Shown: positions 1 to 64,000 of the stretch, piece after piece
How positions within the stretch are numbered: position 1 is the stretch's first letter
Layout: every line of letters begins with the position of its first letter
From: a virus
Virus record (IMG/VR): IMGVR_UViG_3300012348_000173
Location: 29,919-93,918 of that record
Strand: one strand, 5' to 3'
Length of the DNA: 64,000 nt
Notes under the pieces: generated by a model
Databases searched by the model: none
Seen by the model: only the letters and a program-made list of their open reading frames with translations
Told to the model about the DNA's origin: nothing
Program-made: the position numbers and the translations under genes

Positions 1-1410
1 AGTACTCACGAACCACGCAAACAGCACCATGTTCATAACAAGGTCGTCATGACACCCTCCAGATGCAGCATAGCTATCGCCTTTTGGTTCAAACGATGAT
101 AGCTCAGTAATTGCATCAGCATCACAAACCTCAAGTCGTCCACGCTCAATTAGGTCCTTAAGATTACTGCAACCAATACGCTTAACGCGCTTACTCATTG
201 TAACACCAATGCCATTATTCTTAACCGAGCTTGATACGAAAGTATTATCATACTCGTAGTCATAGTAGACGCTGTTGCATACAACTTGTCCTGCATCATT
301 GTTTTCAATAACAACCAATGCTTCATTGTAAGCTTTAGCGGCACGTATGATATACTCGGGAAACATCAGTGGAGATATGATATTGCTTCGGTAAACACAT
401 ACAGTAGTGAACGTCGTTTCAGTTACGTCAAAGATTGTGAATGTACTATAGTCTTGACCGCGACCTTTACTAACGTCAACAGTCATGACGTAGTTATGAC
501 CTGCTTTTGGTTCTACATAGTAACGCGTATCTTGCCACTCTTTAATTGGAGCACGTGCTTGTAATGCAAGTAGAGTATCAGATGCAATTAGAGTTAAGCT
601 ACTTCCGATGAAGTCAACTTCAAATTCTTGACGGAACTGCAGCTCGCTTGTATTCTCGATCGTCTGTTGCTTCCAAGCCTCATCGCGACCTGGCACTTCC
701 CACCATTTAATCGTAAACGGTTTAAACGAGTTAGCATTTTGGATAGCTCCTTGCCAAAGTTTATAGAACATGTTACCTACGCCATTTGGAGTGGACGTAA
801 TAATTACTTTGGTATCCTTACCTGATGTAATAACAGGATATGTACTTGTATAGAATTCATTTGCCTTGTGAACGAATGCAAACTCGTCAAGGAAAACAAC
901 GTTAAGCGAAAGACCACGAATAGAACTACCACTTGTTGCAGCTGCAATAACTTCGGAGTTATTTGAGAACTTGATGCTACCTTTGTTAAGAACCTTGCAA
1001 CCTGGTTGAAGAAAGAACGGCAAGTTTTCAAGCATCAGCGTTAGACGAGCTAACATTTCTCGGGCAGTTGCTCCTTTGTTAGCAAGCATACCAATCTTCT
1101 TTTCAGAATTGAATATCACGTAGTGTAACAACCACGCAACGCTTGTAATACTTTTACCGCTTTGACGACATGCAAGAACAATGTTGAATTTGTTGTCATT
1201 GAAGTGTTTGACCATCTTTGTCTGATAGCCACGTAACTTAAATGGAACAAGCCCTTTGTCAAGACTAATTACCTTTACGTAATGTTCACAAAAGTAAGCA
1301 ACGTCATCACGACAGCGAATGTACTCTTCAAGCTCGTGAGCTGTATAGTTTTGGACAACGCCGTCACGCTTGACGTAAATGTTCCCATTATAGGAATTAT
1401 CGGTATTCAT
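1..1410 (-). CDS. gp17: Terminase large subunit (runs off left edge; absent from ORF track)
   Basis: Manual translation from ATG at 1410: MNTDNSYNGNIYVKRDG... Walker A CRQSGKS, Walker B VFLDEFAFV, coupling motif ITSTPNG, nuclease MTVDVSKGRGQDYS and GCHDDLVM. Confidence 0.97.
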   Translation of the reverse strand, partial: MNTDNSYNGNIYVKRDGVVQNYTAHELEEYIRCRDDVAYFCEHYVKVISLDKGLVPFKLRGYQTKMVKHFNDNKFNIVLACRQSGKSITSVAWLLHYVIFNSEKKIGMLANKGATAREMLARLTLMLENLPFFLQPGCKVLNKGSIKFSNNSEVIAAATSGSSIRGLSLNVVFLDEFAFVHKANEFYTSTYPVITSGKDTKVIITSTPNGVGNMFYKLWQGAIQNANSFKPFTIKWWEVPGRDEAWKQQTIENTSELQFRQEFEVDFIGSSLTLIASDTLLALQARAPIKEWQDTRYYVEPKAGHNYVMTVDVSKGRGQDYSTFTIFDVTETTFTTVCVYRSNIISPLMFPEYIIRAAKAYNEALVVIENNDAGQVVCNSVYYDYEYDNTFVSSSVKNNGIGVTMSKRVKRIGCSNLKDLIERGRLEVCDADAITELSSFEPKGDSYAASGGCHDDLVMNMVLFAWFVST

Positions 1411-2063
1411 TTTACAATTTTATCCTTTTGTTTAATCCAATTTGGAAATTTTTCACTCGCACAGCGATTGTATAGAGTATTTCTTGTTATGTTATATTTT
1501 TCAACAACTTCTTTTTCACCGATATACTCGATGCCTTCTATAATGTATACACAATATCTATGTGGTTGTTTAAAGCCAGGGGAATTGAATGTCTTTTTAA
1601 CCGATTCGGCTCTTTTAAGTCTAACCTCTTCACTATCAGTCATTCCGCGTCTAGCATTAGCCCCAAGAATCGAATTCTCTTGACACTTTTTCAATGCTTC
1701 CCCGGTTCTTTTCTTACCTCTTAATGCCATACCTATTGCTTTTCTGTGTTCTTCAGTTTTATGAATACTTGCAATAGCTAAACCCGATCCTAAGTTTCTA
1801 TTAAACCATTTGCGCTTATCCTTTATTAAAGTGAGCATGCGATGCTCATAGTTATATGCTTCTTCAATACTATTAAATGTTTTATGTATTCGATACCGAA
1901 AAGAATCTTTACCGTGCTGCTTAATTAGTTCTTTAACAATTTTTGAAGAAGAAAAGTAATGTATACCAAGGTCATCTTTCGGTGTACTCTTTGGTTTAAT
2001 TCTAACTCCATAATAGAGCTGACCAGTTGGTTTGAATTTTAGAACATATGTATATGGACTCAT
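1407..2063 (-). mobile_element. Free-standing GIY-YIG (Seg-like) homing endonuclease with NUMOD3-like motif
   Basis: N-terminal YTYVLKFKPTGQLYYGVR...YFSSS...EEAYNYE...WFNRN; KTEEHRKAIGMALRGKKRT NUMOD3-like; sits between gp16 and gp17 with ATGA overlap to gp17. Confidence 0.88.
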
Positions 2064-2068
2064 GTATT

Positions 2069-2076
2069 TATTTATA
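2069..2076 (-). promoter_or_regulatory. T4-type late promoter TATAAATA
   Basis: Exact consensus 5 nt upstream of the endonuclease ATG. Confidence 0.75.
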
Positions 2077-2129
2077 CATAAGGATTGCCATTTACTATGA
2101 ATTTTCTAAGGTCATAATGAATTTTGTTA

Positions 2130-2158
2130 TTTACAAGATTACAAAAAGATGTTACAAT
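2130..2158 (+). promoter_or_regulatory. Sigma70-type early promoter, antisense to gp16
   Basis: TTTACA-17 nt-TACAAT with extended TG; same -35 and spacing as the early promoters at 42-64 kb. Confidence 0.6.
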
Positions 2159-2227
2159 TGGTCTATACCAAATAAGGAAACCATCTAGTCTCGACTTAAG
2201 GTTAACCGAAGGTTCCCGAAGGGAGTA

Positions 2228-2683
2228 TCAAATATCAATTGGTTCTTCTCGGGACTTAAGGAACTTCTGGAGGTCAGCGGTTGTGCCAACGTAGATAGAA
2301 TTATTAGTTACACTAGATGGAGCTGATGATGGTGAGACGCCCCCAACCGGTTCTTGAACAATTTTCTTTCGATTCTTTACAAGGTCAAGTAACGATGCAT
2401 TCATATCAGCAGTATTCTTGATCATCGCCGTTAATACCTCAAATGCTCGAGGATGTTCTGCATCGGTAGCAAGTTCATGTAGACGCTCAATGGCATCATC
2501 ACTTGCAAGTATCAACTTCTTGATATGCGCGCGCGCAAATTCATAGTCATCTTCAGTGTCTTTAATTATGACTTCATTCGACGGACCAACCGGAAGTACT
2601 TCGTTGTTATTTTCGGCTACAGTCGCTGGTAGGTTTGCTGTTAAGGAAGCAAGTATTTCATCTTTCGATTTCTTGTTAGTCAT
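2228..2683 (-). CDS. gp16: Terminase small subunit
   Basis: DYEFAR...AEHPRAFEV...NNSIYVGTTADLQKFL motifs; position between gp15 and gp17. Confidence 0.93.
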   Translation of the reverse strand: MTNKKSKDEILASLTANLPATVAENNNEVLPVGPSNEVIIKDTEDDYEFARAHIKKLILASDDAIERLHELATDAEHPRAFEVLTAMIKNTADMNASLLDLVKNRKKIVQEPVGGVSPSSAPSSVTNNSIYVGTTADLQKFLKSREEPIDI

Positions 2684-3935
2684 AATATGAAACTTGTGCA
2701 GTTGCGTTTAAAGAAGATCCTTTTGTTTTAAGTACACGATATGTAAGGATTACTTCTTGATTTGAAGGAATAGTTATACTTTGAGACTGTGGAGAAGTTG
2801 TACTAACTCCGTTCTCGCTAGACAAGACAAGGTCTCCATTGGCATAAACCTTAATGTAATCACCGGTCTCGCTTGATAAGTATCCTGGAGTACTTGTTCC
2901 GTGTTGAGGATTAGCTAGCCAATTTAGATACAGAGTAATTTCTCCTTCGGCTCCATATGCACCTGCAGTAATAGCGTCTGGATCCTGATTTTCATAGTTA
3001 TTAAAGAAGCGAGTACTTACTGTGTATTCACTAGTATCATCGCTCATTGGTGCACTAAATTCCAATGATGGTCCGTTTAGACTATCAACATCTATGTCTC
3101 CTCCAACATTTCTTTCAACTCTCCATTCCAATCCTGATAGAGTATCGGATATTGGAGGAAGGTCTTCAATGAACCCGTATGTGGTGGATACCGTAAAGTT
3201 ACCATCTGCATCTGGCTCACTTGTTGCTTCAACACGCACAATTTCATCTGGCTTATCAGATGGAGAAACATCAATACCTGTATGCATGCGTGCCTCAACC
3301 CACTTAATGATTTTAGCGCGCTGATCCATTGGTCCAGTAAACTTTACACGAATTGTAAAGTCAAGTGTATAGATGATTGTGCGACGTGACGCTTGAAAGT
3401 CACCTTCATAATCGTCTTGAAAGCTTACTCCTTGTAATGTGATTGGAATATCAGTACGCGATCCTGGACCTTCAAGATCCTTAACAGTTATGCTGTATTC
3501 AGGATTGAAGTAGGGAAGAATTTGCTCAACACATTGCAGTGCATCGTCCTGGTGACGTGCCAGAATGTTAAGCTGCATTCCAAGTATGTATGGCGTGCTT
3601 TGATAAACACGTGCTTTTTCAATCGTGTTTGTTTCGTTAATCGGATACAACGTGTTGTTAAGACGATTAAGCTTTGCGCCAGTGTCATATTGAATGCTAG
3701 TTATTTCAAACGACATGCGAGGTAAGCGAACCGCTACGTCAATTGGGCTGTTAGGATCAAATGAAGCAAGACGTGCAAGGAACTTTTGACGTGGTGCATA
3801 TGTTAACGGTACACGCGAAATGCCTTGCATCTTGCCGTTAATTAACTTAGCAATGCAGATGTTATTGAATAGAGTACCAAAGACTGCGACAATAGTCTTA
3901 AGGCTCTTGTTATAAAAGTATGTGTTACCTAACAT
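2676..3935 (-). CDS. gp15: Tail sheath stabiliser/terminator with C-terminal extension
   Basis: Likely start MLGNTYFYNKSLKTIVAVFGTLFNNI at 3935; VPLTYAPRQKFLARL, LPRMSFEI, EQILPYFNP, RRTIIYTLDF. Confidence 0.93.
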   Translation of the reverse strand: MLGNTYFYNKSLKTIVAVFGTLFNNICIAKLINGKMQGISRVPLTYAPRQKFLARLASFDPNSPIDVAVRLPRMSFEITSIQYDTGAKLNRLNNTLYPINETNTIEKARVYQSTPYILGMQLNILARHQDDALQCVEQILPYFNPEYSITVKDLEGPGSRTDIPITLQGVSFQDDYEGDFQASRRTIIYTLDFTIRVKFTGPMDQRAKIIKWVEARMHTGIDVSPSDKPDEIVRVEATSEPDADGNFTVSTTYGFIEDLPPISDTLSGLEWRVERNVGGDIDVDSLNGPSLEFSAPMSDDTSEYTVSTRFFNNYENQDPDAITAGAYGAEGEITLYLNWLANPQHGTSTPGYLSSETGDYIKVYANGDLVLSSENGVSTTSPQSQSITIPSNQEVILTYRVLKTKGSSLNATAQVSYYD

Positions 3936-3936
3936 A

Positions 3937-4851
3937 TTAGAAGTCAAATGGCTCTCCGAAAGGATTCCCTTCGCTAAAATCAATAAAATTATTCCCTTGG
4001 ATTTCAAAGGTACTGTTTTGTGCAGCAAAGTCGTTTGTGAACGCGATACCGTTTCCGTCTTGCAAGTCAATAAGTTCGGTTACAGTTGAAACTGTTCCGC
4101 TATCCTGACCCGTGAATGTTGTGCCGATTGTGATGCTATGAAACTGCCCATCGTCAAACAATAGAGCGCCAAAGCTAGCCGCAGTTAAATTGGTGTATTG
4201 CGCCACGCCAATAAACTTAGCACTGCCAGTGACTCCGCTGGGAAGGGTAATAGTACAATATTCATCAATCGCATGAACCTCGTTGTTAAGGAATTCCACA
4301 TACGCTCTCCAAGGCTGTGTAACTGCGTGCTGAACGCCATCAACTTCAGGTACACCTGTATTGATATTTTCATTAGTGTATTCATAAACCTCACATGTTA
4401 ATTTGAAGGTAGGAACATTGTTCAATTGGAAGAACGGTTGTTTATCCTCAACCCACTTAATCTCAAACAAGCCACTTGTCATTGGGAAGTAAAGAAGATC
4501 TCCTTCTCGAGGACGTTGGCTATTTTCAGTGTAGCCAAATTTACCAATTAAAGTATTCCAACGACGACGCGATACAACCACTGTGATTTGATCTCGAATT
4601 TCAAGACCAAACTTAGATACCAATTTACCATCTCCTTCAAAACCGTCGATGCTTTCGACGTACATTTCAATCTTAAAAGCTTTATCAAACTGCGAAAGAA
4701 AATCTTCGTTCAAGATACGATCCATCTGAACAATCTTTCGCGGAATGTAGTACACATCATGGCCATAGATCTTCATCGCCTCGATTAGAATATCTTCGAG
4801 GAGATGCTTTTCGGAACGTGTTCCGTGACTGAAGTATACGTTGCGGGCCAT
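3937..4851 (-). CDS. gp14: Neck protein
   Basis: EAMKIYGHDVYYIPR, SKFGLEIRD, RPREGDLLYFP, C-terminal DFSEGNPFGE. Confidence 0.95.
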   Translation of the reverse strand: MARNVYFSHGTRSEKHLLEDILIEAMKIYGHDVYYIPRKIVQMDRILNEDFLSQFDKAFKIEMYVESIDGFEGDGKLVSKFGLEIRDQITVVVSRRRWNTLIGKFGYTENSQRPREGDLLYFPMTSGLFEIKWVEDKQPFFQLNNVPTFKLTCEVYEYTNENINTGVPEVDGVQHAVTQPWRAYVEFLNNEVHAIDEYCTITLPSGVTGSAKFIGVAQYTNLTAASFGALLFDDGQFHSITIGTTFTGQDSGTVSTVTELIDLQDGNGIAFTNDFAAQNSTFEIQGNNFIDFSEGNPFGEPFDF

Positions 4852-4854
4852 GTA

Positions 4855-5604
4855 TTATCCTACAAAAAAGTCGACGGGCATTTGGTACTTGGAATCCCAT
4901 GCTTCTTCCATCTTTTCAATATCATTGATTGCGTCATCATATAACTGACGGCCATTTAGAGTAACACCACCTGGAAGTTGTAGACCTTCAAACTTGATTA
5001 GGTTTGCTCCCCACTGACGCTTAAACAATGCAGTTGTGTAGCGCTTTAGAGCCATGTCATTATACACTTCAGTATAATCTTCAGGATTAACTGTCATGTA
5101 ACATTCAATAATAATGTAGCCTCCCACGCGAAGGTACTTATGCCAATCATCTTGAATGGTCAGCTGATTCTTATGACGTGCATACGTAATTTGCTGTGAC
5201 GCTCCAGTGAGAGTCATTTCAATCAAGCTAAGATACTGCTTAGTGATTTCATAGTTAACCAACGCAGATGGGTTACGCAAACCATACAAGTCATTAAGGA
5301 ACATTTGATACTTAATGCTAAACATGTCAGCCGCATCACCACCCGCACTAAGGTTAAGAACACGTGTTACACTTAAGACTGCATCAGGTAGCGTAATCAC
5401 TCCATTTGTGATACTCTCTGACGTGATTTGATGCTTAATAAAAGTACGAACAACTGCATCACCATGATACTCTTGGTAAAACTGAATTGCTTCATCAAGA
5501 CGATCTTCAATTTGATCTTCGTCGATGTTAATTTCAATTACAGGAGCACCAAGATTGCGTAGGCAATATTCTGCGAGTTCTTGTCTGGATGATGGGCGGG
5601 CCAT
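4855..5604 (-). CDS. gp13: Neck protein
   Basis: YCLRNLGAPVIEINIDEDQ, KRQWGANLIKFEGLQLPGGVTLNG. Confidence 0.96.
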   Translation of the reverse strand: MARPSSRQELAEYCLRNLGAPVIEINIDEDQIEDRLDEAIQFYQEYHGDAVVRTFIKHQITSESITNGVITLPDAVLSVTRVLNLSAGGDAADMFSIKYQMFLNDLYGLRNPSALVNYEITKQYLSLIEMTLTGASQQITYARHKNQLTIQDDWHKYLRVGGYIIIECYMTVNPEDYTEVYNDMALKRYTTALFKRQWGANLIKFEGLQLPGGVTLNGRQLYDDAINDIEKMEEAWDSKYQMPVDFFVG

Positions 5605-5611
5605 AGTTATA

Positions 5612-5887
5612 TTATTGTGTGGCTGCTATCAAAGAAGCAATCTTATTGTTATAATTTTCCAAAAAAGAAACAGTTTCTTGAGGAGAAAGTGTGTATGTTT
5701 GTGCGTCTAACGATTTAAGCATACATCCTTGATTTAGGTTAATTGCAGATGTACATGTTGAGCTGTAATAATTCGTTTGATGCTGCAGTATTCCAACCAA
5801 GATTCCATCAACGATTATTCCATATTTAATCGCTTTATCTAAAGATCCTTTAGCCCACATCTTATCATAGTTAATTGTGTTGCTCAT
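5612..5887 (-). CDS. Hypothetical protein
   Basis: Tightly packed ORF in the late operon. Confidence 0.6.
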   Translation of the reverse strand: MSNTINYDKMWAKGSLDKAIKYGIIVDGILVGILQHQTNYYSSTCTSAINLNQGCMLKSLDAQTYTLSPQETVSFLENYNNKIASLIAATQ

Positions 5888-5889
5888 AG

Positions 5890-6372
5890 TTAAGGCGTAA
5901 TATCTAAAGGTGTAAACGTAATGTGGAAATCTGCAGTATCTCCAGCGACTGGCAACCCGCCTGAAAGATAAAATCTAGTTAAGCTTTCAGTTGTGTAAAA
6001 CATAGCCGATCCAAATTGAGTGCCGTGTGTTGATGGATCAGCTAAACCAAATGCTAATACATTTTCATCTATTGTATTCATTACATGAAAGTCGTCAGTT
6101 GTTGAATTTGACCAAGTTCCACTTGGGAGAGAATTGACGTATCCAGTTAAAGATAGACCATGACTGCCCCAACTTGATGATATGAAATTTTCAACATAAA
6201 TCGCGACTGCATAATAACCATTTGGTATTTCAACATATTCCGTTGAAATTTGTCCATAACCAGGTTCATTTTGTATCCAGCTTATGTTTAAATTGAAGAT
6301 ACCTCCTGATGAAGATTCAGATGACTTTAGACCAACTGATGATAATCCCAGTGATGTACCCAATGACAACAT
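5890..6372 (-). CDS. Hypothetical, possibly virion protein
   Basis: Packed ORF; MLSLGTSLGL N-terminus then beta-rich body. Confidence 0.6.
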   Translation of the reverse strand: MLSLGTSLGLSSVGLKSSESSSGGIFNLNISWIQNEPGYGQISTEYVEIPNGYYAVAIYVENFISSSWGSHGLSLTGYVNSLPSGTWSNSTTDDFHVMNTIDENVLAFGLADPSTHGTQFGSAMFYTTESLTRFYLSGGLPVAGDTADFHITFTPLDITP

Positions 6373-6373
6373 A

Positions 6374-6673
6374 TTAGAATAGCAAGATCAAATTTGCTGG
6401 AGCGGCAATTGATACCGTTGTGCCAATTGGATCAATTCCCTTGCCGCCATACGGATAAGTGCATCCGGACTTAACCGTGAATGTAACTGTTACATCATCA
6501 ACGCCAATGACCGAAACTGCACCATCAGCATTTACGTGAAATCCTTTAAAAATTCTTTCTGGAAAGTATGATTCGTTATCGGCCCAGCCGCTTTCTCCAT
6601 AAGTGGTTGGAATATATGCATAGCTTAACGCGGACTGCGTATTTCGCATTGATGTTCTTTCAAATACTGTCAT
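6374..6673 (-). CDS. Hypothetical small beta-rich protein
   Basis: Packed ORF downstream of a late promoter. Confidence 0.6.
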   Translation of the reverse strand: MTVFERTSMRNTQSALSYAYIPTTYGESGWADNESYFPERIFKGFHVNADGAVSVIGVDDVTVTFTVKSGCTYPYGGKGIDPIGTTVSIAAPANLILLF

Positions 6674-6678
6674 ATGAT

Positions 6679-7023
6679 TTATTTATCCTCGTTATTGTTT
6701 TGATTGTTGTAAGGAAGAAATGATGCTGGGTTCTTGGAAAACTTTTGGCCTAGCTTAACAATTCCGGCAATGATCTCAGGTGATATGACACCGATGATCC
6801 CATACGTTATTGCCTTGTATAAGCTGCTAATGTCAGTTTGCTCAAGTACAAACCAAGCAATGCCGCTAGCCATAGAAGCAGTGATTATCTTTTTAATTAG
6901 TTCCCAAATTGTTAATCGAGTGTTAGACGCTAGTATTCTTGCAATCATAGCAGTAGCTCCAATTAAAGGTATAACCCAGCCTTCTTCTAAAAAGGCCTTA
7001 ATGATGGATTTATCCGGTTCCAT
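6679..7023 (-). CDS. Holin-like membrane protein
   Basis: 114 aa, three hydrophobic segments, charged/polar C-terminus, late promoter directly upstream. Confidence 0.55.
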   Translation of the reverse strand: MEPDKSIIKAFLEEGWVIPLIGATAMIARILASNTRLTIWELIKKIITASMASGIAWFVLEQTDISSLYKAITYGIIGVISPEIIAGIVKLGQKFSKNPASFLPYNNQNNNEDK

Positions 7024-7028
7024 GATAC

Positions 7029-7036
7029 TATTTATA
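7029..7036 (-). promoter_or_regulatory. T4-type late promoter TATAAATA
   Basis: Exact consensus 5 nt upstream of ATG 7023. Confidence 0.75.
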
Positions 7037-7039
7037 TGA

Positions 7040-7852
7040 TTAGATATTTATCAGGTATTTTAGATCAACCGCTGTTGATGAATGTACTTTACGAATAAAG
7101 ATATTACCGAGTTTACGTTGGGCATCAATAAATGTATTGTCGACTATTCCAAAAGTATGAGGATTAAGTTTACACCCACGATCAATCATGTACTTTTCAG
7201 TTTCCCAGTCCCAATCCGAAAAACAAAAAGAACGGTCTTTCCATTTTAGGTTTAAATGATTTGCAATAACCGCAAACCAACATTCGTCTGCATATGATTC
7301 ACATGTTGTATCGAAATAATCAACTAGGTTATCATATGCATCAACAAACTTTTTAGCGGCATCACGATCACACATAAACCATTGAGAAACGAAAGCGCGG
7401 CAATCATATCTTAACGGTGAACATAATGCACGATTCTTTTTCAATTTAAGCATCTTAAAGAACCTATGTTTAGCAATAGAGTCATTATGAAAATCCTTAA
7501 AACATAATGAAGACTGTTCTTCATATATCTTTTCATATACATCTTTCATATTATACAATGGGAGATGCGCATCGCTAATTAATATGAAGCGATCGTTATC
7601 TGCATCATTTAGAGCATATCTCAACAAATTTATTGTTGCGCTAACTAAAGAAAAGCATCCCCATTTTGTATTTCTTATTATGTATTCGTTGGGTAATGAA
7701 TACTTATCCCAATGCGGCGAAAGACTTTCTTTAGGATGAATGTATAAGTTAAAGAGATCGGCGTAACGTTCTTGATCGAAGAACATGCACATAGCATCTT
7801 CTTTTTGAAAATCTCCATATGTTAATGCAAGAAAGGCAACCTTTTTAGACAT
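7040..7852 (-). CDS. GT14-like (core-2/I-branching) glycosyltransferase
   Basis: KVAFLAL...LYIH...TKWGCFSLVSA...LL..AL...NDRFILISDAHLPLY...SQWF...ADE.WF...FIRKV pattern. Confidence 0.82.
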   Translation of the reverse strand: MSKKVAFLALTYGDFQKEDAMCMFFDQERYADLFNLYIHPKESLSPHWDKYSLPNEYIIRNTKWGCFSLVSATINLLRYALNDADNDRFILISDAHLPLYNMKDVYEKIYEEQSSLCFKDFHNDSIAKHRFFKMLKLKKNRALCSPLRYDCRAFVSQWFMCDRDAAKKFVDAYDNLVDYFDTTCESYADECWFAVIANHLNLKWKDRSFCFSDWDWETEKYMIDRGCKLNPHTFGIVDNTFIDAQRKLGNIFIRKVHSSTAVDLKYLINI

Positions 7853-8879
7853 CTTTCAATTTAATCATTACGTGCTTAATTGCCATCCACATATCAAGAT
7901 ATTTGTATGTAGCTAATCTTCCTACAAATATGACACCTTTTTCTTTCTTAGCGCGTTCTTCATATTGTGAATAGATCTTCTGGCCTTCACCCCAAGGAAT
8001 CGGATAGTATGGTATATCTTCTTCGCCACATTCCTTTGAATACTCACATGTGATTGTCGTGTTTCCAACATGATTTGCGTCAAAGTAACTGTGATCATAT
8101 ATGCGAGTGTATGGCGAACATCTATTAATTTGGTTGACGACAAAATACTTTTCTCTAGGTACACCGCTACGATGATGAAATTCAAGAGTACGATATGGAA
8201 GACGACCATAACAATAGTCATAGTATGCATCAACCTTTCCAGTGTATACTGTTAGATTTGCGTTATGTTCTTTCCATGCATCAGGCTTACAGTTTAGATG
8301 CACGTGTATGTTAGGATGACTAAGCATCTTTTCAAACATCTTAGTATATCCGTCTTTTGGAATGCACTGATACTTTTGACCTTCAAACCAAGTTGGGTCT
8401 TCACATGCAGCGGTCTTTGGAATGCGATTGGTGATTGTCTTCGGGATAGTATCAAATGGTACGCCCCACTGCTTTTCGGAATAGTCCCGGAAGATAGTAT
8501 CCACGATTTCTTCCTGAGACAATTCACGTCCAATTTCAGAAACCGTTTTTTGACTGTATGGAAGGCTTATGTACTTGCCAAGCCGATCAGAAGCTCCTTT
8601 GGGCTGTAACTTAAATGGAACCCACTCAGAATAGTCCTTTATGAAATCCCATACTTCTTCATCGTCAGTATGAAAAATATGCAGGCCATACGTATGAAGG
8701 AACTTCACATTACCAAGCGGAGCATCATAACAGTTTCCTCCAATATGATTACGTGTATCATAGATATCTACAATGTATCCTTTACGTGCAAGACATACGG
8801 CCGCAACAATTCCACTAAGTCCACATCCTACTATTTTAACCGAGTATAAGTCCTTTTGCATTTGCATAATGATAAACAA
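7845..8879 (-). CDS. glf: UDP-galactopyranose mutase
   Basis: GCGLSG FAD motif, HIGGNCYD, YGLHIFHT, YSEKQWG, LPYRTL, PYYPI, GRLATYKYLDM; true start may be a few codons downstream. Confidence 0.95.
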   Translation of the reverse strand: MFIIMQMQKDLYSVKIVGCGLSGIVAAVCLARKGYIVDIYDTRNHIGGNCYDAPLGNVKFLHTYGLHIFHTDDEEVWDFIKDYSEWVPFKLQPKGASDRLGKYISLPYSQKTVSEIGRELSQEEIVDTIFRDYSEKQWGVPFDTIPKTITNRIPKTAACEDPTWFEGQKYQCIPKDGYTKMFEKMLSHPNIHVHLNCKPDAWKEHNANLTVYTGKVDAYYDYCYGRLPYRTLEFHHRSGVPREKYFVVNQINRCSPYTRIYDHSYFDANHVGNTTITCEYSKECGEEDIPYYPIPWGEGQKIYSQYEERAKKEKGVIFVGRLATYKYLDMWMAIKHVMIKLKDV

Positions 8880-9528
8880 TTTCTTCTTGTATTTTTACGC
8901 TAGGATATGTATCTAATATCTCATCTAAGTTTTCTGAAAATGCATCGGTTAATGCTTTCATACTGTATGGATTTCCAGTGTAGAAATTATCAACGCCAAC
9001 CGCACCTCGCGTGTATGCTGGATATTTAAAGTTAAGAGTATATCGGCCTCTAACCAATCGTAGCAGCACTGTCTCTGGCGTCTTTTTACAAATATGATGC
9101 GTGAAAAGATCATAGCGGGTATTAATGATCATGTCATAGTTATCATATGTAACTATGGAATCAACTAAACGCTTCTTACCTTCCCACATTCGTTTCCACC
9201 CGAGAACTGGCATTTGTGTTAGACCGACATAGCCATCGGTTCGGCCTTTAATCTTTACGTCTGCTTCAGAGTCAACAGATACAGTCTTAACTAAAGATGA
9301 GCATTCGTCGCCAAAGTAATGTCTTAATAGTGGCTCGTTTACTTGCAATCCATATGAAGCTCCTAACTTACGATATGAAAGGTTTGCTTCAGTCTCAGAC
9401 CATGTATGACAATGAATGGACAATGAAGTAACTTGTCTTAGGTTACTTAGCGTCTTTACAAAGTTTCTTAATCCTGAGTCTGTTAAACCGTCGCGTATGT
9501 GTCCTCTTATTCCTAATGCTACTCGCAT
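8836..9528 (-). CDS. Putative glycosyltransferase-like protein
   Basis: MRVALGIRGHIR...IHCHTW...YDMIINTRYDL...VDNFY pattern typical of phage glycan-locus proteins; adjacent to glf. Confidence 0.5.
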   Translation of the reverse strand: MRVALGIRGHIRDGLTDSGLRNFVKTLSNLRQVTSLSIHCHTWSETEANLSYRKLGASYGLQVNEPLLRHYFGDECSSLVKTVSVDSEADVKIKGRTDGYVGLTQMPVLGWKRMWEGKKRLVDSIVTYDNYDMIINTRYDLFTHHICKKTPETVLLRLVRGRYTLNFKYPAYTRGAVGVDNFYTGNPYSMKALTDAFSENLDEILDTYPSVKIQEEIVYHYANAKGLILG

Positions 9529-9546
9529 ATCAGATATATATCTATT

Positions 9547-9732
9547 ATGAATGAAAGAGTATACATTAACAGTGAATTGAGTGAAAACTTTAGAAACCTA
9601 GGTTGCGGAATCGTTGACTATGTCGACGTGTACCGCGTTGAAGGCGATAAGGTTTTCTTTACAGCCGGCAGCGGAAAGTTCCACCTTACAAAAGGCGAGC
9701 TTAAAGACTATATGCTAGGAGAAGCGGTTTAA
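9547..9732 (+). CDS. Small hypothetical protein on the opposite strand
   Basis: Exactly fills the gap between two minus-strand genes. Confidence 0.5.
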   Translation: MNERVYINSELSENFRNLGCGIVDYVDVYRVEGDKVFFTAGSGKFHLTKGELKDYMLGEAV

Positions 9733-10409
9733 GCTTTTTGCAGATCATCTATTCTGCGATTTAGTTCTCCGTATATGTATTTGTGACCATACCAAGGTCC
9801 TTCTCCATATGCACCTCGAAAGGTATGAGTGAGCACCCGCCACTCATTCTTTTCGTATATAAACCATGGCATACCAGAATCTCCACCTACTAATTGGTTT
9901 GACCAACGCTTACGACCTCGAATGTAAGCAAAGTCTTCTTCATAACGAACTTGGGCAATGCTATCATTACCGTCCTGATCTAAAGTTAAGGCACGTCGCC
10001 CATACACTTTGGGGTTTGTGCAAATTTTATAGCCGCATACTTTATCCGAAAACGGTTCGTCAACCTTGCATATTGCAATGTCTCCTCCGTTATAATATTC
10101 ACGTGGGACCGTTTTTCCGTTTAGCAAAAACGATTCTTTATTGATTGCAGTTATTGTTCGTGTATGCTTTACTCCATCGGCGTCAATGACATACACCTTG
10201 TTATTTGGAGGAGATGTTGAAGGTATAGCATGCTTACATACTATGATTATGTTCTTAGGCTGTATATCAACAACCCAACCTTTGATCCATCCATTTCCGA
10301 TTTTAGGATGATCGGATTTGACAATACCGCTACGATCTAAAGTCTTTGATGATGGTAAAGACTTTAGAGGATTAATGTAAGTTGCAACTATTTTTTCAAA
10401 TAGGTTCAT
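9729..10409 (-). CDS. Trypsin-like serine protease
   Basis: Triad-like motifs VCKHA (His), GDIAIC (Asp), GGDSGMPW (Ser). Confidence 0.75.
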   Translation of the reverse strand: MNLFEKIVATYINPLKSLPSSKTLDRSGIVKSDHPKIGNGWIKGWVVDIQPKNIIIVCKHAIPSTSPPNNKVYVIDADGVKHTRTITAINKESFLLNGKTVPREYYNGGDIAICKVDEPFSDKVCGYKICTNPKVYGRRALTLDQDGNDSIAQVRYEEDFAYIRGRKRWSNQLVGGDSGMPWFIYEKNEWRVLTHTFRGAYGEGPWYGHKYIYGELNRRIDDLQKA

Positions 10410-10803
10410 CAGTTACAGGCGCATCTGGCTGCGGTTCATCGGTTACAGGCGCATCTGGTTGAGGCAATGGAACCAAAGTGATGATGCCATTTCCATCAAC
10501 AGTTATTTCTCTAGGCTTTGTAGTAATAGCTCTAGGCTGATCAATTCCCCTGTTTTCTAATAGAGTATTGAATTCGTTAGCATAGCGAAAATGAGCCTCG
10601 AAAATAGACTGCAGTTTTTCAATCCCTTGGCTATTCATAATTTCTTCAATTTGGTCGTCCGGCAAATTCCAAAATTTAGAAAATGAATCGTTTAAGTTAT
10701 AAACGGCCGTCTTAATGCAGTTCTCAACTAAAACTAAAGGAGCGTCGATTGCCGCTAAGTTAATTTCGAGTTGTGTTTTCTGAGGTATTAGTTGTATAGA
10801 CAT
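10396..10803 (-). CDS. Hypothetical fibre-associated protein
   Basis: Follows fibre gene; C-terminal (PQPDAPVTDE)x2 duplication. Confidence 0.65.
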   Translation of the reverse strand: MSIQLIPQKTQLEINLAAIDAPLVLVENCIKTAVYNLNDSFSKFWNLPDDQIEEIMNSQGIEKLQSIFEAHFRYANEFNTLLENRGIDQPRAITTKPREITVDGNGIITLVPLPQPDAPVTDEPQPDAPVTDEPI

Positions 10804-10805
10804 GG

Positions 10806-11750
10806 TTATGAAATTTTAGTCATTCTTACGCAACTATTTGGACGCAATTCGGTGGCCGCTGCGTTAGATGAGTTTTGCGCAAATTGTAACGATACTGTAT
10901 CATTGGTGGTGCATGAAAAGTAAAAGTATCCGCAAACTGGAATCAACGGAGTCGAAGCCGTTGCTCGTGCTCCCATATAAATCCCAAGAGGACCTAAACC
11001 TGATATGTTAATCGGACCAACTGCGCCTATGCTAACAGATCCTAACAATGCACCAGATGGTGGTTGACTTGATGTTGTGAGCAATTGGAGCTTTATTCCA
11101 CCTGCTCCAATAGATGCAAATAAATTAAAATCAACTCGGTATGAAGTATTAGCAACTACGCTGAAATTTCTTAATTCAGAATCACTAATAAAAGTTGTCG
11201 AAGACGTTACCGAATCAGTAGCGGCCTTAACTTTCACTTGCATCTCTAATCCAAGATTAGATCGAGTAGTTGCCGCATCAGTTGTATAAATTGCACCAGC
11301 TGACATGTCTCCATTTACGTCTAATTTATAAGATGGAGTTGCGGTGCCAACTCCTACTCTATCAGTCGAAGAATCTACAAATAGAGTGTTTGTATCGACA
11401 ATCAAATTGCCTGATGCAGTAATAGCTCCAACGACATGTAGTGCGGTAGATGGAGTGAGCGTGCCAATTCCGACTCTATTGTTGGTGGCATCCACAAATA
11501 GAGAGTTTGTGTCCACGGTAAGATTAGCTGAAATACTGGCAGACCCCACTATATCTAATGTAGTAGCAGGAGTTGAGGTTCCAATGCCGACGCGATTATT
11601 AGCAGCATCAACAAAAAAAGTGCTAGTATCAACGGTTAGATTTCCCGATATTGACGTGTTTTTAGTAAAGTCGATGGTAGAACCAGCATTGATATTCGTT
11701 AATGCTGCTCCGCTCGCTAATACATTTGCTGAAATTTTAGTTGTCGCCAT
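10806..11750 (-). CDS. Tail fibre-like protein
   Basis: Three repeats of NLxVDTxxxFVDxxxxRVGIGTxTP. Confidence 0.75.
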   Translation of the reverse strand: MATTKISANVLASGAALTNINAGSTIDFTKNTSISGNLTVDTSTFFVDAANNRVGIGTSTPATTLDIVGSASISANLTVDTNSLFVDATNNRVGIGTLTPSTALHVVGAITASGNLIVDTNTLFVDSSTDRVGVGTATPSYKLDVNGDMSAGAIYTTDAATTRSNLGLEMQVKVKAATDSVTSSTTFISDSELRNFSVVANTSYRVDFNLFASIGAGGIKLQLLTTSSQPPSGALLGSVSIGAVGPINISGLGPLGIYMGARATASTPLIPVCGYFYFSCTTNDTVSLQFAQNSSNAAATELRPNSCVRMTKIS

Positions 11751-11752
11751 AA

Positions 11753-14072
<2,320 letters not shown>

Positions 14073-14076
14073 TAAC

Positions 14077-14421
14077 TTATTCTGTTGGCTTTGTTGCTCG
14101 CGGAGTAATTTCAGCCTGCCCTTCACATACGCGAATGACGTCAGACTCATCTTCATTATAAATTTCAACATCAAAGACATATCGTCCAGGCTTCATCGCG
14201 CCAGTTTGTGCTGGAGTAAGGTTGATGAAAATTTCACCTGACTCTGGATCATCAATGCTAGTTGAGAAATTTACAGATGTTAATGATGAATATGATCGAC
14301 GGATTTGACCGCGCGCTGAAAAGTCCGTAAGATCAACTGGAAGCTTATTTGCGCCAATGACAGGAATCTTACCAGAATATGTTGAGCCTTGGTCTATGGT
14401 AATATCAGTGTACTGAGCCAT
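14077..14421 (-). CDS. Small virion structural protein (fibre/baseplate adaptor-like)
   Basis: ITIDQGSTY...DLTDFSARGQIRRSY...LTPAQT..MKPGRYVFDVEI pattern common in T4-like marine/freshwater phages. Confidence 0.75.
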   Translation of the reverse strand: MAQYTDITIDQGSTYSGKIPVIGANKLPVDLTDFSARGQIRRSYSSLTSVNFSTSIDDPESGEIFINLTPAQTGAMKPGRYVFDVEIYNEDESDVIRVCEGQAEITPRATKPTE

Positions 14422-14432
14422 AGTTATATTTA

Positions 14433-17375
14433 TTACGCCTTAATTGCAATGTAGTTAACTTTACAATTTGCCGTAGCGGTTGTATTTCCGTTAATTGTGA
14501 ATTGCCCAGATGCAGCAATCACGTTAACATACTTAAGAGTCGTATCATTAGATGCAACGGTTGCAACAATCACTGATGTTGAAGTAATCCCCGCTGCAAT
14601 TACGGTAACACTGGATGATGCAGCGTTGATTGTTGCGGTGCCGCTAATTATGTTTAACGCAGATCGGTGAGCTGTTGCCTCAGTTGCGGAATAGTATGTG
14701 AATCCAGCGTCCTGCGCATAATTTTCACCTTTACTTTGTATTGTTCCACCCGTTGCATATTTAACCAAGGTTCCTTCAACGATTGTTGAAGTAGTCACCG
14801 CGGAAGCAAATGCTAAGCGTGCAGTATTATTTTCAAATGTAAACGTTGAGGTTGCAGCAAATGAAAGAGGTCCAACAAAACTAACGGGTGATTGAAAAGT
14901 AGCTGACCCGTAGACTTCAAGACCACCGTCTAAAGTAAGTAGCCTGTTGTCTTCTTCATCTCTCGAGAATTGTGCAATGCCATGAATATCATAAATTGTA
15001 GTTACATTTTCCGGAACGGTTGAGTCAGTGTAAATGTAAAAATCTCCAACTTGATGCAGTAAATCAATTTCAGGCTGTGCTAATATAGAAGTTATTCCGC
15101 TATATGTAGATGTTCCAGCTGATAGAGTATCAAAATATCCAGTTGTTGCAATTATTCCTCCATTTGAATCACGTTGAACAACCGAGTTAGGATTTGAATC
15201 AACTGCCGGCTCAATTGTGTACTTAACCCAACCTTCGTTTTCCGAGAAAACATACCAATCATATAACACTTTACATGTTTGGCCTAATCTAAAATTAACT
15301 CTAGGAGCTGGAAGAGTTGTCTCGCTGGTAATCTCTATATGACCAGAGGAATCTACGGCCCATGAATTGGCGCAAACCTTAGGAGATATTTGAATAAGAT
15401 TTGAGAAAGAGTCATAATAAGCATTTGCATAATCGCTATAGCGTGTAATGCTTGTGGCCAATCTTTCTAAAGAAACACTATATTCAGATGGGTGATATAC
15501 CACAATGAATGGATTAATCGGCTCATCGTTTTCTTCAGCGAAAACAAATGTTTCAGTTTCCCCATTCACACTAAGGCTAAATGAATCACCATCAGTGATC
15601 ACTGCGCCATCGATGTTTAGATAGACATAACCATCATTATAATCGGTTGTGTTATCGCTAAAGACACGTGGCGTGTCAAAGATATGATCCACCTCACTAG
15701 CTTCAGCATCTGTCCAAACTGACACCGTTGGATCTAGTGCAGGTTCACCTGTCATCAAGACAGATGGAGATGAGGTTTCATAATTTGTAGCTTCTTCAAA
15801 TTGCCATACGTCACCACTGTATCTTTCAACAAAAGCGTAGCCGCCTCCAGTTAAACCATCATCAACGATGCTGATTCCTGAATCGTTTCTTGCCCAAACT
15901 TTAACCGTTCCGCCTTCAGCTGTTCCAAGATAAACGTAAATACCATCACGCTCTGGGTAATTTAAATCAGAGAAGTCAAATATCTTCTTAAAGATCGGAA
16001 CTTCCTCAGCTTCAAAGGATGCTGATATATCTGTCAAGTTAAAACCATTAATTGTTGTTGGTTTATCAGTTATACCATTCCATGAAGTTGTTCCAGGTGT
16101 ACCAGTTGCGCCCGTTGCTCCGCTCGGTCCAGCGATCCCAGTTGCTCCAGTTGAGCCCTGAGGGCCATTTACACCTGTAGCTCCACTTGGTCCAGTTAGA
16201 CCAGTTGGACCTGTGGCACCGCTCGGTCCTCGCACTCCAGTTGCCCCAGTTTCTCCAGCTGGACCGCTAAGCAATCCTATGTTTTGCCATCCAATTGCAG
16301 AGAATACAAAACACGAATCTAATTCAACGACAAACCAAATGTCCCCATAATCGGGTGAGTCAATATCAGTAAGATCGGATTCATATTGAACTGCACCCTT
16401 TAATGAAAGGGCAGGCGCCGCTGCACCCTCTGGTCCAGATATGTTTCCTAAATACGTAGATTCGCCATCACTTAAAGTTACATATAGTCCGCCATCATAT
16501 TCAATATAGATGTCAGATATACTAACACCTGTTGCGCCACGCGGTCCAGTTGCACCACTTGGACCGCTTGGACCTGTGGCTCCGCTTGGACCAGTTAAAC
16601 CCGTAGGTCCTGTAGGTCCTGTAGGACCAGTTAAACCAGTAGGTCCAGTCACGCCAGTAGGACCAGTTAAACCGGTTGGGCCACTTGGACCAGTTAAACC
16701 AGTAGGACCAGTTAGGCCAGTAGGACCCACTGAACCAGCTGGACCAGTCAAGCCCGTAGATCCTGTTGCACCGGTCACGCCCGATGCACCTGTAGCGCCG
16801 GATGGCCCAGCGACACCAGATGCGCCTGTAGCTCCTGCTCCTGTAGCCCCAACTGCGCCTGTTGGACCTTGAGGACCCTGAAATGTTCCAAGATCAACCC
16901 AATCAGCAATCGCGTCATCATCTAACAACCATGCATATGCTTTGTTATCCGAAACTTTAATGTAAACGTCTCCCAAAGACTGACTTGATGTTGGAAGGTT
17001 TGTTACATAGCCTTTAATGTTTAATGCATTTGACGGCGGGCCTGTTGGTCCAGCTGGTCCAGTTGCTCCGGACGGACCAGCAATGCCAACTGGTCCTTGT
17101 GGTCCTAGCACACTGCCTGCAACGTTTATAGTGCGGCCTAATGAAGTTAGAAGCTTAAGCTGCCCATTTGTTACGGTAGCTGAAGAAATTAGTTCTCCAT
17201 CTTCAGTAACTGTTCCTAATGCTGAAAAGAACTGAACGTCACCATTTTCATCTTTATAGAAAAGTTTTCCATCTGCATAGTTTAAAGCAAGTTCTCCATA
17301 TTGGATAAACTCTGCTGTTGGCGTAGATCCGCTAACACTAGACGATTTGAGAATATATGTTTTTTCCTCTGGCAT
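14433..17375 (-). CDS. Collagen-like fibre protein
   Basis: N-terminal [16 protein letters not shown] attachment motif; three Gly-X-Y tracts (GPT/GAT/GPS); acidic central domain. Confidence 0.85.
16100..17105 (-). repeat. Collagen-coding repeats, three tracts; boundaries approximate
   Basis: Gly-X-Y periodicity in the translation. Confidence 0.8.
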
Positions 17376-17380
17376 ATGAA

Positions 17381-20077
17381 TTAGATATTTTTAATCTTAG
17401 TGAAAAATGGAACAGTTGCTCCTGTTGGATATGAGTTTATATTGTATGCATGATATCCACATGTATACATGTCGCCTGTTGGTTCGAGCAAATTATCTTG
17501 GATTATGCAAGCGGTGAATGATGAAGAGCTTGAAGTACCGAGGTTGACCGATTGCACGTCGCTTACATACTGATCTCTTGGAACATATACGTTTTGAGGA
17601 CGTGCATAAATTGTAGATGAACTGATATCAGTTCCGAGATTAATTCCAGTTCCCCATGCACATAACTTATATTCTCCACCTGACAAGAATGTAGCAAATC
17701 GTACATTAGGTGCAGAGCTAAAGAATCGATGTACACTGTAATTATTATTTGAAACCGTTAAGCCAGATTGCGTAAAGTCAGTTATTTGAATCAATGAAGC
17801 AACTGGAGTAGACGATTGTGGATGTAGCCCAACCGCTCCATTTGAATTATCACCCATTCCATATAGCTTCCCGTTTGTACCTACAACGTGAACTACATAA
17901 TCAAGGTTAGTGTACACATCAGCCACCGTCGGTGAAGAAATTAGTCTAGGTACAAATGTGTATGCTGGATCTGTCACTGTTGAGCTGCTACCAAGGCCGA
18001 GTTGACGATATAGGTTATAACCCCAACCGTGTATCTTTCCATCAGCTTGTTTTAGTATACCAAATGTATTTGCGCCAATTCCGCCAAAGTATGCATCCGT
18101 TACGCCAGTGATTCGAGTGTATACATTTGACGTAGATGAAATTCCAGCAGGAGTTACGCGATAAGTAGCGGTGTTAATTGCATCACTTTCATGCAAACTA
18201 AATGTATTATCCGACAGTTTATTTACAGTGTAGTAATAGCTACCAATCTTAATCTTATCATAGTTAAGCATTCCATGATTTGTTAGAGTATAAACTTGAG
18301 TATCAATGTTTAATGTTGGAGTGCCCCCAAGATTTCTTGATATTGGACTTAAGACTGGAACCCAATCATTGTTGTTATCATTATTTCCATTGGCCTTTTG
18401 GAATCGACCAATTTGACCATTCTCTCCATACCCGCATGCCCACAATTCTCCAGAATCGAGTAGAGCATATCCGGTTTGAGTAGTTCCTCCTCCAATTAGC
18501 CAAGCCTTTGTTACAGTTCTTGATCCCAAATTACCTGGGCCGCGAACTGGAAGCTTAGAGTTTGATGTTGATACATTAGAATTATCGCCAAGCTGCCCGT
18601 ATGTATTATCACCAAATGTATAAAGCTTACCACTTGTTGTTAATGCATATGCAGTCTTAGCATCAGCGTCATAACTTAAGATTATTTCAGAGATTGCCTC
18701 ACCGCCAAAACATAATCTAGGACCAGAAAGGTAATCGGACGAATCACTTGTGTCAATTGATCCACTCTTACGGTTGATGTTATAGCCGTAAGAATACACT
18801 TTATTATCGCTGTACTTAATGTAAGTACTAAGGTTATCGGTGTATATTTTAACGACATCAGACGCTCGGTATGGAGGCAGAGATACACCATATGCATCAC
18901 CACTAAAGCGTCCAAAACGGTTGCCATATAGGTCGCCGTTTTCTCCATATGCATATATCTTGTTTAGATTGTCAACGCATACAAAACCACGCGGTGGAAG
19001 AACACTGTATGAATTATATCCTTTGCCGTTTAAGCTCTTGAATTTAGAACCATTTTGTTTTGAAACGGTATCAACATATTCTTTATTTGCCGCTGCAGTA
19101 GGAGGCGCTGAAGAAGGAGTCTCAACGAGAACAACTCCACTGTTGCTTCTTAGCGGAATAAAATACTCATTTGGATTTTGGCTGCTAAGTAAAGTATAGC
19201 TAGCATTTTGTAATTTAGACGATGCGATTGAAGCCGCTTTTAGGATTAGTCTCTTTTGGCTATCAGTTTCAAATTCACTGCCTAGGTTGAGGCTTATGCT
19301 ACCGCCGTTAAGATTGAATGTATTGTTGCCTAATGCAGATGTAATAGTAATACCATTTCCGCCTAAGACAGAAAATGCAGCTACATTTACTTTACGTGCT
19401 CTAATATAATATGCAACCGTCTCTCCACCAATTGTACCGTTTGCCACAGTAGGTAAAGCGAAAGTAGCAGCTGTTTCTCCTAATGCTGCAGCCAAATCTG
19501 GGTATGTAGATTTACTAACAGTCTGACCATTGCATGCTAACCATAATGTCCCGTCAATAGCAACTCCATTTGCAATTGGAACAATCATTCCAACAGGAGT
19601 TAGGTCTTCGGTTACAGTTAATGAGGAAGTGTTAATTATTTCACGAACATCATTTGCAATTTCAGTGTTCGTCTTAAAAGTAATTCCACTGTTATGGTGA
19701 TATACATAACCAGATGAAGGAGTAGATGGCAACGTATAATCATAATTGCCAATCTTTATCGTTGACGATGTATTATGAATCTTAGGCGCCGAAATAATCT
19801 TTCCAGCTGAAACTGAAAAATTTGAACCAACGTTTAAATTGTCTCCAGACGCACTTAAGTATGAAGAGCCGATTGTTAAACCACCACCAAACGTAACGTT
19901 ATTTATGACAGTTTGATTAGATCCTGTAAGAAGAAGAGTGTTTGATTCAGATGCATATGTATCATCGATAGCAGCTACCTTTTCAATAACACCATTTGTC
20001 TTTTGGCGCCACTGTTCAAAAGTATCAACGCCGACAACGCCGTTTATCTTAAAATCTGCAAAAGGTATAGAATCCAT
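17381..20077 (-). CDS. Tail fibre with tail-collar domain and RCC1-like repeats
   Basis: [12 protein letters not shown]-terminus; collar PVGMIV...[22 protein letters not shown]; repeats [45 protein letters not shown]. Confidence 0.82.
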
Positions 20078-20086
20078 ATATTATGT

Positions 20087-20293
20087 CTATTTATTATGAA
20101 GAGCTTGGATAATAATGTTTAGCTTTTCTTCTATAGACGAAACGCGAGCAGAGAGATCGTCTAATGCTTTTCTCTGCTCGTCGTTTCGCTGTCTTATCTT
20201 TTTGGCTGCCATGTATTCGTCATAGTCAGTATTGATAATTGCGTTTGACGCAGGGTCTCGATACAAAGACTTAGTGTCAGCCACCTTAATCAT
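20087..20293 (-). CDS. Small conserved coiled-coil protein
   Basis: [14 protein letters not shown] motif; customary position downstream of the VrlC-like gene. Confidence 0.75.
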
Positions 20294-23200
20294 GATAATG
20301 TTGCAATTGCTCTTAGATTTTTAACACGTGGAGCATCAACAATATTTTCACCTTCAAATTGAATCTTGACTTTGAACTCTTTGAATTTTGCAATGTCAAC
20401 TGATTCGTCTGGCAATGTTATGAGGTAATGAAGCTCATTAAATACGTTTGGATCGCTGTTCACTGGCATTACACTAGGTGAGACTCTGGTTAACTCGATC
20501 CAAGGAGTATCATTAAACTTATCAAATTTACCAAATACTTTTACAGTCGATTCCGATGTAGGAATGTTAACATCAAGATACACATCAAGCTGATCGGCTT
20601 CATATGCTAATTCAATTCTACGCGTTACGTATCTTGAAGTCTTTCCGGTGTCTGTATTTAGTCTGTTGCGAATAAACTTAACATTCATTCGCTCGATGTT
20701 GATCACAGGCGACAAATAATTGCTGTCGGTCTTAAGTGTTGTTGTTAACACAACAGGCGCGGTTGAAGATAAGAAGCCATCATTCCAAGGCTTCTTGGAT
20801 GCAGTTGCGCTATAAGATACTCCATTTTCAACTTTGTAATCATATCCAAAAATTGACATCGTGTTATTAACATCGGATGATTTTAGGACGTTACCTGCTT
20901 CGTCAGTTGCAACAATTTCAAGTGTATCTTGGCTTAAAACAAAGTCAGACACTTGGCACTTATTAAGTTCAGCTGTAGCCGTTGCGTTTGATCCGTTTCC
21001 ACCGTTTCCTCCAGTGATTGTAACCGTCGGAGCTGATGTATATCCATCACCGTTATCAGTAAGAAGTATTTCACTAACCTTTCCTGTCGCTAGATTTACA
21101 ACTGCGATTGCCGCTGCACCCGAGCCGTTTCCACCAGTGATTGTAACTGTAGGCGTTGATGTATATCCAGTCCCGCCGTTTATAACAGTTATCTTACGAA
21201 CTCGATAAAAAGCACGAACTTCACTCTTAACTTCAACATCTCCAGTTTTGAACTTAGCGCGATACAACTTAAACTTAAGGTCACGTGTCTGATCTTCGGT
21301 CCAGGTGCTAGAGTTTTGACTCATGAAGAATACACCGTTATAAGTATTAGCTGAAATTTTCTTTCCAGTTTTCTTATCGTTTGAACCAATTGTTGCAACG
21401 TGAACACGGTATTCATTATTTACACTTGCGCATACAACTGCATATTCTTGACCTGGTGCTAAGTAAATTGGACTGTCGAACATAAATGATGTAGCGATCG
21501 TTCCATCAAATGTAGCAAGCACATCAGATGCATACTTAACAACAGTTGAACCTGGAACAACATTTTGAGTAGGAGTTCCGTTTTCGCATGTCACCACGAA
21601 GATTTCAACTGGAGCATTTGTCTTTGGCTTTTGGCTGAAGAACAAATCAAAACCAGTTGCAAATATGCCTTCATTATTTGATATCAAGAATGATTGTGCT
21701 ACAGGATCAACCCAGCATGTCTTCTTAGATTTGCTGATTCGTGAATCAGTAATTAGACGAGTCTGTTCAACACTTGCTCTTACAATTTCCGGTATAGCGG
21801 TTGATAGAATAGTTGACTGAGTTGTTGTTACAACTCCAGACGCTACATAATCTGCTGCAGCATAACTTGTTCCAGAAGAATCAATGTTTGTCTTAGAATC
21901 GGTTAATTTAAATTGACGCGATCCTGTTAGGAACTTAATCTTAGTATCCTTAGCATTTGGGATAACAAACAAGCCATAAACTTCTCCATCAGAATTTGCT
22001 TTAAGTGTTCGCGTAGAAGGAGCAAGGTATGGAATTGGACCGCCGTTTTCACTGGCAATATCGGAATACTTCTTACGCTTATTTTCAAACTCTGTTTTGG
22101 AATAAGCAGTGCAATATTGCGTAACATTTACACCGTCAAAGAAAGGCCAGTATAGTGTATCTGGCTTCAGACCGTGTGCTTTAAACCAGACATAGCGCTG
22201 ACGGATGTATGGTCTAACCGTAACATCTAATACGCGATCACCTAAATCAAGTTCGGTCTTTTTGCCAGTTGTAACTGCAGTTCTTATTCCCTTTCTTGAT
22301 TGCTCTAGGTCTTGAACAATTTTGTATGAAGCATCAGGCGTGTCTTTTCCATACTGAGGTCTCTTGGAATCGTTTGATAGCTCAACCAATCTTTCTTTAC
22401 CTGACCAGTATGTCTTCCAGCTTGACCACTCGGTACCAAGAATTTGAATATCTTCGCCTTCTTCCTTAAGAGTATCTTCAAGATCATTTCCGAAATATCT
22501 GATAGCGTCCTTAAGAGTGTTGTCTTTGATAACAAGCTCTGGTCGCTCTACGGTGTCACACCAGTAGTCAGCTGATGGGTATAGCTTAAGCTTACCAACA
22601 TATACACTTGACGCGTATGGGTTTACACTCTCATCATCGCTTGCATTGTTTTGATAGATGTATGAAACAGAGCTGTAAGGCATTGTTAAGATATCATCAT
22701 GAACACCACTTGATGTAAATGTATCAGTTGCATCAAGCGCGGATGTATCAATTGGTGTAAGCTTAAAGCTTCTTACGCTAAACGCTGGACGAAGTTCATT
22801 TGTGTCGCTGTCAATTGCACAAATATGTTGTGGGTTTGTAGGATCGCCAACATTATGACCATTAAAGCTGTCTACAACAAATCCATTCTTAAATCGACTA
22901 AATCCAAGATCATCGGTAATGTTGATGTTCTGAGTGTCCTTTTCTAAGAGAGACAGTGAAGTATAATATTCTAGGTTGGAGATTCGACGATCAAGCGATC
23001 TGATGTTCGCCATCGTATATCTCTGATTGTCAATCTTATCAACCGTTACATCATTTGCGCCAAAGGTGTATGGGCCTAGATGCAACGTGTACAGTTCCAT
23101 AGCTGACTCTGGAACACTCGGCTTTTTAGGATTATTTGCTGGGATACCTTCTTTAACTTTGAAGTTACCATTCTTATTGACAATAACCGAATCAATTCTA

Positions 23201-25464
23201 GGAAGATAATAATCGGCTTCAAACGAAATAATACTAAAAGGATCAATTGGGTATCTTAATGCTTGATCAGGAGCGTATCTAAAGTCAAGTACATCTCTAA
23301 GCTGAATGTCTTCATACTTAGGAATCTCATCAAGCGGAACATGTGTTGTGACTGTGCTATCAATAAAATAACTCAGCGGATCGTAAAAGTCCCCAGCCTC
23401 AACAAAATCATAATATGTATAGCTTACAGTATCTGATCCACCACCGATGCTTGCATCTGCAGTCTTCTTAATTTTGGCGGTCGAATATGAGGCATCGCCT
23501 TGACCGTCAAAGTAAATTTCAAATCCAGCTGTGTCAACCGAAACCAAATGATAAACATTCGGTACATTAATTATTGCATCACGGTCAACGTTTTTAAGAA
23601 CTGAAATTGTGCCTGTCTTACGAACCTTGTATCCTCTTTTACCTGCACCCTTTACGGTGCATAAGATAGTGTATTCAGACGCATTTGGAGAATTGATTGA
23701 CAACGATAAAACATTTGCCGGTGTCGAGGTCACAATTGAGTATTCAGAACTCGCAAGAATACCTGAAACCGAATTATAAACAATGATGTTTTGCTCATTC
23801 TTGTCAAATGCAAGACTATCAGCTATTCTTTCAGTAATAACACCTCCGATTGCATATAACCCATCAACGTAAATTTTCTTAAAGTAAGTTAGTTCTCTAA
23901 GATCAGCCAATGGCGATAGCGGCAAGGTGTACAGTGATTTTGCTAGCTCAGCATTTCGGATTCCAGTTTCGGTGTTAAGCGTCACATCACCATTTACAAT
24001 TGTCAATCCTTCGCTCAATGCATACCCAGTGTCAAGTGAAACATCATAAAGGAATACTGTGTACACATCTAATCCCTGGATCTTTCGACTTTTCTTTTCG
24101 ATTGATCTGATTTTAGTTTCACCGATGTTCTGATATCCGTCAAAGATGTTATATACCGTTGAAGGAACGTTAATATTTGGGATAGCCGAATCTGCAGCAA
24201 ACGTACAGTCAATTCCGAAGCCCATGTCAGCCGAAACATTTAAATCGCGGTATCGGCCATTCTTACCATTGTAAGTTAGGCGAGCCTTAGGAACACGCAG
24301 GGACAGCGCTGATTTTAGCTCAACACGATATCCTTTTACATACGCAACCGATGGGTCAAGCGTAACGAGTAGTTCATTCTTAGCAGTATCAAGATCAACT
24401 GTTCCATCGGCCTTCACATAGCCTAGGTTAATCAATTCATTATTGATGCTAGAGATATCATCAGCAGACATACCAGTTGTATCACGGTATGCATCTTTGA
24501 TGTTTAAGGCAAATGGGTTAACCTCATAGTTACCTGATTCCTCATATGTACGCTGCGCAAGCTTATCATCAATCCCCTTAAAAGCGAGGGATGAAGAATC
24601 TTTCGCAATTTCATCAGACGTGATTTTTAAAAGCTTGACATAATCACCATCTGGTACATCATCACCAGCGCTTAATGTCAATTCTAAGTCAACATAATAA
24701 CGATCTGCGCCTGGGGAGTTGTAGTTATAGAACCCATTTGCGTTATCTAACAATGTCTCATCGACAATTGTATCGTCTGGATTACTAAGAGAATCAACTG
24801 CAGTCACTATTGATTCAGTGACTTTAAGCAATACATTTCCAGTGAATGTTGTGTTTTGAGCTAAGTCAGCAACAACGTATTGTTCTTGAACCGCAACAAA
24901 GCTTCCTTTAACAAAGTACACACCTTTTTGGACATGTGCGCCTACCGCCAAATTAACAGCATCAATAGTTCCAATTACATTTGGGTCTTCTTCATTTTCA
25001 GCCACAATTGTGATTGCGTCCGATGCATTGAACCTAAACACGTTTTCACCATTTGCTTCTTTTGAATTGACATTCTTAAGATATATGCGGTATCTGGTTG
25101 CGCCTAGGGCAATGATTGAAATTATTTTAGCGGTTAAGCCATCATTATCGGTAACTTTATCATACGGTATGTCAATGAAGTTTACCTCTTCGTCTGCACT
25201 AACATCAATGCTATAAATTTTAGAGCTATCATCAAAACGTGCAAGTCCTCCAAGAACACGATTTCCGTTCTTATATAGACTACGTCCTACGCGATCAATT
25301 TGCGTTTGTAGCGCACTTTGAATTTGGTTTAGTTCGCGTGTTTGAACCGAAACGCCTGGCTTAAATAATACACGAAGATAATTCTTATCGCCGTGCGTAA
25401 GTCCATTTACGTCAGGATCATTGTAATCATCATAATATGTGTTTGAGTATGTAGTAATTGACAT
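20290..25464 (-). CDS. Large VrlC/DUF4815-like virion structural protein
   Basis: YYDDY...[74 protein letters not shown]. Confidence 0.88.
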
Positions 25465-26885
25465 TATAATTGGATGATAATTTTTAGCTCTTCGTTTTGG
25501 TCTGCAGATCTAATTATCTGTGCTCTGTTTTCTAGAAATACAACATCACCTGTATGAGGATCATATGTTGATGAAGTTATTGACGATGGAGTCTTTCCGG
25601 TATCTGTGACTACTTGCGTGTCACGATTTACGATTGATATGTTCTTAGCGCCGTCTATAGCATTAACGCCATCATGGTATCCCTTTGTATAATACACAGT
25701 CTTTGTTGCGGAATTGTAACTATGAACAACTCCAATGTATTTCGTTACGGATGATTGGATTTGAACAATACCGTCGCCTACATTAATTGAACCAGTGTAA
25801 CCTGTTAGAACAAATGAATTAAGAGTGGAAACGGCTGCGGTTGTCAAAACTGTGCCTGAGGTGTTCTTAGGATTCTTAAGTAGGCTAATCTGAGAATATG
25901 AGCCATACACTGGCGAAACTGCACTTCTAGAATTTGCTAAAAAGCAAACATACCATGCAGGTGTGTATCTACGAACATCATATGAGAATCCATTGACATT
26001 TGATAGCAGAGGAACTATGACTGGAAGCTCATTTATTGTTATTCCGTCTGGAACCGACGATATTCTAGCAGTTGCAGCTTTAAATGTAACCAATGAAGTC
26101 TTATTAATAAGATCGGTATAAAAGCTAGTAGGTAAGGCTAGTGCTGTTATTTTACCGTTTACATCAACAGATGCAGTGACATTAGTGATTGTATATGATA
26201 CATTTGTTCCGCTTGCATTTACACCATCTAGCATAATGCTTATACCGCTAACCGATGTAGAAGCACCATTTAAATCTCCACCATTAACGATATGCAACCC
26301 GTAAGCATTTCCGAGGTAGTCTGCACTCGTGTTTAGCGCTGTATCAATTTCGACAAACTGTTCATTATTGAATTTGCTATACTGCTTAATTTTACCAACA
26401 CGCGCAATCACGTGCTTAGTTGTGGCTTCACCAATCCTGAAAATATTTGCTTCAGGGCTAGTGATATTAATTAAGTCATTTGATGTAACAACTAAGTTAA
26501 CATCCGGAGAGTATACAAACACATAAACGTTACCGCCAACCAAATCCACGAAGTATGAAGGATTATGTGTTGATGATGGGTATAGCGTAGCTGAGTCATA
26601 TGGGTTGTATTGCTTATACTTGTGCCCATTTGTTAATGTATGCAAAGGTATAACTTCAGCAAAATCACTCGTATTAACTTTAAGCAAATCAGTGATTGCA
26701 TATTTTGCCGCTAGCGTTGCTTCATGAGTTCCAACTGGAAAAGGAGATTCGTTTGGCGGAGTAAGCTCATCATACCATGCATCGGACTTACCAATACCTA
26801 TGTAATAGGAGCTCGAACTTTGAGCATCGGTTTTTAGCAATGCTGCTAAATTTTTTCTATGATTTTCTGTAATGATTGCGGCCAT
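25464..26885 (-). CDS. gp8: Baseplate wedge subunit
   Basis: MAAIIT...[12 protein letters not shown]-terminus; [29 protein letters not shown]-terminus. Confidence 0.85.
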
Positions 26886-26896
26886 ATTCGTTAATG

Positions 26897-26904
26897 TATT
26901 TATA
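26897..26904 (-). promoter_or_regulatory. Late promoter TATAAATA
   Basis: Exact consensus 11 nt upstream of gp8 ATG. Confidence 0.7.
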
Positions 26905-28107
26905 TCAAAGTTCTAAAAGTATACTTGTTTGAAATCTTCTTAAAGTCGAATCAGGCACACCCGATTCAGACGTGTTATCTATAGTGCTTTTATTCCAATC
27001 CGTCAGTGATGAGGAACCAAGTTCTATAAAGGCCTCATCATATTCATTTTGATCAGTGTATGTCGATAACGTGTTAAACACACATGCATTTGTGTCTGAA
27101 TATGATTCAGATGCTTGCGCAATTGTATAGTTAGCGTATCCTGATATAGTAGGAGTTAACTCATCAAAGAATTTAAGTTGAGCCTGATATTCGCTTCTAA
27201 AATCAACAGGTCTTTCGAGATATAGCAATATGTCAAGTAATACGCTTAACGAATATCCCAATTGATCAGACTGCAGTATTCCAGGAGTAGCATATGTAGT
27301 TGTTCTATCGCTTGATGACGATTCTATAGTTACCTTAAAAAGAAAATCAATCTCGTTTAAGAACGTTCCATTTTCGTAAATTGCGCCAAGCGAAGTTGGA
27401 GCCTGCCACTTAGGAGAGTTTTGTCTTATTAGTTTATCAAGATCAATGTTTTTCCAATAGTCGTCAGGCGATACGTTTTCAAAGTCTGTTATGTAAGTAT
27501 CAACAGAAGATTCCCAATCATTGCTGCTAAACATAACCAAGACTATAGCAACAAAGAGCTTTAATCCAGCAGGATGAACAAAGCGTATGAACTCATTAAT
27601 CCATAAGCTAGGATCATTTGTCGTTCTTATTTCATACGAAAACTTTTGCCAATAGTAACTATCCTGTAAGACAAAACGATCAGACGCAACTGATTTATCG
27701 CTTGACGAATCAAACAGTGCTGATGATGGATAAAATACCGAAACAAATTCGTTGTAAAACAACCTGAAGAAGCTATGAATACTTTCTTCAGAGCCACGTG
27801 TCTTATAGTAGTTATAGATTACTTTGTATAATCTTCTTTTATCTAATGCTACACTATTTGGTACTGCTTTTGCAATTTGTAGCTGTATAGCATTTAAATA
27901 TTTATCTGACATTTCATCAATGTCATGATTATCAAACATGCTATTAATTTCAGCTGACGGACCGCCAACCGAATTTAAGTATTCATAATATCGCTTGATA
28001 AACTTAACTATCTCAAATCCGCTCTCCCTAACATATTCGGGAAACAACGAGGATGATTTTGTAGGCTCGTTGTATAATGATTTAGCGCTGTCTGATATGT
28101 TTAACAT
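26905..28107 (-). CDS. gp7: Baseplate wedge initiator-like (short gp7)
   Basis: YYKTRGSEESIHSFFRLFY, LQDSYYWQKFSY, VHPAGLKLF; between gp6 and gp8. Confidence 0.75.
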   Translation of the reverse strand: MLNISDSAKSLYNEPTKSSSLFPEYVRESGFEIVKFIKRYYEYLNSVGGPSAEINSMFDNHDIDEMSDKYLNAIQLQIAKAVPNSVALDKRRLYKVIYNYYKTRGSEESIHSFFRLFYNEFVSVFYPSSALFDSSSDKSVASDRFVLQDSYYWQKFSYEIRTTNDPSLWINEFIRFVHPAGLKLFVAIVLVMFSSNDWESSVDTYITDFENVSPDDYWKNIDLDKLIRQNSPKWQAPTSLGAIYENGTFLNEIDFLFKVTIESSSSDRTTTYATPGILQSDQLGYSLSVLLDILLYLERPVDFRSEYQAQLKFFDELTPTISGYANYTIAQASESYSDTNACVFNTLSTYTDQNEYDEAFIELGSSSLTDWNKSTIDNTSESGVPDSTLRRFQTSILLEL

Positions 28108-30011
28108 TATCGGTCACGTGTGAATGTTTGATATGCAGTTGCTTTACTTAGTCCGCCTACAACAATTTCGTCTGCAGCGCCAACGACATTGCATCGATTG
28201 TAATCAATTGAAATGATTTGGTTTCTTCTTGAAACGATGTCATTTGAAATTGGGATTAGGTCAAGAGTTATGTCAAATGCATCATCGGATATTCCAAAAG
28301 GATTAATCTTTACAGTTCCGTCATTCAGGTAAATTGAACCAATGTCTTGAATTGGGTTTTCTACGCCGTTTGATTTCGTATAGATGTATAGTGTTCGCGC
28401 TGTAGAGTTATTAGGATTTTCTTTTTCACCTAAGAAAACATTTTCACCGTCCAATAGCCAAGGTGCGCTAATTGAGTATGATGCAATCGCATACCCATCA
28501 TCAATCGTTAATGGAGTTCCATACTTAATCGTGAATTCACCATATGATAGAGGATCAATTTCAAAATTCTTTGAAACGAAAACACGAACGTGCGAATTGA
28601 TTATAGCAGAGTTGTATGTATCAATTGATCGTGTAAATTCTGAGTATCTAAACACACTACCAAAAGAGCTAAGCATGGTATCATTATATTTCTTAACGAC
28701 ATCGTTTCTTACGGCATTCTCTAACTGCGCTTTGGATAAAGAGGTGATATTGCTATTGTACTTAAATAGGACATCCAGCATTATGTTAATAACCTCAGTA
28801 TCAACAACTTCAGGAATAATACCTAACACCTTCTTTGAAGACAGAAGATTGCGCACAATTTGCTTTTCAACTTCTGATAGTTGTGCCGCAGTATTTTTCT
28901 TTTTGATTGCAATTAAAACTTTCCCGTATTGTGGAGGAATTGCATCTTCGCCTCCCCATACGCTAACACTAGCATCGCTATCAAACCCTTGCTTAATGAT
29001 TGCTTGATAATCATCTGCGGTTACAGCGCGATTCTGAGTAACAAAGCTACTTGTTGAATTTGCACGTATGCTATCAATAGCCTCACGATTACTTCCCCCG
29101 CCTGAAGGAGAGGACACAGTTAATGTCACACTGAACGTATTTGTGTTTGTGTTTAATTCAGTTGGGTTAAGGTGAATAAACGGACCAGGCGCTCCATTTG
29201 CATCAACACCATTGCAACTGATGTATTCAATTTCAATTACATTTAGCGGCGATAGCTTTTTACCAATGATGTTATTACCAAAAGTAATTTCATAGCTGCC
29301 TAGTGTATTTTCGCCTATGTAATAAACGTTTGTGTCGCCGTTTGGTATTGATACATTATCATACTTCACAAACTCAACTGACTCTGCATTATTGTTTTGA
29401 TTGGCATACACTCTAACAATCAGTGTGTTGATGTCAATCGTGTCGTCATCAATGATGTATCGCTCATATTCATTTGATGCGTTCGCTAACAGTCTTTTTA
29501 CTACACGACGTCCTTCTTGTAGAGTTACTTTATTTTCTACTCCACCAATCAAATACTTATATGTGCTTCCTTCACGAGTTAAAGTTACACCATCTTTAAG
29601 AACATAGTAATATGTTTTGTTTTTATAGCTTGTGCTAAACAACGTGTTCTTATCAATGAATAGCGTCGTAGGCGGATTAGCTCCGCTGACACCTATTCTT
29701 AGGTATGCATCAACCTTTGATGAAGTAGCGCTTCTAGGAACATATCCTAATAGCTTAGCGGCCGACACGACACTGCTTCTTAGTTGCGCGCTGTCAATAA
29801 AGCTTTCATTAATTGCCATATGCGCAGTCATGGCATTATAATGTGTGTTGTATGCTAAGATATCAATGATTGTGCTTAGTGCACTACCTTGAAAGTTATA
29901 GTCTTTATAAATCAGCTGACCATTGCTATCAGTAAGCTGTTGAAAGTAGTCGACGATATTTGACTTTATCTGATCAAAATCGAGTTCAGTTGTATTTAAT
30001 GTATTTGCCAT
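28107..30011 (-). CDS. gp6: Baseplate wedge subunit
   Basis: ELDFDQIK, DILAYNTHYNA, NESFIDSAQLRSSVVS, QNRAVTADDY, VWGGED..PPQYGKV. Confidence 0.96.
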   Translation of the reverse strand: MANTLNTTELDFDQIKSNIVDYFQQLTDSNGQLIYKDYNFQGSALSTIIDILAYNTHYNAMTAHMAINESFIDSAQLRSSVVSAAKLLGYVPRSATSSKVDAYLRIGVSGANPPTTLFIDKNTLFSTSYKNKTYYYVLKDGVTLTREGSTYKYLIGGVENKVTLQEGRRVVKRLLANASNEYERYIIDDDTIDINTLIVRVYANQNNNAESVEFVKYDNVSIPNGDTNVYYIGENTLGSYEITFGNNIIGKKLSPLNVIEIEYISCNGVDANGAPGPFIHLNPTELNTNTNTFSVTLTVSSPSGGGSNREAIDSIRANSTSSFVTQNRAVTADDYQAIIKQGFDSDASVSVWGGEDAIPPQYGKVLIAIKKKNTAAQLSEVEKQIVRNLLSSKKVLGIIPEVVDTEVINIMLDVLFKYNSNITSLSKAQLENAVRNDVVKKYNDTMLSSFGSVFRYSEFTRSIDTYNSAIINSHVRVFVSKNFEIDPLSYGEFTIKYGTPLTIDDGYAIASYSISAPWLLDGENVFLGEKENPNNSTARTLYIYTKSNGVENPIQDIGSIYLNDGTVKINPFGISDDAFDITLDLIPISNDIVSRRNQIISIDYNRCNVVGAADEIVVGGLSKATAYQTFTRDR

Positions 30012-30454
30012 TATCTTAAACGATTAATTATGATTTCTACTTTCTGAGGATTTTGGTTATTGATCGCAAATGTTATTGTTACAGTGTATGCATTTTCATA
30101 AGATGTATCAGCGACGTCAACATTTAAAGATGAAACTCTAGGTTCATATTTTCGTATGACATTGTAAATCTCATCTTTAATTGCAATCTTAGTGATTGCA
30201 GTTGCATTCTCAAACAATAAAGACTTTAGCCCAGCGCCTAATTGAGGTTGAAATGGTCGATCATATTTACCGCTAAGAACTAAGTTTCTTATTGAGTTTT
30301 TAATAGCATCAATATCCGTTAAAGGAATAATGTCACCTTTAAGATTATTGGCTGCATACGTATGCATAGCCATATCAAAATCCGAATAAATGATATCTCT
30401 CGTTAGGGTAGGGACATATCCAGATTTATTGTAATCTGATAGGAGAGTGCTCAT
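30011..30454 (-). CDS. gp25: Baseplate wedge subunit
   Basis: DAIKNSIRNLVL...RPFQPQLG...LLFE...YEPRV. Confidence 0.92.
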   Translation of the reverse strand: MSTLLSDYNKSGYVPTLTRDIIYSDFDMAMHTYAANNLKGDIIPLTDIDAIKNSIRNLVLSGKYDRPFQPQLGAGLKSLLFENATAITKIAIKDEIYNVIRKYEPRVSSLNVDVADTSYENAYTVTITFAINNQNPQKVEIIINRLR

Positions 30455-30458
30455 TATC

Positions 30459-30466
30459 TATTTATA
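30459..30466 (-). promoter_or_regulatory. Late promoter TATAAATA
   Basis: Exact consensus 4 nt upstream of gp25 ATG. Confidence 0.7.
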
Positions 30467-32006
30467 TTGCATTTCCTCCGCCGTATCTAGCTTGAGCTTT
30501 TTTGTACTGAGGTGCCAGCTTTGTACCACGTGAAACTAGGAAGACTTGTACTGCAGCCATGTTTGACTTTTGGTATGCCGCTGGAGTATCGGTGTAAATG
30601 TCAACTTTATTGTATGTCAATTCGATATTTCCTGTGTCATGCACTGTGTAAACTCCACTTGGATTTTTACCACTTGGATTGTATGGCGTTCCATCTGGAT
30701 TCTTAAGAGCAAGGACACTACCAATTGGAACACGTGTACTAGAACATGAGAAGTCGCTAATAAGCTTATCTCCAAACGGTCCATGAAAAGCGTTATCATA
30801 ATCAAGAGTGCCAATCTTGATTGTCTTACCACGGCTATTGGTGTAATAATTTCCGGTTATATTTTTTTCACCGCGTGCTTCCCAATATGCAATTAGCTCA
30901 GGTGGACGTTGTGCTGGCTTAATATCTAGGAATGTTGTATAGTCACCGTATGGACTTGAGTACCAAGTAACTCCTTTGGATATAAGAGCGCCGGTTGCAA
31001 CCATATTGCTATTTCGCATACCGTATGCTCGAATTACGGCAGCCTGAGATTTTATGATTTGGCCTATGCCAGATGTTCTGCGTGAGTATTCTTGTCTAAC
31101 AGTTTCACTCCAGCCTCCGCTATGTGTTTTATATTCCACATCTATGCTCGTGACATAGCTTGTGTAATATTCTGCATCTTGAACATCATCCTTTGAATTA
31201 AGTATCTTATTATGATACGCCATAGCAACAGTATTAACCGACGTAATCATTGATGAATACCCTCCTTCATCGGTTGCACCGTTTTCCTTAGTCGTATACT
31301 CTCGTATGTCAACCATGACTTCATCATAGTTGTATTTTACTTCATTTAAGTTTTCGTCAATCGTTCCAATGCTTGCCTTTAATGGACTAGACATAGGCGC
31401 GGATGAAGGAGAAAGAAGTGGGGATCCTTTAACTGCTCCATTTGCATCATAGTCCGGAAGATTACATATATCTAAAACATCCAGATCGGCTACAAGATCA
31501 TAGATGTTATCAACAACATCGCCAAATGTATCTATGATCTTTGCAATCGCCTCAGAGCGTTGTATTCCTTGCAAAGCCTTTGCGGCAATGAGCTGCTGTA
31601 ATAGACTTAGCGGTTTAATTTGCTTAAGTGTTTCAATCACACTGTTTACCGCGTTTGCATATGCAAGAGCAATTTGGACTGTAGAAATAACTTCTTTTGC
31701 AGCGCTGTTTGATAAGACATATTCCATAGCCTTTTCAATGACTTTTGCTATAATCCTATCCTCTAGATTTTGCGCACACTCAATAAGCGATGATGCTTGT
31801 GCCAACGGTACACTTAATCCAGATGCAGATACCGTGGCTTCAATAACCTGAAGACCATCAGACGACATTGCAGTGCTCTGATTGGCCAATGTCTTTAGCA
31901 TATTTGGGTCCAATAAAGTACCTGGCTTTAATGCTAAAGTATTAGCTGTAGTCTCGCCGAAAGTTGTCTTTACGGTTTCACTTAATGCAGAAATAGTCTT
32001 TGACAT
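30462..32006 (-). CDS. Baseplate-region protein with C-terminal 3D (MltA-like) domain
   Basis: Helical N-terminus; C-terminal RVPIGSVL...YTVHDTGN...KVDIYTD. Confidence 0.6.
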   Translation of the reverse strand: MSKTISALSETVKTTFGETTANTLALKPGTLLDPNMLKTLANQSTAMSSDGLQVIEATVSASGLSVPLAQASSLIECAQNLEDRIIAKVIEKAMEYVLSNSAAKEVISTVQIALAYANAVNSVIETLKQIKPLSLLQQLIAAKALQGIQRSEAIAKIIDTFGDVVDNIYDLVADLDVLDICNLPDYDANGAVKGSPLLSPSSAPMSSPLKASIGTIDENLNEVKYNYDEVMVDIREYTTKENGATDEGGYSSMITSVNTVAMAYHNKILNSKDDVQDAEYYTSYVTSIDVEYKTHSGGWSETVRQEYSRRTSGIGQIIKSQAAVIRAYGMRNSNMVATGALISKGVTWYSSPYGDYTTFLDIKPAQRPPELIAYWEARGEKNITGNYYTNSRGKTIKIGTLDYDNAFHGPFGDKLISDFSCSSTRVPIGSVLALKNPDGTPYNPSGKNPSGVYTVHDTGNIELTYNKVDIYTDTPAAYQKSNMAAVQVFLVSRGTKLAPQYKKAQARYGGGNAI

Positions 32007-32009
32007 AGT

Positions 32010-32849
32010 TTATCCTGTTGGAGGTAAGGTTGATGCACCGGTCTCAACGTGAACGTGGCTAAGAAGAGATATGCTATTTGCTAAAACGTCTGATGACGAA
32101 GATATTGTACCTTTCACGTCAGTTGTTCCTTTAACCGATACGTTATCAGAGACGCGTAAATCGCCTGCTTCTAAATTCATATTTCCTGGAGCGTTCACGT
32201 TAACAGATGATCCAGATCCTATTTCCAATCCGCCGCTTGAGCCTAAGGTCATTGATGCTCCACTGACCATTATGCTTTTTCCACTGCTCATTTGAACGCA
32301 GCTTCCTGATACGATTGATGACTGATCACCAGACACAATTGATTTAGAATTGCCTCCAACAATATTGTTAGAGTTACCCATGACTTTAGTGTCAGAATTT
32401 CCATGAACGGTTGTGGTTAAATTTTCCGAAACGTTAGCACCGATATCTCCTACAATATCAGCTGCAATCCCACCACCATTTACTTTAGTTTTTATTTTTC
32501 CATCAACCTGAAGATTAAGATCTTTCTTAACATATAGGTTATAGTTTCCTCCAATTGTCGTTTCACAATCTCCAAGAATTGTTATAGACGCTCTTCCGCC
32601 AATAAAGATCTTACCGTCACGTATGATCGTAACCCAATCATCTCCAAGAATATTAAGAGTGCGGGATCCGTCGGCTACAAATGTTTCGTATGATCCAGAC
32701 TTATGCTGTCGATGAATTCGTTCAGCACCTAATGTGTCGTCAACCTCGTGGATATGACCTGAGCGTGAGCGTGTTACGCTATTAAATGGGTATACCGTTC
32801 CACCACTTTGTAGCGGCGGATTCCAGGATGTAGATGCATCTTCACTCAT
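32010..32849 (-). CDS. gp5: gp5 C-terminal part: beta-helix spike with HxH tip
   Basis: YPFNSVTRSRSGHIHEVDDTLGAERIHRQHKSG; 8-residue VxG repeats; ends SLLSHVHVETG. Confidence 0.88.
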   Translation of the reverse strand: MSEDASTSWNPPLQSGGTVYPFNSVTRSRSGHIHEVDDTLGAERIHRQHKSGSYETFVADGSRTLNILGDDWVTIIRDGKIFIGGRASITILGDCETTIGGNYNLYVKKDLNLQVDGKIKTKVNGGGIAADIVGDIGANVSENLTTTVHGNSDTKVMGNSNNIVGGNSKSIVSGDQSSIVSGSCVQMSSGKSIMVSGASMTLGSSGGLEIGSGSSVNVNAPGNMNLEAGDLRVSDNVSVKGTTDVKGTISSSSDVLANSISLLSHVHVETGASTLPPTG

Positions 32850-32855
32850 ATGTTA

Positions 32856-33845
32856 TTAAGCAGACGGTATAATTGTGATTGCTGACCGTGTATTATTTAT
32901 TGATCTTTTTCGTATGTTAACTCTGTTGCCAACGGTATTTCCATCAATTGACGTATAGTTCCCATTTGCATCGCTGTCACTATTAGCGATCCCAACGTGA
33001 GATATTGCAAACGTCACTATGTCTCCTCTCTTAACATACCTAGGATTAAATCTAAGTTGTGCATATGGCTTATTTACAGCCCACTCTTCAAAACCAAACG
33101 CTTTTGCGGTTTTTGGTCGAGCTGTTTCTGGTAAAACTCCAGACGTTCTTATACACCATGATGCGAAAGCTGCACACCATGCCTGCCTTGCAGAATATCC
33201 GCCTGGATATTCGGTGGCGCTCCAATATTTCTGAATACCAGGCCCTTGGTTATCGGACGTCTCAATGATACCTTGTCGATATTCATTTTCTGCAACAGCT
33301 GCTAACTTATCACCTGCCCCGCCAGCAATGGTTGGCGGGGTTTGCGTAGAATCAAAGGATGTCGTTATTGGTATAGCATTTGAGTATACTCCTGTTGCGG
33401 TGCTTCCTGCACCATAACTATTCATTACAGTTGATGCTCCAGGCGCAGTTAATGTACCTGCCTCAGGAGGAATATCATTACCCAGGAAAGAACCAAATGT
33501 CTTATGCGGATCGCCATATCCCATGTTTGATGTCACGTCAAACCCAACATCATAACCACTCGCGGACGCGATTGTTGCGACAACTACAGGATCTTGCAGT
33601 TCTTGACCATCTCTAAAAAATCCAAACACCCATGTATTTGGAACCAATGCAGTTGCACTTATACCAATGCCAGCAACACTTGCTGACGTAGTTGGAAGCA
33701 TTACCGTGGCAAGAGGCAAATCTATTGTGGGTAACTGCGTGCGGTCAGGCGTATGATAACCAAGACAGCGAACACGAACACGACCTTGTCCTGTAGGATC
33801 ATTTACGTCTTCAACTATACCAACAAACCAATCATTAATTATCAT
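32856..33845 (-). CDS. gp5: gp5 N-terminal OB-fold fused to CHAP peptidoglycan hydrolase
   Basis: WFVGIVEDVNDPTGQGRVRVRCLGYH...WVFGFFRDG; then AWCAAFASW...SHVGI...SIDGNT. Confidence 0.9.
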   Translation of the reverse strand: MIINDWFVGIVEDVNDPTGQGRVRVRCLGYHTPDRTQLPTIDLPLATVMLPTTSASVAGIGISATALVPNTWVFGFFRDGQELQDPVVVATIASASGYDVGFDVTSNMGYGDPHKTFGSFLGNDIPPEAGTLTAPGASTVMNSYGAGSTATGVYSNAIPITTSFDSTQTPPTIAGGAGDKLAAVAENEYRQGIIETSDNQGPGIQKYWSATEYPGGYSARQAWCAAFASWCIRTSGVLPETARPKTAKAFGFEEWAVNKPYAQLRFNPRYVKRGDIVTFAISHVGIANSDSDANGNYTSIDGNTVGNRVNIRKRSINNTRSAITIIPSA

Positions 33846-35296
33846 ACGTTATCTCTAATTATTTTTGCGCGTGTTGTGTAGTAACCATTCTCAAATGTAT
33901 GAACCGCAACTGCAACAACATAATAACCACTTAAGCTATAATCTTTGTCGTCGCTTTCTTCAGGCTTCTTTTTAACATCATCATAAAACTTCTTTATGTT
34001 TGCGGCCTTTGGAATTTCTATGCGTATTTTCTTACCTGGGTTTAAAGCAAAATCCCCATACACAACAATCTCATGCGATTGTGAATCTATATTTGCTAGG
34101 TATGATTTTACAGCGTTTGAATAGTTTTCATGCAGCGTGTTTGCGTTATTGCTACCAGCCACAGTTGACACTTGCGTAATGTTTGCATGATGTAAAGCCG
34201 CCATGTTAAATGTTGGCTCCTGTGTTAGAGATAAGCCATTTAAGAATGAAACCGACTTACCCCAATCAGTTAGCTTGAAGTTCATGTTATCGCGCATCAT
34301 GCGATTTTCTTTGACTTCTTTATCCTTATCTATGTTAAACAGTTTATCAACAAATGTCTTAACACCAAAGTCAGTGATCTGTGTTGTGTTTGCAAAACCG
34401 CCTTTTGTAGCTTGAGATAATTTATCTAATTTGATGTTAGACTTGATAGATAATATCCTTGCCATGTTTTCTGCATACGAAGACTGTGTTAGCGGTTTAT
34501 CGGTCGAAAACATTTTAAACTTATATGCAAACTTAGAGTCAGGATATAAGTTTTCATTGTCGATCATGTGTGACCATGATTTAATTATGATCTTATTTGT
34601 TCTTATTGTCGTATAGACATAAAACGGAGAAGACTTAAAGTCATAAGACTTGTTTCTTAACCATTCGACAGCGCGTAGCGGGCTTTGGATTGTAATGACT
34701 CCATCAAATTGAGAAACACATGCATATTTGCTATCAGGCTTAACTATCTTGTCAGCCGGAATGTTTAAATCGTTTGTGAAGATTGCACAAATATTATCAA
34801 CAGTGTTACCATGTACACTTCGACCGATACGATGTAGGTTACTTAAATAAGCATGTTCTGAAATAGCAACTATGTTGTAAATTTGTGCATCTAAAGTTTC
34901 ATTTGACTTTACATAGTTCGGGTATTCCTTAACTGTTAAGTATAGGTCTATCTCTTGAGGATCGCGTATGCGTAATACGCTAAGAGCACCATCGCCTTCA
35001 GGACCTTCAGATTTACTAAGGCGCACCTTTATAATTTCTTGACCGCATATTGCAAACTCTTCAAAGAAATTAATGTTGTCACGTATAACAGCATTTAAGA
35101 CAATGATTGAAGAATAAATTTCCTCAGTGATGGTGAAGCTTTGTACTAGGTTTCTAATATCTAAAGTTTTGCCATACTGATTGGTTATAAGGAAATGTTC
35201 AACCTTATATGAAGATGGTATGATCGCGGAATTATTATCTAATCCACGTGGAGTGTTTTGCGAATGAATCGCAGGTACGACGTATGAATCAGGCAT
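33842..35296 (-). CDS. Probable baseplate hub protein (gp27-like)
   Basis: FTITEEIYS...GQE N-terminus; VYGDFALNPG...SGYYVV..V.HTF C-terminus; between gp53 and gp5. Confidence 0.6.
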   Translation of the reverse strand: MPDSYVVPAIHSQNTPRGLDNNSAIIPSSYKVEHFLITNQYGKTLDIRNLVQSFTITEEIYSSIIVLNAVIRDNINFFEEFAICGQEIIKVRLSKSEGPEGDGALSVLRIRDPQEIDLYLTVKEYPNYVKSNETLDAQIYNIVAISEHAYLSNLHRIGRSVHGNTVDNICAIFTNDLNIPADKIVKPDSKYACVSQFDGVITIQSPLRAVEWLRNKSYDFKSSPFYVYTTIRTNKIIIKSWSHMIDNENLYPDSKFAYKFKMFSTDKPLTQSSYAENMARILSIKSNIKLDKLSQATKGGFANTTQITDFGVKTFVDKLFNIDKDKEVKENRMMRDNMNFKLTDWGKSVSFLNGLSLTQEPTFNMAALHHANITQVSTVAGSNNANTLHENYSNAVKSYLANIDSQSHEIVVYGDFALNPGKKIRIEIPKAANIKKFYDDVKKKPEESDDKDYSLSGYYVVAVAVHTFENGYYTTRAKIIRDNV

Positions 35297-36248
35297 TTCT
35301 TACAACCTCCATGTATTCTCTAGAAAAATCCGCAACATTAAGAGGATTTATAACTCTTATTGTTCTTTTTCGATTATTAAGAACTTCTTCCATTTCAGCG
35401 TATGTCATTCGTCCATATGATGTATATGCGCCTGACGATGATAGGACTTCATAATGCGTTAAGCTTTGTGTATCATCGTTTATGTCATAAAAGATATACG
35501 GCGCGTTCTTATACAGACCATAGTTAAATGTATTCTTATTGGCCGTTGAATCAACTGCACATTCATATGTTAAATCCGACGGATCTTCAAGATCATATAT
35601 CGTCGCGTATGAATCAGCTAATGCAGCATAGAATTCATCATAGTATGTTGAATCTTCATCCATACGAATTTTGAATTTTGTATACTGCACTAGATTTTCG
35701 ACAACATAATTTCCAGTCCAAGCTAAAGATGAACGTCTTAATACTAACTGATTTCTCAGTGCATCATATTTTTCAACATAACATTTTGGATTTTGGTTTC
35801 CTCCAAACACAACTTCATCACCGTTGTCATCTACCGGAACAACATACAGATCTTTATTGTACTTTGTGTTAAATGGAACAAAAGCAATGTTACCTACTTC
35901 AGCGGAGACTGAAGAAATTGGGCTAAATGTTAAACACGCATATTGGTTGTATCGGTCAGATATGAATGTATCCAATTCATACTGTGACATTGGCCATTCA
36001 GATAAACCTTTCCTAAGATTCTCATTAATGACGAAGAATGTCCAATGATAGTTTGCGGTGCCATACAGTATGTATGATGTGACGTCTGGTCTTTCACCAT
36101 CGCTTATGATGTGATTCATATACGATGAATTGTTAGAGATGTTTCCCTCTCTAACTTTAAAATTTCTAGAGATGTCAGTTAGGACCGTAAACTCGCCATT
36201 TCCAGTTACGTCATAGCGTGTCTTAGGTAGTTGTTGGAAGTACTTCAT
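35289..36248 (-). CDS. gp53: Baseplate wedge subunit
   Basis: MKYFQQLP, ISDGERPD..SY.LYG...YHWTFFVIN, EWPMS, EEVLNNRKRTIRVI. Confidence 0.92.
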   Translation of the reverse strand: MKYFQQLPKTRYDVTGNGEFTVLTDISRNFKVREGNISNNSSYMNHIISDGERPDVTSYILYGTANYHWTFFVINENLRKGLSEWPMSQYELDTFISDRYNQYACLTFSPISSVSAEVGNIAFVPFNTKYNKDLYVVPVDDNGDEVVFGGNQNPKCYVEKYDALRNQLVLRRSSLAWTGNYVVENLVQYTKFKIRMDEDSTYYDEFYAALADSYATIYDLEDPSDLTYECAVDSTANKNTFNYGLYKNAPYIFYDINDDTQSLTHYEVLSSSGAYTSYGRMTYAEMEEVLNNRKRTIRVINPLNVADFSREYMEVVRNA

Positions 36249-37149
36249 TCTGGTTAATTGTAACTTGATTTATAAAACCCTTAGGCTGCGTTCCTTTTGG
36301 AATTTTATCAAAGTCATTCTTTTCAAGAGCAATAATATCATTGTATGTTAGCGATCTTGTTTCTTTAAATGATACTGAGATATCACACTCAATTGGCGAT
36401 CCATCTTCATGCCATAAGTTTGTGCTTCCGTTATATGAAACGTTTAGCGATGTTAAATAGCATTCCCATATCTTTGGTAAATATTCAATGTCAGCGCCGT
36501 TGCTTAAAAATCGAACGGTCCATGTAGGAGGATATTTTAAAGCCAATATGTCTGCCTCTGGATATAGTCCTCTTCGGAACAATTCGCATATGTTTTTAAT
36601 TTCGTCTGACTCTGGTTTGGTTGACCCAATTAGTTTAAACTTAAATCCATATGAACGTGTTCCTACACCAGTGAACTCAGTTGTCACGTGTGGATTAACA
36701 GTCATTTTCATCGCAATGCCTATGCCAGACTTAACCTGCTGACTTAGCCCTGGCATATTATTAATTGCTTGTATGCCCATACTAGCTAATCCAGGATTTC
36801 CTAAATTGTTTTTAAGTCTGTCGATTGCACCTTCAACTGTTAATGATTTAGCAAAATCGGTGATACCATTTGAGGCTATATTTGATGCAAGCGCAGACAC
36901 AGCTGAACCGACTACACCTAATGATGAATCATCATAACTAGCACCGTCCGAAAAATCTAATCCTTGAGGTATAGGAAAGCAAGCATAGCGCGTAGACTCA
37001 GATACATTACGAGGGTTACACTTAAATGCTATAATAGGCCTATTTTCTCTAAAATCAGTTTTAAGCTCTAAAGGATATGCCAACTCAGAACTAGACTGAG
37101 AGTTTCTCATCAAGCTTTCGGTTGACGGTATAAGAGGGTCAGTGGCCAT
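36223..37149 (-). CDS. gp48: Baseplate tail-tube cap
   Basis: NPHVTTEFTGVGTRSYGFKFKL, YPPTW, CYLTSLNVSY, SVSFKETR; start at MATDP (37149) inferred from promoter position. Confidence 0.85.
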   Translation of the reverse strand: MATDPLIPSTESLMRNSQSSSELAYPLELKTDFRENRPIIAFKCNPRNVSESTRYACFPIPQGLDFSDGASYDDSSLGVVGSAVSALASNIASNGITDFAKSLTVEGAIDRLKNNLGNPGLASMGIQAINNMPGLSQQVKSGIGIAMKMTVNPHVTTEFTGVGTRSYGFKFKLIGSTKPESDEIKNICELFRRGLYPEADILALKYPPTWTVRFLSNGADIEYLPKIWECYLTSLNVSYNGSTNLWHEDGSPIECDISVSFKETRSLTYNDIIALEKNDFDKIPKGTQPKGFINQVTINQNEVLPTTT

Positions 37150-37174
37150 ATAAATATACATTATTTATATGGCC
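37144..37174. promoter_or_regulatory. Palindromic pair of divergent late promoters
   Basis: GGCCATATAAATA-TACAT-TATTTATATGGCC; TATAAATA at 37149-37156 (+) and 37162-37169 (-). Confidence 0.8.
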
Positions 37175-37609
37175 TATCGTGGTAAGTACAGACCAAAAAA
37201 CCCTTCAAAGTATGACGGTGATCATACAAAAGTCACATACCGTTCATCGTGGGAGCGTGCTGTGTTTAAATGGTTGGACGAAAATCAAAACGTTAAAAAA
37301 TGGAGTAGCGAGGAAGTCATCATACCATACCGCTGTAAGACTGACAACAAAGTACACCGATATTTCGTTGACCTTAAAGTAACATTCAACAACGGTCAAA
37401 CTTACTTAATCGAAATTAAGCCTGAAAAGGAAACAAAGGAGCCTAAGATCAGGCAGCGTAAGACTCCAGCATACATCAAAGAAGTTATGACGTATGTAAA
37501 GAACATATCCAAATGGGACGCTGCTGATGAATATGCAAAAGATCGTGGATGTATATTTGAGGTGTGGACTGAGCGCACTATCAAGTCTTTAGGAATAAAG
37601 ATACTTTAA
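37169..37609 (+). CDS. gp4: Head completion nuclease
   Basis: MAYRGKYRPKNPSKYDGD, YRSSWE, WSSEE, HRYFVD, IEIKP, KWDAA. Confidence 0.95.
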   Translation: MAYRGKYRPKNPSKYDGDHTKVTYRSSWERAVFKWLDENQNVKKWSSEEVIIPYRCKTDNKVHRYFVDLKVTFNNGQTYLIEIKPEKETKEPKIRQRKTPAYIKEVMTYVKNISKWDAADEYAKDRGCIFEVWTERTIKSLGIKIL

Positions 37610-37630
37610 AGAGTTCACATAAATATAAAT

Positions 37631-38230
37631 ATGGCATCTATATTTACCAAGATACAGGACCGCGCTGAACGTGCTGGGATTACCCCATACACCGAAAAGT
37701 CCCGTAAATGGTTTATGCGACGCCTTCGTACCATGACGAACATCACGTCAAAGAGTATCCTTCAAGACTCGTCATTGACGCGTCGAAAGAAGCCTTTGAT
37801 TGGTCGTATGTTTATGTTTCTATATGACCCAAAGACAAAAGACACTTTACCATATTATGACCGCTTCCCGTTAATTCTAATGGTCGGTCCAGCCGAAGGC
37901 GGTTTTTATGGACTCAACCTCCACTACCTATCTCCAAGAAACCGCGCCGTTTTCTTTGATGAATTACAGCAGTTTCTTAATAATGATAAGATGGATGAGA
38001 CAACACGGTTCCGTTTAGCATACAGCACTTTGTCCCAAGTAAGAAAACTTCGCGCGTTTGCACCATGCTTTAAACATTATCTTTACAAGCACGTGCGTAG
38101 TCATACAGTTGAGATTCCACCGTCTGAATGGGAGATTGCTTTATTTATGCCAACCGATGATTTTGTTGGCGAAAAGAACCGAACCATTTGGAACATTTCA
38201 AAGAATTTAGTATCAGACATGAACAGCTAA
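37631..38230 (+). CDS. gp2: DNA end protector protein
   Basis: YDPKTKDTLPYYDRFPL, GLNLHYL, CFKHYL. Confidence 0.95.
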   Translation: MASIFTKIQDRAERAGITPYTEKSRKWFMRRLRTMTNITSKSILQDSSLTRRKKPLIGRMFMFLYDPKTKDTLPYYDRFPLILMVGPAEGGFYGLNLHYLSPRNRAVFFDELQQFLNNDKMDETTRFRLAYSTLSQVRKLRAFAPCFKHYLYKHVRSHTVEIPPSEWEIALFMPTDDFVGEKNRTIWNISKNLVSDMNS

Positions 38231-38231
38231 G

Positions 38232-38807
38232 ATGCCTACAATAGAAGACATAAAAACAGTGATAAGTCGCCGAGGCGGTTTGGCTAAACCAAACCGCTTT
38301 AAGGTAGACTTTGCGGGTTTAAGCGCAATCAGACTTGATGTTGATGTTAATTATAGCGATCTTAATTTTCTTGTTGATAACATCAGCATACCGGGGCGTG
38401 TAATTAACACATTTGAATATGCTATATTGAATCATTCGGTTAAGATACCATCTGCATACGATGAGGATGATGTAGAAATTGTGTTTAACCTTACAAACGA
38501 CTTTATGCCTAAAAAGATTATTGATGCATGGGCTGCAAAGGTAATTAACCAAGGATCATATCTTGCTTCATATGCAACTGACTATAAATGCAATGTAACG
38601 ATTTCTCAGCTAAATGAAAACGATGATGTTGTATATGCAGTCATATTAAAAGGCGCATACCCAATTGCTTCAAAGGGGTTATTCCTTGATAACAGCGCAG
38701 AGTCAACCGTATCTAGGTTTAGCTGCACGTTAACATATGATCGTTTTGAAAATGTCAAAGATGAACGTGAATCCTACGGACGTCCAATCTCAACGAATTT
38801 AGCATAA
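38232..38807 (+). CDS. gp54: Tail-tube initiator / gp19-gp54 family
   Basis: GGLAKPNRFKV, SIPGR, ISQL, LKGAYP. Confidence 0.7.
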   Translation: MPTIEDIKTVISRRGGLAKPNRFKVDFAGLSAIRLDVDVNYSDLNFLVDNISIPGRVINTFEYAILNHSVKIPSAYDEDDVEIVFNLTNDFMPKKIIDAWAAKVINQGSYLASYATDYKCNVTISQLNENDDVVYAVILKGAYPIASKGLFLDNSAESTVSRFSCTLTYDRFENVKDERESYGRPISTNLA

Positions 38808-38819
38808 GATATATACAAT

Positions 38820-39524
38820 ATGAGTTTACCAATTATTTCATCTCCAAAGTATACACTAGAGATTCCTTCAACACGTGAAGTTATTGAATACCGTCCTTTC
38901 CTTGTAAAGGAAGAAAAGATTTTGCTTATTGCGCAAGAAAGCCAAGATCAGGGGCAAATTATGAATGCGCTTAAGGATGTTGTTTCGGCATGTACTTACG
39001 GTAAAATCAATCCAGATAAACTTACGCCATATGATTTGGAATATGTTTTCATTAAGCTGCGCGCTAAGAGCGTAGGCGAAGTATCAACCGTTGGTATTAA
39101 ATGTAAAGAATGTAAGACAGATAATAAGGTTGACATTAACCTTGATGATATAACAGTAAGCGGAGAACTACCAAATTCACGCATACAACTTACAGACACG
39201 ATCGGCGTCAACATGAAGCCAATGTGCATGAGAGATCTCACAAAAATTGCCTTGAAGCAAAAAGCTTCAACCGCAGATCAGATGACCGATACAATCATTG
39301 CTAACATTGAAAGCATTTACGATCAAAGCACAATTTACCTTAAAGAAAATTCAACTCGCGAGGAAATGGAAGCGTTCATTGGATCTTTAAACCGCACTCA
39401 AATGAAAAAGATTGAGGAATTTATTGAAGGGCTTCCTAAGGTAAAGCATGATGTAAATTTTAAATGTACATCATGCTCAACAGTTAATTCTCAAACAATA
39501 AGCGGTATACAATCTTTTTTCTAA
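38820..39524 (+). CDS. gp26: Baseplate hub assembly protein
   Basis: YRPFLVKEEKILL, DLEYVFIKLRAKSVGE, two CxxC, C-terminal GIQSFF. Confidence 0.9.
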   Translation: MSLPIISSPKYTLEIPSTREVIEYRPFLVKEEKILLIAQESQDQGQIMNALKDVVSACTYGKINPDKLTPYDLEYVFIKLRAKSVGEVSTVGIKCKECKTDNKVDINLDDITVSGELPNSRIQLTDTIGVNMKPMCMRDLTKIALKQKASTADQMTDTIIANIESIYDQSTIYLKENSTREEMEAFIGSLNRTQMKKIEEFIEGLPKVKHDVNFKCTSCSTVNSQTISGIQSFF

Positions 39525-39694
39525 TATGCCTCTCACATGAATCTTTAGAAAATATCTATAGGACCAATTTTGCGTTGATGCATCAGCATAAATATAGTCT
39601 AACTGAAGTTGAAAATATGATGCCATGGGAGAGGGAAATTTACGTAAGTCTCCTTATCAATTTCATAGAAGAGCAAAACAAAAAAACACAATAA
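39521..39694 (+). CDS. gp51: gp51-like ORF (absent from ORF track), in the -1 frame of gp26
   Basis: Manual translation LICLSHESLENIYRTNFALMHQHKYSLTEVENMMPWEREIYVSLLINFIEEQNKKTQ*; first in-frame ATG only at 39578. Confidence 0.8.
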   Translation, partial: LICLSHESLENIYRTNFALMHQHKYSLTEVENMMPWEREIYVSLLINFIEEQNKKTQ

Positions 39695-39698
39695 GTAA

Positions 39699-41498
39699 AT
39701 GGCAACATCAGTGGAGCTATCAGACGAAAAGAATTTATCAACTGTCATCAATTATTTGCGTGATAGCAACGCAACTGAAGACCTGTTGCTAGATGAAGTT
39801 GTAACGCATAAAGACGTGTTGGCCAGCGATGCGTCTAAAAAGCTCGTCTCTGATGTTCCAGTGCTGCTAGAATATATCGGTGAAGTTTTGACTGACATGC
39901 TTGAAGTATCAAAAAGCATTGTTAAGAACAGTTTTCAGCTTATACAAAACGACAGAGAAAACGCAGAGGAAGCTCGTTTGCGCGCAAACGATAATAAGAG
40001 CAGCGATAGGGCGACTAGTTCTGTTACCTTTGGGGACGTTAAGAGTAAGCTGAATGAAGGCATTTTCGGAAATCTTCTATTAACTGGAATATTTGGGCTA
40101 GGTACAATCGTCGGTTTTGTTGAGGAGATTGTAAAAATGATTAAGAAGACTCGAATTGCGAAGTGGGTTAAGTCGATGACAACTAGCTTCAAAGAAACGA
40201 GTGTAGGAAAATTCATTGATGACGTATCAAAATTTGTCAGTACACAAGCTAACAAAATTAAAGAGTACACTGTTGGAATAGTTGATAAAGTAAAGTCATT
40301 CTCTAAAAATACTTTTGCTAAGCTATTCTCTAAAGACAAAGGTATATTTTCCTTCGTCGGTAAAGGGTTAGAATTTATACAAAAAGCCTTTTCATTTTTT
40401 AGGGGAGGCGGAAAGCTTAGCTTCATTGATGATATAGGTAAGCTATTATCAAAGTTTAGCTTTTTCTATAAAATCGGAAAAGGGTTTGGTAGAATTTTAG
40501 GTAAGCTAGCATTACCTTTGACAATCATCATCACTGCATTTGAAACTATATCAGCTGCAATAGAAGGATATAAAGCTGAAGGAATACTAGGTGCAGTTAG
40601 AGGTGGAATCGGCGGTCTATTAAGTTCACTTGTTGGTTCTGTAGCGGACTTGCTTAAAGATGGTTTATCTTGGGCATTTAAGAAGCTTGGTTTTGAATCA
40701 GTATCTAAAGCACTTGATAGTTTTTCGTTTAGTGAACTCTTAACAACTGGTGTTGATGCAATCTTTGACACGCTTGAGTATTTTGTTGAATATCTAAAAA
40801 CAGAATTTTCATTCACTAAGCTAAAGGAATCCTTTGATAAATTCGGATTGGCTGGTTTTCAAATAATGGTCGTCGGGGGAATAATGAACATGATGAAAGG
40901 AGCAGTTTCGTGGCTCCTAACAGTATTTGGGCAAACCGACGAAGCCGCAGCTTTAGATGGATTTTCATTTCAAGAATTCTTTAATTCTATTTTACAAGCT
41001 AGAAACGATCTTATCAACAAGATCAAAGATTCAGTATTTTTAGCTGTCTCTAAGATTGGTAAATGGTTTAACTCTATTCCACAAGAAATGGAAAATTTGC
41101 TTAAATCAACAGTTGATGTATCATCGAACTTAATAAAGACTATTCTTCAAAACGTATTACCTAAGCCTGATACGACAAAGTCATGGTATGATCCTATTAA
41201 CCTTGCAGCTGCAGCAATTCCAGCTAGCGTTTATGAATATGCTGGAATGGATCCGAAGACTGGTAAGGTTATTAGCACTGTAGGGATTGAAAAGCCCGCT
41301 GCTGTTACGCCTATACCGAAACAAACCGCGGCCGCTATATCAAATGGAGGAGTTGCTGCACCGGTTACAATCATCAACAATAACATAAACAAAGGTGGAG
41401 ACGTACACAACGTCTCGAACAGCAATGTCAATAATAACGTAAATGGCGCCGCCGGTCCAATATTAACCGGCAGCGCCATGGGATTATATGCGGTCTAA
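39699..41498 (+). CDS. Probable tape measure protein (gp29-like)
   Basis: 599 aa helical, hydrophobic Gly-rich central segments, NNN-rich C-terminus; follows gp26/gp51. Confidence 0.65.
   Translation: MATSVELSDEKNLSTVINYLRDSNATEDLLLDEVVTHKDVLASDASKKLVSDVPVLLEYIGEVLTDMLEVSKSIVKNSFQLIQNDRENAEEARLRANDNKSSDRATSSVTFGDVKSKLNEGIFGNLLLTGIFGLGTIVGFVEEIVKMIKKTRIAKWVKSMTTSFKETSVGKFIDDVSKFVSTQANKIKEYTVGIVDKVKSFSKNTFAKLFSKDKGIFSFVGKGLEFIQKAFSFFRGGGKLSFIDDIGKLLSKFSFFYKIGKGFGRILGKLALPLTIIITAFETISAAIEGYKAEGILGAVRGGIGGLLSSLVGSVADLLKDGLSWAFKKLGFESVSKALDSFSFSELLTTGVDAIFDTLEYFVEYLKTEFSFTKLKESFDKFGLAGFQIMVVGGIMNMMKGAVSWLLTVFGQTDEAAALDGFSFQEFFNSILQARNDLINKIKDSVFLAVSKIGKWFNSIPQEMENLLKSTVDVSSNLIKTILQNVLPKPDTTKSWYDPINLAAAAIPASVYEYAGMDPKTGKVISTVGIEKPAAVTPIPKQTAAAISNGGVAAPVTIINNNINKGGDVHNVSNSNVNNNVNGAAGPILTGSAMGLYAV
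41443..41479 (-). terminator. Intrinsic terminator for gp32, inside the 3' end of the tape-measure gene
   Basis: ATGGCGCTGCCGGT-9 nt-ACCGGCGGCGCCAT on the minus strand (14 bp with one G-U), followed by U-rich TTACGTTATTATT. Confidence 0.65.
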
Positions 41499-41504
41499 AA
41501 TGTA

Positions 41505-42443
41505 TTAACCGCGTGCAAGTTTCGCGAAGTAACTGATATCATCGTCCTCACCGTCCGAAGTTGTATCGGAAGTAAATGTTGGGATATCATCGTTGACATC
41601 GTCATACGAACTATTAGAAGCTGGAGCAGATTGTGCTTCAACACTGCGGCCGACATTGATTTCAGCAACAGGAGTATTTGCAACAGATGCAGATCCATTC
41701 ACTGCTTCTTCACCAAGAACTTCAATAAGCTTCTTTTTAAGCTCAGTGTAGGACTTGTAGTTGTTAGGATCGACGAAGTCCTTAAGACTGTGCAACTGTC
41801 CGTAGACTTCTTCAAGTCGAGAGTCATCGCCGTCAAACAATTCTGATGGCTTATCAAACTCGCTCTTGTCATAGTTGCGGTATCCTTCGAAGTTACGAAT
41901 CTTCAAACGGAAATTTGCACCACCCCAAAAGTCAAACGGATTAACCGGAGTCTCATCTTGGAATTGTGGTTGCATCAGATCGTTGATTTTGTCAAAGATC
42001 TTCTTCCCGTACTTATAAAGGAAAACCTTTCCTTCGTTTGCAGGATTACCTGGATCGCTAATCACTAGGACGTTAGAGACATAGTGCAAACGACGCTTAC
42101 GATCGCGCGCAACTTCTTTGTCCTTTTCGTTCCCGCTGTTCCAAAGAACAGAGTTAAGCTCGGAAACTGGGTCAACCTGACCAATGCTAGTCAAACTGTT
42201 TTCGATGTACCAACGGCCAGTTGGGCCTTTGAATCCATGATCCCAATAACGAACCCATGGAAGATCTTCACCTTCCTTAGCAGGGAGGAAACGAATAATA
42301 GCATATCCGTTACCAGTCTTATCAACCGTAGGCGCCCACATGCGATCATCGCCGTATGTTTTTGCGCTGGTTACTTTTTCAGCGGCATTTACCAATTTGG
42401 AAATAGCTGCTGCACGATTTTGCTTTAGTTTATCAAATGACAT
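41505..42443 (-). CDS. gp32: Single-stranded DNA-binding protein
   Basis: MSFDKLK start; DKTGNGYAIIRFLP, HGFKGPTGRWYIENS, NPFDFWGGANFRLK, acidic tail ending SYFAKLA. Confidence 0.97.
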   Translation of the reverse strand: MSFDKLKQNRAAAISKLVNAAEKVTSAKTYGDDRMWAPTVDKTGNGYAIIRFLPAKEGEDLPWVRYWDHGFKGPTGRWYIENSLTSIGQVDPVSELNSVLWNSGNEKDKEVARDRKRRLHYVSNVLVISDPGNPANEGKVFLYKYGKKIFDKINDLMQPQFQDETPVNPFDFWGGANFRLKIRNFEGYRNYDKSEFDKPSELFDGDDSRLEEVYGQLHSLKDFVDPNNYKSYTELKKKLIEVLGEEAVNGSASVANTPVAEINVGRSVEAQSAPASNSSYDDVNDDIPTFTSDTTSDGEDDDISYFAKLARG

Positions 42444-42482
42444 ATGTGTGTTTGTGTATTGTGTTGTATTGCGTTGTATGTT

Positions 42483-42516
42483 ATTGTATATTATTTGTTT
42501 ACACATGTAAACAAAT
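42483..42516 (-). promoter_or_regulatory. gp32 promoter overlapped by an 11-bp inverted repeat
   Basis: TTTACA(42511-06)-17-TACAAT(42488-83); ATTTGTTTACA-CA-TGTAAACAAAT at 42493-42516. Confidence 0.7.
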
Positions 42517-43126
42517 TTAATACAGTTTTTTTCGCCTTAGTAAGGTCAACTTTTGATCTTAAGAAGGGCTTGTAGCAAGCGACACGGTAGGTAATGTCAG
42601 AGACAATCTCTAACGGGTCGCTCACAAATTTATTTATACTTGATGTATAGTTCACCAAGGTATCAAGTATTACCAATGTCTCAATTGAGAGTTTACCTCG
42701 CGTGTATGCAAGGTAAATTGGTGGAAGGTCTTCGCGTAAAGATGGCTTGATGATAGAGTCAAAAGAACTTGCATTGTTTGCTAGGTCAGACATTGCAGAA
42801 CGGAAGTCATAATCCATTCGTTGAACGCGACCTTGCCAACCTACATAAGAATCATCATTCATTGAACCAATCCAAGTATTACCGTCAAGCAGGTTTGCAA
42901 GAAAGTATTCAATGCATGTATTCTTATGTGGGTACGCGCGCGCGATACGTTCAAACGCATACCGTTGTCGATGCGCCATAAAGGTTTCACGCTTGCATCG
43001 CGGTCCTTTGAAATTAAACCGAAAAGCATCGTATGCATTGTCCTTACGAAAATGTAAAGTCATTGCGGTATATGTACTCCATACATCAAATGGAGTAATA
43101 TTTGTTTCGGCTGATACACGTATCAT
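42491..43126 (-). CDS. gp59: Helicase loader
   Basis: Y.AM.LHF...YDAFRFN, YFLAN, ISIETLV-like LSIETLVIL, YKPFL; gp33-gp59-gp32 synteny. Confidence 0.88.
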   Translation of the reverse strand: MIRVSAETNITPFDVWSTYTAMTLHFRKDNAYDAFRFNFKGPRCKRETFMAHRQRYAFERIARAYPHKNTCIEYFLANLLDGNTWIGSMNDDSYVGWQGRVQRMDYDFRSAMSDLANNASSFDSIIKPSLREDLPPIYLAYTRGKLSIETLVILDTLVNYTSSINKFVSDPLEIVSDITYRVACYKPFLRSKVDLTKAKKTVLNLFTCVNK

Positions 43127-43374
43127 GCAAATCCAAATAGACTGTTTGGTTTAGGCAACAGATGATTGCGTTGTGCTTCTGCTTTTAGCTTTTCTTTAAG
43201 AGATCCGCTAACAAGCTTTGCAACGTCTTCAGGGTCGATACCTTTTGAGTCACATAAGTGCACAATTGCTTCAGCATAACCCATGCTTTCGGTACGCACT
43301 AAAGACTCAACTTGAGAGACTAGGTCTGATTTGGTAAGTAGGTTAATAACTGATTCTGGTGTAGGTGTTTTCAT
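43123..43374 (-). CDS. gp33: Late transcription co-activator
   Basis: YAEAIVHLC...IDPEDVAKLV..SLKEKLKAEA. Confidence 0.88.
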   Translation of the reverse strand: MKTPTPESVINLLTKSDLVSQVESLVRTESMGYAEAIVHLCDSKGIDPEDVAKLVSGSLKEKLKAEAQRNHLLPKPNSLFGFA

Positions 43375-44603
43375 GGTCTATGTTCAAGTACTTTTAGGAT
43401 GATTGTGTGTTCGTTTAGACGGCCGTTAGCCTTCTTCTTAGTAATCTTAACTCCATCAAAGATCTTATCGAGCTTCTTAGGATGTGTTGATAGTACGCCT
43501 GTAAGAATATCCTTAGGCTTACGTAGTGTTGCATGAAAGCTAAGTGCTTCATCAAATCCTTTAAGTGAAGTACCTTTAACTTCAAAGCCGTTATTACCAC
43601 TTGCAAAGTATACACCAATTTGGCGTGTCTTGGTATTGAATATGTATAGCCGTTGTGCGTATGGAATACGCGATGGTGCAACACTTTCCAATGCATACTC
43701 AGCTGAGTTAGCTTGATACTTAAGACGCTGCACTTGCTTATCTGCAGCCTTAGGCTTCTTGGCACGTGGCTTACGCAGTGCATTCTTAATCTTGCCGTGC
43801 GATTGCGTGTCTGCCTTGAGAGTCTCAAGAATAGATACAATCTTGCGCAAGTTTGGCTTAGATAAGTATGAATATCCTTCAACAATTTGAGGATCGGTTT
43901 TTTCGTAAGCAGCGCGATATTCTTCAAGATGACGGTCGACCCATTTAAGAATATCACCCAATCCTTGCGCTGGAATCTTTTGATCGCGCAACATATTGCC
44001 CAAGTTAATTGTGGCAATTCCTTTTGAAGTATCGGTCCAACGATCTAGGAGTTCGTCAAGATACACAAGGATATCTTTTTGAACACGTTCACGAATACGA
44101 TCAAGCGGCGTGATCTTTCTTTTTTCGCTTTGCGGCTTCGTCTCAACAGCAGTTCGTGAATCAATAGAGATTGCTTTTAGTGCCTTTTGAATCTCTGCAT
44201 TAACAACATCAGTTGCATCCTTAGGAACCAAAGGTTTCTCATCATCAGAGTTATATGTCTCCAATGTCTGAAAGTATTCTTCGGCATGTGGATGAATACT
44301 AGGCATTCCCATATCCATCATGCGAATCAACTTACCAACAGTCGTCGGTAAATACCACGGAGATGATTCTTTAATTAGGCTACATTCTTCTTTACTGTAG
44401 CCATTCTTTTTCATCCATGCAAGGACAATTGGTTTAAAAGAACCGCTATCAAGATAGTAGTTATAGAATCGCAGTGCACGTCCTTGCACATGATAGAACT
44501 TTTCAACGGTCCACTTTTCCCAATTGTGCCAATCGGGTTCTTCGCCTGTATACTTAAAATCAGGGCAGTGGACTTTGCCTGACTTATTAAACAGATTTGC
44601 CAT
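43371..44603 (-). CDS. Conserved hypothetical T4-like protein
   Basis: 410-aa ORF; LYIFNTKTR...FEVKGTSL...TLRKP...NGRLNEHTIIL C-terminus recurrent upstream of gp33. Confidence 0.75.
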   Translation of the reverse strand: MANLFNKSGKVHCPDFKYTGEEPDWHNWEKWTVEKFYHVQGRALRFYNYYLDSGSFKPIVLAWMKKNGYSKEECSLIKESSPWYLPTTVGKLIRMMDMGMPSIHPHAEEYFQTLETYNSDDEKPLVPKDATDVVNAEIQKALKAISIDSRTAVETKPQSEKRKITPLDRIRERVQKDILVYLDELLDRWTDTSKGIATINLGNMLRDQKIPAQGLGDILKWVDRHLEEYRAAYEKTDPQIVEGYSYLSKPNLRKIVSILETLKADTQSHGKIKNALRKPRAKKPKAADKQVQRLKYQANSAEYALESVAPSRIPYAQRLYIFNTKTRQIGVYFASGNNGFEVKGTSLKGFDEALSFHATLRKPKDILTGVLSTHPKKLDKIFDGVKITKKKANGRLNEHTIILKVLEHRP

Positions 44604-44838
44604 ATTCGTTTAGTGTTTGGTAAAATGCGGTAGCCTTTTGATATGAATGCGCATGCTGTATGCCTTTGGGTCTTTCATATGACCCAACAGCTTCTTCAAG
44701 CTTTTTTATGTATGTCATCCATTCACGTGGAGACAATGTCTTCTCGGCCATATGCATAGCGTCAAGACTGCCATAATAATTCATGCCAATCGTACCACAG
44801 TGTATATTGATTTGATCGTTAATTTTCTCGGATATCAT
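44587..44838 (-). CDS. Hypothetical protein
   Basis: Packed ORF. Confidence 0.6.
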   Translation of the reverse strand: MISEKINDQINIHCGTIGMNYYGSLDAMHMAEKTLSPREWMTYIKKLEEAVGSYERPKGIQHAHSYQKATAFYQTLNEYGKSV

Positions 44839-44839
44839 A

Positions 44840-45211
44840 TTACTTCTCTACCCAAAGGTCAAGTGATTTGAGGATTGCCTCAGTTCGCATATGAGGCGGA
44901 CAAGAAAGGAACATAACTGTCATCTCAACCGGATCAAGAACATCAGATGGTGCGATTTCTGAATTGCCATATACTTCATCGCAAATAACACACAACGCTT
45001 GAACCGCTGCAATACGCTGCTTATGCGTCAGTGTTACATTGACCCAACGTAGTTCATCGAGGCTATTGTAAAAATCGGGGATGATGACAAGACGGTTTTC
45101 ATCATCATACCCATGGAAGTTAGATCCAATTGCAATCCACTTGCCGGTAACTTCATCGGGCTTTAATCCGACAAATTCAGCAAGCGCAAAATTTTGACTC
45201 CACTGATCCAT
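44840..45211 (-). CDS. Hypothetical protein
   Basis: Packed ORF. Confidence 0.65.
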   Translation of the reverse strand: MDQWSQNFALAEFVGLKPDEVTGKWIAIGSNFHGYDDENRLVIIPDFYNSLDELRWVNVTLTHKQRIAAVQALCVICDEVYGNSEIAPSDVLDPVEMTVMFLSCPPHMRTEAILKSLDLWVEK

Positions 45212-45474
45212 TATGCGAGTACGATTGCAGTCTTAACATTAGCGACGATGAACGAACGCCATCCTTCAGCCTCAAGATCATATGCACGAATGATGTCTGG
45301 ATTATCCTCGAAGTTTTCATTCTTCGGAACTGGCGCGTGTGGAGCTCGTTTCAAATCACGTGTGCAACGCATAAGACGTTCACTACCGTCCTTCTTTGTA
45401 AATCCAATTTCGCAAACGTCACGTCCTAGTGCAGACAGCAAAGATTCTCTTGAGAGTTCAATTTTGTTTTCCAT
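45211..45474 (-). CDS. SH3/WYL-like (DUF2693-type) protein
   Basis: FTKKDGSERLMRCT...AYDLEAEGWRSF. Confidence 0.75.
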   Translation of the reverse strand: MENKIELSRESLLSALGRDVCEIGFTKKDGSERLMRCTRDLKRAPHAPVPKNENFEDNPDIIRAYDLEAEGWRSFIVANVKTAIVLA

Positions 45475-45480
45475 AAGCTT

Positions 45481-45509
45481 ATTATAATATACTTTGACCG
45501 TAATGTAAA
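45481..45509 (-). promoter_or_regulatory. Early promoter, leaderless configuration
   Basis: TTTACA-17-TATAAT-6 nt-ATG. Confidence 0.75.
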
Positions 45510-45513
45510 TGGA

Positions 45514-45951
45514 TTAGTTACTAAGGATGTAAATTGACATCTCGTACTTATCGCGCAAAGTCCCAGGCTTAAGATCAGAGCGATTATGAATGTTATCAGC
45601 AATCTTAACAATTGTAGTGATAGCCTTTTCCTTAGCACGCAGGATAGAACTAAGGTATGTTTCACCTTTAATTTTGGTTAGGCGCTGAACATAATCCGCA
45701 ACCGTTTCACCAAAGTTATCTCGCAATTCTTCATACGTGACATCAGTGTCCTCAAGAACATCGTGAAGCAATGCGACCTTTTCAAGCAAAGAATGATCAA
45801 TATCAGATCCAATTGTCAATACCTTTGCATTTTTAGCAACAGCAATTGGATGAGTGATGTACGGTTCGTTATTAAACCGGCGCACTTGTCCAAGATGAGA
45901 GCGCGTAGCAAATTCTAAAACATCAGTGTTAATGATCTTATCGGTATCCAT
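45514..45951 (-). CDS. HD-domain hydrolase (SpoT/Mesh1-like small alarmone hydrolase family)
   Basis: H.GQ.R....PYITHP..VA, ALLHDVLEDT, LTK, VKIADNIHN. Confidence 0.85.
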   Translation of the reverse strand: MDTDKIINTDVLEFATRSHLGQVRRFNNEPYITHPIAVAKNAKVLTIGSDIDHSLLEKVALLHDVLEDTDVTYEELRDNFGETVADYVQRLTKIKGETYLSSILRAKEKAITTIVKIADNIHNRSDLKPGTLRDKYEMSIYILSN

Positions 45952-45959
45952 ACAACAGT

Positions 45960-45988
45960 ATTATAAACGGAATTTTGTAAAATGTAAA
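45960..45988 (-). promoter_or_regulatory. Early promoter
   Basis: TTTACA-17-TATAAT, 8 nt before ATG. Confidence 0.75.
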
Positions 45989-45994
45989 CAACTT

Positions 45995-46573
45995 TTATTC
46001 AATTTGTTCAATGATGATCTTACAGTTTTCAGGATTCTTGTGATAGCGATTAAAGAAGTCCACGCTATGTCCATGTAGATACATCAGCGCCAATCGAATC
46101 CATTCGCCATGTGCAACAATCACAATGTCGTCGGATGAGTAACGATTGGTTCTAATCTCTTGCATAAATGCCACAACACGAACATATGTATCGGCAAAAC
46201 TCTCTCCGCTTAATGGGCGATAGAAGAAGTTAAAATGCATGTCAGGCTCCAACTCAGGACTATCAACAAGTTCACGTAGGTTACCCCAGCTACGCTCATA
46301 TAGGAGAGGTGATTCATGGACGTTTGCATATTTACCTTCAAGAATGCATTGCTTGTCAATGATCGAAGCTGTTTCAGCTGCACGCACAAACGGAGAATGT
46401 ACAATTGTGAATGGTCGGTTTTGTACCAAGTAAGATACACGCTCGCCTGCTGCTTTTGCTTGCTCACGTCCAAGATCAGTAAGACCAATCAGATGATCAT
46501 GCTGAGTGTAGTAATGCGAAGGATCGACGTTTGCAACGCTTTGCCCGTGACGAATAAAGTAAAGATTCTTCAT
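45995..46573 (-). CDS. Histidine phosphatase (phosphoglycerate mutase family)
   Basis: FIRHGQS, LTDLGREQA, SPFVRAAET, GESF, VAHG. Confidence 0.92.
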   Translation of the reverse strand: MKNLYFIRHGQSVANVDPSHYYTQHDHLIGLTDLGREQAKAAGERVSYLVQNRPFTIVHSPFVRAAETASIIDKQCILEGKYANVHESPLLYERSWGNLRELVDSPELEPDMHFNFFYRPLSGESFADTYVRVVAFMQEIRTNRYSSDDIVIVAHGEWIRLALMYLHGHSVDFFNRYHKNPENCKIIIEQIE

Positions 46574-46791
46574 GCGTTTGCGGTCTGAGGGAATTTAGAT
46601 GGATCTCCTGGCTCAAAGAGTTCAGAAAATTGTTCAGCGGTACCCACCCATGAAACAATATGTTCAAGGCGATCGGCCATTTCGGCATCATGCGCAATGA
46701 TCTCATCCATTCCTGAATAGATCACGCGCATTTGCCGATTAAGAGCGGTCTGCCTCCAAACACTACCTGGTCTTGGAAGTTGCCCTGTCAT
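46570..46791 (-). CDS. Hypothetical protein
   Basis: Packed ORF with ATGA overlap. Confidence 0.6.
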   Translation of the reverse strand: MTGQLPRPGSVWRQTALNRQMRVIYSGMDEIIAHDAEMADRLEHIVSWVGTAEQFSELFEPGDPSKFPQTANA

Positions 46792-46794
46792 AAC

Positions 46795-47298
46795 TCACTT
46801 ATCGAGAATTAGAAGAACTTGGCGGCCGCCATCTTGGCAAATTTCCCAACGATAATCGCTGTCAAGAACGATGCCATCACCTTTGGACGTAATGTCAAAA
46901 GCTAAACCACGATTGAGTTCGGGAACAATTCCACCAAACTGATCAGCAAAGTCGTCAAGAATATTGAAAGCATCAGCACTCCATTCGGAATCGAGACGTG
47001 ATTGACGAAGAAGGATGTTGTTTGTTGGAGGATTCTTCGCGTTCTCAAGTTCCTTTTGGAGAATTGACATGCGCTCTTCGGTCTCCTTAAGCTCGCGTTC
47101 AATCTTATTCACAAGATGGTTATTAACGACATTTTTCTGGTTGTCTTTAACTTCGGAGAATTGATTCATCGCATACCATTGAATATTGCCATGGTCATTA
47201 CGAATCTTAAAGTATCCAATAGCATCAACGTTCTCAACCACTTCATAAGTAGCATATTTGGTGAGTGTTGCTCCGCGTCCTGTGTATTTTACTTTCAT
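46795..47298 (-). CDS. Hypothetical protein
   Basis: Probable start MKVKYTG at 47298 after an A/C-rich leader; central coiled coil. Confidence 0.6.
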   Translation of the reverse strand: MKVKYTGRGATLTKYATYEVVENVDAIGYFKIRNDHGNIQWYAMNQFSEVKDNQKNVVNNHLVNKIERELKETEERMSILQKELENAKNPPTNNILLRQSRLDSEWSADAFNILDDFADQFGGIVPELNRGLAFDITSKGDGIVLDSDYRWEICQDGGRQVLLILDK

Positions 47299-47332
47299 TG
47301 TGTTATGTATTTTTGTGTTTTGAGATAGTGAA

Positions 47333-47791
47333 TCAGACGAATTCATCAAATTCGATTGGGGAGTGAGGTTCAGTGTAAACCTGCTTTTTCTTTACGCCTT
47401 CACGGCTCTTACGGTCGCGGATTTGCTTGCGTGCGTTCTTAAGCAGACGTGCACCAAGACAAGGATCCTGAGATGCTAGCCATTGGTCAAGCGTGTATCG
47501 TCCATCGTTCTTATCAAAAAGTGGACAAACGATTGGAGTAAATTTAAATGCGCCGGTTGTGTATCGAAAATTGATAGCCGCAAGATCACCTTTGAAAGAA
47601 ATGATGATTTTAGTCTTATTTGCTTGGGCTTCGAAGTCATTCATGCCAACCCAATAACGCAGCTCTAGCAATTCACGAATAACGTGGCGAGCGTAACCTT
47701 TGCGGCCTTGGGCCTTGCGTTCTGCATAGGTCATCGGTCGACTGATCATTGTGCCTTTAGGCGGCATGAAAGAAGAAACTGAGAAGTTCAT
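47333..47791 (-). CDS. Hypothetical protein
   Basis: Packed ORF. Confidence 0.6.
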   Translation of the reverse strand: MNFSVSSFMPPKGTMISRPMTYAERKAQGRKGYARHVIRELLELRYWVGMNDFEAQANKTKIIISFKGDLAAINFRYTTGAFKFTPIVCPLFDKNDGRYTLDQWLASQDPCLGARLLKNARKQIRDRKSREGVKKKQVYTEPHSPIEFDEFV

Positions 47792-47809
47792 ATTATGTGA
47801 TGATTAAAA

Positions 47810-48052
47810 TTAGTAAGCGCGTGCAACAGCGTAAAACTTGCCGTTTGAGTTCTGCTCAATGTCCCATGAAACACGGCGGTTGCCGCAGTCACAACGACGG
47901 CTGATGCCATCCCAGCCAATGCATTCAGGCTGATCATCATCGAGATAATCGTTGCAGTTCATGCCGTCAAAAGTATCAAAGCCGCCATTTGCTTCGGCAT
48001 ACGCCTTAGCGGCGGCTTCGGCTTGTTCGGGAGTATCGTAATCGGTATTCAT
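47810..48052 (-). CDS. Cys-rich hypothetical protein, paralog A
   Basis: GMNCNDYL...CIGWDGISRRCDCGNRRVSW. Confidence 0.75.
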   Translation of the reverse strand: MNTDYDTPEQAEAAAKAYAEANGGFDTFDGMNCNDYLDDDQPECIGWDGISRRCDCGNRRVSWDIEQNSNGKFYAVARAY

Positions 48053-48120
48053 TTTGTAGTGGTGGTTGCCTTACGGAATTATTATAAACGGAAAACGAAC
48101 GGATGTAAATAACTTTTTTA
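48053..48120 (-). repeat. Early-promoter repeat, copy 1
   Basis: TTTACA-17-TATAAT-AATTCC-GTAAGGCAACCACCAC. Confidence 0.9.
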
Positions 48121-48121
48121 G

Positions 48122-48364
48122 TTAATGAGTGCGGGCAACAGCACAGAAAGTACCGTTGAGGGTCTTTTCAATTTCCCATGAAACACGGTGGTTACCACAG
48201 TCACAACGACGGTCGACTCCGTCCCATCCGGTGCAGGGAAACAAATCTTCCTCCTCAAGATAGTCGTTGCAGTCCATACCTTCGAATTCAATAGGACCGT
48301 TTTCGCGGATATATTCTTTAGCTGCGGCCAGAGCGAGTTCAGGTGTTGAGCGAGGGCGATACAT
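48122..48364 (-). CDS. Cys-rich hypothetical protein, paralog B
   Basis: GMDCNDYL...CTGWDGVDRRCDCGNHRVSW. Confidence 0.75.
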   Translation of the reverse strand: MYRPRSTPELALAAAKEYIRENGPIEFEGMDCNDYLEEEDLFPCTGWDGVDRRCDCGNHRVSWEIEKTLNGTFCAVARTH

Positions 48365-48440
48365 TTTGTAGTGGTGGTTTCCTTACAGAATCATTATAAA
48401 CGGAAAATGACCGGATGTAAACAAGAAAATTCACAAAAAT
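48365..48440 (-). repeat. Early-promoter repeat, copy 2
   Basis: GTTTACA-17-TATAAT-GATTCT-GTAAGGAAACCACCAC. Confidence 0.92.
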
Positions 48441-48449
48441 TAAGAAATT

Positions 48450-48707
48450 TTAGCGGAATTTACGAAATTTCTTAATTTTCGTCACTTGTTCGATCGTGAA
48501 TTGGGGTATACCCGTCAAATCCCGGATTTCGCTCTTTTCGCTGCGAATTACTGCATATCCGCAGTCCTGCCATTCCTGGTAAGACATGGCAGTGTCTTCG
48601 GTGAGTTTTCTACGCGAAAGGTACTCCCGGCGAGATGGGATTTCCGGCATCATCTTCATGGGCGAATTTGCAACCGCATGCTTCAAGTTCCTTTTGCAAT
48701 TCTTCAT
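48450..48707 (-). CDS. Hypothetical protein (start uncertain)
   Basis: SYQEWQDCGYAVIRSEKS...FTIEQV; overlaps the upstream ORF. Confidence 0.5.
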   Translation of the reverse strand: MKNCKRNLKHAVANSPMKMMPEIPSRREYLSRRKLTEDTAMSYQEWQDCGYAVIRSEKSEIRDLTGIPQFTIEQVTKIKKFRKFR

Positions 48708-48948
48708 CTGTCTTATTTCGCAACTCAGCAGCTAATGCAGCTTTCCATTCTTTAACTCGAAAAGACTCAAAGCCAACGGAGTTTAGCTGATTGCGAATAT
48801 TTTCTGCTAATCGCAGAGCATCATCGCCTGTCAGCATAGACAAGCCTGCAGGACATCTCAGCTGAACCACCACGTTACCGCTGGACGTCGATATTGCCTG
48901 AGCACCCAGTAAAGGTAGCTCTCCGTTGACTGTGAAACTATCGTTCAT
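48610..48948 (-). CDS. Hypothetical protein
   Basis: Packed ORF. Confidence 0.55.
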   Translation of the reverse strand: MNDSFTVNGELPLLGAQAISTSSGNVVVQLRCPAGLSMLTGDDALRLAENIRNQLNSVGFESFRVKEWKAALAAELRNKTDEELQKELEACGCKFAHEDDAGNPISPGVPFA

Positions 48949-48964
48949 ACATTATGTATACACA

Positions 48965-49486
48965 TTACCAATCATAGGTAAAGGATACAATTTGGTGTTT
49001 CTTAGCAATCTCAAGAAGCATGTCTTCAAACTCGCGGACGGTCATATAGACGTCATGAGAGGTATCTTTTACATGAGATCCAATCTTGACGCGGCCAATC
49101 TTGACTTTAAGATCTCTGATGTCAACTCCATCAGGTAGACGTCCATACTTGTTATCCGGATGATTTAACTCCATGTAACTGTATTGCGCATCGTCATAGA
49201 CACAATCAAGAACATTAGCAAAATCGACCGTTGCGCCGCGATGATCAGATGTGAAGTATTCCGCCTCATCGATGTGGTAATACTGTTCATCGTTTCGAGG
49301 AAACCGCTGCTTAATTTCCTCCTGCAGCGGATGAATGATCCAACCGTATGACTTCATTAGATTAGCATTTGAAATAGTGCTGAACCGTGTATATAGATCA
49401 AGCTCATCATCATTCAAGATGGTGTTTGCAAGTGTAGTTCTGTCCTTTGCCAGTTTCTTGATTTTCTTGGTGTATTTGGTGCTCAT
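48965..49486 (-). CDS. Hypothetical protein, apparent paralog of 56797..57261
   Basis: Shared R....I....L......I.HP and terminal (Y/F)DW. Confidence 0.7.
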   Translation of the reverse strand: MSTKYTKKIKKLAKDRTTLANTILNDDELDLYTRFSTISNANLMKSYGWIIHPLQEEIKQRFPRNDEQYYHIDEAEYFTSDHRGATVDFANVLDCVYDDAQYSYMELNHPDNKYGRLPDGVDIRDLKVKIGRVKIGSHVKDTSHDVYMTVREFEDMLLEIAKKHQIVSFTYDW

Positions 49487-49489
49487 ATT

Positions 49490-49666
49490 TTAGAATATTC
49501 TGAATGAAGATGCGAATGATGCTAATATTAAAAGTATTAAGAAGTACATAATGATAATCATTATGATTAGAGCGGCTGGGATAACAATAAGCCATGCCCA
49601 CCCTGCCATTGAAATACTATGACTAGCAATAAGCCAGTCGGTAACCGTTTGGATTAGATTGTTCAT
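49490..49666 (-). CDS. Small membrane protein, 58 aa (absent from track)
   Basis: MNNLIQTVTDWLIASHSISMAGWAWLIVIPAALIIMIIIMYFLILLILASFASSFRIF; fills the gap with ATGA overlap. Confidence 0.65.
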   Translation of the reverse strand: MNNLIQTVTDWLIASHSISMAGWAWLIVIPAALIIMIIIMYFLILLILASFASSFRIF

Positions 49667-49923
49667 TTAGGTGATAGTGTTATTTTGAGGGAATCATCAA
49701 ATTCAAATGCTTCAGCGATCCATCCTAATGAAACGTATCCAACCGGGAATACATTTTCATTTCCACTACGAATCACAAAACCTTCGATGTATCGGTCCTG
49801 CTTTCGTCCTGTCGGAATCGCGATGATATGGATGTCATCACGAATTCCCTTTAGAATTCGGCTATGGTGATAACCTGTCTTTTCATAAGCATCATGCCAC
49901 TTAAAGTATTCTTCGTCTGTCAT
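49663..49923 (-). CDS. Hypothetical protein
   Basis: Packed ORF. Confidence 0.6.
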   Translation of the reverse strand: MTDEEYFKWHDAYEKTGYHHSRILKGIRDDIHIIAIPTGRKQDRYIEGFVIRSGNENVFPVGYVSLGWIAEAFEFDDSLKITLSPK

Positions 49924-49927
49924 TTAA

Positions 49928-50446
49928 TTAAAGAAAGTTATGAACGATTTCTTCGTTTATGTTTAGGAGAGAGAACACAACAACTTCGCTTTTGGAAGCA
50001 TATTCGCGGATGGCAATCATTCCATAAAGACCGCTGTTACGACGATCTGTGTAATCAATACGTCCCCAATGAATGTAAAGAGTAAAATCAGAACACTTAA
50101 ACACATCAGTGTTAATCGGTTTCATATGTCCTCGAAGTGCACACTCGTTGACAACGGTCTCACGCGCGTTCATTGTCGATATGATAGGCGTATTTGAAAC
50201 CAGCGGCCGGTCATGAATGGAATGGAGCTTACCATCAACAAGACTGTATAAAAGTACTTCGATGACATCAATCTTACCGTCCTGTTCATGGACTATTGCT
50301 TTGTCACAACAGTATTCAAATTCGCGAATGATGATTCCATTTACGGTCTTTTTGGACTTTCGTTTCCATGAAAAAGCTATGCCATACTTACGAGTGTATT
50401 CAAGCAGAGCGTTTACACAATCAGCAGTCGTTATTTTGGATTTCAT
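49928..50446 (-). CDS. Hypothetical protein
   Basis: Packed ORF, ATGA overlap with ligase. Confidence 0.6.
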   Translation of the reverse strand: MKSKITTADCVNALLEYTRKYGIAFSWKRKSKKTVNGIIIREFEYCCDKAIVHEQDGKIDVIEVLLYSLVDGKLHSIHDRPLVSNTPIISTMNARETVVNECALRGHMKPINTDVFKCSDFTLYIHWGRIDYTDRRNSGLYGMIAIREYASKSEVVVFSLLNINEEIVHNFL

Positions 50447-51783
50447 ACAAGCTCGATGGCAGCTTCAAATTGTTCCTTGATCTTATCGAGCGAATCGGCT
50501 TCGGTCTTATCCTTACGGAATTCTGCAAAGCGCGGAAGGAACAAGCTCCACTTCTTACCGTCACGCGAAGGTTCCATGATCATGTTAGAATCAACCGACA
50601 TGACCGTGCCGATGTAACTGTCCATGCTCTCGAAGATTTCCTTACGATGGTCGTCCTTAAAGCCAGAGACAGCGACCTCAAGCAGACCATCGGACGATTC
50701 ACAAATCAGCGAGCCGAACAGATCCTTGTTCTTATTCTTGCCAGGCCGCCAGCCAGTGATCTTGAGTTCGCAGGTGGCGGTCATCTTGAACTTGATCTTA
50801 AACTTGGAAGTACTGTCAACCCATGGAGCGTTCGGCTCAGACAGGATAGTACCTTCCTTGCCAGCTTCGAGCATTTCACGATAGTGTGCCTTTGCTTCGT
50901 CCATTGACTTGACAAATCGAGTATCAATCAATGCGAGAGCATCACACGCGCTGTAATCAAGTTGCTTGAAGAGTGCAGCCAAACGCTTAGCATATCCAAC
51001 ATTATACTTAGCTTTCGTTGTGACAGAAGCGAGAGGGATTTGATCCCATGCGCGGTAAATTGGACTCATGCCTGCGGGCCATACTCCGCCTTGTGCAATC
51101 TTGTTAAGCAAGCCATTACCAATTTCACGCGGCTGAACTTCACCGGCAGCATTGACCACAAGAAGCTCGCCTTGGGTCTGTGTATTGTCATCAAGCAATC
51201 GTTTTGCAGCTTCGACGACGGCCGTGAATGAATCGGTGTCAAACGGCTTGCCGCTGCGGGACATCATTGCAATATCTCCATTGGACTTGTTGATTGTGCA
51301 GTACATTCCGTCAGCCTTTTCCTGCGAAATCACACCCTTCTTCCAATCCCAAGTAGAGAACTTAGCATCCTTTGGTAGTGCACAACGCATATAAGGGAAG
51401 TCAGGAATAAGTCCTTTCTTTGCCTTGTTGACGGTCGACTCACCGAAGCCCGCCTTGGGATCCTTGTTGAGAATGCGAATCATAAGGTCAGCTGGAAATC
51501 CAGACTCAACGAGTTGGCCGCATGCAAGACGCGCTTCATTACCTGAAAGCGTGCGCGATGTAAGAGCGTCAAAAACTGCATATGGATTGCGGTCAATCGG
51601 ATAAGCGCTTGGTTCAAAGTTCTTGATGTAGAATCGCTTGAACGGATTCAGCATCAACACAACAACCTTTTCAAAGTCAGGTGTACATTCAAGATGCTTC
51701 TTGACAAGCGCTTCTTTGTCCTTCTTGCCAGGAACAGCGGCAATTTCGTTCAGAGCGGATAGTACGTTTTCAAATGTTTTCAT
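50443..51783 (-). CDS. gp30: ATP-dependent DNA ligase
   Basis: Motif I QEKADG, SRSGK, QGELL, GKEGTIL, KIKFK, SLFLPRF..FR.DK. Confidence 0.93.
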   Translation of the reverse strand: MKTFENVLSALNEIAAVPGKKDKEALVKKHLECTPDFEKVVVLMLNPFKRFYIKNFEPSAYPIDRNPYAVFDALTSRTLSGNEARLACGQLVESGFPADLMIRILNKDPKAGFGESTVNKAKKGLIPDFPYMRCALPKDAKFSTWDWKKGVISQEKADGMYCTINKSNGDIAMMSRSGKPFDTDSFTAVVEAAKRLLDDNTQTQGELLVVNAAGEVQPREIGNGLLNKIAQGGVWPAGMSPIYRAWDQIPLASVTTKAKYNVGYAKRLAALFKQLDYSACDALALIDTRFVKSMDEAKAHYREMLEAGKEGTILSEPNAPWVDSTSKFKIKFKMTATCELKITGWRPGKNKNKDLFGSLICESSDGLLEVAVSGFKDDHRKEIFESMDSYIGTVMSVDSNMIMEPSRDGKKWSLFLPRFAEFRKDKTEADSLDKIKEQFEAAIELV

Positions 51784-51801
51784 ATTAGGTGGCGTGAATT
51801 T

Positions 51802-51830
51802 ATTCTAACAGGATGTAAGCAAAATGTAAA
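51802..51830 (-). promoter_or_regulatory. Early promoter of ligase
   Basis: TTTACA-17-TAGAAT with extended TG; leader contains CCACC. Confidence 0.7.
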
Positions 51831-51836
51831 CAATTT

Positions 51837-52007
51837 TCAGAAAAATGACAGGATGAATTTACATGCAAAGTAAAGAATGCAAATGATACACAGAATAACT
51901 GAGAGGTAAATACTCCAAAGCATAGTGACAGCCCTATCAACCATTCTCTTTTCTTGAGAGTTGAGCATTTGGTATGAGGTCGACTTTCCGTTGCGTTTGA
52001 TTTTCAT
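51837..52007 (-). CDS. Small membrane protein, 56 aa (absent from track)
   Basis: MKIKRNGKSTSYQMLNSQEKRMVDRAVTMLWSIYLSVILCIICILYFACKFILSFF; TAATG overlap. Confidence 0.6.
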   Translation of the reverse strand: MKIKRNGKSTSYQMLNSQEKRMVDRAVTMLWSIYLSVILCIICILYFACKFILSFF

Positions 52008-52168
52008 TACTTAATGGTGGTAAAATTGTTGATGTTAAGACGTGCAATGTATCCTTTAGGAGTTCTTACGGTGATGATGTTTTTCTTTACAGAGAGTACC
52101 AAGTAAGACAGCGTGACAGGTTTGTCGTTGCAGGTCTTGGTGATATTTAGTCGGTCTCCGCGTTGCAT
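52007..52168 (-). CDS. Small basic hypothetical protein
   Basis: Likely start MQRGDRL at 52168 directly after the upstream stop. Confidence 0.5.
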   Translation of the reverse strand: MQRGDRLNITKTCNDKPVTLSYLVLSVKKNIITVRTPKGYIARLNINNFTTIK

Positions 52169-52169
52169 A

Positions 52170-52586
52170 TCAGTATCCAGCGGCCTCAGCGAGATCCATG
52201 TAGCGGTCTTCGACAACGGAGGTCATCCAGTCGTCGTGCCGTTGTTCCTCTTCGTGATAGGAGTCGGCCATGGCCATGGCATATGCGGCAGCCCGCACGG
52301 ATTTCTGAAGATTGGCCAGGATCACCTGCAGCTCCGAGGTCTCAAGTTCCATCAGCTTGCCCCAGTTTTCGCGGTACCCATACGCCGACTTGGTGATTTC
52401 GTAGATCTCGGTTGCGAGATCATACTTGATGAAGTCCTCGACGGTGTGGACTCCGGACTCAGCCCAGAATTCCACGTCCTCGACGATCGTGGTCGAGAAG
52501 CGACCTTCGCCGGCGGCGACCCACTCCAGGGTCTTGGCATTGAGGTTGCGGATGTGGGCGAGCAGAGCGGTAGATTCGGTAGTCAT
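52170..52586 (-). CDS. Acidic hypothetical early protein
   Basis: First gene after promoter repeat; visibly GC-rich codon usage. Confidence 0.75.
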   Translation of the reverse strand: MTTESTALLAHIRNLNAKTLEWVAAGEGRFSTTIVEDVEFWAESGVHTVEDFIKYDLATEIYEITKSAYGYRENWGKLMELETSELQVILANLQKSVRAAAYAMAMADSYHEEEQRHDDWMTSVVEDRYMDLAEAAGY

Positions 52587-52660
52587 GTTGTGGTGGTTTC
52601 CTTACAGAATCATTATAAACGGAAAACGAACGGATGTAAACAAGAAAATTCATAAATTTT
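52587..52660 (-). repeat. Early-promoter repeat, copy 3
   Basis: -10 at 52612-17, -35 at 52635-40, AT-rich UP tract. Confidence 0.92.
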
Positions 52661-52716
52661 CATATTTTTTTCACAAATTTTCCGAATTCATATGATTTTT
52701 CACGGAATTCATAGGA

Positions 52717-53241
52717 TCATAGAGTCTTCAGCAGCTGCAATTTCAGTTCTTCTTTACGATGGTGACGAGGCGAAGAAACATCATCATCAGGTACGCTTTC
52801 AAGGATTTCCTTACCTTTTGTCAAAGCACGTAGCAGACTCTTAAGATGTCCAGGATAAAGAAAGAGCGAATACGGCGGAGCGGTCTGAGTAGTAAAGATT
52901 ACGGTGTAGCCCATATGTTCATACTTGCTCTTGTGTGGAATAACAAAACCATAGCTAGTCATAAACGCATTGTCGTCAAATCCAAACGATTGTACCTCTG
53001 GATGTTCCTCAGCGAACTTCTCCATCGCCTCCATGTATGCATAAGGATCTCCTTTGTAACTAGGCGCGCTATGATACAATGCATGAACATTGTAATCCGG
53101 ATCATCGTTGTTGACTGATAGACTAATCAGTTCTTCGAGGATTTTCTTTTGTTCAGCAGATGGTTCATCGACGTCCACGCGTTCGCCGTTTTCATTGACA
53201 TAAACAAAGTCTTTTGTGGAATACATTGAAAGTCGTTTCAT
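52717..53241 (-). CDS. Hypothetical protein
   Basis: Packed ORF; likely start MKRLSMY. Confidence 0.6.
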   Translation of the reverse strand: MKRLSMYSTKDFVYVNENGERVDVDEPSAEQKKILEELISLSVNNDDPDYNVHALYHSAPSYKGDPYAYMEAMEKFAEEHPEVQSFGFDDNAFMTSYGFVIPHKSKYEHMGYTVIFTTQTAPPYSLFLYPGHLKSLLRALTKGKEILESVPDDDVSSPRHHRKEELKLQLLKTL

Positions 53242-53242
53242 A

Positions 53243-53437
53243 TTATTTGGAGTGTTCACTTAGTACGTATAGAAGATGATTGTAGTCAGAACTCATTGCA
53301 TCATCAAGGACGGCTTTGATTTCTTCTTTGGTTCGGCCTGCTTTGCGAGCACAGTTTTGCCAATGTCCCATAAGAACATATGCATTGCCGTCAACGCCAA
53401 CAAGTTTGCATTTTACAGGTTCACAATGTAGTTTCAT
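53243..53437 (-). CDS. Conserved small phage protein
   Basis: LVGVDGNAYVLMG...ARKAG...AMSSDYNHLL. Confidence 0.7.
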   Translation of the reverse strand: MKLHCEPVKCKLVGVDGNAYVLMGHWQNCARKAGRTKEEIKAVLDDAMSSDYNHLLYVLSEHSK

Positions 53438-53760
53438 ATGTCAAATTTAAGGATTGGCTCCATTTCAATTTCCTTTGCAAAGAATGAGTCGTCTTCCCAA
53501 ACAAACATCGGTGGACAGTAATTGTCGCGACGTCCGTCCGAAGGCATAGTCAGGCAAATTTCAATTGGTCGGAAGTCACCCTTCGGAATGATCTTGCCTC
53601 GATGCGAATAGTCTCGTTCAAAGGCCCAGTCGATATGTTTGGCGGTACGACGAAAACGGCCTTCACCGACGTGATACACGAAATCTTTAAGAAGATGCTT
53701 CTGTTTGTTTTCGACGCATTGCCGAATAAATTCCCAGGTATGTGGATATTTAAGATTCAT
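53434..53760 (-). CDS. Hypothetical protein
   Basis: Packed ORF. Confidence 0.6.
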   Translation of the reverse strand: MNLKYPHTWEFIRQCVENKQKHLLKDFVYHVGEGRFRRTAKHIDWAFERDYSHRGKIIPKGDFRPIEICLTMPSDGRRDNYCPPMFVWEDDSFFAKEIEMEPILKFDI

Positions 53761-53962
53761 TTTTGTTTTTCAAGCGATAGTGGTAAAACCAATAATCACC
53801 GTCAGGATCAAACTGTATTTCACCTCTTCTTTCAACGGTTTCCAGCCAAACCCAGAATGTTGGACCATAATCGTCACAAATTCGACGAGGGATAAAGCAA
53901 AAGGAATTATGCCAAGCTTTCTTTGCGTCAATCCTTTGTTGTCGTTTACATTTCCATTTCAT
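53750..53962 (-). CDS. Hypothetical protein
   Basis: WH..F...P......VWLETVERR motif. Confidence 0.6.
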   Translation of the reverse strand: MKWKCKRQQRIDAKKAWHNSFCFIPRRICDDYGPTFWVWLETVERRGEIQFDPDGDYWFYHYRLKNKNES

Positions 53963-54585
53963 ACTAGGGTATTTGTTTCGGGTTCAGCTGTCATCCAGTG
54001 ATCATCGGTTTGGACATGATTTGCGCGGACGTACTTAGCGACGCTCTTTGAGAAGTCCTTCATGTTGAACGAATCTGCAAGACGAACAACATAGCCTTCG
54101 CACTTTTCAGGATTCTTGGACGCCCAGATTTCGTCAATCTTCTTTTGGTCAAAGACTCCGCTGTAGAGAACCGGAACAGTCTTCAGTCCAAGAATCTCAA
54201 CCCACTCAACAGTATCCTTCCAAGAGAGGCATTCTTCGTGGTTCCAAATGCTGAAGACCTGGAAGTAATCCTCAAGGTTATCATACTTGATGCTATGCTT
54301 AGCGTAAAGGTTTTCGCCGCAGATTCGTAGATCTTCAGGCAGATCATACAAGCGAGACTGCAACTCTTTGACACGTGAGCGGGACCAATGATGCGAACTG
54401 TCAAGTGAGCGAGCATGAACGTGGTCGCGATAGATTGTTGTATTCTCGCCGTCCATCTTTTCGGTAATCACAACCAGCCGATCAATGAAGTGATCAATGC
54501 TTGTCAGCTTCTTGTCGTCCGATGTACAGCCTACGCTCCATGGAAGATGGAATGTGCGAGGATATTTGTACCGAAGAGTTTTCAT
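53959..54585 (-). CDS. ATP-dependent RNA ligase family protein
   Basis: KYPRTFHLPWS, TEKMDGEN, HARS, ICGENL, EGYVVR, AKYVR. Confidence 0.88.
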   Translation of the reverse strand: MKTLRYKYPRTFHLPWSVGCTSDDKKLTSIDHFIDRLVVITEKMDGENTTIYRDHVHARSLDSSHHWSRSRVKELQSRLYDLPEDLRICGENLYAKHSIKYDNLEDYFQVFSIWNHEECLSWKDTVEWVEILGLKTVPVLYSGVFDQKKIDEIWASKNPEKCEGYVVRLADSFNMKDFSKSVAKYVRANHVQTDDHWMTAEPETNTLV

Positions 54586-54920
54586 ACTTTTTGAAGTTTT
54601 TCGTTTGCAGCTTCATTGAGCTGACGAGTGTATTTCACAATGCGAGGATATCCTTTGGAAGTTGGCGCAAGCCACTTCTCAAGTTGCCAATCAAGTAGTC
54701 GATGATGCTTCATGTAATACTTCGCCGTAAGAGTTCCGCTATAAGCATCGCATGGAGCGAACCCACGCATATTGAGGTGGCGAGTATCATTGCAGTTCTT
54801 TTCGTCTTCAACCTGGCGATTGAAAAGAACAACAAGCGCCCGACCCACGATTTGTGCTTTCCGCTCATCGGAACAGTCAAGCAGTTGTAGCAGAGATTCT
54901 TTAGTGACAATCTTTTTCAT
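54582..54920 (-). CDS. Conserved hypothetical protein
   Basis: RALVVLFNRQVEDE...GF...DA...KYTRQL. Confidence 0.7.
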   Translation of the reverse strand: MKKIVTKESLLQLLDCSDERKAQIVGRALVVLFNRQVEDEKNCNDTRHLNMRGFAPCDAYSGTLTAKYYMKHHRLLDWQLEKWLAPTSKGYPRIVKYTRQLNEAANEKLQKV

Positions 54921-54950
54921 AGGTCAGACGCTTGTTGGTAGAAGAACAGC

Positions 54951-55202
54951 TTATCGCATGCCGCGGACGTAGTTTTTCTCGCGGAGCTTATAGGAGCGGC
55001 GCTCAAGAGTGCGACCAGCGGTATCAATGGCCACGATCCAGCCGTCCGGTTGGCGAGTCAGGCTCCATTTGGCGCCAAGACCGTATCGGCCGCGCTTGAG
55101 AAAGATTCCGAGCGCTTCGTTGGCGGATCGGGCTTTCACGATGTGTTCCTTGCCGTTGACGCCCAGTACGATGAATTCCTTGTCGAGTTTCAGTTGTTGC
55201 AT
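54951..55202 (-). CDS. Basic hypothetical early protein
   Basis: First gene after promoter repeat. Confidence 0.7.
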   Translation of the reverse strand: MQQLKLDKEFIVLGVNGKEHIVKARSANEALGIFLKRGRYGLGAKWSLTRQPDGWIVAIDTAGRTLERRSYKLREKNYVRGMR

Positions 55203-55309
55203 AATTTGTTGTGGTAGTTTCCTTACAGAATCATTATAAACGGAAACTTACCCGATGTAAACAACAAAATTCACAAAAAGTGAAAAAAGTTCCCACTTTT
55301 TGTGAATTT
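55203..55309 (-). repeat. Early-promoter repeat, copy 4, with upstream 16-bp stem-loop
   Basis: -10 at 55233-38, -35 at 55256-61; AAATTCACAAAAAGTG(55267-82)/CACTTTTTGTGAATTT(55294-309). Confidence 0.9.
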
Positions 55310-55340
55310 GTATGAAAATCAATAAGTTACGGATATTTCG

Positions 55341-55946
55341 TCAGATTTTCGGCGCATATTCTGACACATAGCGGAAAAGCTGCACGGTTTTCTCGATGTC
55401 ATAATCCGCATTATGAGCCTGGTTTTCATCCCATCCGAGTTCAGCTGCGGTACAAACGGTTCCAAGCTTAAAATCCGGGAGAGCACCTCGAACGCGTTGT
55501 GTCAGCCATGCAGCTGCTTGCATAACGCATATTGGCGGATGCCAAAACCAGCTTCCGAAGTAAGAGTCTTCATTCACGCTAAACCACTGTCGCGTGAAGT
55601 CAACATCAAACCCAGCATTGTATGCGACAAAGTGCATCTTATCCTTCTTGTTGAATTTCTGAACATGGCGTCCTAGGATTTCAACAAATTCAGCATACGC
55701 CTGAGAGCTGGACATTGGCAGTGAAGCCAAATCTTCGACGGTCATACGCGTCTTTTCAAGCGCGCCTAATTCAACATGCTCAAGACTGTATGGCTTAAAG
55801 ACTAGGTTGAATGATTCCAGTTCCTCAAGGTCAGGAGTCGTGATACGACCACTGATTTGAAAGATATGATTCCTTAGTCGATCGGTCCCGGTTGTTTCGG
55901 TGTCAATGAAACAGTACTTATAGCCATCATATTGTGTAGCGCTCAT
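55341..55946 (-). CDS. DEDDh 3'-5' exonuclease (DnaQ-like)
   Basis: IDTETTG, AYNAGFD, AHNADYD. Confidence 0.92.
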   Translation of the reverse strand: MSATQYDGYKYCFIDTETTGTDRLRNHIFQISGRITTPDLEELESFNLVFKPYSLEHVELGALEKTRMTVEDLASLPMSSSQAYAEFVEILGRHVQKFNKKDKMHFVAYNAGFDVDFTRQWFSVNEDSYFGSWFWHPPICVMQAAAWLTQRVRGALPDFKLGTVCTAAELGWDENQAHNADYDIEKTVQLFRYVSEYAPKI

Positions 55947-56155
55947 AGTTCACGAATGTGGAGTTTTGTTACGGCATGCCCAAGTTTATATTCACTCAAG
56001 CCAAATTTAGAATGCTCAGTGAGTCGCCCAAATTCAATTTTAACATTATACTTTGCGGCAATTCCAGCAAGTGCGCCGATACATTCTTGCTTAAACTTAG
56101 CTCTGTCATTATTCGATTTGAACTTTGATTGTGTTGGTGTATTATTGTTACTCAT
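55943..56155 (-). CDS. Hypothetical protein
   Basis: Packed ORF. Confidence 0.55.
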   Translation of the reverse strand: MSNNNTPTQSKFKSNNDRAKFKQECIGALAGIAAKYNVKIEFGRLTEHSKFGLSEYKLGHAVTKLHIREL

Positions 56156-56532
56156 TATTGAAAGCTTTGATGATTAAGTGATTGGTTCTTAGTCCAGCCA
56201 GTGTTTTGCCATGTACGATGCGTTTGAACAACATCACTCGAACACAGTATTGGAGGTGCAGGATTTGACCAAACCTTTAGCGACCGTATCTCTGCTTCGA
56301 GTTCACAAATCCGAGCCTGAAGGAGACCGTTCTCTTGCGCGAAAGATGCATTAGCATCTCGCAAATTTTCAAGGTCTTTCGGAAGGCAGGGGATCTTTGA
56401 AAATTTAACCAAGCTGTCTGCATAGTCTGAAAGTTCTTCATAATCAGAGTACTTTACGTAATCGCCATTTGGATCTTCCATAAACCCACAATCACATCCA
56501 GTTACATAACTATATCTTTTCATAAACTTCAA
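56155..56532 (-). CDS. Hypothetical protein
   Basis: EDPNGDYVKYSDY motif plus coiled coil. Confidence 0.65.
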   Translation of the reverse strand: MKFMKRYSYVTGCDCGFMEDPNGDYVKYSDYEELSDYADSLVKFSKIPCLPKDLENLRDANASFAQENGLLQARICELEAEIRSLKVWSNPAPPILCSSDVVQTHRTWQNTGWTKNQSLNHQSFQ

Positions 56533-56707
56533 TATCTAAAATTTCTCTGTCGTGGCCTTCAACAACTGCAAGCTTTTCATAATAAGATATGATCTTATTC
56601 ACGTTTTCAAACGCAGAGCATTTCCTATAAAGAACTCCAGTTACATAACCACTTTCATGTTGATCACTAGGGCGACGCCAAGGGATACGAATCAATTTAG
56701 TCTTCAT
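56510..56707 (-). CDS. Hypothetical protein
   Basis: Packed ORF. Confidence 0.5.
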   Translation of the reverse strand: MKTKLIRIPWRRPSDQHESGYVTGVLYRKCSAFENVNKIISYYEKLAVVEGHDREILDIEVYEKI

Positions 56708-56786
56708 TATCAAAAAGTATTAACCAAACACATAGTACAATGCATGGTAATATTACAAACCAAACATATGGAGGGACTTCGTTCAC
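56697..56786 (-). CDS. Putative 29-aa membrane micropeptide (absent from track)
   Basis: GTG start; MNEVPPYVWFVILPCIVLCVWLILFDNED; fills the gap. Confidence 0.5.
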   Translation of the reverse strand: MNEVPPYVWFVILPCIVLCVWLILFDNED

Positions 56787-56796
56787 ATATTATATA

Positions 56797-57261
56797 TCAC
56801 CAGTCAAAGTGATATCCGATCTTCTTGTTCTTCATACACCAATCATAAACATCGCTTTCAAGCTGTTCATAACTGATCTTAATTTCAACGCCTGTTCCAC
56901 GATCCTTAAGAATCGTAATTTCGGTTGAGCTATCTTCAATGTTTTCGGACGTACTCATCAACTCATCTGGAAGTGAAATTATTTCGTTACGCTCACGATA
57001 ATCGTTTTCAATATGTGGCCAGTCATCATCAATAAAGTATGTTGCACCTTCACGGATCGCAGCTTCTTTTAGCTGATCGATGTACTTTTCGCGCATCGGA
57101 TGCTGGATATATGAAGCATTCTTAAATAGCTCATAGGCTTCAATCAATGTCAAACGCTCCAGCTTTGACAACTTTTCATCTGAGCAAATTACTTCAAGCA
57201 GTTGCTCTCGGATCTTTTCCATTTCAGCTTCAAGCCGACGGATTTCGGGATTGGTTGTCAT
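56797..57261 (-). CDS. Hypothetical protein, apparent paralog of 48965..49486
   Basis: ERLTLIEAYELFKNASYIQHP; ends GYHFDW. Confidence 0.7.
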   Translation of the reverse strand: MTTNPEIRRLEAEMEKIREQLLEVICSDEKLSKLERLTLIEAYELFKNASYIQHPMREKYIDQLKEAAIREGATYFIDDDWPHIENDYRERNEIISLPDELMSTSENIEDSSTEITILKDRGTGVEIKISYEQLESDVYDWCMKNKKIGYHFDW

Positions 57262-57716
57262 AGTTGATAAATGAGTACTTTCACATTTGGGTGCGCAAAT
57301 ACTGCTTCAAGCATTGCAAGAACAACTCCCCAGTCACCGCCGGCGCGATCGGAGCCCATACGATATGGAACTCCGACGCGCTCAATGCCACACCTTGCGA
57401 TGTGAACAGCTGCTTTCTCAAGCGATTGGTAAAGTGCTTCATAGTCAAGATGACGAATACCTCGACCATACCCATCTTGCGCATGTAAGTTGATAACATT
57501 GTCGCTGTAGCTAATTGTTCCTAGCGGCAGTCCATCATATTCAGCTTCAAAGTCCTGATAAGCATAGTACGCATCTGGAAGCCGCTGCTTAACTTGTAAA
57601 GCAATACCACTACCCATGACTCCGCAGTTATTACAAACATGCATCATGATTTGTGGACCACCTTCATGTGCAGTCTCAATCGCTTTAACGAGATCTCCTT
57701 TAATGTGTTGCATCAT
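57258..57716 (-). CDS. Macro domain protein (Poa1p/DarG-like ADP-ribose hydrolase)
   Basis: IKGDL, HVCNNCGVMGSGIA, VINLHAQ, LDYEAL, PYRMGSDRAGGDW. Confidence 0.9.
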   Translation of the reverse strand: MMQHIKGDLVKAIETAHEGGPQIMMHVCNNCGVMGSGIALQVKQRLPDAYYAYQDFEAEYDGLPLGTISYSDNVINLHAQDGYGRGIRHLDYEALYQSLEKAAVHIARCGIERVGVPYRMGSDRAGGDWGVVLAMLEAVFAHPNVKVLIYQL

Positions 57717-58120
57717 AGCTTTAGAATACCTTGGTCTTCATCAATGTCATTATACTCAACTTTATTGGACGACGCCAAATAAGTCTCGAGGCTGGACATA
57801 TACTCTGGAAGTGGAGCATACTTATAACTGTCAGATTCTCCTACAATCTTAGGCTTGTGGGGAATCAGCTGAATGCGTTGGATGATCACAATCTTAACTG
57901 GATTAAACGTAAAATCATTTCCAATTTGGTAAAACTCAAGATTTGAACTTTCAGGATCTGAAATCTTCCCATAGAATGTCTCCGCTTCAGCGTATGTACT
58001 AAAGTATGGAGTGTAAGGGATTTTAGTATAAGAAGATGTATTATCTTCAGATTCGTTTTTGGTTTGAATCTTACCTGCTAAATAGAAATCAATTTGAGGA
58101 GATATTGTTTGGTTTGCCAT
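57713..58120 (-). CDS. Hypothetical protein
   Basis: Directly follows an early promoter. Confidence 0.6.
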   Translation of the reverse strand: MANQTISPQIDFYLAGKIQTKNESEDNTSSYTKIPYTPYFSTYAEAETFYGKISDPESSNLEFYQIGNDFTFNPVKIVIIQRIQLIPHKPKIVGESDSYKYAPLPEYMSSLETYLASSNKVEYNDIDEDQGILKL

Positions 58121-58126
58121 GTTGAT

Positions 58127-58155
58127 ATTATATACGGTTTAGTTAGCTTTGTAAA
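58127..58155 (-). promoter_or_regulatory. Early promoter, leaderless configuration
   Basis: TTTACA-17-TATAAT-6 nt-ATG. Confidence 0.75.
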
Positions 58156-58969
58156 TTACTTTTTCATAATCTTCCTTAGCAATTTCTGAAACACGACGAA
58201 CGATATTCTCTTTCTTTGTTGCGTATAGACCAGCGCTTGAAAAGGAAGTAAGCTCCATCATCCAAAAGTTTCCGTCAGAGTCCTGCACAATATCAATGCA
58301 GAAAACGCTGTCAGGATAATACCCGATCTCAAGAAGCTCTTTACATTTTTCAGTAGCACCAATTGGCGCGGACGGAATGCGCGTTAAGACTCCTTGATAA
58401 CGATAGCTTGATACCGCTAGGATTTCCTTATATCGCGTACATACAAAACGCCATTCTCCGATAATGTTCTTTGGAGTACTTAGCAGGACTAAGTCATGTT
58501 TGTATTGGTCCAATTCTTCAAAGAACTTCGGAGCATCTTGAATGTCGAGCAATTCAGCCTTAAATGTTTTGTCTCCATTGTTTGGTCGAACAAAGATCAT
58601 ACCTTCCTTGCCAAAGATACCATAGAATTGATACAGCCTACGCTGAAACTCAATCATCGGCACTAAGACATAGTTATCATTGAAGACATGCTCTGCAAAA
58701 TGCGGATAGTAAGAGGTGCATAGATACTTTTCCCAATCACAATAGATGATTGGACTGCACCCTTGAGCGCTGAGTACTTCATGCGCAATCTTGCACATCT
58801 CAATACTGCCATTGAAGATTACGCAGGTGTTACGGTAATCAGCCAGGTCGGCTTTAAGAAAGTCACCTTTGATAGTTTGAACGTCATAGCCCTGGGCTCT
58901 AACTTCCTTTTCAAGGTCAAGAAACGATTCTTCTTTTGTGAAGTTTTCTATGATCCATTTAGGTTTCAT
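58139..58969 (-). CDS. ATP-grasp protein (R2K-like clade)
   Basis: IFVRPNNGDKTF, EWRFV, SSYR, FCIDI, MELTSFSSAGLY. Confidence 0.78.
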   Translation of the reverse strand: MKPKWIIENFTKEESFLDLEKEVRAQGYDVQTIKGDFLKADLADYRNTCVIFNGSIEMCKIAHEVLSAQGCSPIIYCDWEKYLCTSYYPHFAEHVFNDNYVLVPMIEFQRRLYQFYGIFGKEGMIFVRPNNGDKTFKAELLDIQDAPKFFEELDQYKHDLVLLSTPKNIIGEWRFVCTRYKEILAVSSYRYQGVLTRIPSAPIGATEKCKELLEIGYYPDSVFCIDIVQDSDGNFWMMELTSFSSAGLYATKKENIVRRVSEIAKEDYEKVIYKAN

Positions 58970-59277
58970 TTGTTACTAAAGTTGTTTGAGTATAACGCTT
59001 CGATCTCAGGCGAGCATTGTATACACTCGGTCACATTATCCTGTAACAATTCCCATGCCACGGTTAATGCTTTAATTAGAGCTTCACGCGTGTAAACTTC
59101 CTTGTAGTCGTAGTTCGGACTTTTATAAACTTGAATGTATTTAGGTCCAAGGAATGACCAAAACCCAGTTCTTTCACGTTTAGTGTAAACCGTTATGTAG
59201 TTGCCGATCCGGAAGCATCCGGGCTTGACATATACATCAACATAAAATGCTTGGTCACGAAATAGAATCTTTTTCAT
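58966..59277 (-). CDS. Hypothetical protein
   Basis: Likely start MKKILF with ATGA overlap. Confidence 0.55.
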   Translation of the reverse strand: MKKILFRDQAFYVDVYVKPGCFRIGNYITVYTKRERTGFWSFLGPKYIQVYKSPNYDYKEVYTREALIKALTVAWELLQDNVTECIQCSPEIEALYSNNFSNK

Positions 59278-60305
59278 TCGCTTTTCAGTCTTTCGACAAT
59301 CTTTGGATGAATCCAACCTGGAGATGTAGAGATGTTCATATCAGAGTAATATTCGAGCGAAGAGCAATAGCCTTTCTCTATCGAATAGTCATAGCCTACT
59401 TCAATCTTACGACGAATCTCAGCCAATGCTTCTTCAATGTTAAAGTTTTCGATAGCTCCAACTTCTTCGCGGAATGCTTTACTTTGCTTTTCAGTAAATT
59501 CAACGTCCACCCTGAAACACGTGGTATCTTCACCAAGAACTGTTTTGAGATCTGAACCTGCCCTCCTAAGATTGATACACAGATGACGCTTACGTGTTGG
59601 TTTAACCACAGCCACGTCATATTTTCTATTACCGTAATTGTAGTGCTGTTCAATTGGTGTATGCCATACTTCGCCGAGGTACAATACTTTCTTGGACTTT
59701 GAAGCATAGATGTGACCTGGAATCAACTTTATGATTGGTTTCTTTTCACCAAATGAAGTTGTTTCAATCATCAGCTCATGCAGCTTGCTACCAACACGAA
59801 TCAGTTTCATCTCTGCTCCAATTTGTGCAAAGATATATTCACCTGGTAATGTTGCATTCACACCCATGCCAACATTGATCATAGTGTCAAGCATAACGTC
59901 TTCACGCATATCAACGAGATACTTTTCATTGACCAATGCTTGGTATGCACGACCACCATTACCTCGAATGTCAAGACCAATGATTCTTACACTCTTCACA
60001 GGTAGGTTATCAGATTCAATGATATCGTAAGGCTTGTTAACATCGACTCTGGATCCAGTCACTGCATCCCAATACCATCGTGCACTTCCTGCCCAATCAG
60101 CTGCGGTCTTTTGCGTCTTTAGATTTTCAGCGTCAGTGACAAACACTGGGATCGCTGACACCTCTGCTGCTGAAGGATCTTCAAATTTGACGTCAGACCA
60201 CCTAAAGCGAATCTTGGTCTCAGGCCGACAATAAAACTTAAGCTTCTTTGGAATTTTTCCGAATTTCATACAATCATTTGTTTTGCCTTTTGGGCAGTTT
60301 CCCAT
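59274..60305 (-). CDS. Hypothetical protein
   Basis: 343-aa ORF; RGNGGRAYQAL...VDMREDVMLD; start may be MKFGK. Confidence 0.7.
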   Translation of the reverse strand: MGNCPKGKTNDCMKFGKIPKKLKFYCRPETKIRFRWSDVKFEDPSAAEVSAIPVFVTDAENLKTQKTAADWAGSARWYWDAVTGSRVDVNKPYDIIESDNLPVKSVRIIGLDIRGNGGRAYQALVNEKYLVDMREDVMLDTMINVGMGVNATLPGEYIFAQIGAEMKLIRVGSKLHELMIETTSFGEKKPIIKLIPGHIYASKSKKVLYLGEVWHTPIEQHYNYGNRKYDVAVVKPTRKRHLCINLRRAGSDLKTVLGEDTTCFRVDVEFTEKQSKAFREEVGAIENFNIEEALAEIRRKIEVGYDYSIEKGYCSSLEYYSDMNISTSPGWIHPKIVERLKSE

Positions 60306-60451
60306 TCAGTTGTTTGTTTTCCGGTTTCATGTAGATGCTCACATGCAGCGTTCCACGCTAGCAGTGCAGCTGTCTTAGCGATAAATTGCGCATCGTTGTA
60401 CCTAGGCTTAATTGATTGCCAGAATTCTTCGAATGTTGAGTACGTTTTCAT
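60266..60451 (-). CDS. Small hypothetical protein
   Basis: TFEEFW...AWNAA motif. Confidence 0.55.
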   Translation of the reverse strand: MKTYSTFEEFWQSIKPRYNDAQFIAKTAALLAWNAACEHLHETGKQTTEWETAQKAKQMIV

Positions 60452-60454
60452 GTT

Positions 60455-60841
60455 TTACTTCATCAAACTTTTTATCTGTGCAGCACCATCGTATATATAG
60501 AAGTCAGGGTCGTTGCGACGAATGTACTTATGAAGTTCTCGTTTAACCGTAACCGTGGATCCAATAGGAATACTGCTCCAACCAGGGCAATGCTTACCTA
60601 GCGAGACTTTAAATTGAACTCCATTTGTACCATCAACACAAATTGCATAGACGTGTTTTGGTGGATCTATATCGACTATACGTGCAAGTACATAGTCGGT
60701 TTTGATAACTGATGACTCATAAGTACGTCCTACATATAGCGCGATGCATAGAATAATACCCACGAACGCCGCCCACCAGCAGAATAAATTCCCTGGAAAG
60801 TAGTCCTCACCAAACAGTACATTAAGAATTTTATCTTTCAT
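60455..60841 (-). CDS. Membrane-anchored hypothetical protein
   Basis: Single N-terminal hydrophobic segment. Confidence 0.65.
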   Translation of the reverse strand: MKDKILNVLFGEDYFPGNLFCWWAAFVGIILCIALYVGRTYESSVIKTDYVLARIVDIDPPKHVYAICVDGTNGVQFKVSLGKHCPGWSSIPIGSTVTVKRELHKYIRRNDPDFYIYDGAAQIKSLMK

Positions 60842-60844
60842 AAA

Positions 60845-62029
60845 TTAGTCTTTGTAAGGATCAAATACATCAGCACCCGCCATCGCAACTCCGATTGGAG
60901 TAAGAACGTCGAGGATACGAACAGTGTCGCCTTGAGCTTCAAGGACATCAGCCAAACGCTTGTAGGCGTGTGGAGATTCATCGACGCCTGCTCCGCGAAG
61001 AACAACGCCTGCCTTGTTAACCCATTCGTCCATCATGGCCTGCGAGACCTTGCCTTCCGAAATCTTGATCTTCTTTCCACCCTTCCACTTGGACTTACCA
61101 GCCGCTTCGGTACGCGACATAACGCGGCCTGCACCGTGAACCGTTGAGAACAGAGTAGCGGAAGAAAGGTCCGACGCGACGCCTTCGAGGATCACTGAGT
61201 TTTCACCCATAGTTCCCCCGACGAAACCACGCTGACCTGGGAAAGCCGGAGTAGCACCCTTGCGAACAACCCAAAGGTCTTCACCGTCATGAGTTTCATT
61301 CCAAGCGAAGTTATGGTGGTTGTGAACGCTGTCAAGAATAGACGCACCAAGGATACGCGCAACTTCTTCACAGACCCAATCGCGACCAGCATACGCATAT
61401 TCACCAGCGAGGTTCATAGCAGCGATGTATTCGCGACCAAGGTCGGTATTCACATCCAAGATAGCAGGATCGACGTTGATACCGTCAACGCCACCGCCAG
61501 CCTTGATGTAATGCGAAGCAATCTTGTGACCAAGACCACGTGAACCAAAGTGAACGCCGATCCAAACACGACCCTTTTGATCATAGAAGATATCGACATA
61601 GTGGTTACCGCTGCCGACAGTACCAAGCTGTCCGCGAGCCATATCCTTCAGTTCGCCTAGCATAGCAATGTCAGTCCAAGCATCGTTGTCAAACAGTGCA
61701 TGGTCAACATCAGTCCTATTCTTACGGCCGATTCCAAACGAGATGCGATCAAACACTTCGTCCATGATGCGGTTCATATCGCTCGCGATATCTCCATAGT
61801 GCAGGTCAGTCATCACAGCCTTGTTTCCGCAGCCGATGTCAAAGCCTACGCCTGAAGGCGAGATTTTGTCCTTGTAAGCAATCACGCCTCCAACCGGAAC
61901 AGCATAACCAAGGTGATGGTCAGCCATAAGCGCAGCCTTGTAACCGCCCTTGACGAGACAGTTTGACATCTGATCAACGGCATTTTGGAGAGGATCTCCA
62001 AAGACAGGAATGTTATTCAAAATTTGCAT
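60845..62029 (-). CDS. rtcB: RtcB RNA ligase (3'-P/5'-OH)
   Basis: MADHHLGY, VGFDIGCG, GTVGSGNHY, HFGSRGLG, HNHHN, VVRKGATPA, HGAGR, DESPHAYK. Confidence 0.96.
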   Translation of the reverse strand: MQILNNIPVFGDPLQNAVDQMSNCLVKGGYKAALMADHHLGYAVPVGGVIAYKDKISPSGVGFDIGCGNKAVMTDLHYGDIASDMNRIMDEVFDRISFGIGRKNRTDVDHALFDNDAWTDIAMLGELKDMARGQLGTVGSGNHYVDIFYDQKGRVWIGVHFGSRGLGHKIASHYIKAGGGVDGINVDPAILDVNTDLGREYIAAMNLAGEYAYAGRDWVCEEVARILGASILDSVHNHHNFAWNETHDGEDLWVVRKGATPAFPGQRGFVGGTMGENSVILEGVASDLSSATLFSTVHGAGRVMSRTEAAGKSKWKGGKKIKISEGKVSQAMMDEWVNKAGVVLRGAGVDESPHAYKRLADVLEAQGDTVRILDVLTPIGVAMAGADVFDPYKD

Positions 62030-62050
62030 AGTATAGTATTGTGTAAAGAG

Positions 62051-62494
62051 TTAAGCGAGTTTAGAAGCAATGCGCCGCGAGAGAACCTTTGGATCGACGG
62101 CGCCATTGCAAAGATCTTTTGCAGCAGCAATAACTCGACCCATGTCCTTCTTGGAAGTTGCGCCAGTTGCAGCAATGACACGATCAATGATTGCACAGAT
62201 TTCATCATCGGACAAGCTAGCAGGAAGGAACGTTTCAAGAATGTTCTTTTCAGCCGTTTCAGCGTCGGCCCGATTTAAAATTCCAGCATTGGTGTAAGCC
62301 TCAATGGAGTCATTACTCTGAGAGATTTGCTTACGGACTACACCAATGAATTCTTCATCAGAAAGCGGCTTGCGATTGCGACCATTTGATGTAAGAACTG
62401 CATTGACTGCAGCTTTAAGTCGGCGAAGAACGGAAAGGCGGACGACATCCTTGACTAGCATGGACGATTTGATTTGAGAGTCTAGGTCGATCAT
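62051..62494 (-). CDS. GatB/YqeY domain protein
   Basis: RLSVLR.LKAA, DSIEAY..AG..RAD.E..E..IL..FLP..LS, KDMGRV. Confidence 0.9.
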   Translation of the reverse strand: MIDLDSQIKSSMLVKDVVRLSVLRRLKAAVNAVLTSNGRNRKPLSDEEFIGVVRKQISQSNDSIEAYTNAGILNRADAETAEKNILETFLPASLSDDEICAIIDRVIAATGATSKKDMGRVIAAAKDLCNGAVDPKVLSRRIASKLA

Positions 62495-62497
62495 ATT

Positions 62498-62815
62498 TTA
62501 GGAGTTGAGAGCTGCGGTAATTTTTTCCTTTACGGTTTTGAACGGAATCGTTGCACCAGTTCCGTAAACCAGGTCAGCACGCGGAGATACGAACTGATTG
62601 CGAACTGCTTGATACTTTTCGGTCCCGAAGAGTTTCTCGAGACCGGCGTGATCCCAATCAAACGTTCGGCCGAGGCGACCTGCATTGTAGCGTCCGTTGC
62701 ACATGAATGTCATTGCGCATCCAATGGTGATATCGTTTACGCGATACTCAAGCCACTTTCTTTTGGGAATTGCCGGCTGTGGGGTAACGTCGACTGATGT
62801 AAATTTGATTTTCAT
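62498..62815 (-). CDS. Hypothetical early protein
   Basis: First gene after promoter repeat. Confidence 0.7.
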   Translation of the reverse strand: MKIKFTSVDVTPQPAIPKRKWLEYRVNDITIGCAMTFMCNGRYNAGRLGRTFDWDHAGLEKLFGTEKYQAVRNQFVSPRADLVYGTGATIPFKTVKEKITAALNS

Positions 62816-62886
62816 AATGTGGTGGTTTCCTTACAGAATCATTATAAACGGAAAACGATCAGATGTAAACAAGAAATTTCACAAAA
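62816..62886 (-). repeat. Early-promoter repeat, copy 5
   Basis: -10 at 62841-46, -35 at 62864-69. Confidence 0.92.
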
Positions 62887-63279
62887 TTAGCATTTTTTTC
62901 GTCGTGCAATGTTCTTCGCTGTCCCGGATTTTTCACGCCCTGGACGGACCCAAGCTAGGTCGAGGTCGCTTCCGAGTGTCATTGCAGTGTCACGTTCATT
63001 GTCTGATGTATATCCACCGGTGGACAAAAATTCCCCATGCAGATTTCGGGGTTCGGTGAACATGTGAAAAACATTAACGTGCGGCTTATGATGATTGGCG
63101 GCGAGGAATTTTTGTGCTAAGGTATCGGCGCCACGGGCATCGCCTACGACGAAGTGATAACCGAGATCACAATACTGTGTTAGGAGAGGTACGTAGTGAT
63201 CTTGAAATTCTTCCTCAGTGAGATCAAGGTGTCCGCTGACAAAAACCGTGCGAGAGTGGTGAGTATCTTTAGCGTGCAT
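62887..63279 (-). CDS. SLOG/DprA-like nucleotide-binding protein
   Basis: VFVSGH, FVVGDARGADTLAQ, RDTAM, SGTAKNI; start trimmed to MHAKD. Confidence 0.7.
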   Translation of the reverse strand: MHAKDTHHSRTVFVSGHLDLTEEEFQDHYVPLLTQYCDLGYHFVVGDARGADTLAQKFLAANHHKPHVNVFHMFTEPRNLHGEFLSTGGYTSDNERDTAMTLGSDLDLAWVRPGREKSGTAKNIARRKKC

Positions 63280-63568
63280 TATGCAGTCTGATGATTGTTT
63301 CGATTCCAGCACGCATCTTTTCAGCGGCCGAAGAGTTTGCAGAGTGAACGTGAATGATTGGAGGAACAAAGCCTCGGAGAGCAACCGCTTCCTCGATCCA
63401 AAGAACCACATCATATCCAGTTCCGATTTCATTGTCATCGCCAAGGTCATGATCGAGGCTAAGCTCAGTCACCAGACCAGCGTGTAGCAAATCAATCGTG
63501 TCGTCAGGATTGTATGTTCGGAACCATCCTTGCGGAGTGACTCTTTCGTCATCGAGAAAAACTTTCAT
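63269..63568 (-). CDS. Cyclic-phosphate-processing receiver-domain protein
   Basis: VFLDDER.TP.GW, LSLDHDLG, GTGYDV, VHSAN. Confidence 0.85.
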   Translation of the reverse strand: MKVFLDDERVTPQGWFRTYNPDDTIDLLHAGLVTELSLDHDLGDDNEIGTGYDVVLWIEEAVALRGFVPPIIHVHSANSSAAEKMRAGIETIIRLHNAR

Positions 63569-63780
63569 CAGTACTTAAAATTTCCGGTTGATTCTTGGTA
63601 TTGGAAGCCTTTGCGGTATTCTTCAATTTCCTCACTTGTCAGATTGACAACAGGCTCTCCGCGATAAGTGCCTTGCGGATACCAGTGAGGTGAAAAAGCG
63701 CGGCGGTAATAAGCATCAGCACTGCCTCGGTCAAATAGTCCGCCGTGGCGTTTACGATCAAATTGTGGTTGGTCAGTCAT
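63568..63780 (-). CDS. Conserved small phage protein
   Basis: RHGGLFDRGSADAYYRR...PHWY...EIEEYRKG; start trimmed to MTDQP. Confidence 0.7.
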   Translation of the reverse strand: MTDQPQFDRKRHGGLFDRGSADAYYRRAFSPHWYPQGTYRGEPVVNLTSEEIEEYRKGFQYQESTGNFKY

Positions 63781-63784
63781 GGTA

Positions 63785-63946
63785 TTAGCGATTCTTGTTA
63801 GAGATAATGTAATCGACAGTGGCGGCACTCGCAGCTTCAAGCGAATCCTCTTCTTCGGCATAAGCTGCGGTGGCTTGGTCGGCTGCAGTTTCAAACATTG
63901 CGAGAAGTTCTAGAGAATCGGGAAGCAGGGAATCGAGGTTCGGCAT
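63785..63946 (-). CDS. Small acidic early protein, 53 aa (absent from track)
   Basis: MPNLDSLLPDSLELLAMFETAADQATAAYAEEEDSLEAASAATVDYIISNKNR; ATG directly after promoter repeat. Confidence 0.65.
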   Translation of the reverse strand: MPNLDSLLPDSLELLAMFETAADQATAAYAEEEDSLEAASAATVDYIISNKNR

Positions 63947-64000
63947 GTGGTGGTTTCCTTACAGAATCATTATAAACGGAAAACGACCGCTTGTAAATAA
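63947..64000 (-). repeat. Early-promoter repeat, copy 6
   Basis: -10 at 63969-74, -35 at 63992-97. Confidence 0.9.

Follow-up and report, generated by a model that had tools for sequence, protein, structure and literature searches.

The gp26-like locus and its surroundings

The window, as we call the whole stretch of 64,000 nucleotides analysed here, comes from an IMG/VR record of 93.9 kb with a completeness of about 52%, which belongs to an uncultured freshwater T4-like phage. Near-identical partial contigs were found in freshwater and wastewater metagenomes. At the locus described here, the genes follow each other in the order tube-like gene, gp26/51 and tape-measure-like gene (Table 1). 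Where a tube-family gene could be found in relatives, it was located 7–72 nt 5' of gp26 in 55 of 56 cases and 258 nt upstream in the other one. On the 3' side, the next gene starts only 5 nt past the stop codon of the extension described below. It displays a weak collinear BLASTP match to T4 gp29 (590 aa, E 0.003) and is of near-equal length. Its identity rests on weak matches, position and size.

Table 1. Features of the gp26-like locus (positions in the window; predicted features are marked as such)
Feature	Position	Strand	Basis
Tail-tube-family gene (191 aa, gp54/gp19-like), directly 5' of gp26	38232-38807	+	phrog_45 'tail tube' 2e-30; PF06841 weak
gp26-like gene (zero-frame product, predicted short chaperone form, 234 aa)	38820-39524	+	PF12322, phrog_150
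N-terminal half with predicted chaperone fold, residues 1-107, CxxC hairpin at its end	38820-39140	+	structure matches
C-terminal half with predicted chaperone fold, residues 108-234, second CxxC hairpin at its end	39141-39521	+	structure matches
Putative slippery heptamer T_TTT_TTC, X_XXY_YYZ phase	39515-39521	+	sequence; conservation in relatives
Zero-frame stop TAA, directly behind the heptamer	39522-39524	+	sequence
-1 frame extension (gp51 C-terminal domain), 57 codons and stop	39521-39694	+	phrog_634, BLASTP
Tape-measure-like gene (599 aa), T4 gp29 position	39699-41498	+	phrog_167 'tail length tape measure protein' 4e-5

A signal for a -1 frameshift can be seen directly at the 3' end of the gp26-like ORF, which reads TCT (39513-39515), TTT (39516-39518), TTC (39519-39521) and TAA. 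From position 39521, 57 codons can be read in the -1 frame before a TAA is reached at 39692-39694, and the residues encoded first are LICLSHESLENIYR. The predicted products are 234 aa and 234 + 57 = 291 aa long, and the junction in the predicted long form reads ...GIQSFFLICLSHESLENIYR. The original prediction had named this signal (T TTT TTC before the stop, followed by a 57-codon -1 frame) as well as a tape-measure-like gene next to it. The first is confirmed in the sequence, and the second is supported by the weak matches to phrog_167 and T4 gp29 given above. Contigs from four public metagenome runs (three studies) span positions 39486-39559 and agree without a single inserted or deleted letter, so that the T6 run cannot be put down to an assembly error.

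Taken as a lone sequence, the heptamer with its -1 frame is only moderately unusual. There are 62 other in-phase heptamers in ORFs of at least 100 aa in the window, few of which precede a long -1 frame. The weight of the case for frameshifting lies on conservation. Another TTTTTTC in phase, at 62894-62900 (+) inside the + strand ORF 62703-63059, precedes a -1 frame that is open for 55 codons. This ORF is probably not a real gene, since it overlaps a longer - strand ORF (62887-63450).

We also noticed that, on the - strand of the window (32010-33845), two neighbouring ORFs share the gp5 homologue (baseplate hub and tail lysozyme) between them. ORF 32856-33845 matches the N-terminal part and also an endolysin-like region, ORF 32010-32849 the middle and C-terminal part of phrog_430.

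Conservation of the heptamer and of the overlapping frame

The extension is homologous to the C-terminal domain of gp51. It matches phrog_634 'baseplate hub assembly catalyst' (3e-26) and, by BLASTP, residues 213-244 of T4 gp51 (E 4e-4), and its nearest Atlas clusters carry PF28602 Gp51_C (Pfam 38.1). In addition, it matches positions 236-276 of the 282 positions of the phrog_150 profile. Since these are the last 40 positions of the profile, some members of this family combine the two parts in a single chain. Conservation of the extension sets in at residues 4-6 (LSHxSLxNxYxTNFxLMQHHKYSLTELxNMxPWERxxY), with a mean pairwise identity of 56% versus 41% for the gp26 domain, and the extension is under strong purifying selection. 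A PDB sequence search with the extension profile resulted in only two chance-level matches (E about 0.7). A complex prediction for the extension and the upstream tube-like protein gave a score of 0.00, which is evidence neither way.

We compared 83 sequences, consisting of 80 IMG/VR loci (their gp26 is 35–50% identical to that of the window), the cyanophages P-RSM6 and S-CAM1 and the window itself. In all of them, the extension is read in -1, its first base being the last one of the FF codons. The heptamers of this set are TTTTTTC (55), TTTTTTT (24) and TTTTTTA (4). The same arrangement could be observed in five further lineages, represented by the KVP40-like Vibrio phage phi-pp2, Sinorhizobium phage phiN3, Methylophilales phage Melnitz, Pseudoalteromonas phage XG4 and Synechococcus phage S-N03. 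An alignment of gp26 3' ends had been proposed as a check on the original prediction, and its outcome is clear: the 89 relatives, which come from several phage lineages, all keep T_TTT_TT(C/T/A), and none of them has the gp51-like ORF in a frame other than -1.

Among the 84 distinct sequences, the heptamer takes the form TTTTTTC (55), TTTTTTT (24) or TTTTTTA (5), and its last base is never G. The base that precedes the FF codons and completes the heptamer is T in 84/84, compared with a background of 37% T at third positions, and it is supplied by seven different codons (AGT, TCT, GAT, AAT, GCT, GGT and CGT) for six amino acids (Ser, Asp, Asn, Ala, Gly and Arg). TTT serves as the first Phe codon in 84/84 versus 75% elsewhere in these genes. 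These patterns show a strong constraint at the putative slip site that acts on the nucleotides and not on the protein alone. The counts are not independent trials, however, because the relatives are phylogenetically related. In the set of 83, the zero-frame stop follows the heptamer directly in 14 sequences, after one codon in 64 and after 3–8 codons in 5; in 78 of the 83, it is thus found within 0–1 codons.

It is possible that gp51 is a separate small gene, i.e. that translation of the 57-codon ORF or its last 38 codons begins internally or at a non-canonical start codon, perhaps because ribosomes re-initiate once gp26 has terminated. The position of the gp26 stop, within 0–1 codons of the -1 ORF, would agree with this, and public records do annotate 'baseplate hub assembly catalyst' genes of about 40–65 aa whose ATG lies a few codons past the beginning of the ORF (P-RSM6, S-N03). 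Moreover, about 20 of the 83 sequences carry a start codon close to the beginning of the extension, slightly upstream or no more than a few codons inside it, and in roughly a quarter of the relatives a separate small product is thus possible. However, no ATG, GTG or TTG precedes the conserved block in about 63 of the 83 sequences, and this is why some records (S-CAM1) annotate no gp51. The original prediction, according to which the gp51-like residues begin before any in-frame start, therefore holds for about three quarters of the relatives. It also holds for the window, where the first TTG and ATG of the -1 frame are codons 19 and 20, with the conserved LSHxSLxNxYxTNF block lying 5' of both, and no Shine-Dalgarno sequence could be found ahead of these two codons. 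A separate gene would furthermore leave unexplained why T_TTT_TTN and the preceding third-base T are invariant, and why a whole gp26 domain stands ahead of the same tail in T4 gp51. We regard this explanation as very unlikely. Annotation of gp51 is inconsistent overall: it is absent in S-CAM1, a 39-aa 'hypothetical protein' from an internal ATG in phi-pp2 and 47 aa long in Melnitz.

For the -1 slip that we favor, possible stimulators appear to be lineage-specific, since a hairpin exists in some lineages and is absent in the window. No hairpin was found downstream of the heptamer in the window (fold z = +0.7), as had been suspected from inspection by eye, and there is no upstream Shine-Dalgarno-like element in the window either (the letters there are AGC GGT). 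Among the relatives, a hairpin with z below -2 follows the heptamer in only 20 of 84 sequences and is thus not a general feature. Stable hairpins about 6–70 nt 3' of the heptamer (z -2.6 to -5.7) occur, for example, in P-RSM6, which has a GGAGGG as well, the KVP40-like phage, phiN3 and S-N03. Upstream, GAGG or GGAG is found 8–10 nt 5' of the heptamer in 52 of 84 relatives versus a background of 11%; one example is located at 2470-2560 of locus L001. The Glu codon at this element is GAG in 31 and GAA in 15 cases, with a GAG background of 24%. The element may be a stimulator of the dnaX type, for example in cyanophages, but the motif also encodes a conserved Glu-Gly. With neither element in the window, the efficiency of slippage there would have to come from the heptamer, perhaps aided by the stop codon next to it, which may slow the ribosome.

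The extra base could also arise during transcription, if RNA polymerase stuttered on the T6/T7 run and added one U, so that the long form would be translated from edited mRNA. No stimulatory RNA structure would then be necessary in the window, and it is true that the homopolymer run is the sole invariant element and extends to T7 in 24 of 84 relatives. However, productive transcriptional slippage in bacteria generally needs runs of about 8–9 or more, whereas the run never exceeds 7 among the relatives and T6 followed by C is the commonest form. The strict X_XXY_YYZ phase and the lack of G at the last position follow the rules of tandem tRNA slippage, and the codon-biased Shine-Dalgarno-like element fits a ribosomal stimulator of the dnaX type. 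Judging from the DNA sequences alone, we regard an edited mRNA as very unlikely as well.

Finally, although T6 runs are error-prone and a few singleton database proteins (P0123, P0128) hold both parts in frame, a homopolymer sequencing error or the decay of what would be a single in-frame gp51-like ORF can be ruled out, since the identical break is present in 89/89 relatives from isolates and metagenomes, no indel occurs in four independent runs, the extension is under strong purifying selection, only about 10 in-frame long forms were found, and the top 120 of at least 7,857 homologues are nearly all 234–240 aa long (five have 243–261 aa, none is near 290). In the rare singletons P0123 (294 aa), P0128 and P0122, the extension continues the gp26 domain without a change of frame. 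Either homopolymer errors or naturally occurring in-frame variants could account for them. P0123 reads ...PEFFRLTLSHDS... in one frame, which is the form expected of the slip product.

The gp26 protein and its predicted fold

The gp26-like protein of the window matches PF12322 T4_baseplate over residues 9-234 with 196.3 bits (E 7e-58; cut-off 24.5 bits) and phrog_150 with 1e-59. An AlphaFold2 model (mean pLDDT 85) displays two similar halves, each of which consists of strands, then helices and then a hairpin with a CxxC motif. We compared the model to 48,161 solved chains using VIA-align, a search that is independent of Foldseek. The best matches of the N-terminal half, all covering model residues 1-95, were 3fgx_B (Z 8.0, 85 residues aligned, rmsd 3.8), 2ob9_B (Z 6.8) and 3klu_A (Z 6.4). 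Of these, 2ob9 is the HK97 tail assembly chaperone and 3klu is YqbN (YqbN/XkdN). The C-terminal half, when folded alone (pLDDT 90.7), matched best to 3klu_A (Z 6.3, 93 residues aligned) and 2ob9_B (Z 4.5). Hence a resemblance to the same few chaperone structures is observed at the top of the ranking for both halves, with Z values that are middling (4.5–8.0).

Other searches were less informative. A Foldseek query of gp26 against the PDB gave nothing significant (HK97 2ob9 was found at rank 11, E 0.8), and a PDB sequence search with gp26 or T4 gp51 gave no match. The named Pfam chaperone families did not match the gp26 protein of the window. PF10109 Phage_TAC_7, the P2 gpE family, gave matches just short of the cut-off in 2 of 40 homologues; the best one, to residues 130-190 of homologue P0072, reached 24.9 bits versus a cut-off of 25. 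An hhalign comparison of the gp26 profile with the single P2 gpE sequence found nothing.

Four cysteines of gp26 are invariant or nearly so, the invariant Cys95 and Cys98 (39102-39113) in the first hairpin and Cys216 and Cys219 (39465-39476) in the second. In hhalign, one CxxC hairpin aligns with the other (probability 78%); both weakly match many zinc-ribbon Pfam families, and the four cysteines probably form one zinc site that bridges both halves. Beyond these hairpins, hhalign did not align any part of the N-terminal half with the C-terminal half. An internal duplication in gp26 therefore rests on structure. On the basis of the model, we interpret gp26 as two covalently joined chaperone-fold domains that are related to the lambda and HK97 chaperones at the level of the fold; it is not a demonstrated member of any named Pfam chaperone family.

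Two genes in T4, and known and proposed frameshifts in other tailed phages

The T4 proteins gp26 and gp51 belong to the same families as the products of the window. T4 gp26 (208 aa) consists of PF12322 alone (215.6 bits), while T4 gp51 (249 aa) carries PF12322 in residues 1-201 (4e-52; 177.5 bits) and then a tail that is homologous to the -1 ORF of the window. T4 thus encodes a short and a long form as two paralogous genes without a slippery heptamer, in contrast to the window with its one gene directly 5' of the tape-measure-like gene. This difference in copy number could be observed throughout the genomes compared: T4 has two copies of PF12322, but the complete, heptamer-bearing genomes of P-RSM6, S-CAM1, phi-pp2, phiN3, Melnitz, XG4 and S-N03 have one each. 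One copy was also found in the window's own record, which is only about 52% complete. A full-length gp51 gene is present in about 1,375 Straboviridae records.

As a two-gene control set, we used six Straboviridae (T4, Octan, 44RR2.8t, Pm5461, RB16 and VR7). The end of T4 gp26 (...RGLKEFFELL) aligns with that of the window protein (...SGIQSFF), but T_TTT_TTN is absent at the homologous place in all six phages, where codons such as GAG TTC TTT, GAA TTT GTT and AAC TTA TTA are found. FF is not conserved as protein in these phages either, and their gp51 continues in frame. The strict FF of the one-gene lineages therefore appears to be best explained as a requirement of the slip site. This is in line with the original prediction, in which the terminal Phe-Phe was thought to be kept because it encodes the slip site.

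The layout of the two genes varies. In Escherichia phage RB16 (L104, 1301-2594), gp48 and gp54 are directly followed by gp51 and gp26, which share one strand and are arranged head to tail, a layout that looks like an intermediate of a tandem duplication. In T4, unlike RB16, the two genes are divergent. In the GenBank record of Acinetobacter phage Octan, 'tape measure protein assembly chaperone' is the name given to gp26 as well as to gp51.

A -1 frameshift in tail assembly chaperone genes is a textbook case of recoding. Its conservation, with lambda gpG/gpGT as the model, was reportedly described by Levin in 1993 and by Xu, Hendrix and Duda in 2004, 2013 and 2014. The window resembles lambda G/GT in that two overlapping frames, the second of them in -1, lie between a tube-family and a tape-measure-like gene, with a heptamer at the end of the first frame that would yield a short and an extended product. 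The predicted fold of gp26 also resembles solved chaperones of this class (HK97 2ob9 and YqbN 3klu). However, the heptamer differs (G_GGA_AAG in lambda, U_UUU_UUC in the window). The chaperone part of the window is a predicted tandem double domain with four cysteines and a probable zinc site, and it has no significant match to a named chaperone Pfam. Between the extension and lambda T, no similarity could be detected.

Closer in its slip site is P2 gpE/gpE+E', which comes from a phage with a contractile tail and uses a -1 slip on a U6 run (T_TTT_TTG) just 5' of the tape-measure gene T. The gpE family PF10109 nearly matches the C-terminal half of one gp26 homologue, as mentioned above. In P2, however, gpE is a single domain of 91 aa, and the zero frame continues for several codons past the slip site.

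According to a review of recoding, G-T frameshifting is conserved in long-tailed phages 'except T4' (PMC5009743). Because both halves of gp26 match chaperones and a tape-measure-like gene follows, a switch of the lambda G/GT type is very probably present in the very group that was listed as the exception. We found no report of a gp26/gp51 frameshift in a full-text literature search; most subscription journals are outside its coverage, and such a report could exist. None of the GenBank records that we opened contains a joined (slippage) CDS; they hold either two separate genes or gp26 alone. The mechanism and its logic are those known from G/GT; for this gene family, for a double-domain chaperone and for this phage group, they are new.

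We consider it highly likely that one gp26-like gene gives rise to products of 234 and 291 aa by a -1 slip, although this rests on sequence comparison, without protein, ribosome-profiling or reporter data. The slip itself and its efficiency are inferred, and the binding partners of each part are proposed by analogy. A majority of ribosomes would terminate at the TAA at 39522 and release the 234-residue protein, with its two chaperone-fold halves that are each closed by a CxxC hairpin. In a minority, the P-site tRNA-Phe on UUU and the A-site tRNA-Phe on UUC would shift back by one base on U_UUU_UUC. Both could re-pair perfectly on UUU, and reading in the -1 frame would add 57 codons, so that a product of 291 residues with the gp51 C-terminal domain would result. 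This pair would be equivalent to T4 gp26 and gp51 and would act like lambda gpG/gpGT. The shared domain may hold the tape-measure protein encoded just 3', while the extension may connect it to a component of the hub or the tube during hub assembly. Neither form would remain in the virion. T4 gp26 and gp51 are known as hub assembly chaperones (Leiman et al. 2010, PMC3004832), and T4 gp51 is essential and needed for hub assembly, yet absent from the particle (PMC3004832).

The one-gene frameshift may be the general and perhaps ancestral route in T4-like phages (Kyanoviridae and KVP40-like, phiM12-like, pelagiphage-like and freshwater phages), with T4 genes 26 and 51 as the result of a later duplication. 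To us, the case for and against this broader proposal seems evenly balanced. If it is true, tail-chaperone frameshifting would be universal in long-tailed phages, and the long unexplained 'catalytic' gp51 would be a GT-type adaptor whose chaperone part is a covalent double domain that carries a zinc site.

The evidence indicates that the T4-like group also uses a tail-chaperone frameshift, and T4 proper may be a derived two-gene case. A testable function is thereby suggested for two proteins, gp26 and gp51, whose labels since the 1970s have been 'hub assembly chaperone' or 'essential protein of unknown function' (PMC3004832). Annotation could be corrected in hundreds of genomes of cyanophages and of marine and freshwater myoviruses, in which gp51 was missed or begins at an arbitrary internal ATG. 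The 89 one-gene genomes with the heptamer and the two-gene genomes without it would also offer a natural comparison for the gain and loss of recoding.
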